Source: a bacterium (GTDB lineage Bacteria; Myxococcota_A; Bradymonadia; UBA7976; UBA1532). Taken from it: a DNA stretch of 64,000 nt. The DNA is taken from NCBI GenBank assembly GCA_030427205.1, contig JAUHXC010000011.1, positions 108,016-172,015 on the forward strand. The letters are read 5' to 3'. The notes below the pieces were generated by a model. That model had not been told where the DNA came from. It saw only the letters and a list, made by a program, of their open reading frames with translations, and ran no database searches. Both the position numbers and the translations under genes were made by a program. The first letter of the stretch is position 1. Each line of letters starts with the position of its first letter. Below are positions 1 to 64,000 of this stretch, piece by piece.

Positions 1-316
1 GCTGCGCAGCCCCATCGGGGCCGACGACGTGCCGATGATCTACGGCATCCTCAAGGCCGACGCCGACCGCCCGGTCGACAAGACCTGGAACCGCCGCTAT
101 CGCGCCTACAGCGAGAAGCTGCGCAGCGGTTCGGTCGAAGACCTGGCCCAGGTGACCCGTGACCTGTATCGCCTGCAGGACGACAAGGACCTCAGCTTCG
201 GCGAGCGGCAGATGCTCGAACAGGCCCGCGGCCTGCTGATCAAGGAGCTCTCGCTCGCCACCCGCAAGGGCGAGGTCGAGATCGCCGAAGAGATCGAGGC
301 CGTCTTCGCCGCCTGA
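1..316 (+). CDS. CarD/CdnL-family transcription regulator, C-terminal fragment (5' end cut by the window edge)
   Basis: ORF 29..316 stays open to position 1. The tail TWNRRYRAYSEKLRSGSVEDLAQVTRDLYRL...SFGERQMLEQARGLLIKELSLA resembles the CarD_CdnL C-terminal region as I recall it. The frame is G/C-rich at third positions. Confidence 0.6.
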   Translation, partial: LRSPIGADDVPMIYGILKADADRPVDKTWNRRYRAYSEKLRSGSVEDLAQVTRDLYRLQDDKDLSFGERQMLEQARGLLIKELSLATRKGEVEIAEEIEAVFAA

Positions 317-325
317 GGCCGACGC

Positions 326-1495
326 CTACCCCTCGACCAGCCCCATGGCCGCCGCGTGACGCGGACCGATGGCCGACCAGCGGAACCCGGCGCCGGCCGC
401 CCGATGCCGGTCGGTCATCGCCGCGCTCAGCGCCGCATCGTCCAGGACCCGCCGCAGCGCCGCCGCCAGGGCCGCCGGATCGCCCGGCGCGACCAGGACG
501 GCGCCCGCCGGGCCGGCCGCTGGCGGGATGCCGCCCACGGCGCTGGCCACCAGCGGCGCCCCGGCGGCCAGGGCCTCGAGCACGACCAGCGGCGTACCCT
601 CGCGCCGCCGGCCCACCGGTCGGCTGGGCACCACGCACACCGCCGACTCGGCGAGCAGCGCGTCCCGCTCGGCGGGGGTGACGCCGCCCAGCGCCTCGAA
701 GGCGATGCCCCGGGCCGCGGCCCGCTCGATCAGCCAGCCCCGCTGCGGCCCGTCGCCGGCCGCCATCCACACCACATCGCTCAGGCCGCGCGCCGTGCGC
801 AGCCGATCGAGCGCGGCGAGCAGCACGTCGAAGCCCTTCACCGGCACCATGCGCCCGATGGTCGCGATGACGCGCCGACCGCCGGCCAGGGCGCGCAGCC
901 GCGCGGCCGTCGCCGCGCAGGGCCGGCTCGGCGCGATGCCCATCGGGATGACGTGGCGCCGCGCCCGCATGCCGCGGCCGAGGCGGGCCTCGAAGCGCGC
1001 GGCGAGGTCTTCGCTGACGAAGGTGATGCCGCGGGCCCCATCGAGCAGGTGGGCGGTGAGGCGCGGCAGCCGCTCGAGCAGCGCCACGTCGCTGCCGTGG
1101 GCCACGAGGTGCACCGGCGCCCCGACCCGCCGCGCCGCGGCCAGCGCCGCCGGGCCCGACGGCAGCAGCCAATGACCCACGATCAGCTCGTCGGGGCGGG
1201 CGTGGCGCCGGGCGGCCACCGTCAGGGCGCCCTGAGCCGCCGCCGCCCGGGCGCTGGCCCGCAGCGGCCGCCGGCGCAGCGCTTCGGGCGCGCCGTGCCC
1301 GTCGAAGAGGCCGCCGGGCGCCCGCCAGCCCAGCCGCTGCACGCCCGGCGGCGCCCAGCCCGCCCCCGGCGCGAGGACCCGCACGCCGCAGCCGCGGGCG
1401 GTCAGATCGGCGGCGAAGTCGGCGACGAAGCGCCCGGCCCAGTCGTCTGCGTGCCGCGGGAAGCTGGTGGTCAAGAAGAGCGCCCGCCGGATCAT
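326..1495 (-). CDS. glycosyltransferase family 1 (GT4-type)
   Basis: The N-terminus MIRRALFLTTSFP and a C-terminal GT1 Rossmann region (VVPSRP...EGTPLVVLEALAAGAPLVAS with an E-x7-E-like motif) are typical of GT4 enzymes. The stop overlaps the start of the next minus-strand gene. Confidence 0.85.
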   Translation of the reverse strand: MIRRALFLTTSFPRHADDWAGRFVADFAADLTARGCGVRVLAPGAGWAPPGVQRLGWRAPGGLFDGHGAPEALRRRPLRASARAAAAQGALTVAARRHARPDELIVGHWLLPSGPAALAAARRVGAPVHLVAHGSDVALLERLPRLTAHLLDGARGITFVSEDLAARFEARLGRGMRARRHVIPMGIAPSRPCAATAARLRALAGGRRVIATIGRMVPVKGFDVLLAALDRLRTARGLSDVVWMAAGDGPQRGWLIERAAARGIAFEALGGVTPAERDALLAESAVCVVPSRPVGRRREGTPLVVLEALAAGAPLVASAVGGIPPAAGPAGAVLVAPGDPAALAAALRRVLDDAALSAAMTDRHRAAGAGFRWSAIGPRHAAAMGLVEG

Positions 1496-3315
1496 GGGCG
1501 GCCCGTGGGCGTGCTCTTCGGCGCGGCCTTCGGGGCGTCTGCCGGCGCGGCCTTCGAAGGCGCGGCCGGCGCGGCCCGCGGCGCGACGGGCGGATCACCG
1601 GGCTTCGGCCGGACGGGCTTCGCCTTCGGCGGCGTGCGCCGCGGCGTCTTGCGGGCCTTGCGCGGCTTGCGCTTCGGGGCGGGCGGCGCCTTGGTCCACG
1701 GGTGGTCCTTGCGCTTGTAGAGGTGCATGCCCCGGCCGCCGACCCCGCGCACCCGCTGGTACTCACGGCGCAGCAGCGCCTTGAACGCCTTCCAATCGCG
1801 ATAGCCCTCGTTGCGCGAGACCACGATGAAGACCGGATCACCCGCCTCGAGCTCGGCGGTGACCTCCTCCCACGGGCTGTCGAGGGTGAACTCGGTCTTC
1901 TTCGTCGGCCGGCGCCAGGTATTGGTCAGGTTGTTCGTCAATACGCCGAGCACCTTGTAGAACCTGCCCGGCGCGCGGCGATCGGCGTGGTAGTAGACCG
2001 GCCACGCCCAGCGACCCCAGACCCAGATCGAGTCCGCCGGCGCGCTGTTCTCGCGGATCACCCGCCCGATCTGCGCCGACTCGGCGTCCCGCGGCACCGC
2101 CCGCCGCTTGCGGATGCTCTCCAACCCCGAGAGATCGTGGCGCACCGCCGGGATCAGCGCCGCGAGCACCACCGCCACACCCAGCGCGACCGCCAGCCAC
2201 AGGCGCCACGTGCGCTCGGCGCGGCCGCGGATCAGCGGCCACCAGCCCAACAGCGGCCCCCGCGGATGGGCCGCCAGCCAGACCGCCGCCGGCAGCAGCT
2301 GCAGGTAGTAGCCCTTGAAGAAGCGAAGGCCGAGGCCGGCGCCGACGAAGCTCAGCGCAAAATGCCCTGCCAGCAGCATCCCGCGCACCCCGAGCCGGCG
2401 CGACTCGCCCGAGATCAGCGTCGACAGGCCCGTCAGGATCACCAGCACCGTCGGCCCGGCCATGTACTCGAAGAAGCCCCAGAAGCCGTCGCCGACCCGC
2501 AGCAGCTTGTCCTCGGTGGTCAGCTCGCTCTTGGCGACGTAGCGCCAGCCGCTCTCGCTGAAGAAGTAATGCCGCACCACCTCTTCGAGCCCGCCGTGCA
2601 GCGCGCCGTGGATCAACAGCGGCGCGAAGCCCAGGGCCAGCCCGCCGCCGAAGGCCACCAGCGCCCGCAACCGGCCCTCGGGCCCCTTCCAGCCCTCCGG
2701 CGCGCGCAGCCAGGGCCAGGCGACGATGAGCAGCGCGAACAGCGGAAACAGCACCGCCGCCTGCCGCTTGAGCAGGCCCGCAAACGCCAGCGTCGCGCCC
2801 GCCGCGAGCCACCAGCGGGCGGTGCCCCGCTTGAGCGCCGCCACCGCGAAGACCGTCGCCCAGATGTAGGCCGGGATCATCCACGCGCCGTAGTTGGCGT
2901 CGATGCTGTCGGTGATCGGTGAGTTGAAGGTGTAGATCAGCGCCGCGAGCACGCCCACCCGCCGGCCGTAGAGCAAGAGCCCGCCGGCGTAGATGCCCGC
3001 CGCGGCGACCACCGACCAGAACGCCATGAAGCGCTGCACCGGGATGAGGCTGCGGCCGAAGGCCTCCCAGACGCCCCAGACCATGTAGAAGCTGCCCGGC
3101 GCCTTCCACTCGAGGTCGTCCTTGTAGGGCAGCCCGCCGGCCCGCAGCACGTCGGCGTTGTAGGTGATGCCGGCGACGTCCTCGTTGTGGAAGGCGTCCG
3201 TGAACAGCCCCGACCAGCGCAGGTACAGGCTCAGCGCGGCCAGGGCGCCGAGCACGACGACGTGCAGCAGCCAGTCGCGGCGGGCGGTGGACGGGGTGGG
3301 CGCAGCGTCGCTCAT
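1492..3315 (-). CDS. GT-C fold glycosyltransferase, family 39/83-like (PMT/ArnT-like), with a Lys/Pro-rich C-terminal tail
   Basis: It is a multi-TM protein whose first-loop acidic motif (FHNEDVAGI...KAPG...FGRSLIPVQRF) resembles the PMT_2/ArnT fold. The ATG chosen is codon 13 of ORF 1492..3351; the ORF's first codon is TTG at 3351. The tail is KRKPRKARKTPRRTPPKAKP. Confidence 0.7.
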   Translation of the reverse strand: MSDAAPTPSTARRDWLLHVVVLGALAALSLYLRWSGLFTDAFHNEDVAGITYNADVLRAGGLPYKDDLEWKAPGSFYMVWGVWEAFGRSLIPVQRFMAFWSVVAAAGIYAGGLLLYGRRVGVLAALIYTFNSPITDSIDANYGAWMIPAYIWATVFAVAALKRGTARWWLAAGATLAFAGLLKRQAAVLFPLFALLIVAWPWLRAPEGWKGPEGRLRALVAFGGGLALGFAPLLIHGALHGGLEEVVRHYFFSESGWRYVAKSELTTEDKLLRVGDGFWGFFEYMAGPTVLVILTGLSTLISGESRRLGVRGMLLAGHFALSFVGAGLGLRFFKGYYLQLLPAAVWLAAHPRGPLLGWWPLIRGRAERTWRLWLAVALGVAVVLAALIPAVRHDLSGLESIRKRRAVPRDAESAQIGRVIRENSAPADSIWVWGRWAWPVYYHADRRAPGRFYKVLGVLTNNLTNTWRRPTKKTEFTLDSPWEEVTAELEAGDPVFIVVSRNEGYRDWKAFKALLRREYQRVRGVGGRGMHLYKRKDHPWTKAPPAPKRKPRKARKTPRRTPPKAKPVRPKPGDPPVAPRAAPAAPSKAAPADAPKAAPKSTPTGRP

Positions 3316-3410
3316 CGGGTGGGGGTACGGGGGAGTGCCACGTTGTGTCAAGCCACCCCGTGCGCTATCTTTCGCCGCCTCGCGCCCATGCCCGCCAGGA
3401 GCCGCCTGCC

Positions 3411-4517
<1,107 letters not shown>

Positions 4518-4520
4518 CCG

Positions 4521-5516
4521 ATGAGCGCCGACGGCCCCGCCGAGGCGGCCGCCCGCCCACCACGGCGCGGGCGCAAGGTGCTGCTGGCGTTCGCCATCTC
4601 GGGCCTGCTCGTCGCCGCGCTGTTGTCTCAGGTGAACCCGACCGAGGCCTGGGCCCGGGTGAAGGGGGCCGACGCCGGGCCGCTCGGCTGGGCGCTGGCG
4701 GTCTCGTTCGCCATCTGGCTGTGCCGCACCGCGCGCTATCACACCATCGCCACCCGCACCGCCGTGCCCGACGTCGCCGCCGCGACCGCGCTGCAGGTGG
4801 CCGCCAACCGGCTCGCGCCGATGCGCCTGGGCGAGCTGAGCCTGCCGTGGCTGATGCATCGCGCGTCCGGCGAGCCGCCGGTGCCGATATTGGTGCGGCT
4901 GCTGCTCATCCGGCTGATCGAGCTGTGGGTGCTGCTCGCCGCCTCGGCGGTGGCCATCGCGCTGTGGTTCGGCGAGGGCGAGGGCGTCTCGTCGCTGACC
5001 GGGGCGCTGGTGCTCGGCGGGCTGACCCTCTCGCTCTTCGCCTTCCGCCACCTGGTGCGGCTGGCGGTGCGCTTCGCCCGGGCGGCGGTCGCGCGCACGC
5101 CGCTGCGCACGGTGGCGGCGCTGCCGACCATCCTCGATCGGGTCGACGCGGCGGTGGCCGACGCCGGCCGGCTGGGCCCGGCGCGCCGGGCGGCGGTCTT
5201 TGGGCTGTCGGCGGCGGTGATGGGGCTCAACTTCGTGATGTTCGGGTTCTTGCTCGCGGCGCTCGGCATACACCTCGAGCCGGCTCAGGTGGTGGTCGGC
5301 GTGGCCGCCTCGCAGGTCTCGGGCGCGCTGCCGGTGATGAGCGTGGGCAGCGTGGGCACCCACGAGACCGGCTGGGTCGCCGGCTTCGCCTGGGTCGGCA
5401 TGGCGCTGCCCGATGCGGTGGTCTCGGGGCTGTTCACCCAGGTGGTCAGCCTGGGCTTCGCGGTGCTCTGGGCGCTGCCGGGCGCGGCGTGGGCCTTCGG
5501 TCGGCGCGCGGCGTAG
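4521..5516 (+). CDS. flippase-like integral membrane protein (lysylphosphatidylglycerol-synthase TM-region / UPF0104-like)
   Basis: It is about 330 aa with 7-8 predicted TM helices. It begins 4 nt after the GT2 stop. The protein resembles the UPF0104 proteins that accompany Dpm1-like GT2 genes. Confidence 0.55.
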   Translation: MSADGPAEAAARPPRRGRKVLLAFAISGLLVAALLSQVNPTEAWARVKGADAGPLGWALAVSFAIWLCRTARYHTIATRTAVPDVAAATALQVAANRLAPMRLGELSLPWLMHRASGEPPVPILVRLLLIRLIELWVLLAASAVAIALWFGEGEGVSSLTGALVLGGLTLSLFAFRHLVRLAVRFARAAVARTPLRTVAALPTILDRVDAAVADAGRLGPARRAAVFGLSAAVMGLNFVMFGFLLAALGIHLEPAQVVVGVAASQVSGALPVMSVGSVGTHETGWVAGFAWVGMALPDAVVSGLFTQVVSLGFAVLWALPGAAWAFGRRAA

Positions 5517-5529
5517 ATCGCGCCGGCGG

Positions 5530-7236
5530 CTACCGCGGCGGCTCGACCTTGGGATCGTAGGGGCTCAGCTTCGGGGGCGCGCTCGCCGGCGCGGCCTTCG
5601 GCGGAGGCGGCGCCTTCACCGACGGCGGCAGGTCGCCCTGCACCTGCCCCGCCGCGCCGGGCTCGGCGCGCACCGCGCCGCGGGCGTTGCCCTCGAAGAC
5701 GTTGCCGCGGAAGGTGCCGCCGCCCTCGGGCAGCACCCACACGCCGTAGTAGGCATTGCCCGCCAACCGGTTGTCGCTGACCGTCGGCCGGGCGCCGCCG
5801 TTGATCTCGATGCCGGCCTTGCCGTTCTTGCGCACCGTATTGCCGACCAGCGTGCCGCCGCCGCCGCGGTGGATGTAGATCCCGCTCTGCACGTTGCCCT
5901 CGACGGTGTTCCCGCGCAGCGTCGGCGTGCCGCCCTTGACCTCGATGCCGGCCAGCCCGTTGCCGACGACGCGGTTGTTCTCGATGGTGCCCAGCGCGCC
6001 CTCGTTGACGAAGATGCCGCTCTGCTTGCCCGCCTCGAAGGTATTGCCGCGCACCGTGGGCGCCGCGCCCGACTTCAGCTCGAGGCCGGCCAGCCCGTTG
6101 CCGCGCACGACGTTGCCCTCGATGAGCCCGCCGCCGCCCTCGTTGACGAAGAGGCCGCTCTGCTCGCCGTCGACGATGCGGTTGTCGCGGATCGTCGCCC
6201 GGGCCCCGCTCTTGATCTCGACCCCCGCCAGCCGGTTGCGGGTGACGACGCTGCGTTCGAGGGTCGCCCGGGCGCCGGCGTGCACGAAGAGGCCGCTCGC
6301 GCCGCCGTCGTGCAGGTGGCTCGCGGTGATCGTCGCCCGCCCGTTGCCCTTGACCTCGACCCCCGCCGCGCCGTTGCCGGCGATGTCGCTGGCGATGACC
6401 TCGGCCTTGCCGCCGTCGTAGGCGAAGACCGCGCTCTGCCGGCTGTCGTGCACCCGGCTGTCGACGAGGGCCACCGTGCCCTTGCCGTGCACCGCCACCG
6501 CCGCGAGGCTGGCGCTCTGCACCGCGCAATCGCGCAGCTCGAGGCGACCGTCGCGCACGTCGACCGCGTAGCGCGCCGGCTCGCCGCCGGTCTGGCGCAG
6601 CGTGATCCCTTTGAGCAGCGCGCGCACCGCGTCGGAGACGACGACGTTGGCCCCGCCGACCTCGAGCACCACGGCGTCCCGCGGGCCCTGGCCCACGATG
6701 GCCACCGGCCGGGTCAGCTTCAGCGGGTCGCGATAGGTGCCCGGGCGGACCTCGATCACGTCGCCGGCGGCCGCGGCGGCGAGGGCCGCGGCGATGTTGG
6801 GGAAGTCGCCTCCGATCGGGGCGACCACATGGCGCTTGCCGCGATAGCCCTTCAGCGGATCATCGAGCCCGGTCACGCTGCCCGGCCCCACGGCGCCGGC
6901 GCGGTCGGCGGGTTTGTCGGCGGTGGCCTCCGGCTCGGCGCCCGCCGCTGTGCCCGCGGGGGGCTCGGCGGGCGTCTGCTCGGCTTCGGCCTTCGCCTCG
7001 TCGGCGTTCTGCGCCGCTTCGACCTTCGGCGCCGGCCCCGGCTTCTCGGCGCCGTCCAGGCGCTCGAGCCCCAGCTGCTCTTCGATGCCCTCCAGCGGAT
7101 TGCGCGCCGCGGCGTCCGCCTTGGGGGCCGCGTCGGCCGCCGCGTCGCCCGCGGCCGGCGGCGACCCCTTACAGCCCCAGACCCCGACGAGCCCGGCGCC
7201 GACGAGCAGCGTCGCGATCAAGAACGCGCGGACCAT
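5530..7236 (-). CDS. secreted lipoprotein with right-handed parallel beta-helix repeats (NosD/pectin-lyase fold)
   Basis: The lipobox is LVGVWGC. It is followed by a Pro/Ala-rich linker. Repeated V.GN...GI..... units are typical of PbH1 beta-helix repeats. Confidence 0.8.
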   Translation of the reverse strand: MVRAFLIATLLVGAGLVGVWGCKGSPPAAGDAAADAAPKADAAARNPLEGIEEQLGLERLDGAEKPGPAPKVEAAQNADEAKAEAEQTPAEPPAGTAAGAEPEATADKPADRAGAVGPGSVTGLDDPLKGYRGKRHVVAPIGGDFPNIAAALAAAAAGDVIEVRPGTYRDPLKLTRPVAIVGQGPRDAVVLEVGGANVVVSDAVRALLKGITLRQTGGEPARYAVDVRDGRLELRDCAVQSASLAAVAVHGKGTVALVDSRVHDSRQSAVFAYDGGKAEVIASDIAGNGAAGVEVKGNGRATITASHLHDGGASGLFVHAGARATLERSVVTRNRLAGVEIKSGARATIRDNRIVDGEQSGLFVNEGGGGLIEGNVVRGNGLAGLELKSGAAPTVRGNTFEAGKQSGIFVNEGALGTIENNRVVGNGLAGIEVKGGTPTLRGNTVEGNVQSGIYIHRGGGGTLVGNTVRKNGKAGIEINGGARPTVSDNRLAGNAYYGVWVLPEGGGTFRGNVFEGNARGAVRAEPGAAGQVQGDLPPSVKAPPPPKAAPASAPPKLSPYDPKVEPPR

Positions 7237-7372
7237 GGGCCCTCCTCCCGGTGCGGATGCATCCCCTGCATATCATCAACCGACCGCGGACGTCCGCGCC
7301 GCGCGCGGTATCTGCTACCCTCGATGGGCGTTCGCCGACCGAACCGTCGGCCATCGACCCTGGAGGCGCATC

Positions 7373-7777
7373 GTGATCCGGCTGCCCATCGTCCGCGACT
7401 ACATGGTGACCCGTCTGCACACCCTGACCCCCGAGGTGGACATCTTCGACGCCCTCGACATGCTCGTCGAGCGCCGCATCTCCGGCGCGTCGGTGGTGCG
7501 CGAGGGGCGCCTCGTCGGCGTGCTCAGCGAGCACGACTGCCTGCGGCTGCTGACCAAGGGGGACGCCGACGACGACGTGCCGAGCGGCACCGTGGGCGAC
7601 TTCATGGTGCGCGACGTGCACACCGTGCCGCCGACGATGGACCTCTACTACCTCGCCGGGCTCTTCCTCAAGCACCCCTATCGCCGCTATCCGGTGGTCG
7701 AAGACGGGGTCCTCGTGGGTCAGATCAGCCGCCGCGACGTGCTGCGCGCGATCCAGACCCACGTGCCGCGCGGCTGA
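7373..7777 (+). CDS. CBS domain pair protein
   Basis: Two CBS motifs are present (VRDYMVTRLHTLTPEVDIFDALDMLVERRISGASVV...; VGDFMVRDVHTVPPT...). The GTG start follows a GGAGG Shine-Dalgarno with a 6-nt spacer. It lies inside the longer ORF 6914..7777. Confidence 0.75.
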   Translation: MIRLPIVRDYMVTRLHTLTPEVDIFDALDMLVERRISGASVVREGRLVGVLSEHDCLRLLTKGDADDDVPSGTVGDFMVRDVHTVPPTMDLYYLAGLFLKHPYRRYPVVEDGVLVGQISRRDVLRAIQTHVPRG

Positions 7778-7796
7778 CGGCCGGGCGAGATCTCCG

Positions 7797-8624
7797 ATGG
7801 GCTTTGCATTCGACGATCGGGTCGCGCTGGTGACCGGCGCCGCCTCGGGCATCGGCGCGGCGCTGGCCGAGGCGCTCGCCGCCCGCGGGGCGCGGGTCTG
7901 GCTGACCGACATCCACGGCGAGGCGGTCGCCGCCACCGCCGCCGACATCGGCGCGCGTCACCCCGACGCCCGGCTGGCCCACGGCGCGCTGGACGTCACC
8001 GACTTCGACGCCTTCGCGGCGCTGGTCGCGCGCATCGACGCCGAGCGGCCGATCGATCTCCTGTTCAACAACGCCGGGGTCGGGCTGGCCGGCGAGCTGC
8101 GCGACCTGACGCCCGCCGACTGGCGGCGGGTCCTGGCGGTCAACCTCGAGGGCACCGTCAACGGGGTGCACGCGGTCTATCCGGGCATGGTCGCCCGCGG
8201 GTCGGGGCACATCGTCAACATCGCGTCGGGCGCCGCGCTGGCCCCGCGGCCGGGCATGGCACCCTACGCCGCCGCCAAGTCGGCGGTGGTCAGCCTCTCG
8301 CAGTCGCTGCGCGCCGAAGCGGCGGGGCTGGGCGTACGGGTCAGCGCGGTCTGCCCCGGCTATATCGACACCGGCATCATGGATCGCACCCGCTTCGTGG
8401 GGCTCGACGGCGACGGGCTGCGGGCGTCGATCCCGATCCGGCCGATCTCGGCCGCCGAGTGCGCCCGGCGCACCCTGGCCGGGGTCGCCCGCAACCGGGG
8501 GTTGATCCTGGTGGGCGCCGAGGTCGCCCTCGAGTGGCGCCTGGGCCGGCTGGTGCCGGGCCTCGTCGAGCGCGTCGCCCGCTGGCGGGCCGGCCGCTTC
8601 CGCGCACACCGCACACCGCGCTGA
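7797..8624 (+). CDS. SDR family oxidoreductase
   Basis: TGAASGIGAAL glycine motif, NNAG motif and a Y...K catalytic pair (YAAAKSAV). Confidence 0.9.
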   Translation: MGFAFDDRVALVTGAASGIGAALAEALAARGARVWLTDIHGEAVAATAADIGARHPDARLAHGALDVTDFDAFAALVARIDAERPIDLLFNNAGVGLAGELRDLTPADWRRVLAVNLEGTVNGVHAVYPGMVARGSGHIVNIASGAALAPRPGMAPYAAAKSAVVSLSQSLRAEAAGLGVRVSAVCPGYIDTGIMDRTRFVGLDGDGLRASIPIRPISAAECARRTLAGVARNRGLILVGAEVALEWRLGRLVPGLVERVARWRAGRFRAHRTPR

Positions 8625-8703
8625 GCCGCCGCGCCGGCGGACGGTGCATCGGGGAGCGGGGCTCCGCTACCCTCGGGCCGTCTGTGGCCTCCGGAGCATC
8701 ACC

Positions 8704-11352
8704 ATGGCGCGCCCCCTCCACCCCGCCCGCTGGCTCGTGCCGCTCGCCCTCGGCGCGCTCGCCTGCCAGGCCGACCCGCTGCCCAACCCGGCGATCCCCG
8801 ACGGCGGCCTCGTCGACGGCGGCACCGACCGCGGCGCCGAGCCGCCCGACGGCGAGCTGCCCGACGATTTCACCCTGCCCTTCGACCGCGCCGTCGACGC
8901 GCAGCCGCCCGACGCCGCGCCGCCGCCGATCGATATGGCCCCGCCCGACGCGGCCGTCGATCTGGGGCCGATCGGGCCCGCTGTCGAGCCGCCGGACCAC
9001 CGCCTGGTGACCGTGGTGCGCCGGGCCGACGAGACGTGGTTCGTCTGGGTCGGCGCCGAGGGCGACCTGCTGCGCCTGCGGGTCGACGGCGATGGGCGGG
9101 TGGGCCCGGCCGAGGTGGTCGAGACCCCCGGGGTTCGCCCCGAGCGGGTGCTGGCCCTCGACGTGGACGGCTACCCCTGGGTGGCCTACGGGGCCGAAGA
9201 GAGCTCGATCGTGCTGTTTCAGGTCGATCTGCCCCGGCGCACGCGGCAGGTGCTCGACGGGCTGCGCGGTCCGCCGCTGCTCGCCGCCGCCGGCGACGGG
9301 GTGCTGGTGATCGGCCGCACGGGCGAGGGCGCGCTGAGCTGGCAGCGGGTCGATAACGACCTGACGATCGAGGCGCCCTATGTCGACGGGCTCGGCCTGC
9401 CGCTGCCCGACGCCGCCGCGGGCGTGCCGGCGGGCGTGGTGCTGGCCTACGACGGGCCCGGCCAGTGCGTGCAGATCGACGACGGCGACTGGCGCCCCTC
9501 GGGCAACTTCCTCTGCCCCGGCGGGCAGATGCAGATCCTCAGCGACGGCCAGCAGGCCTTCACGAGCCGGGTCTACACCTTCGGCAACGACCAGAGCGTC
9601 GGGGTCCGGCCGCTCTACGCCCGGGAGGACGACTATCGGGTGGGCTTCTACGAGGTGTCGACGGGCACCCGGTTTCAGGCGGAGGGCGCGCGGCGGGCGG
9701 TGGTCTCGGCCCGGATCTACGACGGCGTGCGCCGGCTGGTGGCCTCGGTGATCGAGCCGGGCGGCGTCTGGGAGACCGTCGAGACGTGGGCCGACATCAC
9801 CGAGTGGCCCTTCGACCGCATCCGGGCGATGACCCGGCGCACCCTGCCGGATCTGGCGGTCGAGGGGCAATGTGACGACGGGGCGGCCTGCTTCGTCGAC
9901 GGGGACTGCGCCATCGGGGCCTGCGCCGGCGGCGTGCCCGCCGAGCACATGCTGGCCCTCGACTTCCGCGCCGACGGGCGGCCGCGGGTGCGGCGCTATC
10001 CCATGGCGCGGCGGGCGGTGGGCCAGCCGCCATTCGGCATCCGGAGCCCCGCCGGCTGCGTGCCGCAGGTGGAGTATTGCGATCTGCTCGACCAGGACTG
10101 CGACGGGCTGGTCGACGACGGCCAGTGCTGCCTGTCGACGGCCAACATCAGCTATCGCTGGGTCACCCTGCGGCCCATCGCCCACCGCGAGGAGAACGGC
10201 CGGCTGACCTACGACATGCTGCTGGCCGACGTGCAGTCCAATAACGCCTATCGCCTGCTGTATCGCTACGCCGACAGCGACGAGTGGACCGGCAAGACGA
10301 TCAACCTGCGCCAGGACCCGTCGGGGGTGCCGGGCAACCTGGGCATCCGCTTCGAAGGCGCGCGCGACGGGCGCTTCCTGGTCTCGCTGGGCGGCATCAC
10401 CGCGCTGGTGGCCCGGCCGGTCGACGAGGACGGCGGCGTCGGCGGCTGGTCGGTCTTCATGGCGCACCCGACCCGACGCCTGCCGGCCGACCGGCCGCCG
10501 CGGGCGGTGGTGCCGCTCGACTGCGACGAGGTGCTGGCGGTCGACGCGCTGGTGCATACCGCGCCGCAGAACGCCCTCGGCGACGGCACCGGCGAGCAGC
10601 TGGTGGTGGTCTGCCCCGACAAGATGCTGCGGATCTACGCCGTCGACGGCGAGCTCGACGAGGTCTACCCCTTCGCCGGCTTCGGGGTGCCGCCGGCGCA
10701 GTGGGCCACCATCGCCCGCCAAGGGGAGGCCGAGCTGGAGGTGATGGTCGGCTATCCGGTGCCCGGCGAGGGCCTGTGGGCGGTGCGGGTCTTCGACTTC
10801 GACGGCGCGGTCGCCGACCCGCCGCAGCCGGGGCGGGTGCCGGCCCAGCTCTCGGGTATCGGGCCCACCGACGCCGCCGCGCCCATCCACCGCCACCCGG
10901 TCGACGGCCGCGCGCCGATCCAGATCCGCAGCGGACCGCGCGCCCGGCTGGCCTTCGAGGAGCAGGACGCCCGCGGCAACGAGGTGACCGTCTGGCGCGA
11001 CGCGCTGCTGGGGCCTTCGCCCGAGCGCATCGTCTTCTCGCCGCGGCGCTTCCGCCTCTTCGCCTCGGCCGCCGTCGAGCCCGACGAGGCCCACGCCGAG
11101 GCCACCGGGTGGTGGGCGGTCAACGTGGTCGGCGACGGCGGGCAGTACGACCTGTGGAGCACCGAGCCGGTCTTCACGCTGCAAGGCCCCATCGCCGCCT
11201 GGTTCGCGACGCAGGGCACCTATGGGCTCGATGATCAGTTCTTCGACATCTCGCGCTACGACCTGGGCATCGCCTTCCCCACCCACCCCGAAGAGGGCGA
11301 TCACACCCGCTTCCGGTTCATCACCCGCGAGACCCGCTGCGTACGGCCGTAG
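8704..11352 (+). CDS. large hypothetical lipoprotein (882 aa) with one MopE-like Cys motif
   Basis: The ATG follows a GGAG Shine-Dalgarno, and the lipobox is LGALAC. It contains one YCDLLDQDCDGLVDDGQCC motif and has no other recognisable domain. Confidence 0.6.
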   Translation: MARPLHPARWLVPLALGALACQADPLPNPAIPDGGLVDGGTDRGAEPPDGELPDDFTLPFDRAVDAQPPDAAPPPIDMAPPDAAVDLGPIGPAVEPPDHRLVTVVRRADETWFVWVGAEGDLLRLRVDGDGRVGPAEVVETPGVRPERVLALDVDGYPWVAYGAEESSIVLFQVDLPRRTRQVLDGLRGPPLLAAAGDGVLVIGRTGEGALSWQRVDNDLTIEAPYVDGLGLPLPDAAAGVPAGVVLAYDGPGQCVQIDDGDWRPSGNFLCPGGQMQILSDGQQAFTSRVYTFGNDQSVGVRPLYAREDDYRVGFYEVSTGTRFQAEGARRAVVSARIYDGVRRLVASVIEPGGVWETVETWADITEWPFDRIRAMTRRTLPDLAVEGQCDDGAACFVDGDCAIGACAGGVPAEHMLALDFRADGRPRVRRYPMARRAVGQPPFGIRSPAGCVPQVEYCDLLDQDCDGLVDDGQCCLSTANISYRWVTLRPIAHREENGRLTYDMLLADVQSNNAYRLLYRYADSDEWTGKTINLRQDPSGVPGNLGIRFEGARDGRFLVSLGGITALVARPVDEDGGVGGWSVFMAHPTRRLPADRPPRAVVPLDCDEVLAVDALVHTAPQNALGDGTGEQLVVVCPDKMLRIYAVDGELDEVYPFAGFGVPPAQWATIARQGEAELEVMVGYPVPGEGLWAVRVFDFDGAVADPPQPGRVPAQLSGIGPTDAAAPIHRHPVDGRAPIQIRSGPRARLAFEEQDARGNEVTVWRDALLGPSPERIVFSPRRFRLFASAAVEPDEAHAEATGWWAVNVVGDGGQYDLWSTEPVFTLQGPIAAWFATQGTYGLDDQFFDISRYDLGIAFPTHPEEGDHTRFRFITRETRCVRP

Positions 11353-11403
11353 CGCGCGGACGTACGGCTGGTCATCCCCGCCGGATTCTGCGAGCGTCCC
11401 CGG

Positions 11404-12525
11404 ATGGATCCCGCACTGCGCAACCGCGCGGCCTGCCTCGCGCCGCTGCTCATCGCCCTGCCCCTCGCGCTCGGCGGCCTCGTCGATCCGCTGGCCCTGC
11501 CGGTGCTCGGCGGCCTGAGCCTCGGCTTCGCCCTGCGCCCGGTCGGCGGCGTCGACCTCGCGCTGTGTCTGGCCGGCGCGCTGGTGCTCGGCGGCTCGGC
11601 GCTGCCGGCTCAGCTGATCGGCGCCGCCGCGCTGCTGGTCATCGGCGCGGCGGGCTGCGCGCGCCCCGTCGGCGCGGCGGCCCTGCTGGGCGGCGTGGCC
11701 CTGGGGGCGGCGGTCGCGCTCGATCCGGACGGCCCGGCGAGCGTGCTGCTGCAGCTGCGGCTGCTGGCGCTGGCCGGCGGCGGCGGGCTGCTGGCGGTGC
11801 TCGCGCTCGGCTTCACGCCGGCCCCGCACGCCAACCTCGTCGCCCGGCGGGCGGCCGCCGTCGCCGCGGCGGTCGGCCTCTTCTGCCTCTGCCGCCACGC
11901 CGCGGTCGCGTGGCCCGACGGGTGGCGCCTGACGAGCCCCTATCTGCTGTGGGCCGGGCCGGCGCTGGCCGCGCTGGCGATCGGCGCGCGGGGGCGGCTC
12001 GCGGTGGCGGCCGGGCCCGCCGGGGCGGCGCTGCTCGGGGCCCTCAGCGGCACCGCGCTCGGCGTGCACGGCGCGGCCTGGGCCCTGGCGGGTCTCGGGC
12101 TCGCCGCCGGGCTGGCCGACGTGCAGGGCCGCCTCGATCGCTGGACCGCCGCGCTCGTAGCCGGGTTGCCCGTCGGCCTGCCCGCGGCGGCGGCCGGCGT
12201 GGCGTTGTGGGCCGCCGCCACCGCCGTGCACCCCGCGCCGCTGCGTTTCGCTGCGCTGCTCACCGGCGGTCTGATCCTGATCGGGGCCGCGTCGACGCTG
12301 TGGACCAGCACCGAGACGACCCGCACCGGGCGTCGGCTGGCCGTCGGGCTGATGCTGCTGGGCCCGCTGTTCATCGCCGCCCACCCGCCGACCGCCGGCG
12401 CCGAGCACGCGGCCCGGCAGATCGACGGCCACCGGCTGCCCATCGACGACATGCGCGGCTGGCGCCGGCTGTCGCGACTCGACGCGCCGCCGCCGCCCGC
12501 GCCGCCCGACGCGGGCGTACCGTGA
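11404..12525 (+). CDS. hypothetical polytopic membrane protein (Ala/Leu/Gly-rich)
   Basis: It has many hydrophobic segments and G/C at nearly every third codon position in this frame. It fills an otherwise empty 1.2-kb gap. No homology is recognised. Confidence 0.5.
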   Translation: MDPALRNRAACLAPLLIALPLALGGLVDPLALPVLGGLSLGFALRPVGGVDLALCLAGALVLGGSALPAQLIGAAALLVIGAAGCARPVGAAALLGGVALGAAVALDPDGPASVLLQLRLLALAGGGGLLAVLALGFTPAPHANLVARRAAAVAAAVGLFCLCRHAAVAWPDGWRLTSPYLLWAGPALAALAIGARGRLAVAAGPAGAALLGALSGTALGVHGAAWALAGLGLAAGLADVQGRLDRWTAALVAGLPVGLPAAAAGVALWAAATAVHPAPLRFAALLTGGLILIGAASTLWTSTETTRTGRRLAVGLMLLGPLFIAAHPPTAGAEHAARQIDGHRLPIDDMRGWRRLSRLDAPPPPAPPDAGVP

Positions 12526-12539
12526 CGGATCGGCCCCCG

Positions 12540-13184
12540 TCAGCCGTCTTCGTCGTCCGCCGCCGGCAGCTGACCGGTGCGCCGCGCCCGCTCGAGCGGG
12601 TCGGAGATCGTCTCCAGCGGCGCGTCGGGCGCGGTATCGGCCCCGCCGCGATCGGCCAGCTCATCGGTGGCTCTGATCAACCAGCGGCGCGGCATCAACG
12701 CGTGCACGAAGAGGGTGATCGCGCTGGCCAGATGCAGCAGCGCCGCGACGTGGAAGCCTTCGGATGCGGGCACCCGCAGCACCTCGCCCCGCCGCAGCAC
12801 CTCGTGGGCCTGCGCCCGGTCTTCCCACAGGGTCGCCGAGATACCCAGCCCCAGCAGCAGCACCAGCAGCACCACCACCCGACCCAGCGAGCGGCCGTGG
12901 TAGTAGTTGAAGAAATAGCCCCGCAGGAAGACCGCCAGGCAGAGGTAGAGCCCCAGGGGCATCTGCCAGTCCGGCGCGCCGCGGCCGCGCATCGCGACGA
13001 CGACCAGCGTCGCGGCCACCGACAGCAGCGTCACGCACACCAGGTTGGCCGGGTCGAAGAACGTCCAGCCGAACAGCCCCTCGATGCCGCGCGGTCCGAT
13101 GCGGCGGATGATGCGCTGCGAGAGCGTATCGCGGTTGTCGACCGGCGCAGGGCTCTGCGCGGCGGGCGGGTGGTCGTCGGCCAT
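12540..13184 (-). CDS. hypothetical 4-TM membrane protein
   Basis: The codon usage is clean, about four hydrophobic helices are predicted, and the C-terminus is acidic. Confidence 0.6.
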   Translation of the reverse strand: MADDHPPAAQSPAPVDNRDTLSQRIIRRIGPRGIEGLFGWTFFDPANLVCVTLLSVAATLVVVAMRGRGAPDWQMPLGLYLCLAVFLRGYFFNYYHGRSLGRVVVLLVLLLGLGISATLWEDRAQAHEVLRRGEVLRVPASEGFHVAALLHLASAITLFVHALMPRRWLIRATDELADRGGADTAPDAPLETISDPLERARRTGQLPAADDEDG

Positions 13185-13228
13185 CGCCGCAGGATGCCCG
13201 AACGGGCCGGCCAGCGTCGAGTACGCCC

Positions 13229-14197
13229 GTGAGCGCCGACCCGACGCCGACGACGCCGCCGGCCCGCGCGCTGCTCGTGGGGCTGCTCGCGGCGACGCTG
13301 CCGGCGCTCTACACCGGCATCGCCCACGGGCTCTCGGCCGATCCGCTGCTGCGGGTCTGGCTGGCGGGCGGCGTGGTGCCCGGGCGCATGCTCGCCGAGC
13401 CCTGGCGGCTGGTCACCGCGCCGCTGCTGCACCTCGACGCGGCGCATCTGGCGGTCAACGGCATCCTGCTGATCATTCTGGGCGCCGCGAGCGCGGCCCG
13501 CCTGGGGCCGCTACGCGCCGCGCTGCTGGCCGTCTTCTCCGCGTGGATCGGATGTACCGCCTCGGCGCTGTCGGCCCAGGGATGGGCCGCTGGGGCCTCT
13601 GGCGCGGTTTTTGGACTGCTGGGCGCGCTCACGGTGCAGCTGCTGCGCGACCGGCGGCGGGGGGCGATCTGGCTGGCGCTGCTGGCGGGCTCGCTGTGGT
13701 GGGCGGTGCCGGCGGACAAGGCGGCCCACATGGGCGGATTGCTGGGCGGCGCGCTGCTGGTGCTCGTGCCGCTCGCCGGCCGGCCGGCCCGGATCGTCGG
13801 CGGTCTCGTCGCCGCGGCGGCCCTCGCCGGGCTGATCGGGGTCGTGCATCACGCGGTCACCGCCGACGCCGTGCCCACCCGCTGGGTCGAGCGCGACGGC
13901 CTCGCGGTGCCGGCGGGCTGGACGCCCGGCGTGCCCATCCCGCCCTGCGCCACCGCCTGGACCGACGGCCTCTCGACCCTCTGCCTCACACCCCAAGCCC
14001 CGGCCCCGCAGGCGCCGGCCCCGGAGACCCCGACCCCGCTGCCCGGGGTGGTGGCCCACCCGCTGCCCGACGGCCGCCACCTGCTGACGCACGCGGTCTC
14101 CGACGCCGCCCGGGCGCTGCGCGCGCCGCTCTTCGCCGCCGCCCGTCAGCGAATGAAGATCGACGCCCCGGCCCCGTCGGCGGGCCCGCGCAACTGA
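13229..14197 (+). CDS. rhomboid family intramembrane serine protease
   Basis: GASGAVFGLLGA (GxSG serine motif) and a downstream AHMGGLLGG (catalytic His helix). The TM-rich core is followed by a Pro-rich C-terminal extension. Confidence 0.8.
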   Translation: MSADPTPTTPPARALLVGLLAATLPALYTGIAHGLSADPLLRVWLAGGVVPGRMLAEPWRLVTAPLLHLDAAHLAVNGILLIILGAASAARLGPLRAALLAVFSAWIGCTASALSAQGWAAGASGAVFGLLGALTVQLLRDRRRGAIWLALLAGSLWWAVPADKAAHMGGLLGGALLVLVPLAGRPARIVGGLVAAAALAGLIGVVHHAVTADAVPTRWVERDGLAVPAGWTPGVPIPPCATAWTDGLSTLCLTPQAPAPQAPAPETPTPLPGVVAHPLPDGRHLLTHAVSDAARALRAPLFAAARQRMKIDAPAPSAGPRN

Positions 14198-14305
14198 CAC
14201 GGCCCCGCCGGCGCCCGTCGGTTGTAGCGCTTCGTCGCCCTCGGGGGCATACTGCCGGCGGGACAATTGCGGCGCGTCGTCGCGACGCGTCGGGGAGGAT
14301 GATCG

Positions 14306-15043
14306 ATGTTCCTGCGCAAGATGATCGTGGGTGCCATGATGCTGGGCCTGTGCGGCCTGCCTTTGACCGCGGCGGTCGCCGATCCGGGCGGCAAGTCGAA
14401 GACCAAGAGCAGCGCTTCGAAGACCAAGAGCAGCGCTTCGAAGAGCAAGGCCAAGGCCAAGGCCAAACCCCGCAAGCGGGTGGTTCGCAAGAAGGCGGCG
14501 ACCGCCAAGGACGCCAAGAAGGCGCTGCGAGAGACCAACATGGTGCTCGCCGAGGCCCGCAAGGCGGTGAAGGCGTCGGGCAAGGGCCAGACCGAGCTGC
14601 GCGAGGCCATCGTCAACCAGAAGGCCGCCCGCTCGGCGCTGCGCTCGGGCAAGTACAAGGTCGCGGTTCACCTGACCGAGCAGGTGCGGGTCGCCGCGGC
14701 GGCCACCATCGCCATCACCAAGGGTGAGGCCGCGCCCGCCGCCGACGCCCCGGCCGCCGCCGCGCCCGCCGCTGACGCTCCGGCCGCCGACGCCCCGGCC
14801 GCCGACGCGCCCGCCGAGCCGGCGCCGGCCGTCGCCGCCGCCGAGGCCAAGGCCGCCGAAGCCGAAGCCGCCGCCGAGGCCGCCGAAGCCGAAGCCGCCG
14901 AAGCCGAAGCCGAAGCCGCCGCCGCCGCCGCCGAGGCCGAGAAGCTCGCCGCCGAGGCCAAGGCCTTCCTCGACGAGGCCGACAAGGCCACCCCGCCCGC
15001 CGAGAACGTCGCCGACGAGCCCGACGAGGGCGACGCCGACTGA
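14306..15043 (+). CDS. secreted low-complexity protein (Lys/Ser-rich then Ala/Glu/Pro-rich)
   Basis: A strong Shine-Dalgarno GGGGAGGA is followed by a signal peptide. The body is built from (PAADA)n and (AEAEA)n tracts. Confidence 0.65.
   Translation: MFLRKMIVGAMMLGLCGLPLTAAVADPGGKSKTKSSASKTKSSASKSKAKAKAKPRKRVVRKKAATAKDAKKALRETNMVLAEARKAVKASGKGQTELREAIVNQKAARSALRSGKYKVAVHLTEQVRVAAAATIAITKGEAAPAADAPAAAAPAADAPAADAPAADAPAEPAPAVAAAEAKAAEAEAAAEAAEAEAAEAEAEAAAAAAEAEKLAAEAKAFLDEADKATPPAENVADEPDEGDAD
14741..14940 (+). repeat. two in-frame simple-sequence repeat tracts, (GCCGACGCCCCGGCC)~5 and (GCCGAAGCC)~9
   Basis: Read directly from the sequence. They encode PAADAPAADAPAADA and AEAEAAEAEAEA inside the CDS 14306..15043. 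Confidence 0.8.
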
Positions 15044-15178
15044 CGGCCGCCGCCCGCGCCGATCGTGCGCGATCGGCGACGCCCGCCCCCCGCACGGCAT
15101 CCCTCGAATACGCGCGGCGACCGACGCTTGCGTCGGCGCCGCCCGTCCGGCCATCCTGTGCCCCTCCGAGGAGCCGCC

Positions 15179-15607
15179 ATGAAGCACGCACTCGCCCTCT
15201 GCGCCCTCGCCGGGCTCCTGCTGCCCGCCTGCGGTGAAGAAGAGCCCGCCGTCGAGGACGCGCCGCTGACCTCCGTCGTCGGCGCCGGCTCGTCGGGCGA
15301 GGTCTTCGCCCTGACCATCGACGACGCGATCCCCGACCCGCCGATCCGGGGCGACGTCAACGCGTGGTCGTTCAGCCTGACCCGCGACGGCGAGCCGATG
15401 ACCGGCTGCACCTTCGAGATCGAGCCGACGATGCCCTCCCACGGCCACGGCACCAACCCCAACCCGAGCGCGACCGAGCTGGGTGAGGGGCGCTACGAGA
15501 TGCGCCCGCTCAACTTCATCATGCCCGGCGTCTGGCACGTCGCCGTGCGCCCGACCTGCGATACGCTCAGCGACGAGATCGTGCTGATCGTCGACATCGA
15601 GAGCTGA
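15179..15607 (+). CDS. small lipoprotein with HGHG motif (possible YtkA-like metal-binding fold)
   Basis: A GAGGAG Shine-Dalgarno precedes the ATG. The lipobox is LLPAC. It contains PSHGHGTNPNP and a second conserved Cys. The ORF opens at 15065, but its N-terminal region is Arg-rich and likely spurious. Confidence 0.55.
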   Translation: MKHALALCALAGLLLPACGEEEPAVEDAPLTSVVGAGSSGEVFALTIDDAIPDPPIRGDVNAWSFSLTRDGEPMTGCTFEIEPTMPSHGHGTNPNPSATELGEGRYEMRPLNFIMPGVWHVAVRPTCDTLSDEIVLIVDIES

Positions 15608-16826
15608 TGCGGTCCCCGCCGGGTCTCGACCCCGCCCCCCGCGACGTCTGGGCCCTCGAGCCGGGGCGCTTCCTCAACCACGGGTCGTTCGGCGCCTGCC
15701 CCCGGGACGTGCTCGCCTTGCAGGCCGAGCTGCGCGCCGAGATGGAAGGCCAGCCGGTGCGCTACTTCGTGCGCCGGCTCATGCCGCGCATCGACGACGC
15801 CCGGCAGGCCGTCGCCGCGTTCGTCGACGCCGATCCGGCGGGCTTCGCCTTCGTGCGCAACGCCAGCGAAGGGGTCAACGCGGTCCTGCGGTCGCTGCGC
15901 TTCGAACCGGGCGCTGAGATCCTGGTCACCGATCACGGCTACGGGGCATGCACCCACGCCGCGCGCTACGTGATCGAGCGGGCCGGCGGGCGGCTGGTCA
16001 CCGCGGCGCTGCCGTTCCCCGGTGCGACGCCCGACGGGATCGTGCAGGCGATCGTATCGGCGGTGACCCCGCGCACCCGGCTGGCGCTCGTCGACCACAT
16101 CACCAGCCCCACCGCGCTGGTGCTGCCCATCGCGCGCATCGTCGCCGCGCTGGCTGAGAAGGGGGTCGATACGCTGGTCGACGGGGCCCACGGGCCGGGC
16201 ATGCTGCCGGTGAGCGTGCGCGAGATCGACGCGGCGTATTACGTGGCCAACCTGCACAAGTGGTGCTGCGCGCCCAAAGGCGCCGGCTTCCTGGCGGTGC
16301 GGGCCGACCGCCGTACTGGGCTGCACCCGGCGATCATCAGCCATGGGCACCGCTTCCCGCTGGAGTACGCCGCCGGCCGCTCCCGCTTCCACCTCGAGTT
16401 CGACTGGACCGGCACCGCCGACGTCTCGCCCTGGCTCTGCGCGCCGCGGGCCATCGCGCAGGTCGGCGCGCTGCATCCCGACGGCTGGCCCGGCTGGTAC
16501 GCCCGCAATCGGGCGCTGGCGCTGTGGGGCCGCGACCGCCTGGCCGACGCCCTGGGGGTCGCGGCGCCGTGCACCGACGATCTGATCGGGCACATGGCCG
16601 CGCTGCCGCTGCCGCCGGCGAAGCACGGGCCGCCGAGCTCGCCGCTGTATACCAGCCCGCTGCAGGCGGTCCTCGAGACACAGCATCACGTCGAGGTGCC
16701 GATCGTGCCCTGGCCGCGCCATCCGCAGCGCCTCGTACGCGTCTCGGTGGCGCCGTATACCACCGCCGACGAGCTCAAGGCCCTCGCCCGGGCCCTGCCG
16801 CCGCTGCTGGCCGCCGAGGGCCGCTG

Positions 16827-16827
<1 letters not shown>
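15607..16827 (+). CDS. aminotransferase class V (isopenicillin-N-epimerase / cysteine-desulfurase-like)
   Basis: The PLP-lysine region NLHKWCCAPKGAGFL and the overall architecture fit class V aminotransferases. The stop overlaps the next gene's start in ATGA fashion. Confidence 0.85.
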
Positions 16828-17573
<746 letters not shown>

Positions 17574-17597
17574 AGCCGCGGCTCACTGCGCGGTGAC

Positions 17598-18755
17598 TCA
17601 CTTCGCCGCCGGCAGCTTGCCCTTGTGCTTGCCGTACCACGCCTTGGCGGCGGCCTTGCCCGCGGCGCGCGACGCCTTGCGATCGCGGCCCTGCACCTTG
17701 CACTCGAGCGGCGCGCCGATGCCGTCGGTGAGCCCGTCGATCGCCTGCAGCGCCACGTCGTCCACCCGGCCGCCGGTCTCCGCGCGGAAGCGGGCCTTGC
17801 CCGGCCGCCCGCTCAGGTCACGATAGCCGCCCACCTTGCGCAGGGCCGAGCCGTCGTCGTCGAGCAGCTTCATCAGCCCGTGCACCGCGGCCCGCTGCTT
17901 CAGCTCGCCGAGCAGCTCGGCGGCGGTGGCCCGCACGTAGGGTTCGGCGTCGCCGAGCGCCATGTTGAGCTGGCCGAGCAGCCGGGCGTCGGGCTTCTTG
18001 CCCGAGAGGGTCGTCGCCAGCCGCAGCGCCTCGCCGCGCACCGCCGGCTCGGGGTGCTTGGCCAGCCGGGCGGTCTCCCGCGCGAGTTCCTTGGCCTTGG
18101 GCATGCTGGCATAGGCCGAGCGGTTGAGGCGGAACAGCGCGCTGGCGATGACCGCCGGCTCCTTCGACTTGAGCAGCGGCATGATCGCGTCGATCACCCG
18201 CGCCTTGAGCGGCCCCTTGGTGGCCCGCGCGCGGCTGTAGGCCCGGATGTTGGTCACCGCGCCCAAGGCGGCGATCTGGTCGCCGGGGTTGGCGCTCTCG
18301 AAGAGCTTCAGCAGCGTATCGACCACAGCCGGATCGGGGTTCTTGGTGCCCAGGGGCAGCCGGGCCGCCCGCAGCGCCGCCCCGCGCACCGGGCCGTCGG
18401 CGTCGGTCAGCCGGACCCGGACGACCGCCACGTAGTCGTCGTTCATCACCGTGCGCTTGCTGCCCTTGCGCGGCGAAGAGCGCCACGTATAGCTCATCGC
18501 TCGCAGCGCCGCGGCGACGACGACCGGATCGGGGTGGTTGGCGGCCAGGTGCAAAAACGCCGGGCCGTTGGCCGCGTTGCGTTCGTCGGGGCCGGGGAAC
18601 CGCCCGTTGGTCACCCTGGCGGCGAGGGCGTCGGCGGTCTGGACCACGGCGGCGGCGGCCGGCTGCGACAGCGGGACCGGCGCCGGCTTGGCGCCGGCGG
18701 GCGCGGCGAGGGCCAGCGAGAGGGCGAGGACAGCGAACAATTCGAGGCCGCGCAT
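17598..18755 (-). CDS. secreted HEAT/ARM-repeat protein
   Basis: ATG 18755 follows an AAGGAG Shine-Dalgarno. A signal peptide is followed by repeated DP.VR..A...L units. The rest of ORF 17598..20678 is a frame-shifted shadow of clpA. Confidence 0.7.
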   Translation of the reverse strand: MRGLELFAVLALSLALAAPAGAKPAPVPLSQPAAAAVVQTADALAARVTNGRFPGPDERNAANGPAFLHLAANHPDPVVVAAALRAMSYTWRSSPRKGSKRTVMNDDYVAVVRVRLTDADGPVRGAALRAARLPLGTKNPDPAVVDTLLKLFESANPGDQIAALGAVTNIRAYSRARATKGPLKARVIDAIMPLLKSKEPAVIASALFRLNRSAYASMPKAKELARETARLAKHPEPAVRGEALRLATTLSGKKPDARLLGQLNMALGDAEPYVRATAAELLGELKQRAAVHGLMKLLDDDGSALRKVGGYRDLSGRPGKARFRAETGGRVDDVALQAIDGLTDGIGAPLECKVQGRDRKASRAAGKAAAKAWYGKHKGKLPAAK

Positions 18756-18862
18756 GGCGAGCTCCTTCGTCGAATCCGGTGAAGACGGGGCACCCATGGT
18801 GGGCAGGGCCCTGCGGGGTGTCAATCCTGTCGGTCGGGCCGGCCGACGGGGCGCGGTTCGAC

Positions 18863-21319
<2,457 letters not shown>

Positions 21320-21321
21320 GA

Positions 21322-21681
21322 TTACTCGTCCCCTTCCCGGCCCCCGTCTTCGGGCTCGATGGTCAGCTTGAGCGGCATCTCGTATTGCCGCGCGAGGCCT
21401 TCGACCTGGGTCTGCTTGGTGCGGGCCACGTCGTAGGTGTACACCCCTGCGATGCCTTTGCCCTTGGTGTGGATGTGCAGCATCAGGGTATTGGCCTCGG
21501 TGTGGCTCTTGTGGAAGTAGCGCATCAGCACCATCACCACGAAGTCGCGGGTGGTGTAGTCGTCGTTGTGGAAGATCACCCGATAGAGCGGCGGGCGCTT
21601 GGTGCGGCGACGGGTCAACAGCTGGGTCTGACCATCGCGGCGGGTGCCCTTGCGGGGCGGCTTCTTGTCGTCGTCACTCAA
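21322..21681 (-). CDS. clpS: ATP-dependent Clp protease adaptor ClpS
   Basis: LYRVIFHNDDYTTRDFVVMVL is the core ClpS motif. The gene lies 3 nt upstream of clpA. Confidence 0.9.
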   Translation of the reverse strand: MSDDDKKPPRKGTRRDGQTQLLTRRRTKRPPLYRVIFHNDDYTTRDFVVMVLMRYFHKSHTEANTLMLHIHTKGKGIAGVYTYDVARTKQTQVEGLARQYEMPLKLTIEPEDGGREGDE

Positions 21682-21754
21682 AGTGATCGTCCTCCGGGCC
21701 CGGCGATGTCTTCCGATGCCTCGGTCTGGCTCGCGGTCGCGGCGTCGCCCGCGT

Positions 21755-22855
21755 CTAGAAGGTGCCCACCAGCCCGGTGTGCAGCATATGGGCGTCGGGG
21801 AAGTCCGAGAATCGCCAGTACTCGTAGTTCAGCTTCATCTTGATGCCGGTGGTCGGCACGAGATTCAGCCCGGCCGTGCCCCGCAATATCGTGGAGTCGG
21901 TCGAGGGCAGCGCGGCGCCGAGCAGCAGCGGGCCCGCCCGGCGGAAGCCGTCGAAGCGGGCGAGCCACTCCACGATGCCCGACAGCGGGCCATCCACCTG
22001 CAGGTAGAAGCCCTCCCGCTGCACGAACAGGTCTCTGAGGCGCTGCTGGAACTGCTCGGGCGCGTCGGGGATGGCCGTGCGGCGGAACATCGCCTCGCCG
22101 CGCACGTTGAGCCGGCCGACGCGGGTGTAGAGGTCGACGCCGACCATCAGGAAGTCGAGCTCTTCGGCCTCGTCGTAGAAGCCCCACATCGCGCTCGCGC
22201 CCAGCGAGAGCCAGCGCCAGGCCTGAATGGGCAGCCGGGGGAACGCCAGGGTCAGCCGCCCGCCGACGGTGGGGCTCTGGTTGTTGTCGGCGTAGAAGAC
22301 CTGCCGGCTCTGCACGAAGTCGAGGTCGGCCACCGCCGCGCTGCCCTTGAGCCCCGAGACGGCGTAGGCGTTGTAGGCCAGCTCGACCTTCTCGCCGCGA
22401 AACGTGCCGAAGAGCTCGACGCCGTTGTCGGGATACGGCTCGGGCACGATGGCCAGGTTGAACTCGGCCCGGCGCAGCATGCGGCCCATCTCGTAGGGCA
22501 GCGGCTTGGTCGCCGAGCGGTGGTTGGCGGCGTCGTGGCGCAGGTAGAACTCGCCGAAGGGCACCGGGAAGCGCCCGAAGCGCACGTTGAACGCGTCGTC
22601 GACGAACCAGTCGACGTAGGCCATGTCGGCGGTGAAGTCGTGGCAGCCGTAGCAGATCTTGGCGCTGGCGCTGACGCTGTCGCCGACGTCGGCGACCACC
22701 TTGAGGGCCGCCTCGGCGTTGAGGCCCTTCATGGTGGCCCCCAGCGCGGCTTCTTCTTCCTCGTTGGCGGCGAAGAGCGTCGGGTGGTGCAGGTAGACGC
22801 TGCCGGCGACGTTGACGTCGCCGAGCAGCCCGGCGACGAGCAGGAGACCGATCAT
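21755..22855 (-). CDS. outer-membrane beta-barrel protein with N-terminal CxxCH (Cyc2-like fused monoheme cytochrome-porin candidate)
   Basis: A signal peptide is followed by CYGCH at about residue 67. Beyond that, alternating amphipathic strands end in HTGLVGTF, a terminal aromatic typical of beta-barrel OMPs. Its start overlaps the upstream gene's stop by 4 nt. Confidence 0.55.
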   Translation of the reverse strand: MIGLLLVAGLLGDVNVAGSVYLHHPTLFAANEEEEAALGATMKGLNAEAALKVVADVGDSVSASAKICYGCHDFTADMAYVDWFVDDAFNVRFGRFPVPFGEFYLRHDAANHRSATKPLPYEMGRMLRRAEFNLAIVPEPYPDNGVELFGTFRGEKVELAYNAYAVSGLKGSAAVADLDFVQSRQVFYADNNQSPTVGGRLTLAFPRLPIQAWRWLSLGASAMWGFYDEAEELDFLMVGVDLYTRVGRLNVRGEAMFRRTAIPDAPEQFQQRLRDLFVQREGFYLQVDGPLSGIVEWLARFDGFRRAGPLLLGAALPSTDSTILRGTAGLNLVPTTGIKMKLNYEYWRFSDFPDAHMLHTGLVGTF

Positions 22856-23160
22856 CGCTGCGCCTCCCGCCGATGGTGGTACTCGAGGAACTCGGCGATC
22901 GCCCGCTGGTCGGCCGCGTCGATGCCGGCCCCCGGGTGGCGCGCCATGCGCCGCACGTAGGCCTTCCAGCCGCCGTCGGCCACCCGGGCCTGGATCGGGC
23001 GCTCGAGGCCGTGGCAGCGGCTGCAGCGGGTCTCGAAGATCTCGTACTTCGCCTGCATCTCGGACGGATAGCCCGAGACGTCGAGGGTATTGGGCGCCCC
23101 GGCGCAGGCGGCGAGCGCGGCCGCCGCGAGGGCCACGAAGAACAGCGCGGCGCGCATCAT
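22852..23160 (-). CDS. small c-type cytochrome-like lipoprotein
   Basis: The lipobox is LAAC and there is a single canonical CSRCH heme motif. It is 102 aa long. Its ATGA overlaps on both sides. Confidence 0.6.
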   Translation of the reverse strand: MMRAALFFVALAAAALAACAGAPNTLDVSGYPSEMQAKYEIFETRCSRCHGLERPIQARVADGGWKAYVRRMARHPGAGIDAADQRAIAEFLEYHHRREAQR

Positions 23161-23650
23161 GGGCGGGCCCCTTCGGCGATCCAGTCGATGATGATCTGCT
23201 TGTTCTCGGCGGTCAGCGGCGAGCGCGAGAACGGCATGCGCGAGCCGAACGGCGGGTCGTCGCTGATCTTGCCCACCAGCAGGCTGGCGCAGGGGTCGCC
23301 GGGCACGATGTCGTCGCTGCCGCCGCGGCGGCCGCCGAGCAGGGCCGACTCGACGGTGCGCAGGTCGAGGCCGCCGATGGTCATGCCCGCGCCGCCCTCG
23401 TCGACGTGGCAGCTGCAGAAGCCGCGCAGCACGGTGCCGGTCACCTCGGCGAAGGTGACGTCGGTCTCGGGGTCGCTGTCGACGAGGTCGCAGGTCTCGC
23501 CCGGCTCGCCGTCGCCGCCGCCGTCGGGCACGATCGGCTCGAAGCCGGGCACGGGGATGCGGTCGGGGCCGACCTCCGGGTCCAGCTCGCCGCAGCCGAC
23601 CCCCAGCGCGAGCAGCGCGCAGGCGGCGACGAGGCCGCCGACAAAGCCCG

Positions 23651-23654
<4 letters not shown>
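23157..23654 (-). CDS. PSCyt1-like (Planctomycete-type cytochrome c domain) lipoprotein with variant CSCH motif
   Basis: GTG 23654 follows GGAGG with a 4-nt spacer. The lipobox is LGVGC. GFCSCHVDEGGAGMTIGGLDL...GDPCASLLVGKI...RMPF...IIDWIAEGA matches the PSCyt1 pattern. The Cys spacing is CxCH, not CxxCH. Confidence 0.6.
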
Positions 23655-25465
<1,811 letters not shown>

Positions 25466-25544
25466 GGCCGCAGGATACGGCCTCGCTGCCCGTTGGGCCA
25501 GCGCAGCCTGTCGCGGGGTGGACCGCGAACGGGCGAGGGGCGGA

Positions 25545-25694
25545 TCAGCGATCCAGGTCGGCGTCGGTGATGCGGTCGAGGGTGGCCTCGACCTCGGCGT
25601 CGATCGAGCCGATGGCGGTCGGCGCGGCGACGCTGAAGCCGGCGCCGATGAGGCCGAGGAGCAACGAGGCGGTGATGGCAGCGACCCAGCGCAT
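25545..25694 (-). CDS. small secreted peptide (49 aa), hypothetical
   Basis: ATG follows a GGAGA Shine-Dalgarno. A signal-peptide-like MRWVAAITASLLLGLIGAGFSVAAP is followed by an acidic tail. The gene lies 79 nt upstream of the kinase. Confidence 0.35.
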   Translation of the reverse strand: MRWVAAITASLLLGLIGAGFSVAAPTAIGSIDAEVEATLDRITDADLDR

Positions 25695-25803
25695 GATGTG
25701 TCTCCGGTGTCTGCGGTCTACACCCATACAGTTCGCAATCCACCCCAGCGGTCTTTCATGATTCGCCCGATTTACGTGCAAATGCGTATGCGGCGGGGGA
25801 GGG

Positions 25804-26076
25804 TCAGCCGCCGTCGACCGCGCAGCCGGCGTCACCCGCGTCGCCGCCGTCGGCGCAGAGCCCGCCGTCGCCGACGCCGGCGTCGCCCGGATCGCTATCG
25901 CCGGGCTCACCGTCGAAGGCCGTGCGCCCGTCGAGCTCGGCGTCGTCCACCTCGCGGCCGGGCGTGCCGCCGTCCCCCTGCCCGCCGCCTTCGTCGCGCA
26001 CCATGTCGCCCTTGCAGCCGGTCACGGCGGCGCTGGCGGCGAAGATCAGGGCGAGCAGAATCGATGCGCGGTTCAT
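25804..26076 (-). CDS. Gly/Asp-rich small lipoprotein, hypothetical
   Basis: ATG follows a GGGAG Shine-Dalgarno. The lipobox is AAVTGC. The protein is 90 aa, GD-rich, with two Cys. Confidence 0.45.
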   Translation of the reverse strand: MNRASILLALIFAASAAVTGCKGDMVRDEGGGQGDGGTPGREVDDAELDGRTAFDGEPGDSDPGDAGVGDGGLCADGGDAGDAGCAVDGG

Positions 26077-26090
26077 GGGCGGCTCCCGGT

Positions 26091-26825
26091 TCAGGCGGCG
26101 CCGCTGGCCAGCACGACGGTCGCCAGCGCGTTGTTGATCTGGTGCAGGGCGACGGCGGGCCACAGCGACCCCGAGCGCAACCGCAGCCACGCGGCGGCGA
26201 TTCCCAGCGCGGTGGTCGCCGGGATGAGCTGCGGGTCCATGTGGAATACGCCGAAGATCAGCGAAGAGACGATCACCGCCGTCCACTTTCGGCGGGTGGG
26301 GTCGGCCGGGCCGCGCTCGAGCAGGAACGACAGCAGGACCCCGCGGAAGATCAGCTCTTCGGCGAAGGGCACGGTCACGACGGTCATCAACGCCACCGCG
26401 GCGAGCTGCACCGGCGACATCTGATCGAGCAGCATGAACGCCTGGGGGTGCTCCTCCATGCCCGTCAGCGCTTCGAGCGCCAGGCTGAAGACCAGATTCA
26501 GCGGCAGCAGCGCGATCAGGGCCAGCGGGGCCCAGCTCAAGTGGCGCAGGGTGGTGGGCACGAGCCCGACCGCCGCCCGGCGCGCGGGGTGAGGCAGCAC
26601 CAGCAGCGCCACCGGGCCGAGGGTGGCGAACCCGAGCGCATAGGCCCCGAGGACGAAGCTGCGTCGCGGGTCGAAGCCAGCCTGCTCGGCGATGAAATGC
26701 GCGGTGTATACGGCGGCCACGACCGTGAGGATGCTGGCGAGGAGCAGCCAGACGATCTGATGGCCGGACCAGAAGCGCGCTGGCGACGGGTCGTCGTCCG
26801 GCGCGTCGGGCCACCTGGGGCTCAC
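26091..26825 (-). CDS. CPBP family intramembrane glutamic endopeptidase (CAAX protease-like)
   Basis: EELIFRG, FGVFH and H...N are the CPBP motifs. The GTG start overlaps the upstream stop as GTGA. The Arg-rich N-terminal part of ORF 26091..27380 is rejected. Confidence 0.75.
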   Translation of the reverse strand: MSPRWPDAPDDDPSPARFWSGHQIVWLLLASILTVVAAVYTAHFIAEQAGFDPRRSFVLGAYALGFATLGPVALLVLPHPARRAAVGLVPTTLRHLSWAPLALIALLPLNLVFSLALEALTGMEEHPQAFMLLDQMSPVQLAAVALMTVVTVPFAEELIFRGVLLSFLLERGPADPTRRKWTAVIVSSLIFGVFHMDPQLIPATTALGIAAAWLRLRSGSLWPAVALHQINNALATVVLASGAA

Positions 26826-29800
26826 GGCTGGCCGATGTTGCCGCTGCGGGCGTCGGCGCCATCGTCGCCCGGGCCGACGGCGGTATTGCTGGAGTTGCCC
26901 CCGCGGCCGCCAGGGCCGTAGGTCGGCACGTCGTCGGCCAACTCGAAGCTGTTGTCGGCGGCGTAGTCGGGCAGCGCGCCGTCGACGGCCACGAAGATGT
27001 CGAAGCTGGGGCCGCCGCGCCCGCCGCCGCCGCCGCCGCCGTGGCCGCCGCGCCCGCCCTGGCCGCCTTCGCCGCCGGCGAACGAGCAGAAGTCCATCAG
27101 CACCGCGCCCCGCCGGCCGCCGCCCCCGCCGGCCCCGCCCTCGCCGCCGCCGCCGCCGTTGCCGCCGACGCCGCCGCTGCCGCCGATGCCGCGGGCGATG
27201 CGGTTGTCGACGATGGTCGGCAGCCCGTCGGGGCCCGGCGCGTCGCCGGTGTAGGCCACGAAGATGCCGAAGGCCCCGCCGCCGGCCCCGCCGCCGCCGC
27301 CGGCGTCGCCCGCGCAGCCGCCGCTGCCGCCGCCGCCGCCGGTCGCGCCGAAGTCGGCCGCGCCGAAGTAGTCGGCCCACAAGACCAGGGTGCCGCCCGA
27401 CGCGCCGCCGCCGCCGCCGCCGCTGCCCGGGCTGCCCGCGGCGCCATCGCCGCCGGTCGCGCCGCGCCAGTGGCCCTCGACGAAGGCCCCGCCGTCGCCG
27501 CCGTCGCCGCCTTCGCCGTCGTCGCCGCGCAGGCCGTTGACCCCCGAGCCGGGGTCGGCCGGGCCGGCGTCGGACGGATCACAGAAGCGGTCGTTATTCG
27601 ACAGCAGCCCCCAGCCGCCGTCGCCGCCGCCGCCGCCCATCGCGCCGCTGCCCACCTGCCCCGAGCCCTCCTGGCGCTCCTGCGTCGGGCAGCTGGCGTA
27701 GCCGCCGCGGCCGCCGTCGACGGCCACGCCGCCGCAGCTCAGGCGCCCGGCGGCGCCGCCGAGCTGGCCCGGCAGGCCCTCGGCCGGGTCGCCGAACTCG
27801 ACGCCCTCGCACGGGCTGGGATCGGGGGTCTCGCGGGAGTCGAGCCCGTCGCCGCCGGGCTCGCCCGGATCGCCGCTGTCGCCCGAGTCACCGTCGACGC
27901 CCCGGCCGCCGTCGCCGCCGAAGATGCGGTTGTCGCGCACCGTCAACCCGGGCCCGCTGTCGAGCACGTAGATCCCGTAGGCGTTGCCTTCGAGCAGCGG
28001 CGACTCGCCGTTGAGGGTGAAGCCGTCGAAGGCGGTGTCCCGCTCGATGCCGCGCGCGCGCACCACCCAGCGGTCGGTCTGACCGGCCGGCGTTCGGCCG
28101 TTGATGATCGAGATGTTGAGCGCCGGGTTGCGGGCCCAGGTCAGCCGCTGGTGCCCGCCGAGCAGGTCGATGCCCTCACGCAGGTCGACGCTCTCGCGGT
28201 AGAGCCCCTCGGCGACCCGCACCCGCAGGCGACCCTCGGCTTCGGCCCGGTCGAGGCCGAAGCCGATGCGGGCGCACGGCCGGTCGATCGAGCCGCAGTC
28301 GTCGGCATCATCGCCGCCGTTGGCCGGGGTGCTGACGTAGATCGCGTCGGGGTCGATGATCAGCTCGCAGCCGTTGCTGGGCACGCCGTCGGCGTCGCGC
28401 CGGCCGTCGACGCAGTCGAAGCTGCACTGCGCGCCGTTGCCGACGACGGCGCAGCGGGGCACGACGCCGTAGGTCTCGGGGTCGGGGTTCCACAGGCCGC
28501 GGCAGGCGGTGCCGCACGCGCCGCAGTGGTCGAGGGTGGTGTAGCGGCCGCCGCCGTCGACGAAGCCCTCGTCGACCAGGCCGTCGCAGTCGTCGTCCTG
28601 GTAGTCGCAGGTATCGTCGGCGGCGCCCTCCACCGCCTCGGCGTCGCAGATGGCCTGGCTGCGATCGGCGGGATCGCAGACCCGCACCCCGGTGCGCCGG
28701 CACAGCCCGTCGCCGCGCTCGCAGGCCTGGCCCAGATCGGGCCAGTCCTCGTCGGTCGCGCCGTTGCAGTCGTCGTCGACGCCGTTGCAGGTCTCCGCCT
28801 CGGGGTCGCCGGGCACGGCGTCGCAGCGCAGGCCCAGGCCGTCGTCGGTGCAGACCTGCACCCCGGTGCGCCGGCAGCGGCCGATGCCCACGTCGCACGG
28901 CCGGTTGCGGGCGGGGAAGGCCTCGTCGGCGACCCCGTCGCAGTCGTCGTCGAGGCCGTTGCAGATCTCTTCACCGGGCATGCCGGCCACCGCGTTGCAC
29001 TCGGTGGCGTCGCCGCCGGCGGCGCAGATGAAGACCCCCTGCCGCAGGCACGAGCCGACGCCGGTCGCGCAGACGACCCCCAGGTCGGGGTAGGTCTCGT
29101 CGGTCTGCCCGTCGCAGTCGTTGTCCCGGGCGTCGCAGACCTCGTCGGCCGGCGCGCCCGCCTCGGCGTCGCATTGCACGCCCGCGCCGTCGGGCCGGCA
29201 GACGTTGATGCCCTGCCGCTGACACAGGCCGACGCCCACCGCGCAGGGGGTGCGCAGGCCGGCGAACGTCTCGTCGACCACGCCGTCGCAGTCGTCGTCG
29301 ACCCCGTTGCAGGCCTCGTCCTCCGGCTGGCCGGGGCGCGCGCTGCAGACCGCGGCCTCGCCGTCGGCGGCGCAGACCTCGAGCCCCGCGCGCTGACAGG
29401 CGCCCACCCCGACCGTGCAGGCGGTCGACAGGCTGGGGAACGTCTCGTCGGTCTTGGCGTCGCAGTCGTCGTCGACCCCGTTGCACAGCTCTTCGATGGG
29501 CATGCCCGGCTGGACGCCGCACTTCGCCGCGCTGCCGTCGTCGGCGCAGACGTTGAGCCCCGAGCGGGCGCAGGCGCCGATGCCCACCCGGCAGACGGTG
29601 TCGAGCCCGAAGCCCTCGTCGACCAGGCCGTCGCAGTCGTTGTCCCGAGCGTCGCACAGCTCGGCGACCGGCCGATCGGCGCTGCAGACCAGCCGCTTGG
29701 TCTCGACGTCGCAGATGTTGACCCCGGCGCACACCCGCAGGTCGTCGCCGACCTCGGCCTCCGCGGTGCACCGCTCGCCGAGCCCCTCGACGTCGTCGGC

Positions 29801-30559
29801 GTAGCCGTCGCAGTCGTTGTCGGCGCCGTCGCAGATCTCTTCGACGGGCGTGGGCGCGGGGCAGGTGCCCCAGCCCTCGTCGGGGTCGCACTCCTGGCGC
29901 CCGCGGCAGCTGCCGAAGGCGTTGCGCACCTCGCAGAACCGCACCGCGCCGGCGTTCTCGGAGTTGGCGTTGCAGCTGCAACTGCCGGTCAGCGGCACGC
30001 ACTGGGTGACGCTGAGGCCGTCGATGTCGTCGACGGTGCCGCAGCCATAACCCGGCGGACAGGGGTTGTCGGCCTCTTCGGCGTCGGGGTCGCAGTCGAT
30101 GCCGCAGACCCCGCCCTCGCCCTCGATGCCATAGCAGACGCCCTCGGGGCAGTCGGCGGAGGCCTCGCACGGCCGACACAGGCGCCCGTCGGGCGGCACG
30201 CAGACCGAGACCGCGTCGGGCTCGGTATTGCTCACGACGAGGCAGTTCCAGCCCACCGGGCAGCCGCCCGCCAGGCAGCGCCGGGTGCAGATGTCGACGT
30301 CGTTGTTGCTCACGCACCAGCCGTCGATGCACTCGGTATTGTCGTTGCAGCGCTCGCGGAAGTCCTTGAGCCCGCCGTCGACCTCCGGGCCCATGTCGAC
30401 CGGCAGGCCCATCTCGGCGATGGGCGGCGGCTCGGTATCGACCACCCAGAACGGGTTCTCCTCGAGGCGGGGGATCTCGTCGCCGCTGACGCAGGCTGTC
30501 AGCAGAGTGGCGGCGGCCACCCCCAGCGCCAGTGCGAACGTACCGCGCTTCGAAGTCAT
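26822..30559 (-). CDS. giant lipoprotein (1245 aa) with about 9 MopE-type metal-binding repeats (PF11617-like), a beta-helix segment and a Gly-rich C-terminal region
   Basis: ATG follows a GAGGAG Shine-Dalgarno, and the lipobox is LLTAC. Tandem E.C(N/D)(G/A).D(D/N)DCDG..DE units occur about every 50 aa. A DNRIFGG beta-helix segment follows, then a GGxGG-rich tail. Confidence 0.8.
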   Translation of the reverse strand: MTSKRGTFALALGVAAATLLTACVSGDEIPRLEENPFWVVDTEPPPIAEMGLPVDMGPEVDGGLKDFRERCNDNTECIDGWCVSNNDVDICTRRCLAGGCPVGWNCLVVSNTEPDAVSVCVPPDGRLCRPCEASADCPEGVCYGIEGEGGVCGIDCDPDAEEADNPCPPGYGCGTVDDIDGLSVTQCVPLTGSCSCNANSENAGAVRFCEVRNAFGSCRGRQECDPDEGWGTCPAPTPVEEICDGADNDCDGYADDVEGLGERCTAEAEVGDDLRVCAGVNICDVETKRLVCSADRPVAELCDARDNDCDGLVDEGFGLDTVCRVGIGACARSGLNVCADDGSAAKCGVQPGMPIEELCNGVDDDCDAKTDETFPSLSTACTVGVGACQRAGLEVCAADGEAAVCSARPGQPEDEACNGVDDDCDGVVDETFAGLRTPCAVGVGLCQRQGINVCRPDGAGVQCDAEAGAPADEVCDARDNDCDGQTDETYPDLGVVCATGVGSCLRQGVFICAAGGDATECNAVAGMPGEEICNGLDDDCDGVADEAFPARNRPCDVGIGRCRRTGVQVCTDDGLGLRCDAVPGDPEAETCNGVDDDCNGATDEDWPDLGQACERGDGLCRRTGVRVCDPADRSQAICDAEAVEGAADDTCDYQDDDCDGLVDEGFVDGGGRYTTLDHCGACGTACRGLWNPDPETYGVVPRCAVVGNGAQCSFDCVDGRRDADGVPSNGCELIIDPDAIYVSTPANGGDDADDCGSIDRPCARIGFGLDRAEAEGRLRVRVAEGLYRESVDLREGIDLLGGHQRLTWARNPALNISIINGRTPAGQTDRWVVRARGIERDTAFDGFTLNGESPLLEGNAYGIYVLDSGPGLTVRDNRIFGGDGGRGVDGDSGDSGDPGEPGGDGLDSRETPDPSPCEGVEFGDPAEGLPGQLGGAAGRLSCGGVAVDGGRGGYASCPTQERQEGSGQVGSGAMGGGGGDGGWGLLSNNDRFCDPSDAGPADPGSGVNGLRGDDGEGGDGGDGGAFVEGHWRGATGGDGAAGSPGSGGGGGGASGGTLVLWADYFGAADFGATGGGGGSGGCAGDAGGGGGAGGGAFGIFVAYTGDAPGPDGLPTIVDNRIARGIGGSGGVGGNGGGGGEGGAGGGGGRRGAVLMDFCSFAGGEGGQGGRGGHGGGGGGGRGGPSFDIFVAVDGALPDYAADNSFELADDVPTYGPGGRGGNSSNTAVGPGDDGADARSGNIGQP

Positions 30560-30716
30560 CGCGTCTCCTCGTATCGGGGCACGGGCGCCCGGCCGCACCA
30601 TATCCCAACCGCGGCCTCGGTTGGAAAGGGCCGCAACCCCGGCCGTTGCTCCCGGCGGCTGCGATGCGCTCTACTGCGGCCGCCGACGGACGACCCGTCG
30701 GGATGGCGAGGCGGAC

Positions 30717-31445
30717 ATGGCGCGAGACGAGGCGATGATCTTCGGGCTGCGGGCGGCCCTGGCGGTGGGGCGTCATCGGCCCGACGCGATCAGGCGGGTC
30801 TTCCACGACCCGCGACGGCGCAAGGCGGTGAGCCCGCTGCTCAAGGCGACCGCCGCGGCGCGCCGGCCCTATCGTGAGGTCGAGGCCGACGAGCTGGCCC
30901 GCATCGCGGGCACGGTGCACCACGAGGGGGTGGTCGTCGTCGCCGACCCGCTGCCGCTGCTCGACGCGACCGACATGCTCGACGGCATGCCCGACGACGG
31001 GGTTCTGCTGGCCCTCGACGACGTCGACAACCCGCACAACCACGGCGCGATCATCCGCTCGGCGGCGTGGTTCGGCGCGGGCGTGCTGCTCGGCGGCGTC
31101 GACGGGCCGCTCAACCCGGCGGCGGTGCGGGTGGCCCAGGGCGGGGCCGAGCTGGCGCCGGTGGCGGCGACGCGCAACCTGGCGGGCGCCCTGCGCCGGC
31201 TGGCGGAGCGCGGCGTGGCGGTCGTCGGGGCCGACCAGAACGCCGAGCGCCGGCTCTTCGAGCAGCCGCTGCCGCGCCCGGTGTGTCTGGTGCTGGGCAA
31301 CGAGGCCCACGGGCTGTCGAACGACGTGCGCAAGGCGTGCACCGCCACGGTGCGCATCGGCGGCACCGACGCGGTGGAGAGCCTCAACGTCTCGGTCAGC
31401 GCGGGCATCCTGCTGGCGGCGGCGATGGCCGGGGGGCCGTCGTGA
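30717..31445 (+). CDS. TrmH/SpoU family RNA 2'-O-methyltransferase (RlmB-like)
   Basis: SPOUT motifs NPHNHGAIIRSA, LVLGNEAHGLS and ESLNVSVSAGILL. The ATG at 30717 is codon 164 of ORF 30228..31445. Confidence 0.85.
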   Translation: MARDEAMIFGLRAALAVGRHRPDAIRRVFHDPRRRKAVSPLLKATAAARRPYREVEADELARIAGTVHHEGVVVVADPLPLLDATDMLDGMPDDGVLLALDDVDNPHNHGAIIRSAAWFGAGVLLGGVDGPLNPAAVRVAQGGAELAPVAATRNLAGALRRLAERGVAVVGADQNAERRLFEQPLPRPVCLVLGNEAHGLSNDVRKACTATVRIGGTDAVESLNVSVSAGILLAAAMAGGPS

Positions 31446-34069
31446 GGCGAGGGCCGTGGGGGATCGGGCTGCTGTGCCGGATCGGGGTGCTGGGCCGGCT
31501 CGGCATACTGTGCGGTGCCGTGGGGCTGCTGGCGGGCTGCGACGACGATGAACCGGCCGCCGCTGAGCCTCCGCCCGACGCCGCGCCCGCCGACGTCGGC
31601 GAGGACGCAGCCGACGACGCAGCACGGGACGCGGCGACCGATACCGCCACCGATGGGCCGCCCGACGCGACGCCGCCCATCGATCCCGTCGTGCTGGCGG
31701 CGGCGGACGGCACCGCGCTGTGGGTCACCGACCGGGCCATCGAGCTGCGCCACGGCGACGCGGTGCGGCTGCGCATCCCCGCCGACGGGCTGCAGCTGGG
31801 CCTCGTGCCCGCGGTGAACCCGGCCACGAATTACGACCCGTTCTACGTGTACACCGAGGCCCCCGGCGCCTTGCCGAACGGGCTGGCCTGGGCCGGCGCG
31901 GCCCGCCTGGCGCCGGCCCTCGACGGCGCGGCGCTGAATGTCGCGCTGGACTACGGCGCCGCGGGCAGCGGCGCGATCCGCTTCACCGCCGACGACGACC
32001 GCATCGCCGCCCGCTGGACCCCGCCGGACGGCGCGCCGGCGGCCTATTTCCGGCTGCGGGCCGACGCGGACGCCGAGGAGGGCTTCTACGGGCTGGGCGA
32101 GGTCTTCGACCACCCCAATCACCGCGGGCGCATCCGGGCGATGCAGCTCGAGCTCGACGCGCAGATCGAGAGCAGCAACAACGAAGCCCACGTGCCGGTG
32201 CCGCTGTTGATCGGCACCACCGGCTGGGGGCTCTTCGTCGAGAGCTACCACCCCGGCGCATTCGCGGTGGCCGTCGAGCGGCCGGATCTGGTCGACCTGG
32301 GCGTGGGCACGGGCGTCGACTCGGCGCAGGGGCTCGCGCTGCACCTCTTCACCGCCGACCACCCGCTGGACATCACCAAGGACTACTTCGAGGTGACCGG
32401 CTTCCCCCGGCTGCCGGCCCGCTGGGCGCTGGGGCCCTGGCTGTGGCGCGACGAGAACCAGGATCAGGCCGAGGTGGAGGACGACCTCGACGCCATGCGC
32501 GACCTCGACCTGGCCCACACCGGCATCTGGGTCGACCGGCCCTACTCGAGCGGGGTGCACAGCTTCGACTTCGAGCCGACGCAGTTCCCCGACCCGCAGG
32601 CGATGATCGACAAGGCCCACCGGCTCGGCTTCCGCTTCGCGCTGTGGCACACCGGCTACGTGGGCGAAGATCAGCCGGCCACCGCCGAGTTCCACGCCGC
32701 GGCGGAGGCCAACGGCTACTACCCGCCGCAGACGGGCGTCGTCGCCAACAACTGGGGCCGGCCGGTGGACTACACCAACCCCGCGGCCTACGCTTGGTGG
32801 CAGGATCTGGTGCGGCGCTACACCGCCATGGGGGTCGAGGGCTTCAAGCTCGACTACATGGAAGACGTCATCGTGGGCCTCTTCCGGGCGCGCAACGTCT
32901 GGGTCTTCGCCGACGGCTCCACCGAGCGCACGATGCACAAGCTGTTTCAGACGCTCTACCACCGCGCCTTCGCCGAGCTGTTGCCCGAGGACGGCGGTTT
33001 TCTGCTCACCCGGACCGGCACCTGGGGCGGTCAGGTCAACGGCAACATCATCTGGCCCGGCGACCTCGACGCGAACATGCTGCGCCACCGCGAAGAAGGC
33101 GTCGATCGCGACGGCGACACCTACATCGCGGTGGGCGGGCTGCCGGCCTCGATGGTGGCCGGGCTGAGCCTGGGGCCGTCGGGTTATGCGTTCTACGGCA
33201 GCGATACCGGCGGCTACCGCCACTGCCCGCCCGACAAGGAGACCTTCGTCCGCTGGTTCCAGCAGACGGCGCTGTCGTCGGTGATGCAGGTGGGCACGAG
33301 CTGCAACGACGTCGCCTGGCAGCCCACCGCGGGCAACGGCTTCGACGCCGAGGTGCTCGACCTCTACCGCGTCTTCACCCGGCTGCACCTGCGCCTGTGG
33401 CCCTACGCCTGGACCCTGGCCACCGAGCTGGCGACCACCGGCCGGCCGCTGCAGCGGCCTTATGGCCTGCAGCACCCCGAGTCGGGCGAGCACCCGTGGG
33501 ACGTCTACTTCTTCGGCGACGACCTGCTCGTCGCGCCGGTCGTCGAGCGCGACGCCCGGTCGAAGGAGGTGCCCTTCCCGCCGGGCACCTGGTTCGACTG
33601 GTTCACCGGCGAGGCGTACGCCGGCGACGAGCACATCATCATCGATGCGCCGCTGCAGACGCTGCCCCTGTTCTTGCGGGCGGGCGGCATCGTGCCGCTC
33701 CTGCGGCCCACGATCGATACGCTGGCGCCGACCGACGAGCCCGAGCGGGTCGACAGCTACGCCACCGATCCGGGCCGGCTCTACGTGCGCATCGGCCTGG
33801 GCGTCGACGGGGCGCGGGCGCTCTTCGACGGCGCGCGCATCGAGATCGACGGCGATACGGTGCGGCTCACCCCGGGCGCCGAGTTCGACGGCGGCTGGCA
33901 GCTCGAGCTGTTGGGTCGCGCGGTGGCCGCGGTCGAAGCCGACGGGGTGCCACTGCCGGCCCTGCCGACCACCGAGGCCCTCGACAGCGTCGAGCAGGGC
34001 GTGGTGGTCGACGGCCGCTTCACCCACGTACGGGTACCGGCCGACGTGCGGGCGGTCACCCTGCGCTGA
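31442..34069 (+). CDS. glycoside hydrolase family 31 lipoprotein (alpha-glucosidase/alpha-xylosidase-like)
   Basis: The GTG start overlaps the trmH stop as GTGA. The lipobox is LLAGC. GIWVDRPY, KLDYMED and WPGDLD are GH31 catalytic-region motifs. Confidence 0.85.
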   Translation: MRRGPWGIGLLCRIGVLGRLGILCGAVGLLAGCDDDEPAAAEPPPDAAPADVGEDAADDAARDAATDTATDGPPDATPPIDPVVLAAADGTALWVTDRAIELRHGDAVRLRIPADGLQLGLVPAVNPATNYDPFYVYTEAPGALPNGLAWAGAARLAPALDGAALNVALDYGAAGSGAIRFTADDDRIAARWTPPDGAPAAYFRLRADADAEEGFYGLGEVFDHPNHRGRIRAMQLELDAQIESSNNEAHVPVPLLIGTTGWGLFVESYHPGAFAVAVERPDLVDLGVGTGVDSAQGLALHLFTADHPLDITKDYFEVTGFPRLPARWALGPWLWRDENQDQAEVEDDLDAMRDLDLAHTGIWVDRPYSSGVHSFDFEPTQFPDPQAMIDKAHRLGFRFALWHTGYVGEDQPATAEFHAAAEANGYYPPQTGVVANNWGRPVDYTNPAAYAWWQDLVRRYTAMGVEGFKLDYMEDVIVGLFRARNVWVFADGSTERTMHKLFQTLYHRAFAELLPEDGGFLLTRTGTWGGQVNGNIIWPGDLDANMLRHREEGVDRDGDTYIAVGGLPASMVAGLSLGPSGYAFYGSDTGGYRHCPPDKETFVRWFQQTALSSVMQVGTSCNDVAWQPTAGNGFDAEVLDLYRVFTRLHLRLWPYAWTLATELATTGRPLQRPYGLQHPESGEHPWDVYFFGDDLLVAPVVERDARSKEVPFPPGTWFDWFTGEAYAGDEHIIIDAPLQTLPLFLRAGGIVPLLRPTIDTLAPTDEPERVDSYATDPGRLYVRIGLGVDGARALFDGARIEIDGDTVRLTPGAEFDGGWQLELLGRAVAAVEADGVPLPALPTTEALDSVEQGVVVDGRFTHVRVPADVRAVTLR

Positions 34070-34131
34070 CCGCCGCGACCGCCGCGACCGCGGCGGGCCG
34101 CGGCACATCTGTGCTGGCGCACCCCGATACG

Positions 34132-34482
34132 ATGGAGCCCGCGATGAGCACCTGCGATCTGGCCGACCGCACCTGTGAGCCCTGCCGCGGCGGTATTCCG
34201 CCGCTGAAGCCCGCCGAGATCGAGCCCTTCGCCGCCGAGCTGTCCGCCGGCTGGACGGTGGTCGACGGCCACCACCTGCACAAAGAGTACGCCTTCGACG
34301 ACTTCGTCGGCGCGCTCGGCTTCGTCAACGCGGTGGGCGCGCTCGCCGAGGAGATGGGGCATCACCCGGACTTCGAGCTGGGCTGGGGGCGGGTGGTCAT
34401 CACCCTGTGGACCCACAAGATCGACGGGCTGCACGAGGCCGACTTCGTGCTCGCCGCCCGGATCGACCGCGTCCGCACCTGA
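34132..34482 (+). CDS. pterin-4a-carbinolamine dehydratase (PCD/DCoH)
   Basis: EMGHHPDFELGWGRVVITLWTHKIDGL is the PCD motif. Only the last 116 codons of the shadow ORF 31720..34482 are real. An alternative start lies at 34144. Confidence 0.8.
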   Translation: MEPAMSTCDLADRTCEPCRGGIPPLKPAEIEPFAAELSAGWTVVDGHHLHKEYAFDDFVGALGFVNAVGALAEEMGHHPDFELGWGRVVITLWTHKIDGLHEADFVLAARIDRVRT

Positions 34483-34499
34483 GCGGGCGTCGGCGGGCG

Positions 34500-35153
34500 T
34501 CAGCGGTTGGGCGTCCACTGAACGTTGCGCAGGAAGCTGCCCTGCAGATACTCGCGCTCGATGACCCCGGCCATCTCCTCGACGTCGCGATACTCCTCCC
34601 ACGACACCCGGATGACCGGCACGGTGCGGCTGATGTCCTGGATGAAGCTCTCGTACTCGTCGCGCAGGGCCGAGAGGTAGTCCATCGAGATGCCCGACTC
34701 GACGTCTCGCGAGCGCTGCTTGATGCGCGCCATCGACGACGCCGGGCTCAAGTCGAGGTAGACGATCACGTTGGGCCGGCACATGAAGTTGCTCATGTGG
34801 CGGAAGAGGTCGAGGTAGGTGCGGTAGTCGCGCTCGTCGAGCAGGCCCTGGTTGACGAGGGTCTTGGCGAAGACCGCGTCCTCGTAGATCGTGCGATCCT
34901 GCACCCCGCCGCCGCCGCGCCAGATGACCTCCTGATGCTGCTGGAAGCGCCGGTTGAGCAGGTAGATCTGGGTGGCGAAGGCGTAGGTCTTCGGGTCGCG
35001 ATAGAAGTCGGCGAGGTACTCGTTGTCCTGAACCGGCTCGTAGTACACCGGCAGGTCGAGGTGGGCCCCCAGCGAGGTGGCCAGGGTCGTCTTGCCGGCC
35101 CCGATCAGGCCCGCGATTCCGATGAACAGGTCTTGCAGCCGCTCCGCCGCCAT
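34500..35153 (-). CDS. deoxynucleoside kinase (dAK/dGK/dCK family)
   Basis: P-loop GLIGAGKTT, ERS-like motif and the overall dNK pattern (YEP...DRTIYED). Confidence 0.85.
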   Translation of the reverse strand: MAAERLQDLFIGIAGLIGAGKTTLATSLGAHLDLPVYYEPVQDNEYLADFYRDPKTYAFATQIYLLNRRFQQHQEVIWRGGGGVQDRTIYEDAVFAKTLVNQGLLDERDYRTYLDLFRHMSNFMCRPNVIVYLDLSPASSMARIKQRSRDVESGISMDYLSALRDEYESFIQDISRTVPVIRVSWEEYRDVEEMAGVIEREYLQGSFLRNVQWTPNR

Positions 35154-35246
35154 CGATCACCTCCGTCGAATCGGGCCTCTCATATCACGTCGGGCGGCCC
35201 GCCGGGCCCCGCAGGGCGCTCGCCGCGACTTTTTTCGGATCTCTTG

Positions 35247-35276
35247 TTGAAAGCGAATGTCATTTGTCGCTACGGT
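35247..35276 (+). promoter_or_regulatory. candidate sigma70-like promoter with embedded operator upstream of bfd-bfr
   Basis: TTGAAA-N18-TACGGT. The spacer GCGAATGTCATTTGTCGC is an AT-rich imperfect palindrome, Fur-box-like. The site sits about 35 nt upstream of bfd in the divergent dNK/bfd intergenic region. Confidence 0.3.
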
Positions 35277-35309
35277 GCAAAGCGTTCTCAGTGGCGAGGG
35301 ATCGTTGCG

Positions 35310-35498
35310 ATGATCATCTGTATATGCGAAGGGGTGACCGACCGAGACGTGCGCGACGCCGCGCGTCGTGGGGTGGTCAAGCTGTCGGCGCTGACCCGCA
35401 GCTGCGGCGCAGGCGGCGACTGTGGTCAGTGTCGCCCCGATCTCGCGCGCATGCTGCGCGAGCATCGGTCGACGACCCGCACCCCACCGACCAGTTAA
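35310..35498 (+). CDS. bfd: bacterioferritin-associated ferredoxin (Bfd, 2Fe-2S)
   Basis: [14 protein letters not shown]...[10 protein letters not shown] is the Bfd 2Fe-2S Cys pattern. Confidence 0.8.
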
Positions 35499-35538
35499 GC
35501 CGCGCCCGACGATCCCGGGCGCTCTCGACGGAGGCCCC

Positions 35539-36021
35539 GTGGACCGTACCCCCGACAAGGCGATCATCAAGGCGCTCAACGAGATCCTCACCGGCGAGTT
35601 GACCGCGATCAACCAGTACTTCCTGCACGCGAAGATGTGCGGGGACTGGGGCTTCGAAGAGCTGCACGCGTTCGTGCGCGCCGAGTCGATCGACGAGATG
35701 CGCCACGCCGAGTGGATCATCGAGCGCATCCTCTTCCTCAACGGCGTGCCCAACGTGCAGCGGCTGGGCAAGGTCAACATCGGCGAGACGGTCAAGGAGC
35801 AGTTCGAGCTCGACCTTCAGCTCGAGTATCAGGCCATCCCGCGCCTCAAGCGGGCCATCGAGCTGGCCACCGAGAAGGACGACCACGGCACCCGGGTCCT
35901 GCTCGAGAAGATCCTCGTCAGCGAAGAGGAGCACGTCGACTGGCTCGAGACCCAGCTGACGCTGATCGAGCAGGTCGGCCTGCAGAACTACCTCGCCCGG
36001 CAGCTCAAGACGGGCGGCTGA
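35539..36021 (+). CDS. bfr: bacterioferritin
   Basis: GTG follows GGAGG with a 4-nt spacer. [30 protein letters not shown] matches the Bfr N-terminus including the heme Met. Length is 160 aa. Confidence 0.9.
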
Positions 36022-36025
36022 GCAG

Positions 36026-36595
36026 ATGGCCGAGGCGCGCATCCGCCGGATGCTGCCCGCCGACGCCCCGGCGGTCGCGGCCCTCGCCGACCGCCTCATC
36101 GGCCTCGACTACTACCCCACCGCCCAGGTCGAAGCCGACCTCGCCCGCTCCACCGTCGATGGCGTCGCGCTGTGCTACGTCGCCGAGGGCGCCGACGGGC
36201 TGGTGGCCTTCCGCCTGACGTTTCCGCCCGGCCGCTGGTCGTCGGGGCGCGGCTGCGGGCTGACCCCGGCGCGCTGGCCGGCGCCCATCGAGCAGGCGGG
36301 CTACTTCCAATCGTGCTTCGTCGATCCGGCGCTGAGCGGGCAGGGCATCGGCCGCCGGCTGGGCCAGCGGGCGCTCGACGATCTGCGGCGCTGCGGCGCC
36401 CGGCTCGCGGTGGCCCACTCGTGGAAGGAGTCGCCGCACAACTCGTCGATGCGCTATCTGCAGCGGCTGGGCTTCACGCCGGTGGCCGAGCACCCGCACT
36501 ACTGGGCCGAGGTCGACTACCTGTGCTCCGGCTGCCGTGTGCGGCCGTGCATCTGCACCGCGATCGAGATGATCCGGCCCGTCGAGCCCGCCTGA
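36026..36595 (+). CDS. GNAT family N-acetyltransferase
   Basis: Acetyl-CoA motif A QGIGRRLGQRAL. The gene starts 5 nt after bfr. Confidence 0.7.
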   Translation: MAEARIRRMLPADAPAVAALADRLIGLDYYPTAQVEADLARSTVDGVALCYVAEGADGLVAFRLTFPPGRWSSGRGCGLTPARWPAPIEQAGYFQSCFVDPALSGQGIGRRLGQRALDDLRRCGARLAVAHSWKESPHNSSMRYLQRLGFTPVAEHPHYWAEVDYLCSGCRVRPCICTAIEMIRPVEPA

Positions 36596-36608
36596 TCGCA
36601 GGCCCCGA

Positions 36609-37139
36609 TCAGTCTTCGTCGTGCGCCGCGCGGATCGCCTTGATCTCGGCCGTCAGCGCATCCCGCGCCCGCTCGGCGGCGTTGCCCTCGCGGTTCATCG
36701 CGTTGCGCAGCAGCCGGCGCAGGTGGTTGCGATCGAGCTGCCAGTAGCGGTCGAGAAACTCCGCCAGCGCCGCGTCCCCCTCGGCGATCAGGCGCTCGGC
36801 CCACGCCTGCGCCGCCTCGTCCGCCGGGGTCACGATCTCTTCCGGCGCCATCTGCGACAGGGCCTCGTAGGCCGCCCGCAGCTCGGGCCAGACGCTCTTC
36901 GGCGTGCGCCGGGCGAAGTGGCGGATGACGCGGCGGCGGGCGCTGTCGGCCTTCATCTCGGCCAGCTGGGCGATGGCCGCGCGCAGCTCGTGGTCCACCG
37001 GCAGCGCGTCCCAGGCCTCGGGCGGCAACGCGGCGACGGCGTCGAGCAGCGCCCGGCGCTCGTCGAGCAGGTCGCGCTCGGCCTGACGGCGGGCGGTGCG
37101 GCTGAGTTCGTCGGTCTCGGTGTCGGTATCGGCGCTCAT
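36609..37139 (-). CDS. YjgA/DUF615-like ribosome-associated protein
   Basis: The protein is 176 aa with an acidic N-terminus and a YjgA-like helical pattern (RRRVIRHFARR...LRRLLRNA). The start is the MSADTD Met inside ORF 36609..37346. Confidence 0.6.
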   Translation of the reverse strand: MSADTDTETDELSRTARRQAERDLLDERRALLDAVAALPPEAWDALPVDHELRAAIAQLAEMKADSARRRVIRHFARRTPKSVWPELRAAYEALSQMAPEEIVTPADEAAQAWAERLIAEGDAALAEFLDRYWQLDRNHLRRLLRNAMNREGNAAERARDALTAEIKAIRAAHDED

Positions 37140-37180
37140 GGGGGCGGTTGGACCATGAGCCGCGGTCGACTGCAAGGCTG

Positions 37181-37681
37181 TCAGCGCAGATCGACGCTCA
37201 GTCCGGCCGCGTGGCCGTCGGCCCACGGCGCCACGCGCAGGTCGAGCCCGGCGACCGCGACCAGCGGATCCCAGGTGCCCAGGATGGCCGCGGTGAGGCT
37301 GAAGACGCCCGCCGAGACGGTGATGACCCCCATCGTGCGCTGCCACGACGGCCCGTCGCGCAAGGCATAGGCCAGGCCGCCGCTGATCTGCACCGCGCCG
37401 CAGACATAACTGACGATCACCGGCCCCTCGGGCGCCGGCTCGGCGCCGGCCACATGCCCGATGGTCAGCAGGCTGGGGGCGAGGCAGGCGGCGTCGACCG
37501 CGCCCAGGCCGAACGCGCCGATCGCCAGAAGCGGCTGGGTCAGCGAGGCCTCTTCTTCGCTCTGCTGCCCCCAGGCGGGGCTCAAGACGAGCAGCGTCAT
37601 CAGCCCGATCGCGGCGCTCATCGGCGCAGCCTTCATCAGCGCAGCGCTCATCAGCCCAGCGTTCATCGGCCCAGCGCTCAT
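37181..37681 (-). CDS. small secreted hypothetical protein with repeat-encoded multi-ATG N-terminus
   Basis: A signal peptide (LMTLLVLSPAWGQQ) is preceded by five in-frame (x)xPMSA pentapeptide repeats, each carrying an ATG. The most upstream ATG at 37681 overlaps the upstream stop as ATGA. Alternative starts are 37666, 37651 and 37636. Confidence 0.45.
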   Translation of the reverse strand: MSAGPMNAGLMSAALMKAAPMSAAIGLMTLLVLSPAWGQQSEEEASLTQPLLAIGAFGLGAVDAACLAPSLLTIGHVAGAEPAPEGPVIVSYVCGAVQISGGLAYALRDGPSWQRTMGVITVSAGVFSLTAAILGTWDPLVAVAGLDLRVAPWADGHAAGLSVDLR

Positions 37682-37691
37682 CGGCTCAGCC
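37617..37691 (-). repeat. 5 x 15-nt in-frame tandem repeat (GCTCATCRGCNCAGC) creating five ATG codons
   Basis: Read directly from the sequence; coordinates are approximate to +/-2 nt. Confidence 0.75.
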
Positions 37692-38727
37692 CCACCCGCC
37701 GCCGCGCCTCGAGGCAGGCCTCGCCGCCCACCGCGAAGTCGCGGCACGATCGCGGGCGATCGCCGTAGACGGTGCACGGCCACTGCCCGCCGTCGGGCGC
37801 CAGCGCCGCGCAGAGACCGCCCGGACGGGGGATGTGCCAGCCGGCCCCGTCGCGCACCACCAAGGGCGAGCCGGCGGTGACCAGCGGCTCGCGCGGGCCG
37901 ACCTGGACCAGATCGAAGCCGTGGCGGCAGCAGGCGCCGCAGCCGAGGCAGTCCTGGGCGGCCAGCGGCGGCTCGAAGGCCACGCAGGCGGGCCACGCCG
38001 GGTCGATGCGCGGCGCGGTGCCGCCGTCGGGGCGATGCCGGCGACAGCGATCGACCGCCCGGCCCGGTCCGCCGCGGAAGCGCCACGCGCAGCCGGCGCA
38101 GGTCGCGTCGTCGGGCCCCAGGCCCCCACCGAGCGGATGCTGGCGCTCGGCCACCCGCCGCCAGAGCATGCCCCGCCGGGTGAACGGCTGCACCGCCCGG
38201 GCGATGACCGCCGTCGCCGCCAGCCCGTCGGCGATCGCCGCCGACCACGGCCCGCGGGTCGCCGCGGGCCACGCGGCGCGGGCCAGCGCGATCGCCGGGT
38301 CGTCACCCGCCGCCAGCGGATCGGCCGGCAGCGCGTCCCAATAGGGCCGCCAGTCGGTGGTCACCGCGAAGAACCCGCGCAGCCCCACCGTATCGGCCAG
38401 CGCCGCCTGCAAGCGGTGGCAGGCGTGCTCGGCGATGGCGTCGCGATCGTCGAAGTTGCACAGGCCCCAGTCGACGGCGCTCAGCCGCGCCGGCCCCTGC
38501 ACCAGCGCGTGGCAGATCTCGTGCAGGATCATCTGCGCCAGGCAGTCGTCGGCGTCGAAGCCGGCGGCGTCGGACAGCGTCAGCGTGCGGTCGCCATCCC
38601 ACGAGGCGTAGACCTCCGCCGAGCGCTCGACCCGCCAGCCGATGCGGCGGGCGACGCCCAGCCAGATCACGTCGAGCGGGTCGCGATAGCGGTGTTCGAT
38701 GGGGCGGCTCATGGGGCGGCGCAACAT
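37678..38727 (-). CDS. hypothetical protein with HExxH motif and C-terminal YkgJ-type CxxCxxCC zinc/iron-chelating domain
   Basis: HEICHAL is the HExxH motif. The CLGCGACCRHGFDL...CTVYGDRPRSCRDF pattern matches the YkgJ/UPF0153 family. Confidence 0.6.
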   Translation of the reverse strand: MLRRPMSRPIEHRYRDPLDVIWLGVARRIGWRVERSAEVYASWDGDRTLTLSDAAGFDADDCLAQMILHEICHALVQGPARLSAVDWGLCNFDDRDAIAEHACHRLQAALADTVGLRGFFAVTTDWRPYWDALPADPLAAGDDPAIALARAAWPAATRGPWSAAIADGLAATAVIARAVQPFTRRGMLWRRVAERQHPLGGGLGPDDATCAGCAWRFRGGPGRAVDRCRRHRPDGGTAPRIDPAWPACVAFEPPLAAQDCLGCGACCRHGFDLVQVGPREPLVTAGSPLVVRDGAGWHIPRPGGLCAALAPDGGQWPCTVYGDRPRSCRDFAVGGEACLEARRRVGLSR

Positions 38728-38776
38728 AGGCCGGCGCCGCCATCGCGGGCAAGCCGGGTTCGGGCGCTCGGGGCGA

Positions 38777-39787
38777 TCAGGACGGGCCGTAGTCCTCGAT
38801 CGCCTCGAGCTCGGCCTGGGTCAAGAACGCCGGGCCGTCGCTCTCGATGAAGCCCAGCGCGCCGGTCGGGATGCGGTCGGCCCGCTCGAAGCCCTCGCGC
38901 CCCAGCCCCTGCGCCCCGATCAACGTCTGCCGGGCCGCGGGCGAGAGCCGATGCAGGTCGCGCAGGCCGCGCAGGGCCCGGGCGAAGGCGTGCATGTCTT
39001 CGAAGGGCGCCGCGCCGCGGTCGGGGTCGGGGGTGATCGCCTGCATCAACAGCCCGTCGATGAACGACGCGAACGGCCCCAGGTGCCCTCGATTCGGCGG
39101 GAACGGGTTGGCGGTCAGCGGCGGCGGCTCCCCCGACAGCATGAAGTGCAGGATCGCGCCCACCGCGTAGACGTCGTCGGGGGCGGTCGGCGCGTGGCCC
39201 GCGCGCACCGCCGGCGAGGTGTATTGGGCGTCGACCCGCGGCGGGGTGATGGTGTGATTCCACAGCCCGCGGGGGATGCCCAGGTCGAACATGCGCAGCG
39301 TCTCGCGCCGGTTGGCGGGCAGGAGCACCTGCCACGGCCGGATCTCGCCCACCGCCCGCACCCGGTAGTGCAGCCGCCCCAGCGCGTCGGCCAGCATCAC
39401 CGCGATCTGCAGCGCCACCAGCGGCGCGAGCGGACCCTTGGTGCGCACCCGCTGCTCGACGCTCTCCGCCTCGGCCAGCGAGGGCAGCACCAGAAACACC
39501 CGCCGGTCGAGGTTCACCCCGACGTGGGTCGCCCCCAGCACCGGCAGCCCGACCAGCAGCCGGTTGCGGGCCACCTCGTCGGCGAAGCCGCGCACGAAGG
39601 TCTCGATCTCGTTGGGCAGCACGTCGGGGAAGACGATGGTGCACGGGGCGCCGCTCGGCTTGACCGTGCCGGCGTAGACGGTGCCCACCGGCCAGCGGGT
39701 CAGGCGCTTGCCGGCGGCGTAGCTGCGGCCGTAGTCGTCGAGCCCTCGGGTCGAGGGCCCGCCGCGGCGATCGGGGGTTCGGGCCAT
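38777..39787 (-). CDS. protein kinase-like (degenerate, probable pseudokinase) domain protein
   Basis: The kinase-fold spacing is retained, including activation-loop and helix-F-like segments (DDVYAVGAILHFMLSGEPP). The canonical Gly-loop, HRD and DFG motifs are lost. Confidence 0.55.
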   Translation of the reverse strand: MARTPDRRGGPSTRGLDDYGRSYAAGKRLTRWPVGTVYAGTVKPSGAPCTIVFPDVLPNEIETFVRGFADEVARNRLLVGLPVLGATHVGVNLDRRVFLVLPSLAEAESVEQRVRTKGPLAPLVALQIAVMLADALGRLHYRVRAVGEIRPWQVLLPANRRETLRMFDLGIPRGLWNHTITPPRVDAQYTSPAVRAGHAPTAPDDVYAVGAILHFMLSGEPPPLTANPFPPNRGHLGPFASFIDGLLMQAITPDPDRGAAPFEDMHAFARALRGLRDLHRLSPAARQTLIGAQGLGREGFERADRIPTGALGFIESDGPAFLTQAELEAIEDYGPS

Positions 39788-39953
39788 GGCGGCAGTCTAC
39801 CCCAGCGGATCGCGGCGAGAGAAACCCGGCGGACTGCTGACACCGATCACGGACCGCGGGCCCCAAATGACGTCCAAAAACGACCATCGGGCGCGCCCTC
39901 CTGACACGCGACGTCACCTGGACGCCACCCGACGTCCATGCTAATCAAGCGCG

Positions 39954-40754
39954 GTGAAGCTGACCCACGCCCTGCTCTTGACCCTCGACGCCGAGACCAC
40001 CGGCCCCAAGCCGCTCGAAGACCGCATCGTCGAGCTCGGCGGGGCCTATCTGCAGGCGGGGGAGCAGATCGGCCCGATCCTGCGCACGATGGTCGACCCG
40101 GAGAAGTACATCCCCGCCGGCGCGACGGCGGTGCACGGCATCCGCACCGAAGACGTCGACGGCGCGCCCAAGTGGGCCGAGGTCGCCCCGCGCCTCGAGC
40201 AGCACTTCGCCGCCGGTCCGGTGGTGGTCGGCTACAACATCTTCGGCTTCGACAAGCCGCTCATCGACGCCGAGAACGCGCGGGTCGGCGTCGACTGGCA
40301 GGTGCCCGAGCCGCTCGATCCGTTCTTGTGGGCCTATTGGCACGACCGCGGCGAGTCGAGCCGCAAGCTGGGGCCCACCTGCGAGCGCTACGGGGTCGAG
40401 CTGCCCGAGAACCGGGCCCACACCGCCGACGCCGACGCCTACGCCACCGGGCTGTTGCTCACCAAGATGGTGCAGGAGGGGGTCATCCCCGACGACGTCG
40501 AGCAGGCGTTTCGCGAGCAGCGTTTGATCCAGGCCCACCTGAAGGCCGAGATGGCACGCTTCGGGCGCTTCCTCTATGTCGACCGCCACGACGGGGCGTA
40601 CAAGCTCGGCCTCGGCAAGCACATCGGCACGCCGCTCGACGAGGCCGACGAGGGCTACCTGCGCTGGATGCTCGGTCGCCCCGACCTGCCGCCCGAGGCG
40701 CGCACCCTGCTCTTGCAGCGCCTGGGGCAGGTCGAGCAGGTCACGCTCTTCTGA
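39954..40754 (+). CDS. DEDDh 3'-5' exonuclease (DnaQ-like) with C-terminal DUF3820-like domain
   Basis: LDAETTG, the VGYNIFGFDKPLID and HTADADAYATG motifs. GTG start. Confidence 0.8.
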   Translation: MKLTHALLLTLDAETTGPKPLEDRIVELGGAYLQAGEQIGPILRTMVDPEKYIPAGATAVHGIRTEDVDGAPKWAEVAPRLEQHFAAGPVVVGYNIFGFDKPLIDAENARVGVDWQVPEPLDPFLWAYWHDRGESSRKLGPTCERYGVELPENRAHTADADAYATGLLLTKMVQEGVIPDDVEQAFREQRLIQAHLKAEMARFGRFLYVDRHDGAYKLGLGKHIGTPLDEADEGYLRWMLGRPDLPPEARTLLLQRLGQVEQVTLF

Positions 40755-40827
40755 ATCTGTCTCGGCGCCGATCGGCGTCGACGGGCCGCCGGCCCCGCGG
40801 CATGATCCGACCGACGGAGGAGGAGCG

Positions 40828-42870
40828 ATGCGCCGTGCCATCCAGAGATCTCTCGCGCCACTGCTGATCGTCGCCCTGGCCGGCTGCACGCCGACCGGTG
40901 GCGGCGGGGACGAGGCGGACGCCCGCCCGGCCGACGACGCCGAGGCGGACGGCGCGCCGACCGACGCAGGCCCCGGTTCGGACGGGCAGGCTGCGGATGG
41001 ACAGCCCGCGGACGGACAGCCCGCGGATGGGCAGCCCGCGGACGGACAGCCCGCCGACGGCGAGCCGGCGCCCGACGCCTGCGTCGACTGCGGAGCCGCC
41101 CCGCGGGTGCTCACCTTCGACGCCAACGTGCGCGCGCTCACCGAAGGCGGCGAGATCCGGCTCTCGGCGGTGGTCACCGACCCCGACGGCGGCGCCGATC
41201 TGCTCGGCGGCGTGCTCGAAGACCCGTCCGGCGCGCCCTTCGGCCCGTTCGAGGCCGCCGGAGACGTCGGCACCTACGGCTTCACGCTCACCTGGGCCGC
41301 CCTGCACGCGATCGACCCGATCACGTTCGACGGCGAGGCCACCCGCGAGATCGTCGCCGCGTTCTTCGACCAGGCCGGCAACCGCACCGAGGCCCGGCTC
41401 GAGCTGACCCTGCACTGTCGTGACAATGGAGGCGCGGCCTGCGACGGGGTCTGCGTCTCGCTCGACTCGCAGGCGCACTGCGGGGCCTGCGACGCCGCCT
41501 GCGAGACCGAGTGCGTCGACCGGGCCTGCGCATGCCCCGGCGAAGACCAGATCCGCTGCGACGACGGGCGCTGCGTCGACACCCAGAACGACCCGGAGAA
41601 CTGCGGCGGCTGCGATCGTGCGTGCCCGGGCATCGCCGACGGCGAGGGGGCCTGCGTGCGCGGCCGCTGCCAGATCCAGTGCGCGCCGGACCATCAGCTG
41701 TGCGACCCCGACGACCTCGTCTGCGCCCCCTGCCCCGTCGACGGGGTGATCCGAACGGGCTGCGACGGCCGCCGCTGCGTCGCCGACACCTGCGCCGACG
41801 GCTTCCGGGTCTGCGATGGCCTCTGCGCCGCCTGCCCGCCCCAGGCCGAGCGCACGCTGTGCCTCGGCGATCGCTGCGTCGCCGCCGAGTGCGCCCGGGG
41901 GACCCACCCGTGCAGCGAAGGCTGCTGCCCCTGGCGGCCGCTGCTCGTCGGGCAGAGCCCCAACGACTTCGCGATGGTCGCGGCGGAGGGCGCCATGCAC
42001 TTCGCCATCGGCGAACCGGAGCGGGTCTTCGCCCGGCGGTGGGTCGAAGGGCGATGGAACGACGTCGTGGTCGCCGAGTTCGAGCGGGCCGGCCGCTCGT
42101 CGACGCGCGTCGCGCTCGCCGCCTCCAATGGCGTCGTGCACCTGGCCTACGCGGTCAACAGCGCGCCCGTCGACGGGCAGTTCCTGCTCGGCCACCACCG
42201 CTACGCCGACGGCCGCTGGGCCGAAGCGCATACGCTCGCCGACGAAGGCCTGGTCTTCGATCCGCTGTTGGCGGCGCGGGACGACGCGGTGTGGCTGATC
42301 TGGGACCAGCAGGGCCAGCAGCTCGTCGACCCGCGGGATGTCCCGTGGCGGCCCGAGTTGGTCCTCGACGGCGATGAAGCCGATGTCGCGCTCGGCGCCG
42401 ACGGGACCCTGCACGTCGTCGGCGAACGGCAGATCGGCAGCGGCCTGCTCTACGCGCAGCGCGGGCCCGACGGCGTGCTCTCGGACATCGACCCGGACAA
42501 TGGCCGCCTCGGCGAGGCCCAGCCCGACGTCGCGCTCGACGGCGACGGCCTGCCGGCCATCCTGCATCGCGAGGACTTCAACGGCGACCTCTACCTCACC
42601 CGCTTCGACGGCCGCGCGTGGGATACCCGCCAGATCCTGCGGGGCTACCAGACCGAAGAGGGGCTGGACATGATCCGCGGGGTCGACGGCGGGCTGATCA
42701 TCTGCGCGGGCACGCAGCTCGGGCTCTTCGTCTTCTTCGAAGACGGTCAGGATTGGCGGCCCGACGAGGTGGCCGACGGCTTCCACGCCAAGTGTCAGCT
42801 CGCGCTGGCCCCCGACGGCGGGCTGCACGTCATCAGCATCGGCGGCGGCGGCATCACCTGGTATCGCTGA
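40828..42870 (+). CDS. hypothetical lipoprotein with Cys-rich module and C-terminal beta-propeller-like region
   Basis: ATG follows a GGAGGAGGAG Shine-Dalgarno, and the lipobox is LAGC. There is a 6 x DGQPA tandem repeat. A ~30-Cys module (CDGVCV...CGACDAAC...CGGCDRAC) follows. The C-terminal half has repetitive DG..H/DG.L motifs. Confidence 0.65.
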   Translation: MRRAIQRSLAPLLIVALAGCTPTGGGGDEADARPADDAEADGAPTDAGPGSDGQAADGQPADGQPADGQPADGQPADGEPAPDACVDCGAAPRVLTFDANVRALTEGGEIRLSAVVTDPDGGADLLGGVLEDPSGAPFGPFEAAGDVGTYGFTLTWAALHAIDPITFDGEATREIVAAFFDQAGNRTEARLELTLHCRDNGGAACDGVCVSLDSQAHCGACDAACETECVDRACACPGEDQIRCDDGRCVDTQNDPENCGGCDRACPGIADGEGACVRGRCQIQCAPDHQLCDPDDLVCAPCPVDGVIRTGCDGRRCVADTCADGFRVCDGLCAACPPQAERTLCLGDRCVAAECARGTHPCSEGCCPWRPLLVGQSPNDFAMVAAEGAMHFAIGEPERVFARRWVEGRWNDVVVAEFERAGRSSTRVALAASNGVVHLAYAVNSAPVDGQFLLGHHRYADGRWAEAHTLADEGLVFDPLLAARDDAVWLIWDQQGQQLVDPRDVPWRPELVLDGDEADVALGADGTLHVVGERQIGSGLLYAQRGPDGVLSDIDPDNGRLGEAQPDVALDGDGLPAILHREDFNGDLYLTRFDGRAWDTRQILRGYQTEEGLDMIRGVDGGLIICAGTQLGLFVFFEDGQDWRPDEVADGFHAKCQLALAPDGGLHVISIGGGGITWYR

Positions 42871-42879
42871 GGCGGCGCG

Positions 42880-44514
42880 TCAGCGGCGGGTGACCGTCGC
42901 CGCCGCGTCCACCGCGACCTCGCCCTCGACGATGCCCACCGTCTGCGGGTCGTCGTCCCCCAGGAGATGGCGCCGGGCGAAGGCCAGCGCATAGACCTCC
43001 GAGATGCGGAAGCCGCGCTCTTTCTCCAGCGTGCCGCACAGCCCCAGACCGAACGTCTGGTGGCAGGCGCCGGCCACCTCGACCCACACCAGATCGAGCC
43101 CCTCGGCCCGGTCGAAGATCGCCTGCACATCGGGCTTCTCCGCGCCGGGCACCGACTGCATCTGCAGCGGCAGCTGCACCGCCCGCCAGCCGTCGGGGCC
43201 GAACCAGCCCTCGCGATAGCCGCCGTCCATGGCGATGCCCGCCACCACCCGCCCGTCGGCCAGGCCGCCTTCGAACGCCGCCCGCTCGCCGTCGCTCAAC
43301 TCGGGGTTCTCGGCGGCGATGACCGCGAGATCGAACGCCGCGCCCAGACCGGCCCACACCGTATACGTGCCGCGGCTGTGCCCCGAGAGGATCACCCGCT
43401 CGGTATCGGCCGCCGCGAGCGCATCGTCCGCCGGCAGCGCCGCCAGCGCGTCGAGGGTCGCGCTGATGTCCGCCGGCCGCTCGACGAAGTGCGCCACCAG
43501 CTCGCCGCGCGGGTTGTCGGTGAGCGTATTGCCCGCGTGGTCCGGCGCCACCGCCACCCAGCCGTGGGAGGCGAAGTGAGCCATCAGGTAGGCGCTGTTG
43601 CCGGCGAAGCCGCGGTCGCCGTGGCTGTGCACCAGCACCGGGTAAGACTCGCCGGCCGGCGGCCGGGCCGGCGCGTCGATCACGCTGTCGGGGTCGTCGA
43701 AGGCGTTCTCGAACCGCGGACGCGGCCCGTCGACCCGGCGCGCGGGGTACCACGCGTTGACGACGATCGTGCGCACCTCGCCGGTGCCGGGCACGACATA
43801 ATCCACCGGCCAGGTGCGATGCCCGACCGCGAAGGGCCCCGCGCCGTCCACCGGGAACTCGAGGGTCGAGGTGTAGACCGGCGCGGCGTCGGGCTGCATG
43901 TCCGCCTCGGCCACCCCCAGGTCGGGATCGACCGCGGCGTCGGGCTGCATGTCGGGCTCGGGCAGCGCGGCGTCGGGGCACTGCTCGTAGTCGTAGACGC
44001 TCACGCCGTCCGGGCACACCCACTCGCTGGGGTAGGTCTTGTTGTGCGCCACCACCCCCTCGGCGATCAGGGTGTGCAGCGGATGGGCGACGGTGATGTC
44101 GAAGACATCGGCCAGCCCGTCGAAGACCGCCGCCTCGTCGACCGAGCGCACAGCGAGCCCCTCGGGCTCGACGACGGCCAGCGTGGTGCGCGCGCCGAGC
44201 AGCCACTGCCCGGCGGGGGCGAAGACCGCGCGCTCGGGGCAGTAGAGCGGGTGGTCCGACGTGAGCCGCAGCCGTCGCCCGCCGACGCTCAACGCGCCGA
44301 CCTCCCGCCGGGCGCGGGCGATGGCGACCACCGCGGTGCGAAAGCGCTCGCCGGTCTGCGGGTCGACGGCCCAGACAGCATCGCCGACGGCCAGCTGCTC
44401 GATCGGCCGCGGGCCGTCGGGCGTCTCGACGCGGGTGCCGGCGGCGAAGCACGAATCGGTCGGGCAGCCGCTCAGGCCGATGCCGAGTGCGAGGGTGGTC
44501 AGTCGCCGCTTCAT
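42880..44514 (-). CDS. lipoprotein fusing a Hint (bacterial intein-like) domain to an alpha/beta hydrolase
   Basis: The lipobox is LSGC at C17. The Hint domain spans aa 22-158 (nt about 44041..44451). It has Cys1 CFAAGTRV, block B LTSDHPL and block G EGVVAHN. The +1 residue after HN is Lys. A downstream GHSRG nucleophile elbow and HGD region fit a dienelactone/PAF-AH-like hydrolase. Confidence 0.7.
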   Translation of the reverse strand: MKRRLTTLALGIGLSGCPTDSCFAAGTRVETPDGPRPIEQLAVGDAVWAVDPQTGERFRTAVVAIARARREVGALSVGGRRLRLTSDHPLYCPERAVFAPAGQWLLGARTTLAVVEPEGLAVRSVDEAAVFDGLADVFDITVAHPLHTLIAEGVVAHNKTYPSEWVCPDGVSVYDYEQCPDAALPEPDMQPDAAVDPDLGVAEADMQPDAAPVYTSTLEFPVDGAGPFAVGHRTWPVDYVVPGTGEVRTIVVNAWYPARRVDGPRPRFENAFDDPDSVIDAPARPPAGESYPVLVHSHGDRGFAGNSAYLMAHFASHGWVAVAPDHAGNTLTDNPRGELVAHFVERPADISATLDALAALPADDALAAADTERVILSGHSRGTYTVWAGLGAAFDLAVIAAENPELSDGERAAFEGGLADGRVVAGIAMDGGYREGWFGPDGWRAVQLPLQMQSVPGAEKPDVQAIFDRAEGLDLVWVEVAGACHQTFGLGLCGTLEKERGFRISEVYALAFARRHLLGDDDPQTVGIVEGEVAVDAAATVTRR

Positions 44515-44595
44515 GAGGACTCCCGGTGATGAGGCGCCCAGCGTCGGTCGTCGCCGGCCTCGATTTCAAGGCCGCCGCGCCTCAGCCGCAGCCCA

Positions 44596-45354
44596 TCAGC
44601 GGCAGCGCACGCCGTCCGGCGTCGGCAGCGTACGCGGCGCGCCGTCCAGCCCGCCGCGCTCGCGGGCCAGCGTCGCCCGCTCGTCGCTGCCCGGATGGGT
44701 CGACAGCATCGCCGGCACGCCGGGGCTCGACGCCGCCAGCCGATCGAAGAACGTCGCCATGCCCGCCGGGTCGATATTGGCCTTCACCAGCAGCGCGTGC
44801 CCCAGCGCGTCGGCCTCCGACTCCTGATCGCGGCTGTAGGCGTTGCCCGCCAGGCTCACCGCGATGCCGGTCATCGAGCCCAGGTCGACCGCGCCGAGCA
44901 CCGCGCCGATGGCCGCGAAGAGCCCCAGCTGGCCGGCGATGCGCCGCAGCCCGTGGCGCTCGGTGACGTGGTGGATCTCGTGGGCCAGCACCGCGGCGAC
45001 CTCCTCGCCGCTCTCGGCTTTCTCCAAGAGCCCGCTGTGCACCGCGATGAAGCCGCCCGGCAGCGCGAACGCGTTGACCTCGGGGGCGTCGATCACCGCG
45101 AAGGTGAACGTATGCTCGCCCTCGTAGGCCTCGACCAGCGGCGCGGCGACGGCCTGCACGTACGCCAGCGCCGCGGGGTCGGTGCAGCGCTTCTCGGCGG
45201 GCACCATCTGGTTCCAGGTGGCCTCGCCGATGGTCTGGTCGACGCTGATCGGCATCAGCCCGACGACCATGCTCGCCACCCCGCCGACCAGCGCGATGCC
45301 GCCCCAGACGAGCAGCACCAGCACCAGCAGCACGCCGCCGATCTCGAGGGCCAT
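44596..45354 (-). CDS. M48 family zinc metallopeptidase (HtpX/Ste24-like)
   Basis: The N-terminal TM helix, HEIHH, and downstream E (ESEADALG) are M48 features. The ATG is codon 73 of ORF 44596..45570. Confidence 0.8.
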   Translation of the reverse strand: MALEIGGVLLVLVLLVWGGIALVGGVASMVVGLMPISVDQTIGEATWNQMVPAEKRCTDPAALAYVQAVAAPLVEAYEGEHTFTFAVIDAPEVNAFALPGGFIAVHSGLLEKAESGEEVAAVLAHEIHHVTERHGLRRIAGQLGLFAAIGAVLGAVDLGSMTGIAVSLAGNAYSRDQESEADALGHALLVKANIDPAGMATFFDRLAASSPGVPAMLSTHPGSDERATLARERGGLDGAPRTLPTPDGVRCR

Positions 45355-45602
45355 GCGCTTTCTGGAGTGACCGAAGCCCTGCGGCGGCGGCCCGATGGGC
45401 GCGCCGGCTCTCGGGGCGTGGGGCGGCAGGCTGGCCGACGGATCGGCGCTCTTGAAGCTGCGGGACTCGTTCTTGGGGTCGCGGGGGCTCACGGGCGGCT
45501 CCGAAAAAACTGCGATCCAGGCTGGTGCAGATGATCGGCGGTTGCCAACGGCCGCGCAATCGGCTGTCATCGGCCCGCCGAAATCAATCCGTGGGGACGC
45601 GC

Positions 45603-46298
45603 GTGAAACACAGCATCGAATACGGCCCGGCGTTCGCCTGGCTGCGCATCCAACTCGATCCGGGCGAGGAGATCGAAGCCGAGGCGGGGGCCATGGTCAC
45701 CCGCAGCCCGGGGCTCGAGATGGAGACCCGGCTCAACGCCGGCAAGCGGGCGGGCTTCTTCCAGAAGTTCATCGCCTTCTTCGTCGCGCTCGTGCGCAAG
45801 TTCGCCGGCGGCGAGACGATGTTCGTCAACGACTTCAAGGGCCCGCAGGGCGGCGAGCTGGTGCTCGCGCCGGGGCTGTCGGGGCACATCGAACACCGGG
45901 CGCTCGCCACCGGCCAGGGCATCCTGGTGCAGAGCGGCAGCTACCTCGCAAGCTCCGAGCAGGTGGGCACGAAGCTCAAGTGGGCCGGCCTGCGCGGGCT
46001 CTTCGGCGGCGAAGGGCTCTTCTTCGTGCACTGCACCGGGCCCGGCGACCTCTTCCTCAACAGCTACGGCGGCATCACCGCGGTCGAGGTCGAGGGCAGC
46101 TACGTGGTCGATACGGGGCACATCGTCGCCTTCGACGAGACCCTCGACTTCGACATCAGCAGCGCGGGCAAGGGCTTCAAGGCGCTGTTTCTCAGCGGCG
46201 AAGGCCTCGTCTGCACCTTCAAGGGGCGGGGCACGGTCTACGTGCAATCGCGTAACGTCGGCGGGCTGGTCAGCTGGCTCAGCCCCTACCTGCGCTGA
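45603..46298 (+). CDS. TIGR00266/AIM24 family protein (DUF124), paralog 1
   Basis: The GAMV..S..LEM pattern, GGE..F.N.F, a Gly-rich core and VDTGHIVAFDE..DF are family hallmarks. The GTG start is codon 27 of ORF 45525..46298. Confidence 0.8.
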   Translation: MKHSIEYGPAFAWLRIQLDPGEEIEAEAGAMVTRSPGLEMETRLNAGKRAGFFQKFIAFFVALVRKFAGGETMFVNDFKGPQGGELVLAPGLSGHIEHRALATGQGILVQSGSYLASSEQVGTKLKWAGLRGLFGGEGLFFVHCTGPGDLFLNSYGGITAVEVEGSYVVDTGHIVAFDETLDFDISSAGKGFKALFLSGEGLVCTFKGRGTVYVQSRNVGGLVSWLSPYLR

Positions 46299-46310
46299 GG
46301 AGGCGGGCAG

Positions 46311-47003
46311 ATGGACATCGACATCGAGTACCGGCCGGCGCACAGCCTGGCCGTCGTGAAGCTGGCCCCCGGAGAGAGCATCACCGCCGAGTCGTCGGCG
46401 ATGGTGAGCATGTCGACGGGGCTCAACCTCACCACCGACGGGCCGATGAGCAAGAAGCGCGGCGGGTTCCTCAAGAACCTCGGCCGGGCCTTCCTCGGCG
46501 GTGAGACCTTCTTCACCAATACCTTCGAGGCGGCGCATACGCCCGGCGAGGTGACCCTGGCGCCGACGTTGTGCGGCGACATGGCGATCCACGCGCTCGA
46601 CGGCCGCGAGAAGCTCTACATCCAGGGCTCGAGCTTCGTCGCCGCGCCCGACAGCGTGCACCTCAATACCAAGTGGCAGGGCATGAAGGGCTTCTTCAGC
46701 GGGGAGAGCCTGTTCTTCCTCGAGGCCACCGGCCACGGCCCGGTGATCATCAACGCCTTCGGGGCCATCGACATCGTCGACCTCGACGGCGAGCTGATCG
46801 TCGACACCGGCCACCTCGTCGCCTTCACCGACGGCCTGCAATACGAGGTCAGCAAGGCCGGCTCGGGCTGGATCTCGAGCTACCTCAGCGGCGAGGGCTT
46901 CGTGCTGCGCATGCGCGGCACCGGCCGGCTCTACCTGCAGACCCGCAACCCCTCGGAATACGGCTCGGCGGTCGGCCCCAAGCTGCCGCCGCGCCAGGAG
47001 TAG
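46311..47003 (+). CDS. TIGR00266/AIM24 family protein (DUF124), paralog 2
   Basis: Same family hallmarks. It lies 12 nt after paralog 1. Confidence 0.85.
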   Translation: MDIDIEYRPAHSLAVVKLAPGESITAESSAMVSMSTGLNLTTDGPMSKKRGGFLKNLGRAFLGGETFFTNTFEAAHTPGEVTLAPTLCGDMAIHALDGREKLYIQGSSFVAAPDSVHLNTKWQGMKGFFSGESLFFLEATGHGPVIINAFGAIDIVDLDGELIVDTGHLVAFTDGLQYEVSKAGSGWISSYLSGEGFVLRMRGTGRLYLQTRNPSEYGSAVGPKLPPRQE

Positions 47004-47007
47004 AGCC

Positions 47008-47694
47008 ATGCAATACGAGATTCTCGACGCGCCCGACTTCGGGCTGTTGCGGGTGACCTTCGAGGCGGCCGGCGAGCACGTCGTGGCCGAGGCGGGGGCG
47101 ATGGTCTCGCGCAGCGCCGAGGTGGAGATGACCACCAACATGCGCGGCGGCCTCGGCGCGGCGCTCAAGCGGCGGGTGCTGGGCGGCGAGAGCATGTTCC
47201 AGAACACCTTCACCGCGACCGGGCCCGGGCAGCACGTCCTGCTCGCGCCGGGGCCCGAGGGCGACCTGACCCACGCCACCATCCCCAAGGGCGACGTGAT
47301 GTTCCTGCAGAGCGGGAACTACCTGGCCCACACCGGCGACATGCAGCTCGATACCAAGTGGGGCGGCGCCAAGTCGTTCTTCGGCGGGGTCGGCTTCTTC
47401 ATGCTCAAGTGCACCGGCCCCGGCGAGCTGTTCTTCAACAGCTACGGCGCGCTGCACGCCGTCGAGGTCGGCCCCGAGGGCTACACCGTCGATACGGGGC
47501 ACATCGTCGCCTTCACCGAAGGGCTCGACTTCAACATCCGCAAGTTCGGCGGGTTCAAGGGGCTCTTCTTCTCCGGCGAGGGGCTCATCGCCGAGTTCCG
47601 CGGCCAGGGCACCGTCTTCGTGCAGACCCGCAACGCGCCGGCGCTGGCCAACTTCCTCGAGCCCTACCGCCGGGTGCAACGCAACAGTAATTGA
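47008..47694 (+). CDS. TIGR00266/AIM24 family protein (DUF124), paralog 3
   Basis: Same family hallmarks. It lies 4 nt after paralog 2. Confidence 0.85.
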   Translation: MQYEILDAPDFGLLRVTFEAAGEHVVAEAGAMVSRSAEVEMTTNMRGGLGAALKRRVLGGESMFQNTFTATGPGQHVLLAPGPEGDLTHATIPKGDVMFLQSGNYLAHTGDMQLDTKWGGAKSFFGGVGFFMLKCTGPGELFFNSYGALHAVEVGPEGYTVDTGHIVAFTEGLDFNIRKFGGFKGLFFSGEGLIAEFRGQGTVFVQTRNAPALANFLEPYRRVQRNSN

Positions 47695-47786
47695 GCCCGC
47701 GACGGTGTCCCTCCACGGTTGCCCGTGAGGCGGTGATCGACCCGGTACGACCCGGGCTACGGTGAGCCGACCATGTGGAGGCAGCC

Positions 47787-49124
47787 GTGAGAGATCAGGA
47801 ATCCGCCCAGCGCGCGGCGGGCAGCGGCGACGCGCTCGCCGTCGAACCCCAGAAGACCGGCCCGGGCAGCGACCTGTCCCAGCGGGCGCAATCCGCCGAG
47901 CTCAACGGCCAGTCGGGGCCGCTGTCGGCGCTCGGGGCCTGGGCCGGCGAGTTGAAGCAGACGGGCCTGGGCCGATGGTTCATGCGCCGCGTCACCTCCT
48001 ACGACGAGCGCCTCGCCGACGTCGACATGGGCGCCGACGACGCTCACGTCCCCCGACAGGCCTTCGCCGAGGCGATGAACATCCTCGCCGGCGGCGAGCC
48101 GGGCACCGCGGCGAAGTTGAAGAACCCCGACAAGCCGGTGAGCCGGGCCGAAGCGGTCACCCTCGCCCAGCGCTATCACGGCTACGACGAGGCCCTGCCC
48201 GAAGGCGAGGTGGCCTACTTCCTCGACGTGCCCGAGTCGGCCTGGTTCTTCGGCGCGGCCCACGCCGCCCGCCGCAACGGGGTCATCAAGGGCAACAACA
48301 ACTTCTTCCGCCCGCACGATCCGCTGCCGTGGGGCCACGCGCAGTACATCTTCGAAGCGTTGGAGTCGCCGGGGCCCGTCGCGCCCGCCGAGCAATGCCC
48401 CGACGCCGAGGTGCTGCTCGAACCGGCCGACGTGACCCAGCGGCTGGGGGCCGAGGGCATGCTCTCGCCGGCGGCGATCGCCGAGATCCGGGCGATGATC
48501 GCCGAGATGCCCGCCGAGCAGCAGGGGGCGCTGTACCAACAGCTGGCCTCGAAGGTGAGCTACCGCTCGCAGCGGGACAACGTGGGGACCAGCAACGTCC
48601 CAGCCGACTGGATGTGCGGGGTGACCTCGATCGCCATGGCGCTCAACGGCTTGGGCATCACTGCAGACGAGAGCAACGCCCAGTTCGAAGACCAGCTCCT
48701 GCCGATCGCTCAAAAGGGCGGAGGCTACCTCAACGAGAGCGGACATCGCGCGGCGGCCAATGCGCACGGGGCCAGCCTGAAGCGCATCTGGACCGACTTC
48801 ACCGACGCGACGGGTGCGAAGCGCTTCTACACCGAGAAGGTCCAACCGCTGCTCGAACAGGGCCAGACCGCCGTCCTGAGCATCGTGACCAAGGACACCC
48901 CGAACGGACACATCGTTCGACTGGAGTGGGTCGAGGCCGAGGGTCTGCGCATCGATGATCCATATGGCGCTTTGAAGGGCACCAGCCGCTACACGGGGAA
49001 CGAGACCACGAATTCGACGGGTGATGGCGCGCGCGGCGAAGACAACGTGTGGTCGTGGGAGTGGATCGCCCGGTTCAATGGGTCCCAGCTCGGACGCTAC
49101 GTCGAAGTACTCGACCACAAGTAG
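47787..49124 (+). CDS. hypothetical protein with SLH-like domain and C-terminal C39-like (papain-fold) peptidase domain
   Basis: GTG follows a GGAGG Shine-Dalgarno; an alternative GTG lies at 47775. The SLH-like stretch is FLDVPESAWFFGAAHAARRNGVIKGNNNFFRPHDPLPWGHAQYIF. The peptidase region has WMCGVTSIAMALNGLG (catalytic Cys) and a downstream NGHIVRLEW (His). There is no signal peptide. G/C at third positions falls to about 76% in the last ~500 nt, and the stop is TAG. Confidence 0.55.
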   Translation: MRDQESAQRAAGSGDALAVEPQKTGPGSDLSQRAQSAELNGQSGPLSALGAWAGELKQTGLGRWFMRRVTSYDERLADVDMGADDAHVPRQAFAEAMNILAGGEPGTAAKLKNPDKPVSRAEAVTLAQRYHGYDEALPEGEVAYFLDVPESAWFFGAAHAARRNGVIKGNNNFFRPHDPLPWGHAQYIFEALESPGPVAPAEQCPDAEVLLEPADVTQRLGAEGMLSPAAIAEIRAMIAEMPAEQQGALYQQLASKVSYRSQRDNVGTSNVPADWMCGVTSIAMALNGLGITADESNAQFEDQLLPIAQKGGGYLNESGHRAAANAHGASLKRIWTDFTDATGAKRFYTEKVQPLLEQGQTAVLSIVTKDTPNGHIVRLEWVEAEGLRIDDPYGALKGTSRYTGNETTNSTGDGARGEDNVWSWEWIARFNGSQLGRYVEVLDHK

Positions 49125-49173
49125 CCTCACCCCGCCGGTTGACCGCCACCGGCCACTCGGCCACCCTGACGAC

Positions 49174-50247
49174 ATGTTGACCGACCTGCCCTGGGCCTGC
49201 CCGCTGACCGGGCGGCCTCTGACACCAGCCCCCATCGCGGCGCTGCCCGCCGACTGGCCCGCCGCCGCCGACGCGCTGCTGATCACCGACGGCGACGACC
49301 CGGTGGGCTATCCGGTCATCGACGGCATCCCGCTGATCACCGTCGAGCACGCCCGGGGCGCCGCGCCGCCCTCGCCGGTCGAGGCCCATCGCCACGAAGA
49401 CATCCGCGAAGAGGTCGACATCTACGACACCCTGGCCGCCAAGGACCGCGAGCGCCTCGACCACGCCCGCCGCCGGCTGCTCGGGCGCACCCTCGACGAC
49501 CTCGCCCGCCGCGGCACGCTGCCCGGCCCCTTCCCCGACCCGCCGGCGGTCTGGGTCGACTCGGTGGGCAGCGCCGATACCCAGGAAGCCGCCTATCGCC
49601 ACATCGCCCCGCTGGCCGGCGCCCGCTTCCTGCAGCTCGGCGGGTCGGGCTCCCACGCGGTCAAGGCGCTGCTGGCCGGGGCCGACTGCGCCGGCGTGCT
49701 CAGCCCGTCATTCGAAGAGGTGCGCCTCGGCCGCGCGCTGGCCCACAGCGTCGGCGTCGGCGACCGCTTCTTCGGCGTCGTGGCCATCGGCGAGCTCATC
49801 CCGCTGGCCGACGGCGCCATGGACCGCATCTACGGCGGCGGCTGCCTGCACCACACCGCCATCGAGCACAGCGTGCCCCAGCTGGCCCGGGTGCTCGCCC
49901 CCGGCGGCCGGGCGGCCTTCGTCGACCCGCTGCAGAACCCGATCTACGACGCCTGGACGCGCCTCATGGGCCGCCGGGCCCGCTTCTGCGGCGACGAAGA
50001 GGGCACCCACGACCACCCGCTCGACCTCGACGCGCTGACCGCGCTGGCCGAGGCCCACTTCTCCGCCGTCGACGTGCACGCGTCGGGCGGCCCGCTGCGC
50101 TACGGGGTCGTGCTCTCGTCGCGCACCATGGGCCTGTCGCCCAGCCCGCACTGGGCCGGGCGCCTCTTCAAGGCCGAGCGGGCCGTCCTGCGCCGCCTGG
50201 GCCTCGCCCGCCTCTTCGGCAACTTCGCCCTCGAGCTGGTGCGCTGA
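49174..50247 (+). CDS. Trm112-like zinc-ribbon fused to class I SAM-dependent methyltransferase
   Basis: The N-terminal LTDLPWACPLTGRPL...YPVIDGIPLI is a Trm112/UPF0434 motif. MTase motifs FLQLGGSGSHAV and IYGGGCLHH follow. The ATG is codon 52 of ORF 49021..50247. Confidence 0.7.
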   Translation: MLTDLPWACPLTGRPLTPAPIAALPADWPAAADALLITDGDDPVGYPVIDGIPLITVEHARGAAPPSPVEAHRHEDIREEVDIYDTLAAKDRERLDHARRRLLGRTLDDLARRGTLPGPFPDPPAVWVDSVGSADTQEAAYRHIAPLAGARFLQLGGSGSHAVKALLAGADCAGVLSPSFEEVRLGRALAHSVGVGDRFFGVVAIGELIPLADGAMDRIYGGGCLHHTAIEHSVPQLARVLAPGGRAAFVDPLQNPIYDAWTRLMGRRARFCGDEEGTHDHPLDLDALTALAEAHFSAVDVHASGGPLRYGVVLSSRTMGLSPSPHWAGRLFKAERAVLRRLGLARLFGNFALELVR

Positions 50248-50248
50248 G

Positions 50249-51001
50249 GTGGCCCTCGACCGCGCGCACCGCCAGCGGGAGGAGGCCCTGCGGATCGCCC
50301 TCGGGCGCACCCCCGAGCAGTGGTCGCCGGTGCGCCACCGCGCGCGGGAGGTCTTCGACGGGCTCGCCGTCGCCGGCCGGCGGGTGCTCGACGTCGGCGC
50401 CGGCATCGGCACCTATTCGCTCTATCTGACCCGGGTGCTCGACGCCGCCGAGGCGGTGGCCCTCGAACCCTCGGCGGGCACCGGCGGACACGCCGACATC
50501 ATGCCGCGCATGCGGGCCCGCCTCGACGCCGCCGACGACGGCCGGGTGCGCCCGGTGCAGCAGACGTTTCAGGCCTACGCGCCCGCCGCGCCCTTCGACG
50601 CGGTGGTGCTGCTCAACTCGATCAACCACCTGCACGAGACCCGGGCCCCGCTCGACCGCCACCCCGCCGCGCTCGACGCCTACCGCCACGCCTTCGCCCG
50701 GCTGCACGACTGGCTCGCGCCCGGCGGCGCGCTGCTGATCAACGAGCTGCACCGCGTCTGCCTCGAGCGCTACACCAGCCAGCTCGGCCTGCCGCGGCTC
50801 TTCACCCGCGAGATCGACTACGACTTGCACCAGACCCCCGAGACCTGGGCCCGGCTGGCCCGCGAGGCCGGCTTCGGCGATATCCGAATCCGCGGCGTCA
50901 CCCCCCGCCGGCTGGCTTTCCTGCCCGCTGCCGTCGGCCGCCACCGCTGGATGAGCCTGGCCACCAACGCGATGTTCGTGATGCAGGCGACCCGACGGTG
51001 A
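50249..51001 (+). CDS. class I SAM-dependent methyltransferase
   Basis: VLDVGAGIGTYSLYL (motif I) and the post-I acidic residue. The GTG start lies 2 nt after the upstream stop. Confidence 0.75.
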   Translation: MALDRAHRQREEALRIALGRTPEQWSPVRHRAREVFDGLAVAGRRVLDVGAGIGTYSLYLTRVLDAAEAVALEPSAGTGGHADIMPRMRARLDAADDGRVRPVQQTFQAYAPAAPFDAVVLLNSINHLHETRAPLDRHPAALDAYRHAFARLHDWLAPGGALLINELHRVCLERYTSQLGLPRLFTREIDYDLHQTPETWARLAREAGFGDIRIRGVTPRRLAFLPAAVGRHRWMSLATNAMFVMQATRR

Positions 51002-52302
51002 ACACCCCGCGCCCGGCCGCGATGGACACCCCGGCCCGCGTCGTCGCCCTCGCCGGCCTGCTGGCGGCCCCGCTGATCGGCCTGCTCGTCGTGCGCTTCG
51101 GCCCCTGGCCGCTCGCCGCCGCGCTGGGCCTCATCGCCGCGCTGGTGCTCGTCCGCTGGCCGCTGCTCGGCGTCTACGCCCTCGTCGTCGGCACCTTCTT
51201 CGACGAGCTCTACGTGCCGACCCCCATCGCCCTTCTGGGCACCGCCGACCTCGCCGCCTTCGGCCTCATCCCCGCCTGGCTCGCCCGCCGCCTGCTCGCC
51301 CCGCGCGACCTGCGCCTGCCCGGCGGCCACCCGCTCTTGTGGGCCTACCTGACCCTGGCCTTCGTCAGCCTCATGTTCGGCGTCGCCCCCTCGACCGCCC
51401 GGGGCAACTACGCCCGCCTGCTGACCTACGCCGCCGCGCTGCTCGCCGTCGTCGACCTCGTACGCACCGAAGACGCCCTCGAGAACATCGTGCGGCTCAT
51501 GGCCCTCTGCGGGCTGGCCCACGCCGCCATCAGCCTGCTCGACCCCGGCGACTCGCGGCGGCTGATGGGCCTCGCCGACCAGCCGAACATCCTCGGGGTG
51601 CGCGTCGCCCTCGGCGCGCTGCCCGCCGCCGCCTTGATGCAGCGCAGCCAGGGCCCCGCGCGCCTCGGCTGGGCCGCCGCGCTCGCGCTGATGCTCATCG
51701 CCATCGCCCTGACCATCAGCCGCGGCACCTACCTCGCCCTGGCCGTCGCCTTCGTCTGGTGGATGCGCAAGAGCCCGCGCCTCGCGCTCGTCGTCGCCCT
51801 CGCCGCCGCCGCCACCGCCGTGGGCATCGAGCGCTTCGCCGAAGAGCGCGCCGCGCGCATCCAGCAGCGGCTCGACTTCGACGACTCCAGCGTCGTCAAC
51901 CGCGGCGTCGTCGCCCGCAACGCCGGCCGGGTCGTCATCGAGCGCCCGCTGCTCGGTGTCGGCTTCGGCCAGTTCCGCGAGCTCGACCGCGTCGTCGGGG
52001 TCACCAACCAGGCCGGCCGCGGATCGCACAACTTCTACCTCGGCGTCGCCGCCTCGACCGGCGTGCCGGCGCTGCTGTGCCTGCTCGGCTTCGTCGGCCT
52101 GCAGATCCGCCGCCTGCGCGCCCCGCCCGACGCCGCCGGGCGCACCCGCTGGCTGGTGGGTCTGCTGCAGGCCATGGCCGTCTACCACGGCGCCTCGCTG
52201 GTCGTGCGCGGCGGCCTGCGGCTCACCGACTGGACGCTCTTCGCCCTCTACGCCGCGCTGGCCACGATTCTGATCCACCGCGCGAAGGATCCGCCCGCTT
52301 GA
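50998..52302 (+). CDS. O-antigen ligase (WaaL/Wzy_C)-like membrane protein
   Basis: It has 10-12 TM helices and the large-loop motif ISRGTYLALAV. The GTG start overlaps the upstream stop as GTGA; an alternative ATG lies at 51022. Confidence 0.7.
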   Translation: MNTPRPAAMDTPARVVALAGLLAAPLIGLLVVRFGPWPLAAALGLIAALVLVRWPLLGVYALVVGTFFDELYVPTPIALLGTADLAAFGLIPAWLARRLLAPRDLRLPGGHPLLWAYLTLAFVSLMFGVAPSTARGNYARLLTYAAALLAVVDLVRTEDALENIVRLMALCGLAHAAISLLDPGDSRRLMGLADQPNILGVRVALGALPAAALMQRSQGPARLGWAAALALMLIAIALTISRGTYLALAVAFVWWMRKSPRLALVVALAAAATAVGIERFAEERAARIQQRLDFDDSSVVNRGVVARNAGRVVIERPLLGVGFGQFRELDRVVGVTNQAGRGSHNFYLGVAASTGVPALLCLLGFVGLQIRRLRAPPDAAGRTRWLVGLLQAMAVYHGASLVVRGGLRLTDWTLFALYAALATILIHRAKDPPA

Positions 52303-54083
52303 GATCTGCCAACCCGCTGGTCGCCGCCATCGAGGCCATCGCCGACGCCGCGCCCGCCGCCCCGCGCGGAGACGACGCCTTCGGCCCGATCCGCGTCGCC
52401 GCCGTGCGCTGGCTGCTCTCGGGCGTCGCGCCGTCCGACCTCGCGCCCCTGCCGGCCCTCGACGGCCTGCGCGCCGCCGGACCCGACGCCTGGTGCACCG
52501 CCTACGAGGCCCTCACCGGGCACATACCCGTCGTGGATGACGGCCGCGTCCGCCTCGAGCCCGACCGCCAGGCCCGCAAGCGCCGCGGCAGCTGGTACAC
52601 CCCGAGCGCCGTCGTCGACGCCGTGCTCGACCACGCCCTCGACCCGATCCTGACCCGCGAGACCGACCCGGCGCGCGTCGCGACGCTGCGCATCGTCGAC
52701 CCGGCCGCCGGCGCCGGCCGCTTCCTGCTCGGCGCCGCCCGCCGCGTCAGCCAGCGGCTCATCGCCCTCGGCCTCACGCCGCCCGCCGCTCGCCGTACGG
52801 CGCTGGGCTGCGTGCACGGCGCCGACCTCGACCCCGGCGCGCTGGCCCTCGCCCGGGGCATCCTCGAAGACTTCGCCGGCCCCGACCCGACCCTCGCGAG
52901 CCGGCTGATGTGCGGCGACGCCCTCGCCTGCTCGCCCGATCTGACGACACCCGCGGTCCTGCCCGGCACCGTGCCCTGGGCCTATATCGAGCGCTTCGAC
53001 GTCGTCGTCGGCAACCCGCCCTTCCGCGCCGGCCGCCTCGCCGGCCTCGACCGGGCCGACGTACAGCGGCTCTTCCCCACCGCCGAGTACCAGGTCGACC
53101 CGTATGTGCTGTTTCTCGAACAGGCCGCCCGCCTCGCCCGCGACCGCATGGCGCTGCTGGTGCCGACCACCTGGATGAGCAACCACCGCGGGCGCAAGCT
53201 GCGGCGCTACCTGCTCGGCGAGCACCGGCTGCGCGCGGTGGTCGAGGTGCCCATCGAGACCTTCGACGCCGCCGTCGAGACCGCGGTGCCCATCTTCGAA
53301 GTCGGACAAGGCCCCACCGCACACCCCGTGCCGCTGCTCGACCTCGCCGGCGAACCCATCGGATCGCTGCACCCCGACCCCGAGCGCCTCGACGCCCCGC
53401 TGCCGCTCACCCGCAGCCCCCGGGCCGCCGCGCTGCTCGCCGCCTCGCGCCGCTGGACCACCACCCTGGGCGACGTCAGCGAGATCAACCGCGGCATCAA
53501 CCCCTACCACCACACGACCCATACACGGGCCCAGATCAAAGCCCGGGTGCACCACGCCGACCATCAGGTCGCCGCCGACTGGTCCCCCGAGCTGCGCGGC
53601 CGCGACCTGCCCGGCCCCTACCGCCTCGACTGGAAGGGCACCCACTGGATCCACTACGGCCCCTGGCTCAAGGAGCCCCGCGCCCCGCGCTTCTTCGAGG
53701 GCCCGCGCCTGCTGGTGCGCAAGATCCTCGGCGAGACGCTGCACGGGGTCTACGTCGAGCACGCCGCCTACTGCGATCAATCGGTCTACATCGCCCGCGT
53801 CGCGCCCGACTGCCCCTACCCGGCGCACGCCCTGCTCGCCTGCGTCAACAGCCGCCTGATCGCCGCGCTGATCCGCACCCGCCACCAGACCCATCAGGCG
53901 CACTTCCCACAGCTGAAAGTGGGCGAGCTGCGCGGCCTGCCGCTGCCGCCGGCGCCGCCCGAGGATCCGCGCTGGGCAGCGTTGGCCGAGCAGGCCGCCA
54001 AGATGCAAGCCGACCCCGACGATGCGCTGCGCGAAGCGATCGAGGCCACGGTGGCCGATCTTTACGGCTTCGCCGCGCCCTGA
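52299..54083 (+). CDS. gamma-class N6-adenine DNA methyltransferase (Eco57I/TaqI-like, with TaqI_C-type target-recognition domain); orphan
   Basis: Motif X GSWYTPSAVVDAVLD, motif I VDPAAGAGRFLLGAA and motif IV VVGNPPF, followed by a C-terminal TRD. The TTG start overlaps the ligase stop; an alternative GTG lies at 52404. Confidence 0.6.
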   Translation: MRSANPLVAAIEAIADAAPAAPRGDDAFGPIRVAAVRWLLSGVAPSDLAPLPALDGLRAAGPDAWCTAYEALTGHIPVVDDGRVRLEPDRQARKRRGSWYTPSAVVDAVLDHALDPILTRETDPARVATLRIVDPAAGAGRFLLGAARRVSQRLIALGLTPPAARRTALGCVHGADLDPGALALARGILEDFAGPDPTLASRLMCGDALACSPDLTTPAVLPGTVPWAYIERFDVVVGNPPFRAGRLAGLDRADVQRLFPTAEYQVDPYVLFLEQAARLARDRMALLVPTTWMSNHRGRKLRRYLLGEHRLRAVVEVPIETFDAAVETAVPIFEVGQGPTAHPVPLLDLAGEPIGSLHPDPERLDAPLPLTRSPRAAALLAASRRWTTTLGDVSEINRGINPYHHTTHTRAQIKARVHHADHQVAADWSPELRGRDLPGPYRLDWKGTHWIHYGPWLKEPRAPRFFEGPRLLVRKILGETLHGVYVEHAAYCDQSVYIARVAPDCPYPAHALLACVNSRLIAALIRTRHQTHQAHFPQLKVGELRGLPLPPAPPEDPRWAALAEQAAKMQADPDDALREAIEATVADLYGFAAP

Positions 54084-55672
54084 GTCATCCGGGCCACGAC
54101 CGCGTCAGGCTCGTCAGCCTCATGATGCCATCGGTCCAACTCGGCGTTGATGTCGGTCATCGTCTTCTTCTGTCGAAGCAGATCGAGGACCTCGATGGCC
54201 GCGTCGGCGCAGTCGGCGTCGGTGATGATCGTCGAACAGACCCCGGCGCGGGCGGCGGCGACCAGCGACAGCCCCTTGACCCGGCCGTGGGTCATCAGCA
54301 CCACCTTGCGCCGCTGCTGCACGAGCAGGCGCAGCTCCGGCACCGAGATGCCCAAGAGCTCCCAGCGGCGTTGGTCGGGGCTGGGCAGGGGGACCGGGTT
54401 GCCATCGATGTCGAGCAGGTTGAGGCCGACGTCGGCGATGGCCTCGGCGGGCCGCTCTCCACCGGTGAGCTGCAACATCGCCCGATCGAGCCAGTCGCCC
54501 CGCCGCAGCGCGCCGCAGCCGATGAGCGCAACGTCGAGGCCCTGAAACTGCCGCCGGAGCTGAACGCCGGGGCGCACCCCGGTGGAGATCTGGCGGTCGA
54601 TCAGCAGGTCGAAGCCAGAGACCGAATGCCCGACGACCCGCCTGAGCCCGAGCAGAGCCCGGGCCCGGGCGGTGAGCTCGCCGACGAGGCTGTTGGCCAG
54701 GTTCTCCTGCTCTTCGAAGGGCTCGACGGTCAGCGGGAAGAGGTGGTAGCGGCGGGCGTCGAGCACGCTCGCATCGGGGAACGGCGAGCTCTCGCCGACC
54801 GCCCGGCAGAACTGGGCGCACATGAAGCCGCCCATCACGCCGAGGCTGCTCGCGTCGCTGTGCCGCCCGAGGTAGCCGGCCACCTCCTTGTGTGCCAGCA
54901 GCGCGATGAGCCGCGCCGTCAACGGGTCGGTCGGCCCGAACGAAGAGTGCGCCATGCGCCGGACGACGCGGATCTCGGGGCAATCGATACCGCGCGGAGC
55001 GAGGTCGGCCGTCAGACGCTCACAGAGCTCACCGGCGAGCGCATCGTCCTCGGCGGCGAAGCCCCCGCCCTCGCGCTCGACCGGCAGCAGCTCGACCAGC
55101 CCGAAGTCGAGCGCGCCGTGCACAAGCTTCAGCGCGGCCGCACGCCGCGATGCAGCCGCCTCGTTCGGCATCAGGAACTCGTCCCTGCGGCGGAAGTCGC
55201 GCATACCGACCACGGCCTCCTCGAGCACGTCGTCCACCGCCAGGCCACGCAGGGCGCCATCGGTCGCGAGCTGCCCCGGGCGGACGTTCATCCGACCTCG
55301 GGTCGGGACACCCATCCGCCAGTGGACGTCCCTCTTCGGACGCTTGGGCTTCTTGGGATCCTCAGCCGCCTCGAACTCGTCGGGCGGCAGGAGCTGGTCA
55401 AACATCTCTGCCATCGAGAAGCAGCCCGACTCACGACGATAGGACACCGCCGCCAGGGCGAGGATTTCCTCGGCTTCCCACGGACGCTCGCCGTCGCGCT
55501 TCTTGTAGTAGTGGGTTCGGTCGGCGATTCCGAGTCGCTCTGTCGCAAACTCGACGCTGGTCTTCTTGGGCCCCGCCAACCCCTCCAGCGCCGCCCGTCG
55601 CCCCCACTCGTCCCGCGTGCGGTTGAGAAACGCCGCAAGTGCCCTCTCCCGGCCCTTCAGCCCCTCGTCCAT
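54062..55672 (-). CDS. hypothetical regulator-like protein with C-terminal SorC/DeoR-type sugar-phosphate-binding domain
   Basis: The C-terminal KVVLMTHGRVKGLSLVAAARAGVCSTIITDADCADAAIEVL matches the SorC tail as recalled from CggR/DeoR. The ATG at 55672 is codon 50 of ORF 54062..55819. The upstream 150 nt are AT-rich and would give aberrant codon usage if translated. Confidence 0.5.
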   Translation of the reverse strand: MDEGLKGRERALAAFLNRTRDEWGRRAALEGLAGPKKTSVEFATERLGIADRTHYYKKRDGERPWEAEEILALAAVSYRRESGCFSMAEMFDQLLPPDEFEAAEDPKKPKRPKRDVHWRMGVPTRGRMNVRPGQLATDGALRGLAVDDVLEEAVVGMRDFRRRDEFLMPNEAAASRRAAALKLVHGALDFGLVELLPVEREGGGFAAEDDALAGELCERLTADLAPRGIDCPEIRVVRRMAHSSFGPTDPLTARLIALLAHKEVAGYLGRHSDASSLGVMGGFMCAQFCRAVGESSPFPDASVLDARRYHLFPLTVEPFEEQENLANSLVGELTARARALLGLRRVVGHSVSGFDLLIDRQISTGVRPGVQLRRQFQGLDVALIGCGALRRGDWLDRAMLQLTGGERPAEAIADVGLNLLDIDGNPVPLPSPDQRRWELLGISVPELRLLVQQRRKVVLMTHGRVKGLSLVAAARAGVCSTIITDADCADAAIEVLDLLRQKKTMTDINAELDRWHHEADEPDAVVARMTQGAAKP

Positions 55673-55689
55673 GTGGCTCACTGTCGAAC

Positions 55690-55830
55690 TCCAACGCGTC
55701 TGCAGACAGCAGTCTGAAGACGCACCATAAACCTCTGATAATAAATGTGAAACACAAAACCTGGCTGCACCTGACGGCATGCCAGTGTCATCACTGGAGA
55801 AGGCGAACTTTTTCGGCATGTCGGTCCAGC
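55690..55830. promoter_or_regulatory. AT-rich (about 40-45% GC) intergenic island with tandem palindromes GTCTGCAGAC-AGCA-GTCTGAAGAC
   Basis: Read directly from the sequence. It is flanked by 70% GC DNA. It lies between the divergent genes 54062..55672 (-) and 55943..57943 (+). The palindromes sit at about 55698..55721. Confidence 0.5.
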
Positions 55831-55942
55831 CGGCCCGATCTCACGCACGTAAGCTGGTCTCACATCGCGCGGGTGACGCCGGTGGCCAACGGCACCCGCC
55901 CACAGACGGTCCGAAAAATCCGCTGACGATAGGAGGTCGAAC

Positions 55943-57943
55943 GTGCTCGATCGAACGGGAGAGCTGCGCCTGCTGCGCCTGATCCGCGGGCTCATCGCCT
56001 GGGCGTGTCATGCGACCGGTGCATGGGCATCACTCCGAGCGCGAGCCACAGCGTGGGCTCGCCGCCTCGCCCCGAGCTGTCTGGCGCTCATCGCGGGCGT
56101 GGCGCTGCTCGTCGCGCCATCGCAAAGCGCCGGCCAATGTGACCGATCCGCGAAGGTGCTGCTGGTCTTGGACAAGAGCAGCAGCATGCGCAACAAGCTG
56201 GCAACCGCGCGCGAAGCCATCGCGGCGCTGCTGCGCGCCGCCGACCCGGCGATCGACTTCGGCTTGCTCGTATTCGACGCCGGCCAGTGTAACGGCTCTG
56301 GCCGACTCGTGGTGCCCGTCGCGCCCGATGCGCGCGACGCGATCATCGCCGAGATCGGCCGCACCCGCGCCAGCGGCGGCACATCGATCGAGGGCGCCAT
56401 CCGCGAAGCGAGCGCCGCGCTCGGGCCGCTCGAAGGCCAGCGGGCGATCGTGCTGATCACCGACGGCGAAGACAGCTGCCACCGGGCGGCGCAGGCCGCC
56501 GCGCAGGCTCTGCAAGCCGGCATCGAGACGTTCGTCGTCGGCTATGGCACGGGCGTGGACGGGCAGCAGCTCCTGGCCATCGCGCAGGCTGGCCGGGGCC
56601 CCGGCGCGGCCGTCTACCAAGCTGATCGTCAGGACGATCTCGAGGATGTGCTGCTCGCCCTCGGCCGCGAGCTGCCCGCAGGCGGCGAGCTGTGCAACGG
56701 CGTCGACGACGACTGCGACGGCGCGGTCGACGAGAGCCCCGAGGGCGCCGGCCTGCCCTGCGATACGGGCTGGCCGGGTGCCTGCAGCCTGGGCGTCCGC
56801 GTCTGCGCGGACGGCGTTCTCGACTGCTCCGACCGGGTGCCGGCGACCACCGAGGTCTGTGACGGGGTCGACAACGACTGCGATGGCCCGATCGACGAAG
56901 ACGTCGACCTCTCCGGCAGCTGCGCGACGGGCGCCCCTGGGATCTGCGGCGTCGGCGAGCTGAGCTGCGTGGCCGGCGCCGTGGCCTGCGTCGCACTGGA
57001 GAACGCCCTGGACGAAGCCTGCGACGCCGTCGACAACGACTGCGACGGCCGCATCGACGAGGGCCTGCGCAACGGCTGCGGGGCATGCGGTGGCGCCGTT
57101 CCAGAGGCCTGCGACGCCGTCGACAACGACTGCGACGGCCGCGCCGACGAAGACCCGGCCTGCGCAGAGCCTTGCCAAAGCGGGGAGTGCACCGGCGATG
57201 GGATCTGCGACGCGGCCTCGGAGCTCTGCGTTCCGCGCTGCGAGGTCTTGGGCTGCGAAGACCCGATGGAGATCTGCACAGCCGGCCGCTGCCAGCCCCG
57301 GTGCGGCGGCGGCTGCGACGACGGCTTCGTCTGCCGCGCCGATGTCGATCGCTGCGTCCCTGAGTCGCGGGCCGACTGCGCCGTCGCCTGCGCCAGCGAC
57401 AGCTGCCGCCCCGGGGACGTCTGCGTCGAGAGCTGCGATCGCCTCGAGTGCAGGCCGAGCTGCGCCGATATCGCCTGCCCGGCCGATGAAGCGTGCCTCG
57501 GCGGCCTCTGTGTCGCCAAGCCGTGCGTCGAATGCCCGGAGGGTCAGGTGTGTGGCGGCGATGGCCAGTGCCACCCAGATCCCTGCCTCGGCGTCGTCTG
57601 CGACTCGCCCTTCATCTGCCTCGAGGGCTTCTGCGGCCTCGACCCCTGTACAGGACACCACTGCCCGACGGGACAACGCTGCACGACGGCCGCGGGGCGG
57701 GCCACGTGCATCTACTCGACGGCTCCGAGCCCGCCGGCCGACGGCGGCGCGACGGGCGAAGCCCGGGACGCCGGGGCGCCCTGGTTCGAGCAGGGCGCGG
57801 AGCCAACGGACGCTGGGGCCGCACCGGCCGAGGTCGTCGGCTGCGAGGCCGCGGCCGGGGGCTACGGTCTCCGTCTTCGCTGGCTACCAGTCCTCGGGCT
57901 CTGGGTCTTGCTCATCGCCCGTCGACGCTCGCCGCGCCGCTGA
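55943..57943 (+). CDS. von Willebrand factor A domain protein with MopE-type Cys repeats and MYXO-CTERM sorting tail
   Basis: GTG follows AGGAGG with a 6-nt spacer. The VWA MIDAS-like region is LLVLDKSSSM...GGTSI...ITDGEDS. About four CDAVDNDCDG repeats follow. The C-terminus GCEAAAGGYGLRLRWLPVLGLWVLLIARRR matches MYXO-CTERM. Confidence 0.8.
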   Translation: MLDRTGELRLLRLIRGLIAWACHATGAWASLRARATAWARRLAPSCLALIAGVALLVAPSQSAGQCDRSAKVLLVLDKSSSMRNKLATAREAIAALLRAADPAIDFGLLVFDAGQCNGSGRLVVPVAPDARDAIIAEIGRTRASGGTSIEGAIREASAALGPLEGQRAIVLITDGEDSCHRAAQAAAQALQAGIETFVVGYGTGVDGQQLLAIAQAGRGPGAAVYQADRQDDLEDVLLALGRELPAGGELCNGVDDDCDGAVDESPEGAGLPCDTGWPGACSLGVRVCADGVLDCSDRVPATTEVCDGVDNDCDGPIDEDVDLSGSCATGAPGICGVGELSCVAGAVACVALENALDEACDAVDNDCDGRIDEGLRNGCGACGGAVPEACDAVDNDCDGRADEDPACAEPCQSGECTGDGICDAASELCVPRCEVLGCEDPMEICTAGRCQPRCGGGCDDGFVCRADVDRCVPESRADCAVACASDSCRPGDVCVESCDRLECRPSCADIACPADEACLGGLCVAKPCVECPEGQVCGGDGQCHPDPCLGVVCDSPFICLEGFCGLDPCTGHHCPTGQRCTTAAGRATCIYSTAPSPPADGGATGEARDAGAPWFEQGAEPTDAGAAPAEVVGCEAAAGGYGLRLRWLPVLGLWVLLIARRRSPRR

Positions 57944-58127
57944 CCCCCGCTGCGATCTCCAGCCCGCCGTTCGCGCCGGCGCAGGCCGCCGGGTGGCCGC
58001 GCGCCACCCCGACCGCGCGGGCGAGCGCCCCCTGCGCGATCCGCAGCCCGTCGCTCGCCGCGGGAGATACCACCCGACCGCCTGCGACCCGCCCCGAACA
58101 GATCGGCGAGCGCTCTGCGGGAGATCT

Positions 58128-58600
58128 TGGAGGGCCGACTAAATCGGGGAGCACCCCCCTCGCGTAATTCGGGGCACCGACTAAATCGGGATCTGCCGCC
58201 GAGCAGATCCCGGGACCCCCTTTCAGATCGAGATTCGCGACCCGAGCAGATCCCGGTTTAGTCGCTGCTCGAAAATGCCCGCACCCTGCCTTCGAATTTT
58301 AATCGCTGCCCCCGAGGGACGCGCCGGGGGTCTTCGCCGATTTAGTCGCCGCCCCAGAATACGCGGCCGCTGCGCCCGGAGAGTTAGTCGGCGCCCCCAG
58401 ATTCGTGGCAGGTGGGCTCGCCGACTTGGTTCCTGCCCCGCGGAGACGCGGCAGGGGCGTCCCCCGGTTTAGTCGCTGCCCCGAGATGTGCGCGGTGAGC
58501 GCTTCTCGATTTAGTCGGTGCCCCAAAATACGCGAGGGGGGCGCTCCCCGGTTTAGTCGCCGGTCTCGGAGACGGGCGATGGGCATATCCCGCGTTGATC
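58128..58600. repeat. array of about 10 degenerate ~42-bp repeats (8 direct, 2 inverted), core TTTAGTCGCYGCCCC(R)AGA..GCGCGG
   Basis: Read directly from the sequence. The direct-copy period is 39-44 nt, from about 58257 to about 58595. Two inverted copies (GACTAAATCGGG) lie at about 58134 and 58178, forming a 19-bp inverted repeat with the copy at 58243. The shadow ORFs 58299..58586 (-) and 58405..58668 (+) merely translate the repeats (RLNRG, PRFSRCP). Confidence 0.75.
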
Positions 58601-58730
58601 GCCCCTGCCCGCGCGCCGAATCCGAAAAAAGAAGCCCCGCCTTACCCGATCGCCCGACCCGCGGGTGAACCCCGTCGAACGCCGAAATTTCGCCCGAGAC
58701 CGGGCTCTTCTTCGACCGACGGAGTCACCC

Positions 58731-59561
58731 ATGTCCATCAAGCCCATCGCCGCCACCGCCGCCTTCAGCCTCTCGGCGCTGCTCGCCGGCCCGGCCGACG
58801 CGGGCATCTTCGACAAGATCGCCGACGCCATCGAAGACGCCGCCGAGGACGTCGCCGACGCCATCAACGGCGACCTGAGCGCTGTCTCCTGCGCCGGCGG
58901 CGAGCAGATCGTCACCGACGCGGTCGACGGGGTCACCCACAACTGGACGTTCCAAGACGGCTATCGCAACGACGCGGTCGTCTTCGCCCAGGCGGTGACC
59001 CACAATGGGAGCGACGCTGGCGCGGTGCGCATCGCCGGCGCGCAGATCAAGTTCCAGGAGTCGAACAACGGCAACCACGGCAGCGGCGAGACGGTGCATA
59101 CGTTCTCGGTGTGCGAGCTGCCCGGCAGCATGTTCGACAGCGACGGCGAGACCGGCACCTTCGACCTGACCGCCGCCAGCCAGAGCACCATGCACTACGT
59201 CGCCTTCGACGGGGCCTACGACAACCCGGTGTTCTTCGCCCAGGTGGCGACCCACAACGGCAGCCACCCCATCGTCGCCACGCCCGTGCTCGTCGACGGC
59301 GCCGGCGCCTGGGTCGCGCTGATGGAGCCGACCAACTACGACGGCGCCCACGCCGAAGAGACGGTGCACTGGATGGTGATGGAGGCCGGCTCGTACCAGC
59401 TCGACGATGGCTCGTACATGACCGTCGGCGCGCTGGCGGTGACCACCGATGACTACAGCGCGGCGGGCATGCAGACGGTGGTGCCCACCGTCGACACCAG
59501 CAGCAACTGGGTGCAGTCGGACACCGAGTACTGCCTGGAGAACGCCCGCATCAAGACCTAG
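58731..59561 (+). CDS. secreted hypothetical protein (two internal VFFAQ..THNGS repeats); N-terminal part of a frame interrupted by TAG
   Basis: ATG follows a GGAG Shine-Dalgarno, and a signal peptide (MSIKPIAATAAFSLSALLAGPADA) is present. The gene ends at TAG 59559..59561. The same frame reopens with no other stop until 60593. Confidence 0.6.
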   Translation: MSIKPIAATAAFSLSALLAGPADAGIFDKIADAIEDAAEDVADAINGDLSAVSCAGGEQIVTDAVDGVTHNWTFQDGYRNDAVVFAQAVTHNGSDAGAVRIAGAQIKFQESNNGNHGSGETVHTFSVCELPGSMFDSDGETGTFDLTAASQSTMHYVAFDGAYDNPVFFAQVATHNGSHPIVATPVLVDGAGAWVALMEPTNYDGAHAEETVHWMVMEAGSYQLDDGSYMTVGALAVTTDDYSAAGMQTVVPTVDTSSNWVQSDTEYCLENARIKT

Positions 59562-59627
59562 TCGCAGTGGGCCATCGACACCGACTACCACGGCACCCGC
59601 GTCGCGCAGGACGTCGACGCCAACGGC

Positions 59628-60593
59628 GTGCTGCAGGGCTTCGGCGTGCGCTTCATGCGCCGCCAGGGCGTCGAGTACGCCAACGATCCGGAGGTCTCGA
59701 CGGGGGTCATCGGCTACATGGTCGTCGGCGACGCCAGCAGCACCGAGTGCAACCGCGACGAAGAGGACTTCGACTGGTACTACGACGACTTCTCGGGCGA
59801 CGTCGGCGACGCCGCCGACGACCCCTACGAGGCCTCGACCAGCGTGCTCAGCGCCTTCTGTGACGAGGCCTCGACCATCGACCGCGTCTGGTCCCAGAGC
59901 GACGACTGGGGCAACAGCACCGTCGGGGCCGACTACACGATGGAGGCCGGCATGCGCGACGACCGCAACGACGGCGGCGAGCTGTGGATGGGCGCCACCG
60001 CCGACGCGTGGGTGAACCTGCTCGGCGAGGATCTGATCCTGCTCGACGTCGGCGTCGAGGCCACCACCCAGGCCGACGGCACCAGCGACAGCCAGGCGTG
60101 GCTCGTCGCCTTGGAAGGGGTGCTGGCCGACTGGGGCACCACCGGCGCGGCGTCGTTCGACAAGAGCTTCGCCGACCTGACCTTCCTCGAGGCCTCGGCG
60201 GTCTTCTACGGGGTCACCGTGAGCGCGTCGGCGGTGGGCGCCATCGGCGTGGACGGCACCGCGACCCTCGGCGCGGCCAGCGTGACGCTCGACGCGGGCC
60301 CCTACGCCGGCGTCTCGGGCGAAGCCTCGGCCAGCATCGGCGCGCTGTGCGTCAACGCCGGCATCACCGCCAGCCTGACCCTGGTCTCGGTGGACGTGCC
60401 GACCTACGTCACCGCGCAGCTGCAGGGCGACAGCGTGATGTGGAGCATCGACACCGACCTCGTGCTCTCGTCCCTCGACGGCAGCCTCGACCTCGAGGTC
60501 AACTACTGCATCGGCAGCGAGGACTACGAGCTTTTCGCCATCAACGGCTTCCAGACCACCTACGACCTCATCGCCGAGAGCGGCTGCTTCTGA
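59628..60593 (+). CDS. hypothetical acidic Ser/Thr/Gly-rich protein; in-frame continuation of 58731..59561 (possible read-through / pseudogene / separate gene)
   Basis: It is in the same frame as the upstream CDS (both coordinates are multiples of 3). The 22 intervening codons contain no stop. There is no signal peptide or clear Shine-Dalgarno before GTG 59628. Confidence 0.45.
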   Translation: MLQGFGVRFMRRQGVEYANDPEVSTGVIGYMVVGDASSTECNRDEEDFDWYYDDFSGDVGDAADDPYEASTSVLSAFCDEASTIDRVWSQSDDWGNSTVGADYTMEAGMRDDRNDGGELWMGATADAWVNLLGEDLILLDVGVEATTQADGTSDSQAWLVALEGVLADWGTTGAASFDKSFADLTFLEASAVFYGVTVSASAVGAIGVDGTATLGAASVTLDAGPYAGVSGEASASIGALCVNAGITASLTLVSVDVPTYVTAQLQGDSVMWSIDTDLVLSSLDGSLDLEVNYCIGSEDYELFAINGFQTTYDLIAESGCF

Positions 60594-60736
60594 AGCCGGC
60601 CGGCCCGCGCCGCCCCGCCGTCCCAGCGCGGACCGCGGGGCGTCCGCCGTTCGAAATCCCACGAAAAACAATGGCGCGCTGCCCGATCGCCGCGCTCGCG
60701 GGTGAGCCCGGGTGAATACGAAGTCGGAGACCCGCC

Positions 60737-62422
60737 ATGAAGACCGCCCACCGCATCGCGCTGCCCCTCGCCGCCCTCGGCGCCGTCGCCGCCCTCGTCG
60801 CCGCCCACGGCGACGTCTCGACCGCGCCGGCCAGCATCGAGCCGGTCGAGGCCGCCCGCGAAGGCCCGGCTCCACGGGCCGAGGCCGCGCTCGCCGTCGC
60901 CCGCCAGGCCCCCGTCGGCCGGGTGGTCGAGCAGAGCTATCGCCTGACCTACGACCGCGTCGTCAGCATGGGCCCGGGGCAGTCGCACATGGCGCTGGCC
61001 GGCACCTGGACCGTCGTACCGCTGGGCCCCGATCGGCTGCACGTCAGCCTCGACCTGGACGACTACAGCGCCGATACGCCCGCGCCGCTCGGCCTGGAGT
61101 CGCCGTTTCAGCTGGGGCTGAGCGACGGGCGGCTCAGCGGCATCGGTCATCTCGACGACGTCACCCCCGCCGCCCGCAACCTGCTCGCCGAGCTGGTCAC
61201 CGCCCTGCACGTCACCCGCGGGGAGGGGCGCGAGTGGACCGCCGACGAGGTCGACCTCAACGGCGCCTACCTCGCCCGTTATGTGACCACCGGCGCCGGC
61301 CGCGGCGAGCGGATACGCGGGGACTACGCCGCCGCCGGTATCACCGCCGAGGGCATGACCCGCTTCCGCCTCGACGCTACGGGCGTGGTCGAGGTGCGGG
61401 TGGCCGAGAGCACCGCGCGCGCCTTCGACCGCCTCGAGCTCAGCGCCTCGGCCGCGGTGGACGCGGCCCTCGTGCGCGAGAGCGCCCGCGCGGTGAAGGC
61501 CCCGCGGGTGCACCGGCTGCCGCTGCGGGCCATCGCGCCGGTGGTCGATCCCGCCGGCCTGCGGGCCGCCGATCGCAACCGCATCGGCGACGCCGACATG
61601 CAGACGGTGCGCGCGTGGCTCGACGCGCTGGACACCGACCTGACCGGCACCGACCGCCAGCGCCTGCGCGACGGGGTGCACGCCCGCCTGCGCACCTTCG
61701 CCCGGCTGCACCCCGAGGCCCTGGGCGAGTACCGCGACACCCTGCGCCGCGCGCCGGTCGATCGGGCGCGGCTGATGACCGCCGCGCTGGGCGGGGCCAA
61801 TACGCTGCAGGCCACCGCGGCGCTGACCGACATGCTGGGCGAGAGCCTGCCCGCCGAGGTGCGTCAGGCGGCGCACTTCGCGCTCAACGTCACCGAGACC
61901 CCCAGCCGCGACAGCGTGCGGGCGCTGATGGCCGGGATCGACGACCCCGAGCACGGCGACACCGCGCTGCTCGCCGCCGCCAATCAGGCCCGCAAGCTGG
62001 ACGAGAGCGAGCCCGAGCTGACGGGCGACGTGGTCGAGCTCCTGGTGCAGCGCTATCACGAGGCCGCCGACCCCGCGACCCGGCGGCTGGTGGTGGCCGC
62101 GCTGGGCAATACGGGGGACGTGCGCATCGTGCCGACGCTGCAGCACGCGCTGGGCCTGGGTGATGTGAGCGTGGCCCGGGCGGCGGCCTTCGCGCTGCGT
62201 CACGTGCCGTCGGCGGAGGCCGACGGGCTGCTGGATACCCTGCTGGTGCAGCACCCGTCGGAGATGGTGCGCATCGAGGCGGTCAGCGCGATCGGCGCCC
62301 GTGATGCCCGACACTGGGCGCCGCGGCTCGAGGCGCTGCTGCCGACGCTGGGCGCGCGGGTGCATCTGCAGGCGGCGATGCGCCGGCAGCTGACGCGCTG
62401 GGGGGTGGATCAGGCGAGTTGA
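60737..62422 (+). CDS. secreted protein with C-terminal PBS-lyase/HEAT-like repeats
   Basis: A GGAGA Shine-Dalgarno and a signal peptide are present. The C-terminal third has repeated LG...A...AA.AL units (RRLVVAALGNTGDVRIVPTL..., VRIEAVSAIGA). Confidence 0.75.
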   Translation: MKTAHRIALPLAALGAVAALVAAHGDVSTAPASIEPVEAAREGPAPRAEAALAVARQAPVGRVVEQSYRLTYDRVVSMGPGQSHMALAGTWTVVPLGPDRLHVSLDLDDYSADTPAPLGLESPFQLGLSDGRLSGIGHLDDVTPAARNLLAELVTALHVTRGEGREWTADEVDLNGAYLARYVTTGAGRGERIRGDYAAAGITAEGMTRFRLDATGVVEVRVAESTARAFDRLELSASAAVDAALVRESARAVKAPRVHRLPLRAIAPVVDPAGLRAADRNRIGDADMQTVRAWLDALDTDLTGTDRQRLRDGVHARLRTFARLHPEALGEYRDTLRRAPVDRARLMTAALGGANTLQATAALTDMLGESLPAEVRQAAHFALNVTETPSRDSVRALMAGIDDPEHGDTALLAAANQARKLDESEPELTGDVVELLVQRYHEAADPATRRLVVAALGNTGDVRIVPTLQHALGLGDVSVARAAAFALRHVPSAEADGLLDTLLVQHPSEMVRIEAVSAIGARDARHWAPRLEALLPTLGARVHLQAAMRRQLTRWGVDQAS

Positions 62423-63336
62423 GCGGCCGCCGCGCCGCCGAGGTGCCCGGCCACCGCGTCGGCGGCCCGCTGGACCACGTCGCGGCGATCGTAGAAGTCG
62501 AACTGGTTCACGCCGTCGAGCCACAGCTCGGCGACCGGCGCGTCCGTGCGCTTCACGTAGGCCCGGGCGCCGGCGGGCAGCGCCGCGGCGTCGGAGCAGA
62601 CGATGATGGTCGGCGCGTCGAGCCGATCGGCGGATACCAGGGCGTCGTAGGTCAGCCAGCCGGCCCACGAGGCGGGGTCGAACGCGTTGTCGTAGGCCGC
62701 GATCAGGCCGCGGTCGGGCTCGGTGTAATAGGGCGCTCCGTACATCAGCGCGCCCTCGTCGGTGGCGCTCGCCGCGACCATCGGCGCCGGCTCCGCCTCG
62801 GCGGCGGCCCGCCCCGCGGCGATCAGGCCGTCCACCGCCTCGGCGCCGCCGTAGATCTGATCGACCAGGCCGCGGTCGTGCAGCCACGGCGCCACCAGCG
62901 CCAGCCGGTCGAGCGCGCCGTCGGCGGCCACGGCGGCCATGTAGCCCGCCGACGCGCAGATGCCCAGCCCCGAGACCGCCTTCACCGCAGGCTGCGCGGC
63001 CATGAACCCGGCGGCGGCGCGGATGTCGGCGGTCTTCTCCTTCGGCGACTCGACGAAGCGCCGCGCGCCGCCCGACGCGCCCCAGCCGCCGAAGTCGAAG
63101 GCCAACGCCGCGAAGCCCCGCTCGGCGAGGGCCCGGGCGTAGGTGCCGGCCATCTGCTCCTTGACGGTGGTCCAGGCGCCGGTGACCACCACGCCGGGCC
63201 AGGGCCCGTCGCCGGCGGGGGTGAACAGCAGCCCGGACAGCTCGATATCGTCGCGCTCGAAGCGCACGGCGCGGCGCTGCACGCCCGCCGGATCGGCGGT
63301 GTTCTGCAAGTTGATGCGGGTGCTCTCGATGCTCAT
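62410..63336 (-). CDS. alpha/beta hydrolase (dienelactone-hydrolase-like)
   Basis: The nucleophile elbow is in the GICASAGY region, and the fold pattern fits. It is divergent from a LysR gene. Confidence 0.75.
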   Translation of the reverse strand: MSIESTRINLQNTADPAGVQRRAVRFERDDIELSGLLFTPAGDGPWPGVVVTGAWTTVKEQMAGTYARALAERGFAALAFDFGGWGASGGARRFVESPKEKTADIRAAAGFMAAQPAVKAVSGLGICASAGYMAAVAADGALDRLALVAPWLHDRGLVDQIYGGAEAVDGLIAAGRAAAEAEPAPMVAASATDEGALMYGAPYYTEPDRGLIAAYDNAFDPASWAGWLTYDALVSADRLDAPTIIVCSDAAALPAGARAYVKRTDAPVAELWLDGVNQFDFYDRRDVVQRAADAVAGHLGGAAAAQLA

Positions 63337-63421
63337 GCTGGCTCCTCTCCGGCGCGATCCGCCGATGCCTCACGAGCATAGGGCCGGCATTTTGTGCGAT
63401 GAACAGAAGCATCGAGACACT

Positions 63422-63444
63422 ATCTGTTCGTGAATCGAACAGAT
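63422..63444. promoter_or_regulatory. LysR-type binding site, perfect palindrome ATCTGTTCG-TGAAT-CGAACAGAT (T-N11-A core)
   Basis: Read directly from the sequence. It lies 17 nt upstream of the LysR start codon in the divergent intergenic region. Confidence 0.6.
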
Positions 63445-63460
63445 CGCCGCCGGAGGCTCC

Positions 63461-64000
63461 ATGGATCTCGCCGACCGCCTGCTGCTCTTCGCCGATGTGG
63501 TCGACGCGGGCGGCTTCTCCAAGGCCGCCGCCCGGCGGGAGACCAGCCACTCCACCGTCAGCAAGCACCTCAAGGCCCTCGAGGCCGAGCTGGGGGTGCT
63601 GCTGCTGCAGCGCACCTCGCGCACCATGCGCCTGACCGACGAGGGGCGGCTGGTGCTGGCCCACAGCCGGCGCATCGGCGATACGCTCGCCGCGCTGCGG
63701 GCCGAGCTCGACGACCTGCGGGGCGCGGTGCGCGGCGTCGTGCGGGTCAGCAGCCTGGTGCACCTGGGCCGGCACCTGGTCCAGCCGGCGGTGGCCCGTT
63801 TCCTCACCGCGCACCCCCGCGCGCGGGTCGATCTGACCCTCGACGACGGGCCGCTGCACTTCAGCCGCGACGGCCTCGATGTGGCGGTGCGGGTCGGCCG
63901 CCGGGCCGAGGGCAGCCTGATCGCGCGCAAGCTGGCCGACAACCCGGTGTGTCTGGTGGCGGCGCCGTCGCTCGTGGCGCGCTGCGGGCCGCCGACCCAC
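63461..64000 (+). CDS. LysR family transcriptional regulator (3' end cut by the window edge)
   Basis: CGGAGG Shine-Dalgarno then ATG. The HTH region is LLLFADVVDAGGFSKAAARRETSHSTVSKHLKALE, and a LysR substrate-binding region follows. No stop is reached before position 64000. Confidence 0.85.
   Translation, partial: MDLADRLLLFADVVDAGGFSKAAARRETSHSTVSKHLKALEAELGVLLLQRTSRTMRLTDEGRLVLAHSRRIGDTLAALRAELDDLRGAVRGVVRVSSLVHLGRHLVQPAVARFLTAHPRARVDLTLDDGPLHFSRDGLDVAVRVGRRAEGSLIARKLADNPVCLVAAPSLVARCGPPTH

Follow-up and report, generated by a model that had tools for sequence, protein, structure and literature searches.

A lipoprotein esterase with a BIL-like Hint domain next to its lipobox, a module shared with an unnamed family mainly of Myxococcota

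Organization of the fusion gene

The minus-strand gene at positions 42880 to 44514 of the 64,000-nucleotide stretch analyzed here (the window) encodes a 544-amino-acid fusion protein, in which a predicted lipoprotein signal peptide is followed, almost at once, by a catalytically intact Hint domain similar to bacterial intein-like (BIL) domains and, after a linker, by an alpha/beta-hydrolase esterase. Judging from alignments, the N-terminal module belongs to a large, unnamed, mainly Myxococcota family that combines a lipobox with a Hint domain (the lipobox-Hint family). While self-processing by Hint and BIL domains is already known, a family in which the Hint domain sits on the lipid-attachment Cys appears to be new: no dedicated model was found in either Pfam or NCBIfam, and the literature searched yielded no case of a Hint domain placed directly on the lipid-attachment Cys of lipoproteins. 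The protein had initially been read as a singular design; with its N-terminal module traced to this family, only the fusion to an esterase is unique.

All features given with coordinates below lie on the same strand as the gene, of which the stop codon (42880 to 42882) is part. A Shine-Dalgarno-like GGGAG (44520 to 44524), read from the sequence, is located 6 nucleotides 5' of the ATG, the GC3 of the open reading frame (0.94) is what genuine genes typically show in the window, whose GC content is 73%, and the exact 544-amino-acid protein exists in an NCBI record (P0001) derived from a 276-kb contig. Residues 1 to 17 (44464 to 44514) have the makeup of a lipoprotein signal peptide, with an MKRR n-region, a hydrophobic core and the lipobox L14-S15-G16-C17 (MKRR-LTTLALGIG-LSGC17), which fits the pattern [LVI][ASTVI][GAS]C. 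C17, already singled out as the lipobox Cys in the first-pass annotation, is invariant in Hint-family alignment A4 (26 sequences) and at least 90% conserved in esterase orthologue alignment A7; it is the predicted lipidation site, making the protein a putative Lgt/LspA substrate. The four residues that come next, P18-T19-D20-S21 (44452 to 44463; delimited by the sequence and the Hint-family alignment), would make up the whole N-extein besides the lipidated Cys.

A complete Hint domain with intact catalytic residues

Residues 22 to 158 (137 amino acids; 44041 to 44451) form the Hint domain, a BIL-like mini-intein. Pfam Hint_2 matches the fusion protein with 35.1 bits (cut-off, 28.4) and NCBIfam TIGR01443 (intein_Cterm) with 17.7 bits (cut-off, 15.6), so that the profile search proposed as a check came out above both thresholds. 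The top PDB sequence match is 2lwy, a "bacterial intein-like domain" (E value, 4e-8), and Mtu RecA mini-inteins match as well, over residues 22 to 158. AlphaFold2 (AF2), with which the Hint and esterase parts were predicted separately, gave a pLDDT of >95 across residues 21 to 160, and the best Foldseek matches of the model, at TM scores of 0.81 to 0.84 and rmsd values of 1.8 to 2.8 A, were 2lwy (a Clostridium thermocellum BIL domain), Tetrahymena BIL2 and mini-inteins. Model and matches display the horseshoe-shaped, pseudo-two-fold beta-fold of the HINT superfamily, and a Hint fold is thus recovered over residues 22 to 158 by structure and HMM alike.

The catalytic positions of the superfamily are all in place: Cys1 of block A (C22, in CFAAGTRV), T85 and H88 of the block B TxxH motif (in LTSDHPL), D139 and H147 of block F, and H157-N158 of block G, at the end of VVAHN. 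C22, T85 and H88 are kept in the family, and these three, together with D139, H157 and N158, are invariant or nearly so in sets of 26 to 150 relatives, which argues that the chemistry is under selection. The +1 position is taken by Lys159 (44038 to 44040) rather than Cys, Ser or Thr. The first-pass annotation had described just such a complete Hint domain, beginning 5 residues after Cys17 and carrying these blocks and this +1 residue, and it stands in each of these respects. Since Lys is a non-nucleophilic +1 residue, the domain, with its intact catalytic set, is better described as BIL-like than as an intein, as had been proposed; Pfam and NCBIfam contain no HMM specific to a BIL type, and the single support for the type is the closest PDB match in sequence and fold, 2lwy.

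The lipobox-Hint family

Members of the family share one layout, in which a lipobox is followed by 0 to 8 residues, the Hint domain, an invariant HN-Lys and a hypervariable tail. The spacing between lipobox Cys and Cys1 is mostly 1 to 8 residues, and the two are direct neighbors ("CC") in approximately 14 of 80 members. Approximately 131 of at least 190 N-terminally complete members have a hydrophobic leader and, no more than 12 residues from Cys1, a Cys, and a few members have a TM-like leader that lacks a Cys; with leaders of either type, the shared theme is a membrane anchor directly N-terminal to the Hint domain. Members match intein models, and 23 of 34 match PF07591 (best E value, 3.7e-13), a model to which the window protein had no match at E values up to 0.1.

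Lys159 is invariant in alignments A3 (34 sequences), A4 (26 sequences) and A6 (83 sequences) and at least 90% conserved in A2 (150 sequences, the best 150 of 4229 representative matches). We took this invariance from the alignments and set aside counts obtained with permissive regular expressions, which were unreliable; the genome scan for the family used the pattern VHNK, and the window protein has AHNK. Because the Lys is invariant across the family, the idea that it reflects an incidental lack of a nucleophile is untenable.

Beyond the Lys, conservation drops: tails were similar in 2.9% of family pairs, versus 98.8% for the Hint parts, and 67 of 151 tails contained six Cys residues. Immediately after the Hint domain, A4 shows the pattern C..DG..V.(E/D)Y..C, seen in the window protein in residues 160 to 179 (TYPSEWVC167PDGVSVYDYEQC179; 43978 to 44037), for which AF2 predicts a beta-hairpin (164 to 166 and 172 to 174; pLDDT, approximately 80). 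Going by this pattern and the predicted hairpin, the two-Cys segment is a truncated first hairpin of the six-Cys mini-domain of the family. Many members have, as "cargo," only a tail of 30 to 90 amino acids, and a few contain R/K-GGG(G) linkers between tandem Hint domains. One homologue, at locus L045, comes from Polyangium sp. y55x31, a culturable host. A Pfam search of 34 family proteins, longer members included, revealed no known cargo domain, and no gene cluster recurred in more than 10 of 79 family loci, leaving the family without a conserved neighbor.

The esterase domain

Residues 216 to 544 (42883 to 43869), delimited on the basis of Pfam, AF2, Foldseek and a profile-versus-PDB search, constitute the alpha/beta-hydrolase (esterase/lipase) domain. 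Pfam matches it with Chlorophyllase and PAF-AH_p_II, its AF2 model has a pLDDT of >90, and its best Foldseek matches are Lp-PLA2/PAF-AH, feruloyl esterase and PETase; the GHSRG serine hydrolase that had been called from the sequence is borne out, with the nucleophile elbow GHS380RG on an alpha/beta fold. Its motifs include the nucleophile S380 (codon at 43375 to 43377), an HG oxyanion motif (H298-G299) and a conserved Cys pair, C484 and C493, which fits an extracytoplasmic enzyme. The invariant positions of alignment A7 include G378-H-S380-R-G382, H298-G299 and H485, while conservation of D458 reaches at least 90%. D458 is probably the catalytic acid, and strand order suggests that S380, D458 and H485 form the Ser-Asp-His triad of an alpha/beta-hydrolase serine esterase.

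Origin of the fusion and its genomic surroundings

All 60 homologues of the esterase are Hint-less lipoproteins, and a single Hint-esterase fusion came to light in 5.8 billion proteins. With so many Hint-less relatives, the fusion is, on sequence comparison, a one-off swap of the N-terminal module into an ordinary lipoprotein esterase, the donor piece being the signal-lipobox-Hint-Cys-hairpin module of the widespread Myxococcota family, as its resemblance to family members indicates. The nearest orthologue (L001) is 82% identical, and the DNA that it shares with the fusion gene starts at 43902, i.e., only from the linker on. This acidic, PDAA-rich linker (residues 180 to 215; 43870 to 43977), defined by repeat search, DNA comparison and orthologue linkers, contains a tandem 17-codon duplication, visible as 45-nucleotide direct repeats at 43882 to 43926 and 43933 to 43977; the small EPDMQPDAA repeat reported earlier corresponds to DMQPDAA within these repeats. 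We propose that the joint lies at residue 179/180, inside this low-complexity stretch.

Base composition gave no reason to assume a foreign origin, with GC3 values of 0.95 for the Hint part and 0.94 for the esterase part. Searching the window with tblastn for a second Hint copy returned the self match only, and the window contained no mobile-element signature; the neighbors are ordinary chromosomal genes, among them three AIM24 genes, an RNase T-like gene and a GNAT gene. The window also contains an MXAN_6577-like Cys-rich neighbor gene (NCBIfam), which, along with the 73% GC and the Myxococcota relatives, points to Myxococcota as the probable source taxon. The gene next to the fusion gene is convergent. 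We consider an assembly chimera at the low-complexity linker unlikely. As a singleton, the fusion may have arisen recently and may confer little adaptive benefit.

A gene for an M48 metalloprotease (BepA/LoiP-like; Pfam Peptidase_M48, 3e-31; partial NCBIfam matches) had been placed immediately downstream of the fusion gene. It actually lies upstream in the direction of transcription (44596 to 45570, minus strand), at a distance of 81 nucleotides, and since no terminator was found in this gap, the two genes may be cotranscribed. As a functional partner, however, the M48 protease was rejected: it is not found beside the esterase orthologues L001, L083 and L084 and is absent from all 79 Hint-family loci. 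A PT-HINT protein encoded near L084 proved unrelated, being a toxin-type fragment with HN-D at its end.

Possible fates of the precursor

What the Hint domain might do to the protein was weighed among several readings. The most likely, and somewhat more likely than not, is BIL-type autocleavage after export, which would free the esterase from its lipid anchor. The exported lipoprotein precursor would have lipid-Cys17-PTDS as its mature N terminus, followed by the Hint domain and the esterase; after Sec export and lipidation, the Hint domain would fold in the periplasm or at the outer membrane, an N-to-S acyl shift would occur at the Ser21-Cys22 bond, and hydrolysis of the thioester would detach Hint domain and esterase together from the lipid anchor. 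Separately or additionally, cyclization of Asn158 would cut off the Hint domain, leaving the esterase with Lys159 as its N terminus, and after either cut the esterase would no longer be membrane anchored but soluble and secretable. Lipid-anchor release is the most reasonable mechanism in light of the finding that BIL domains without a +1 nucleophile mostly yield N- and C-cleavage products (PMC7664689, PMC7765530); moreover, A-type BIL domains cleave via the C-terminal Asn (PMC7765530), and HINT is a recognized releasing peptidase of secreted polymorphic toxins (PMC3482391). Against this stand the invariant +1 Lys, for which plain release does not account, and the short family tails of 30 to 90 amino acids, which it likewise leaves unexplained. 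In addition, the periplasm is oxidizing, and Cys1 could be trapped there in a disulfide.

The invariance of K159, reminiscent of the catalytic +1 nucleophile of true inteins, would be in keeping with self-excision and religation, in which an amine of Lys159 would attack the Ser21-Cys22 thioester, the Hint domain would leave and the esterase would stay on the lipopeptide. The epsilon-amine would produce an isopeptide, and the alpha-amine, once freed by Asn158 cyclization, a peptide bond; the mature product would be a lipoprotein like the orthologues, and the Hint domain would be left over as a by-product, either transient or with a function of its own. A precedent exists in Tetrahymena BIL2, one of the top structural matches, which splices via a C-extein lysine to an isopeptide (PMC8616854), and for this reason the claim of the first-pass annotation that splicing is impossible was too strong. 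The orthologues are all lipid anchored, and an anchored product would therefore keep the ancestral localization. However, BIL domains mainly give cleavage products (PMC7664689), and self-excision with religation would have no obvious purpose in family members with TM-type leaders or with R/K-GGG(G) linkers between tandem Hint domains, which makes this a fairly unlikely course of events. A transfer in trans, by which the Hint thioester would pass the lipidated Cys-peptide to an external nucleophile and act as a single-turnover lipopeptide transferase, is far less probable; a protein lysine, a lipid head-group or a cell wall amine could be envisaged as the acceptor, by analogy with Hedgehog cholesterolysis and BUBL ubiquitin-like conjugation. 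The 0 to 8 residues between lipobox Cys and Cys1 throughout the family, reduced to none in its "CC" members, do point to a tight coupling of lipid moiety and active site, and non-water nucleophiles are known to resolve Hint thioesters in both Hedgehog and BUBL proteins (PMC7664689, PMC8616854). Nevertheless, such a transfer is entirely speculative: the Hint domain is not followed by any region for sterol or substrate recognition, no conserved partner gene was present in 79 loci, and leaders other than lipoboxes exist in the family. Taken as one broader proposal, that lipobox-Hint-HN-Lys represents a new reaction class in which the invariant +1 Lys or an external amine attacks the thioester with the lipidated Cys-peptide, we regard such chemistry as decidedly improbable.

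The Hint domain might also have no functional relevance, as a neutral accident, as a domain inactive in the oxidizing periplasm or as an assembly artifact, in which case the protein would behave like any other lipoprotein esterase, only with a bulky domain at its N terminus. While the uniqueness of the fusion and the position of the joint in low-complexity, repeated DNA would agree with this, the proper Shine-Dalgarno sequence and start codon, the intact frame and the codon bias, uniform across the joint, count against artifact or accident; given also that every catalytic residue is retained and that the protein is on record from a 276-kb contig, we deem irrelevance of the domain unlikely. A canonical mobile intein would, by splicing out, re-create a conserved host protein; blocks A, B, F and G, which are intein-like, and the matches of family members to intein models would be in keeping with such an element. 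Yet the +1 position is occupied by Lys159 and not by the Cys, Ser or Thr of class 1 inteins, no endonuclease is present and the domain resides at the extreme N terminus of a seemingly exported protein. Nor is there a conserved extein junction: the whole N-terminal region differs in the orthologues, and homology to these Hint-less proteins, in DNA as well as protein, begins only in the linker, as opposed to flanking an insertion. With +1 residue and extein comparison both in disagreement, a canonical intein is effectively refuted and retains a negligible probability.

Implications

Should the module cleave itself, it would provide a built-in, enzyme-independent conversion of lipoproteins into soluble secreted proteins, with a bearing on the delivery of exoenzymes and small Cys-rich proteins by myxobacteria, and it could be put to use in engineering as a compact tag of the "anchor, then release" kind. 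If the invariant Lys were catalytic, Hint chemistry would extend to lysine-directed ligation in bacteria. A new reaction class, if real, would lead to an isopeptide-linked, "re-anchored" lipoprotein or to a bacterial lipopeptide moved onto another molecule, and thereby to Hedgehog- or BUBL-like, ATP-independent lipidation chemistry in bacteria, for which the esterase fusion would be a natural reporter. In any case, among the family members found here, the fusion alone carries a cargo that is easy to assay and is, for that reason, the handiest experimental entry point to the family.

Comparison with known systems

The closest resemblance is to A-type BIL domains, reportedly the subject of work by Amitai et al. 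in 2003 and Dassa et al. in 2004, the former of which is said to have given type-specific BIL sequence motifs. Like these, the window protein has a mini-Hint domain of approximately 137 amino acids with Cys1, a block B TxxH and a C-terminal His-Asn, followed by a +1 residue other than Cys, Ser or Thr (H157-N158-K159), and 2lwy is its best match in both sequence and fold. A-type BIL domains occur in exported, nonconserved proteins with hypervariable flanks, to which the signal peptide, lipobox and variable tails correspond here. However, BIL domains are embedded in large surface proteins, whereas this module begins 0 to 8 residues after a lipobox; moreover, the lipobox-Hint family, centered on Myxococcota, has an invariant +1 Lys and then a conserved Cys-rich mini-domain.

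PT-HINT proteins (PF07591; Zhang et al. 2012, PMC3482391) are likewise secreted and have a Hint domain that precedes a C-terminal module of variable nature, the autoproteolytic release of which has been inferred. In contrast to these, the lipobox-Hint module has a lipobox only, without N-terminal repeats or trafficking domains, and the cargo in the window protein is a housekeeping-type esterase. A toxin with an immunity gene is not what we found: the esterase has stand-alone orthologues, the next gene is convergent and no neighbor is conserved across 79 loci. With the Hog domain of Hedgehog proteins, the module has in common the Hint fold (1at0 is among the Foldseek matches), an exported protein and a lipid on the N-terminal product. 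It differs in that no sterol-recognition region follows the Hint domain, which ends in an HN that Hog lacks and is succeeded by the Cys hairpin and the linker, and in that the lipid would come from the Lgt/Lsp pathway and not from the Hint reaction. BIL2 of the Tetrahymena BUBL proteins (6tmm/6y75), among the top structural matches, uses a C-extein lysine to resolve the thioester into an isopeptide (PMC8616854), so that a catalytic invariant +1 Lys would not be without precedent; it is eukaryotic, has ubiquitin-like flanking domains and is only 19% identical, and its nucleophilic Lys is described for the C-extein and not specifically for the +1 position.

Finally, the esterase shares with Lp-PLA2/PAF-acetylhydrolase, chlorophyllase and cutinase/PETase a common fold, the GxSxG elbow, the HG motif and a disulfide near the catalytic His. 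With 14 to 19% identity to Lp-PLA2-, chlorophyllase- and PETase-type hydrolases, it represents a distinct clade of lipoprotein esterases, annotated as "predicted dienelactone hydrolase."

An intact Hint domain behind a lipobox

The fusion gene (42880..44514, minus strand; 544 aa) has a GC3 of 0.94, as in genuine genes of the window (73% GC), and a Shine-Dalgarno sequence (GGGAG) 6 nt 5′ of its ATG. Its product starts with MKRRLTTLALGIGLSGC17, in which a basic n-region and a hydrophobic core lead into a canonical lipobox, and the 4-residue spacer PTDS separates the lipobox cysteine from the first Hint motif, C22-FAAGTRV. The ORF is thus real, as the first-pass annotation had described it.

That annotation had also proposed, from sequence alone, a Hint domain at residues 22 to 158, a call borne out by profile searches and structure prediction alike. 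Besides the N-terminal motif, the protein contains T85-SD-H88, VFD139ITV, and VVAH157-N158-K159; it matches Pfam Hint_2 (35.1 bits versus a gathering score of 28.4) and, at residues 136 to 158, NCBIfam intein_Cterm (17.7 bits versus a cut-off of 15.6). Among the sequences of solved structures, the top match was 2lwy, a “bacterial intein-like domain” (E 4e-8), and the Mtu RecA mini-inteins aligned end to end with residues 22 to 158. In an AlphaFold2 model, built on an alignment of 82 relatives, residues 21 to 160 are all beta (pLDDT >95), and a Foldseek search against the PDB matched this region to the Clostridium thermocellum bacterial intein-like (BIL) domain, the Tetrahymena BIL2 domain, and the NpuDnaB, SspDnaB, and Mtu RecA mini-inteins (target-normalized TM scores of 0.81 to 0.84; rmsd of 1.8 to 2.8 Å), with the Hedgehog domain 1at0 ranking lower. 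Since the Hint fold was recovered for residues 22 to 158, the call stands; by fold, motifs, and profile, this domain belongs to the HINT superfamily, is catalytically intact in sequence, and sits directly behind the predicted lipid-attachment site of a putatively exported protein.

The esterase and its Hint-less relatives

Between Hint and enzyme lies a two-Cys hairpin (residues 160 to 179), followed, before residue 216, by an acidic PDAA-rich linker. The linker repeat reported in the first pass (DMQPDAA) is indeed present, as a 45-nt direct repeat in the DNA with 51-nt spacing. Residues 216 to 544 form an alpha/beta-hydrolase, matching Pfam Chlorophyllase and PAF-AH_p_II and containing the residues that are invariant (H298-G299, G378-H-S380-x-G382, H485, and C493) or nearly invariant (D458 and C484) in the esterase family alignment. 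The domain was modeled with a pLDDT of >90, and its top Foldseek matches (human Lp-PLA2/PAF-AH, a Streptomyces feruloyl esterase, and PETase/cutinases) agree with a profile-versus-PDB search.

When the full-length sequence was searched against 5.8 billion proteins, the hits were the identical NCBI entry and 60 relatives (325 to 723 aa); the relatives all match the esterase part only, never the Hint domain. Their N termini consist of a signal peptide ending in the lipobox Cys, with a PDAA-type linker directly after it. At the locus of the closest relative, P0002 (82% identity), 77% DNA identity to the window is confined to 43902..41033, i.e., the linker and esterase, extending into the convergent Cys-rich gene, while signal peptide, Hint domain, and upstream gene all differ. 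Because the relatives lack Hint and the similarity at this locus starts only in the linker, the window gene is, on sequence comparison, an N-terminal module replacement rather than a precise insertion. The codon bias of the Hint segment is the same as that of the rest of the gene. The donor-derived part stops at Cys179, and the upstream 17-codon repeat copy begins at codon 180, a joint that would be consistent with recombination within the low-complexity linker DNA. The gene upstream of the P0002 esterase (L001:2-304) ends in Gly-Cys-x-Cys ... LLALLGLVGLRRR, resembling a MYXO-CTERM sorting signal; as this gene stands where the window has M48, close relatives differ by a rearrangement 5′ of the esterase gene.

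Genes flanking the fusion

The M48 metalloprotease gene (44596 to 45570, minus strand), initially placed immediately downstream, actually lies on the upstream side of the esterase gene, on the same strand and 81 nt away. Since no terminator was found between the two genes, they may be cotranscribed. As part of the system, M48 was ruled out, being absent beside all three esterase orthologues checked and from 79/79 Hint-family loci. Divergent from it are three tandem paralogous AIM24-family genes (45525 to 47694, plus strand) that encode proteins of 257, 230, and 228 aa and match PF01987 in Pfam (E 1e-58 to 7.5e-62). In a 449-aa protein (47775 to 49124, plus strand), an SLH (S-layer homology) motif occurs together with a Peptidase_C39-like domain, a combination unusual for a Gram-negative genome of high GC. 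The convergent gene (40576 to 42870, plus strand), which also adjoins the esterase at the P0002 locus, encodes a secreted Cys-rich protein of 764 aa with a (DGQPA)n repeat and a cysteine-rich region resembling MXAN_6577 (sub-threshold NCBIfam match, 3.6e-9). This gene favors Myxococcota as the origin of the window.

A lipobox-Hint family in Myxococcota

An exhaustive HMMER search of representative proteins (50%-identity clusters) with residues 18 to 185 of the fusion protein yielded 4229 matches at E <1e-3, 547 of them at <1e-10. In most of the best 150 of these 4229, Hint starts at protein residue 17 to 30, right behind a lipobox (e.g., LSGC-WTTS-CVARG, LGAC-TS-CVARG, and ASC-CVARG). The lipobox Cys and Cys1 are 1 to 8 residues apart in most members and adjacent in about 14 of 80; a few members have a TM-like leader without lipobox Cys, which supports a general theme of membrane anchor, then Hint. 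Invariant or nearly so (alignments of 26, 34, and 83 sequences) are the lipobox Cys, C22, T85, H88, D139, H147, H157, N158, and the +1 Lys, the last typically followed by S/T-P and a six-Cys mini-domain of ~40 aa, of which the window protein retains the first hairpin only (C..DG..V.DYEQC). Compared pairwise, the Hint parts resemble each other in 98.8% of cases (median identity, 45%) and the C-terminal tails in only 2.9%; tail length ranges from 4 to 694 aa (median, 86), and in 34 longer members Pfam detected no domain in the tail. Many short members (P0077, P0079, P0086, P0105, P0125, P0132, P0133, and P0186) share an identical C-terminal D-[AG]-G-P right behind the mini-domain; this ending may serve as a signal for sorting or processing, reflect low-complexity coincidence, or result from truncated gene calls.

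The family lacks an NCBIfam model, and its members are annotated only as “Hint domain-containing protein” or “hypothetical”; the literature searched yielded no description of a Hint adjacent to a lipobox, and no conserved neighboring gene was found across 79 loci. Sources are overwhelmingly Myxococcota MAGs (Myxococcaceae, Archangium, Bradymonadaceae, Nannocystaceae, Sandaracinaceae, and Polyangia), with one isolate, Polyangium sp. y55x31. Several genomes contain multiple or tandem copies, with pairs or triplets in several Myxococcota and Bradymonadales genomes (loci L004, L008, L012, L021, and L036) and, in several MAGs, members spread over different contigs, indicating a paralogous, diversifying family. 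Same-clade Hints also occur back to back, joined only by HN-KGGG-C (L054:5401-7000, from uncultured delta proteobacterium MAG CAVQSS010000025.1, and L080); these arrays contain at least three in a row, with up to seven matched stretches in proteins such as P0137, and terminate with a Ser/Gly tract plus a TM helix at the C terminus, and a related class begins with “signal peptide-ARGGGGC.” The closest Hint relative in a word-index search, P0062 (47% identity; 244 aa), has lipobox-Hint-HNK and a Ser/Gly/Thr/Asp-rich tail, and the small gene after its own matches Pfam Unstab_antitox (PF09720; L003:1189-1443).

Proposed release from the lipid anchor and alternative outcomes

With Lys at +1, the window Hint is incapable of classical trans-esterification. 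In BIL domains that lack a +1 nucleophile, N- and C-cleavage products predominate (PMC7664689, PMC7765530), and secreted polymorphic toxins use HINT domains as releasing peptidases (PMC3482391). The best explanation, which we consider somewhat probable, is an autocleavage after export that would separate the esterase from its lipid anchor. The exported precursor would undergo an N-to-S acyl shift at the Ser21-Cys22 bond and then thioester hydrolysis, Asn158 cyclization, or both. Such a self-releasing anchor would extend known biology. Left unexplained by it are the invariant +1 Lys, for which simple cleavage has no need, and the many family members that would free merely a small Cys-rich peptide.

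The same invariant Lys speaks for a Lys-mediated re-ligation that would keep the esterase anchored. In the Tetrahymena BIL2 domain, a top structural match, a C-extein lysine resolves the thioester into an isopeptide (PMC8616854), and the C. thermocellum BIL is cited, as reference 16 in PMC7664689, for ligation without nucleophilic side chains; given these precedents, re-ligation is a serious rival, possible if doubtful. That the fusion is neutral or artefactual seems unlikely to us, and trans-transfer of the lipopeptide, however exciting, is highly improbable. A true intein is excluded: the +1 nucleophile is absent, and extein continuity with the Hint-less homologues fails.

Comparison with known Hint systems

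The novelty lies in a whole family built on the lipobox-Hint-HN-Lys architecture, the Hint chemistry itself being already known. The family and its invariant Lys are notable for specialists in inteins or lipoprotein sorting, and the esterase fusion provides an easy assay. The window Hint broadly resembles an A-type BIL or PT-HINT domain. Polymorphic toxins have a toxin domain and an immunity gene as hallmarks, both of which are missing at the window gene.
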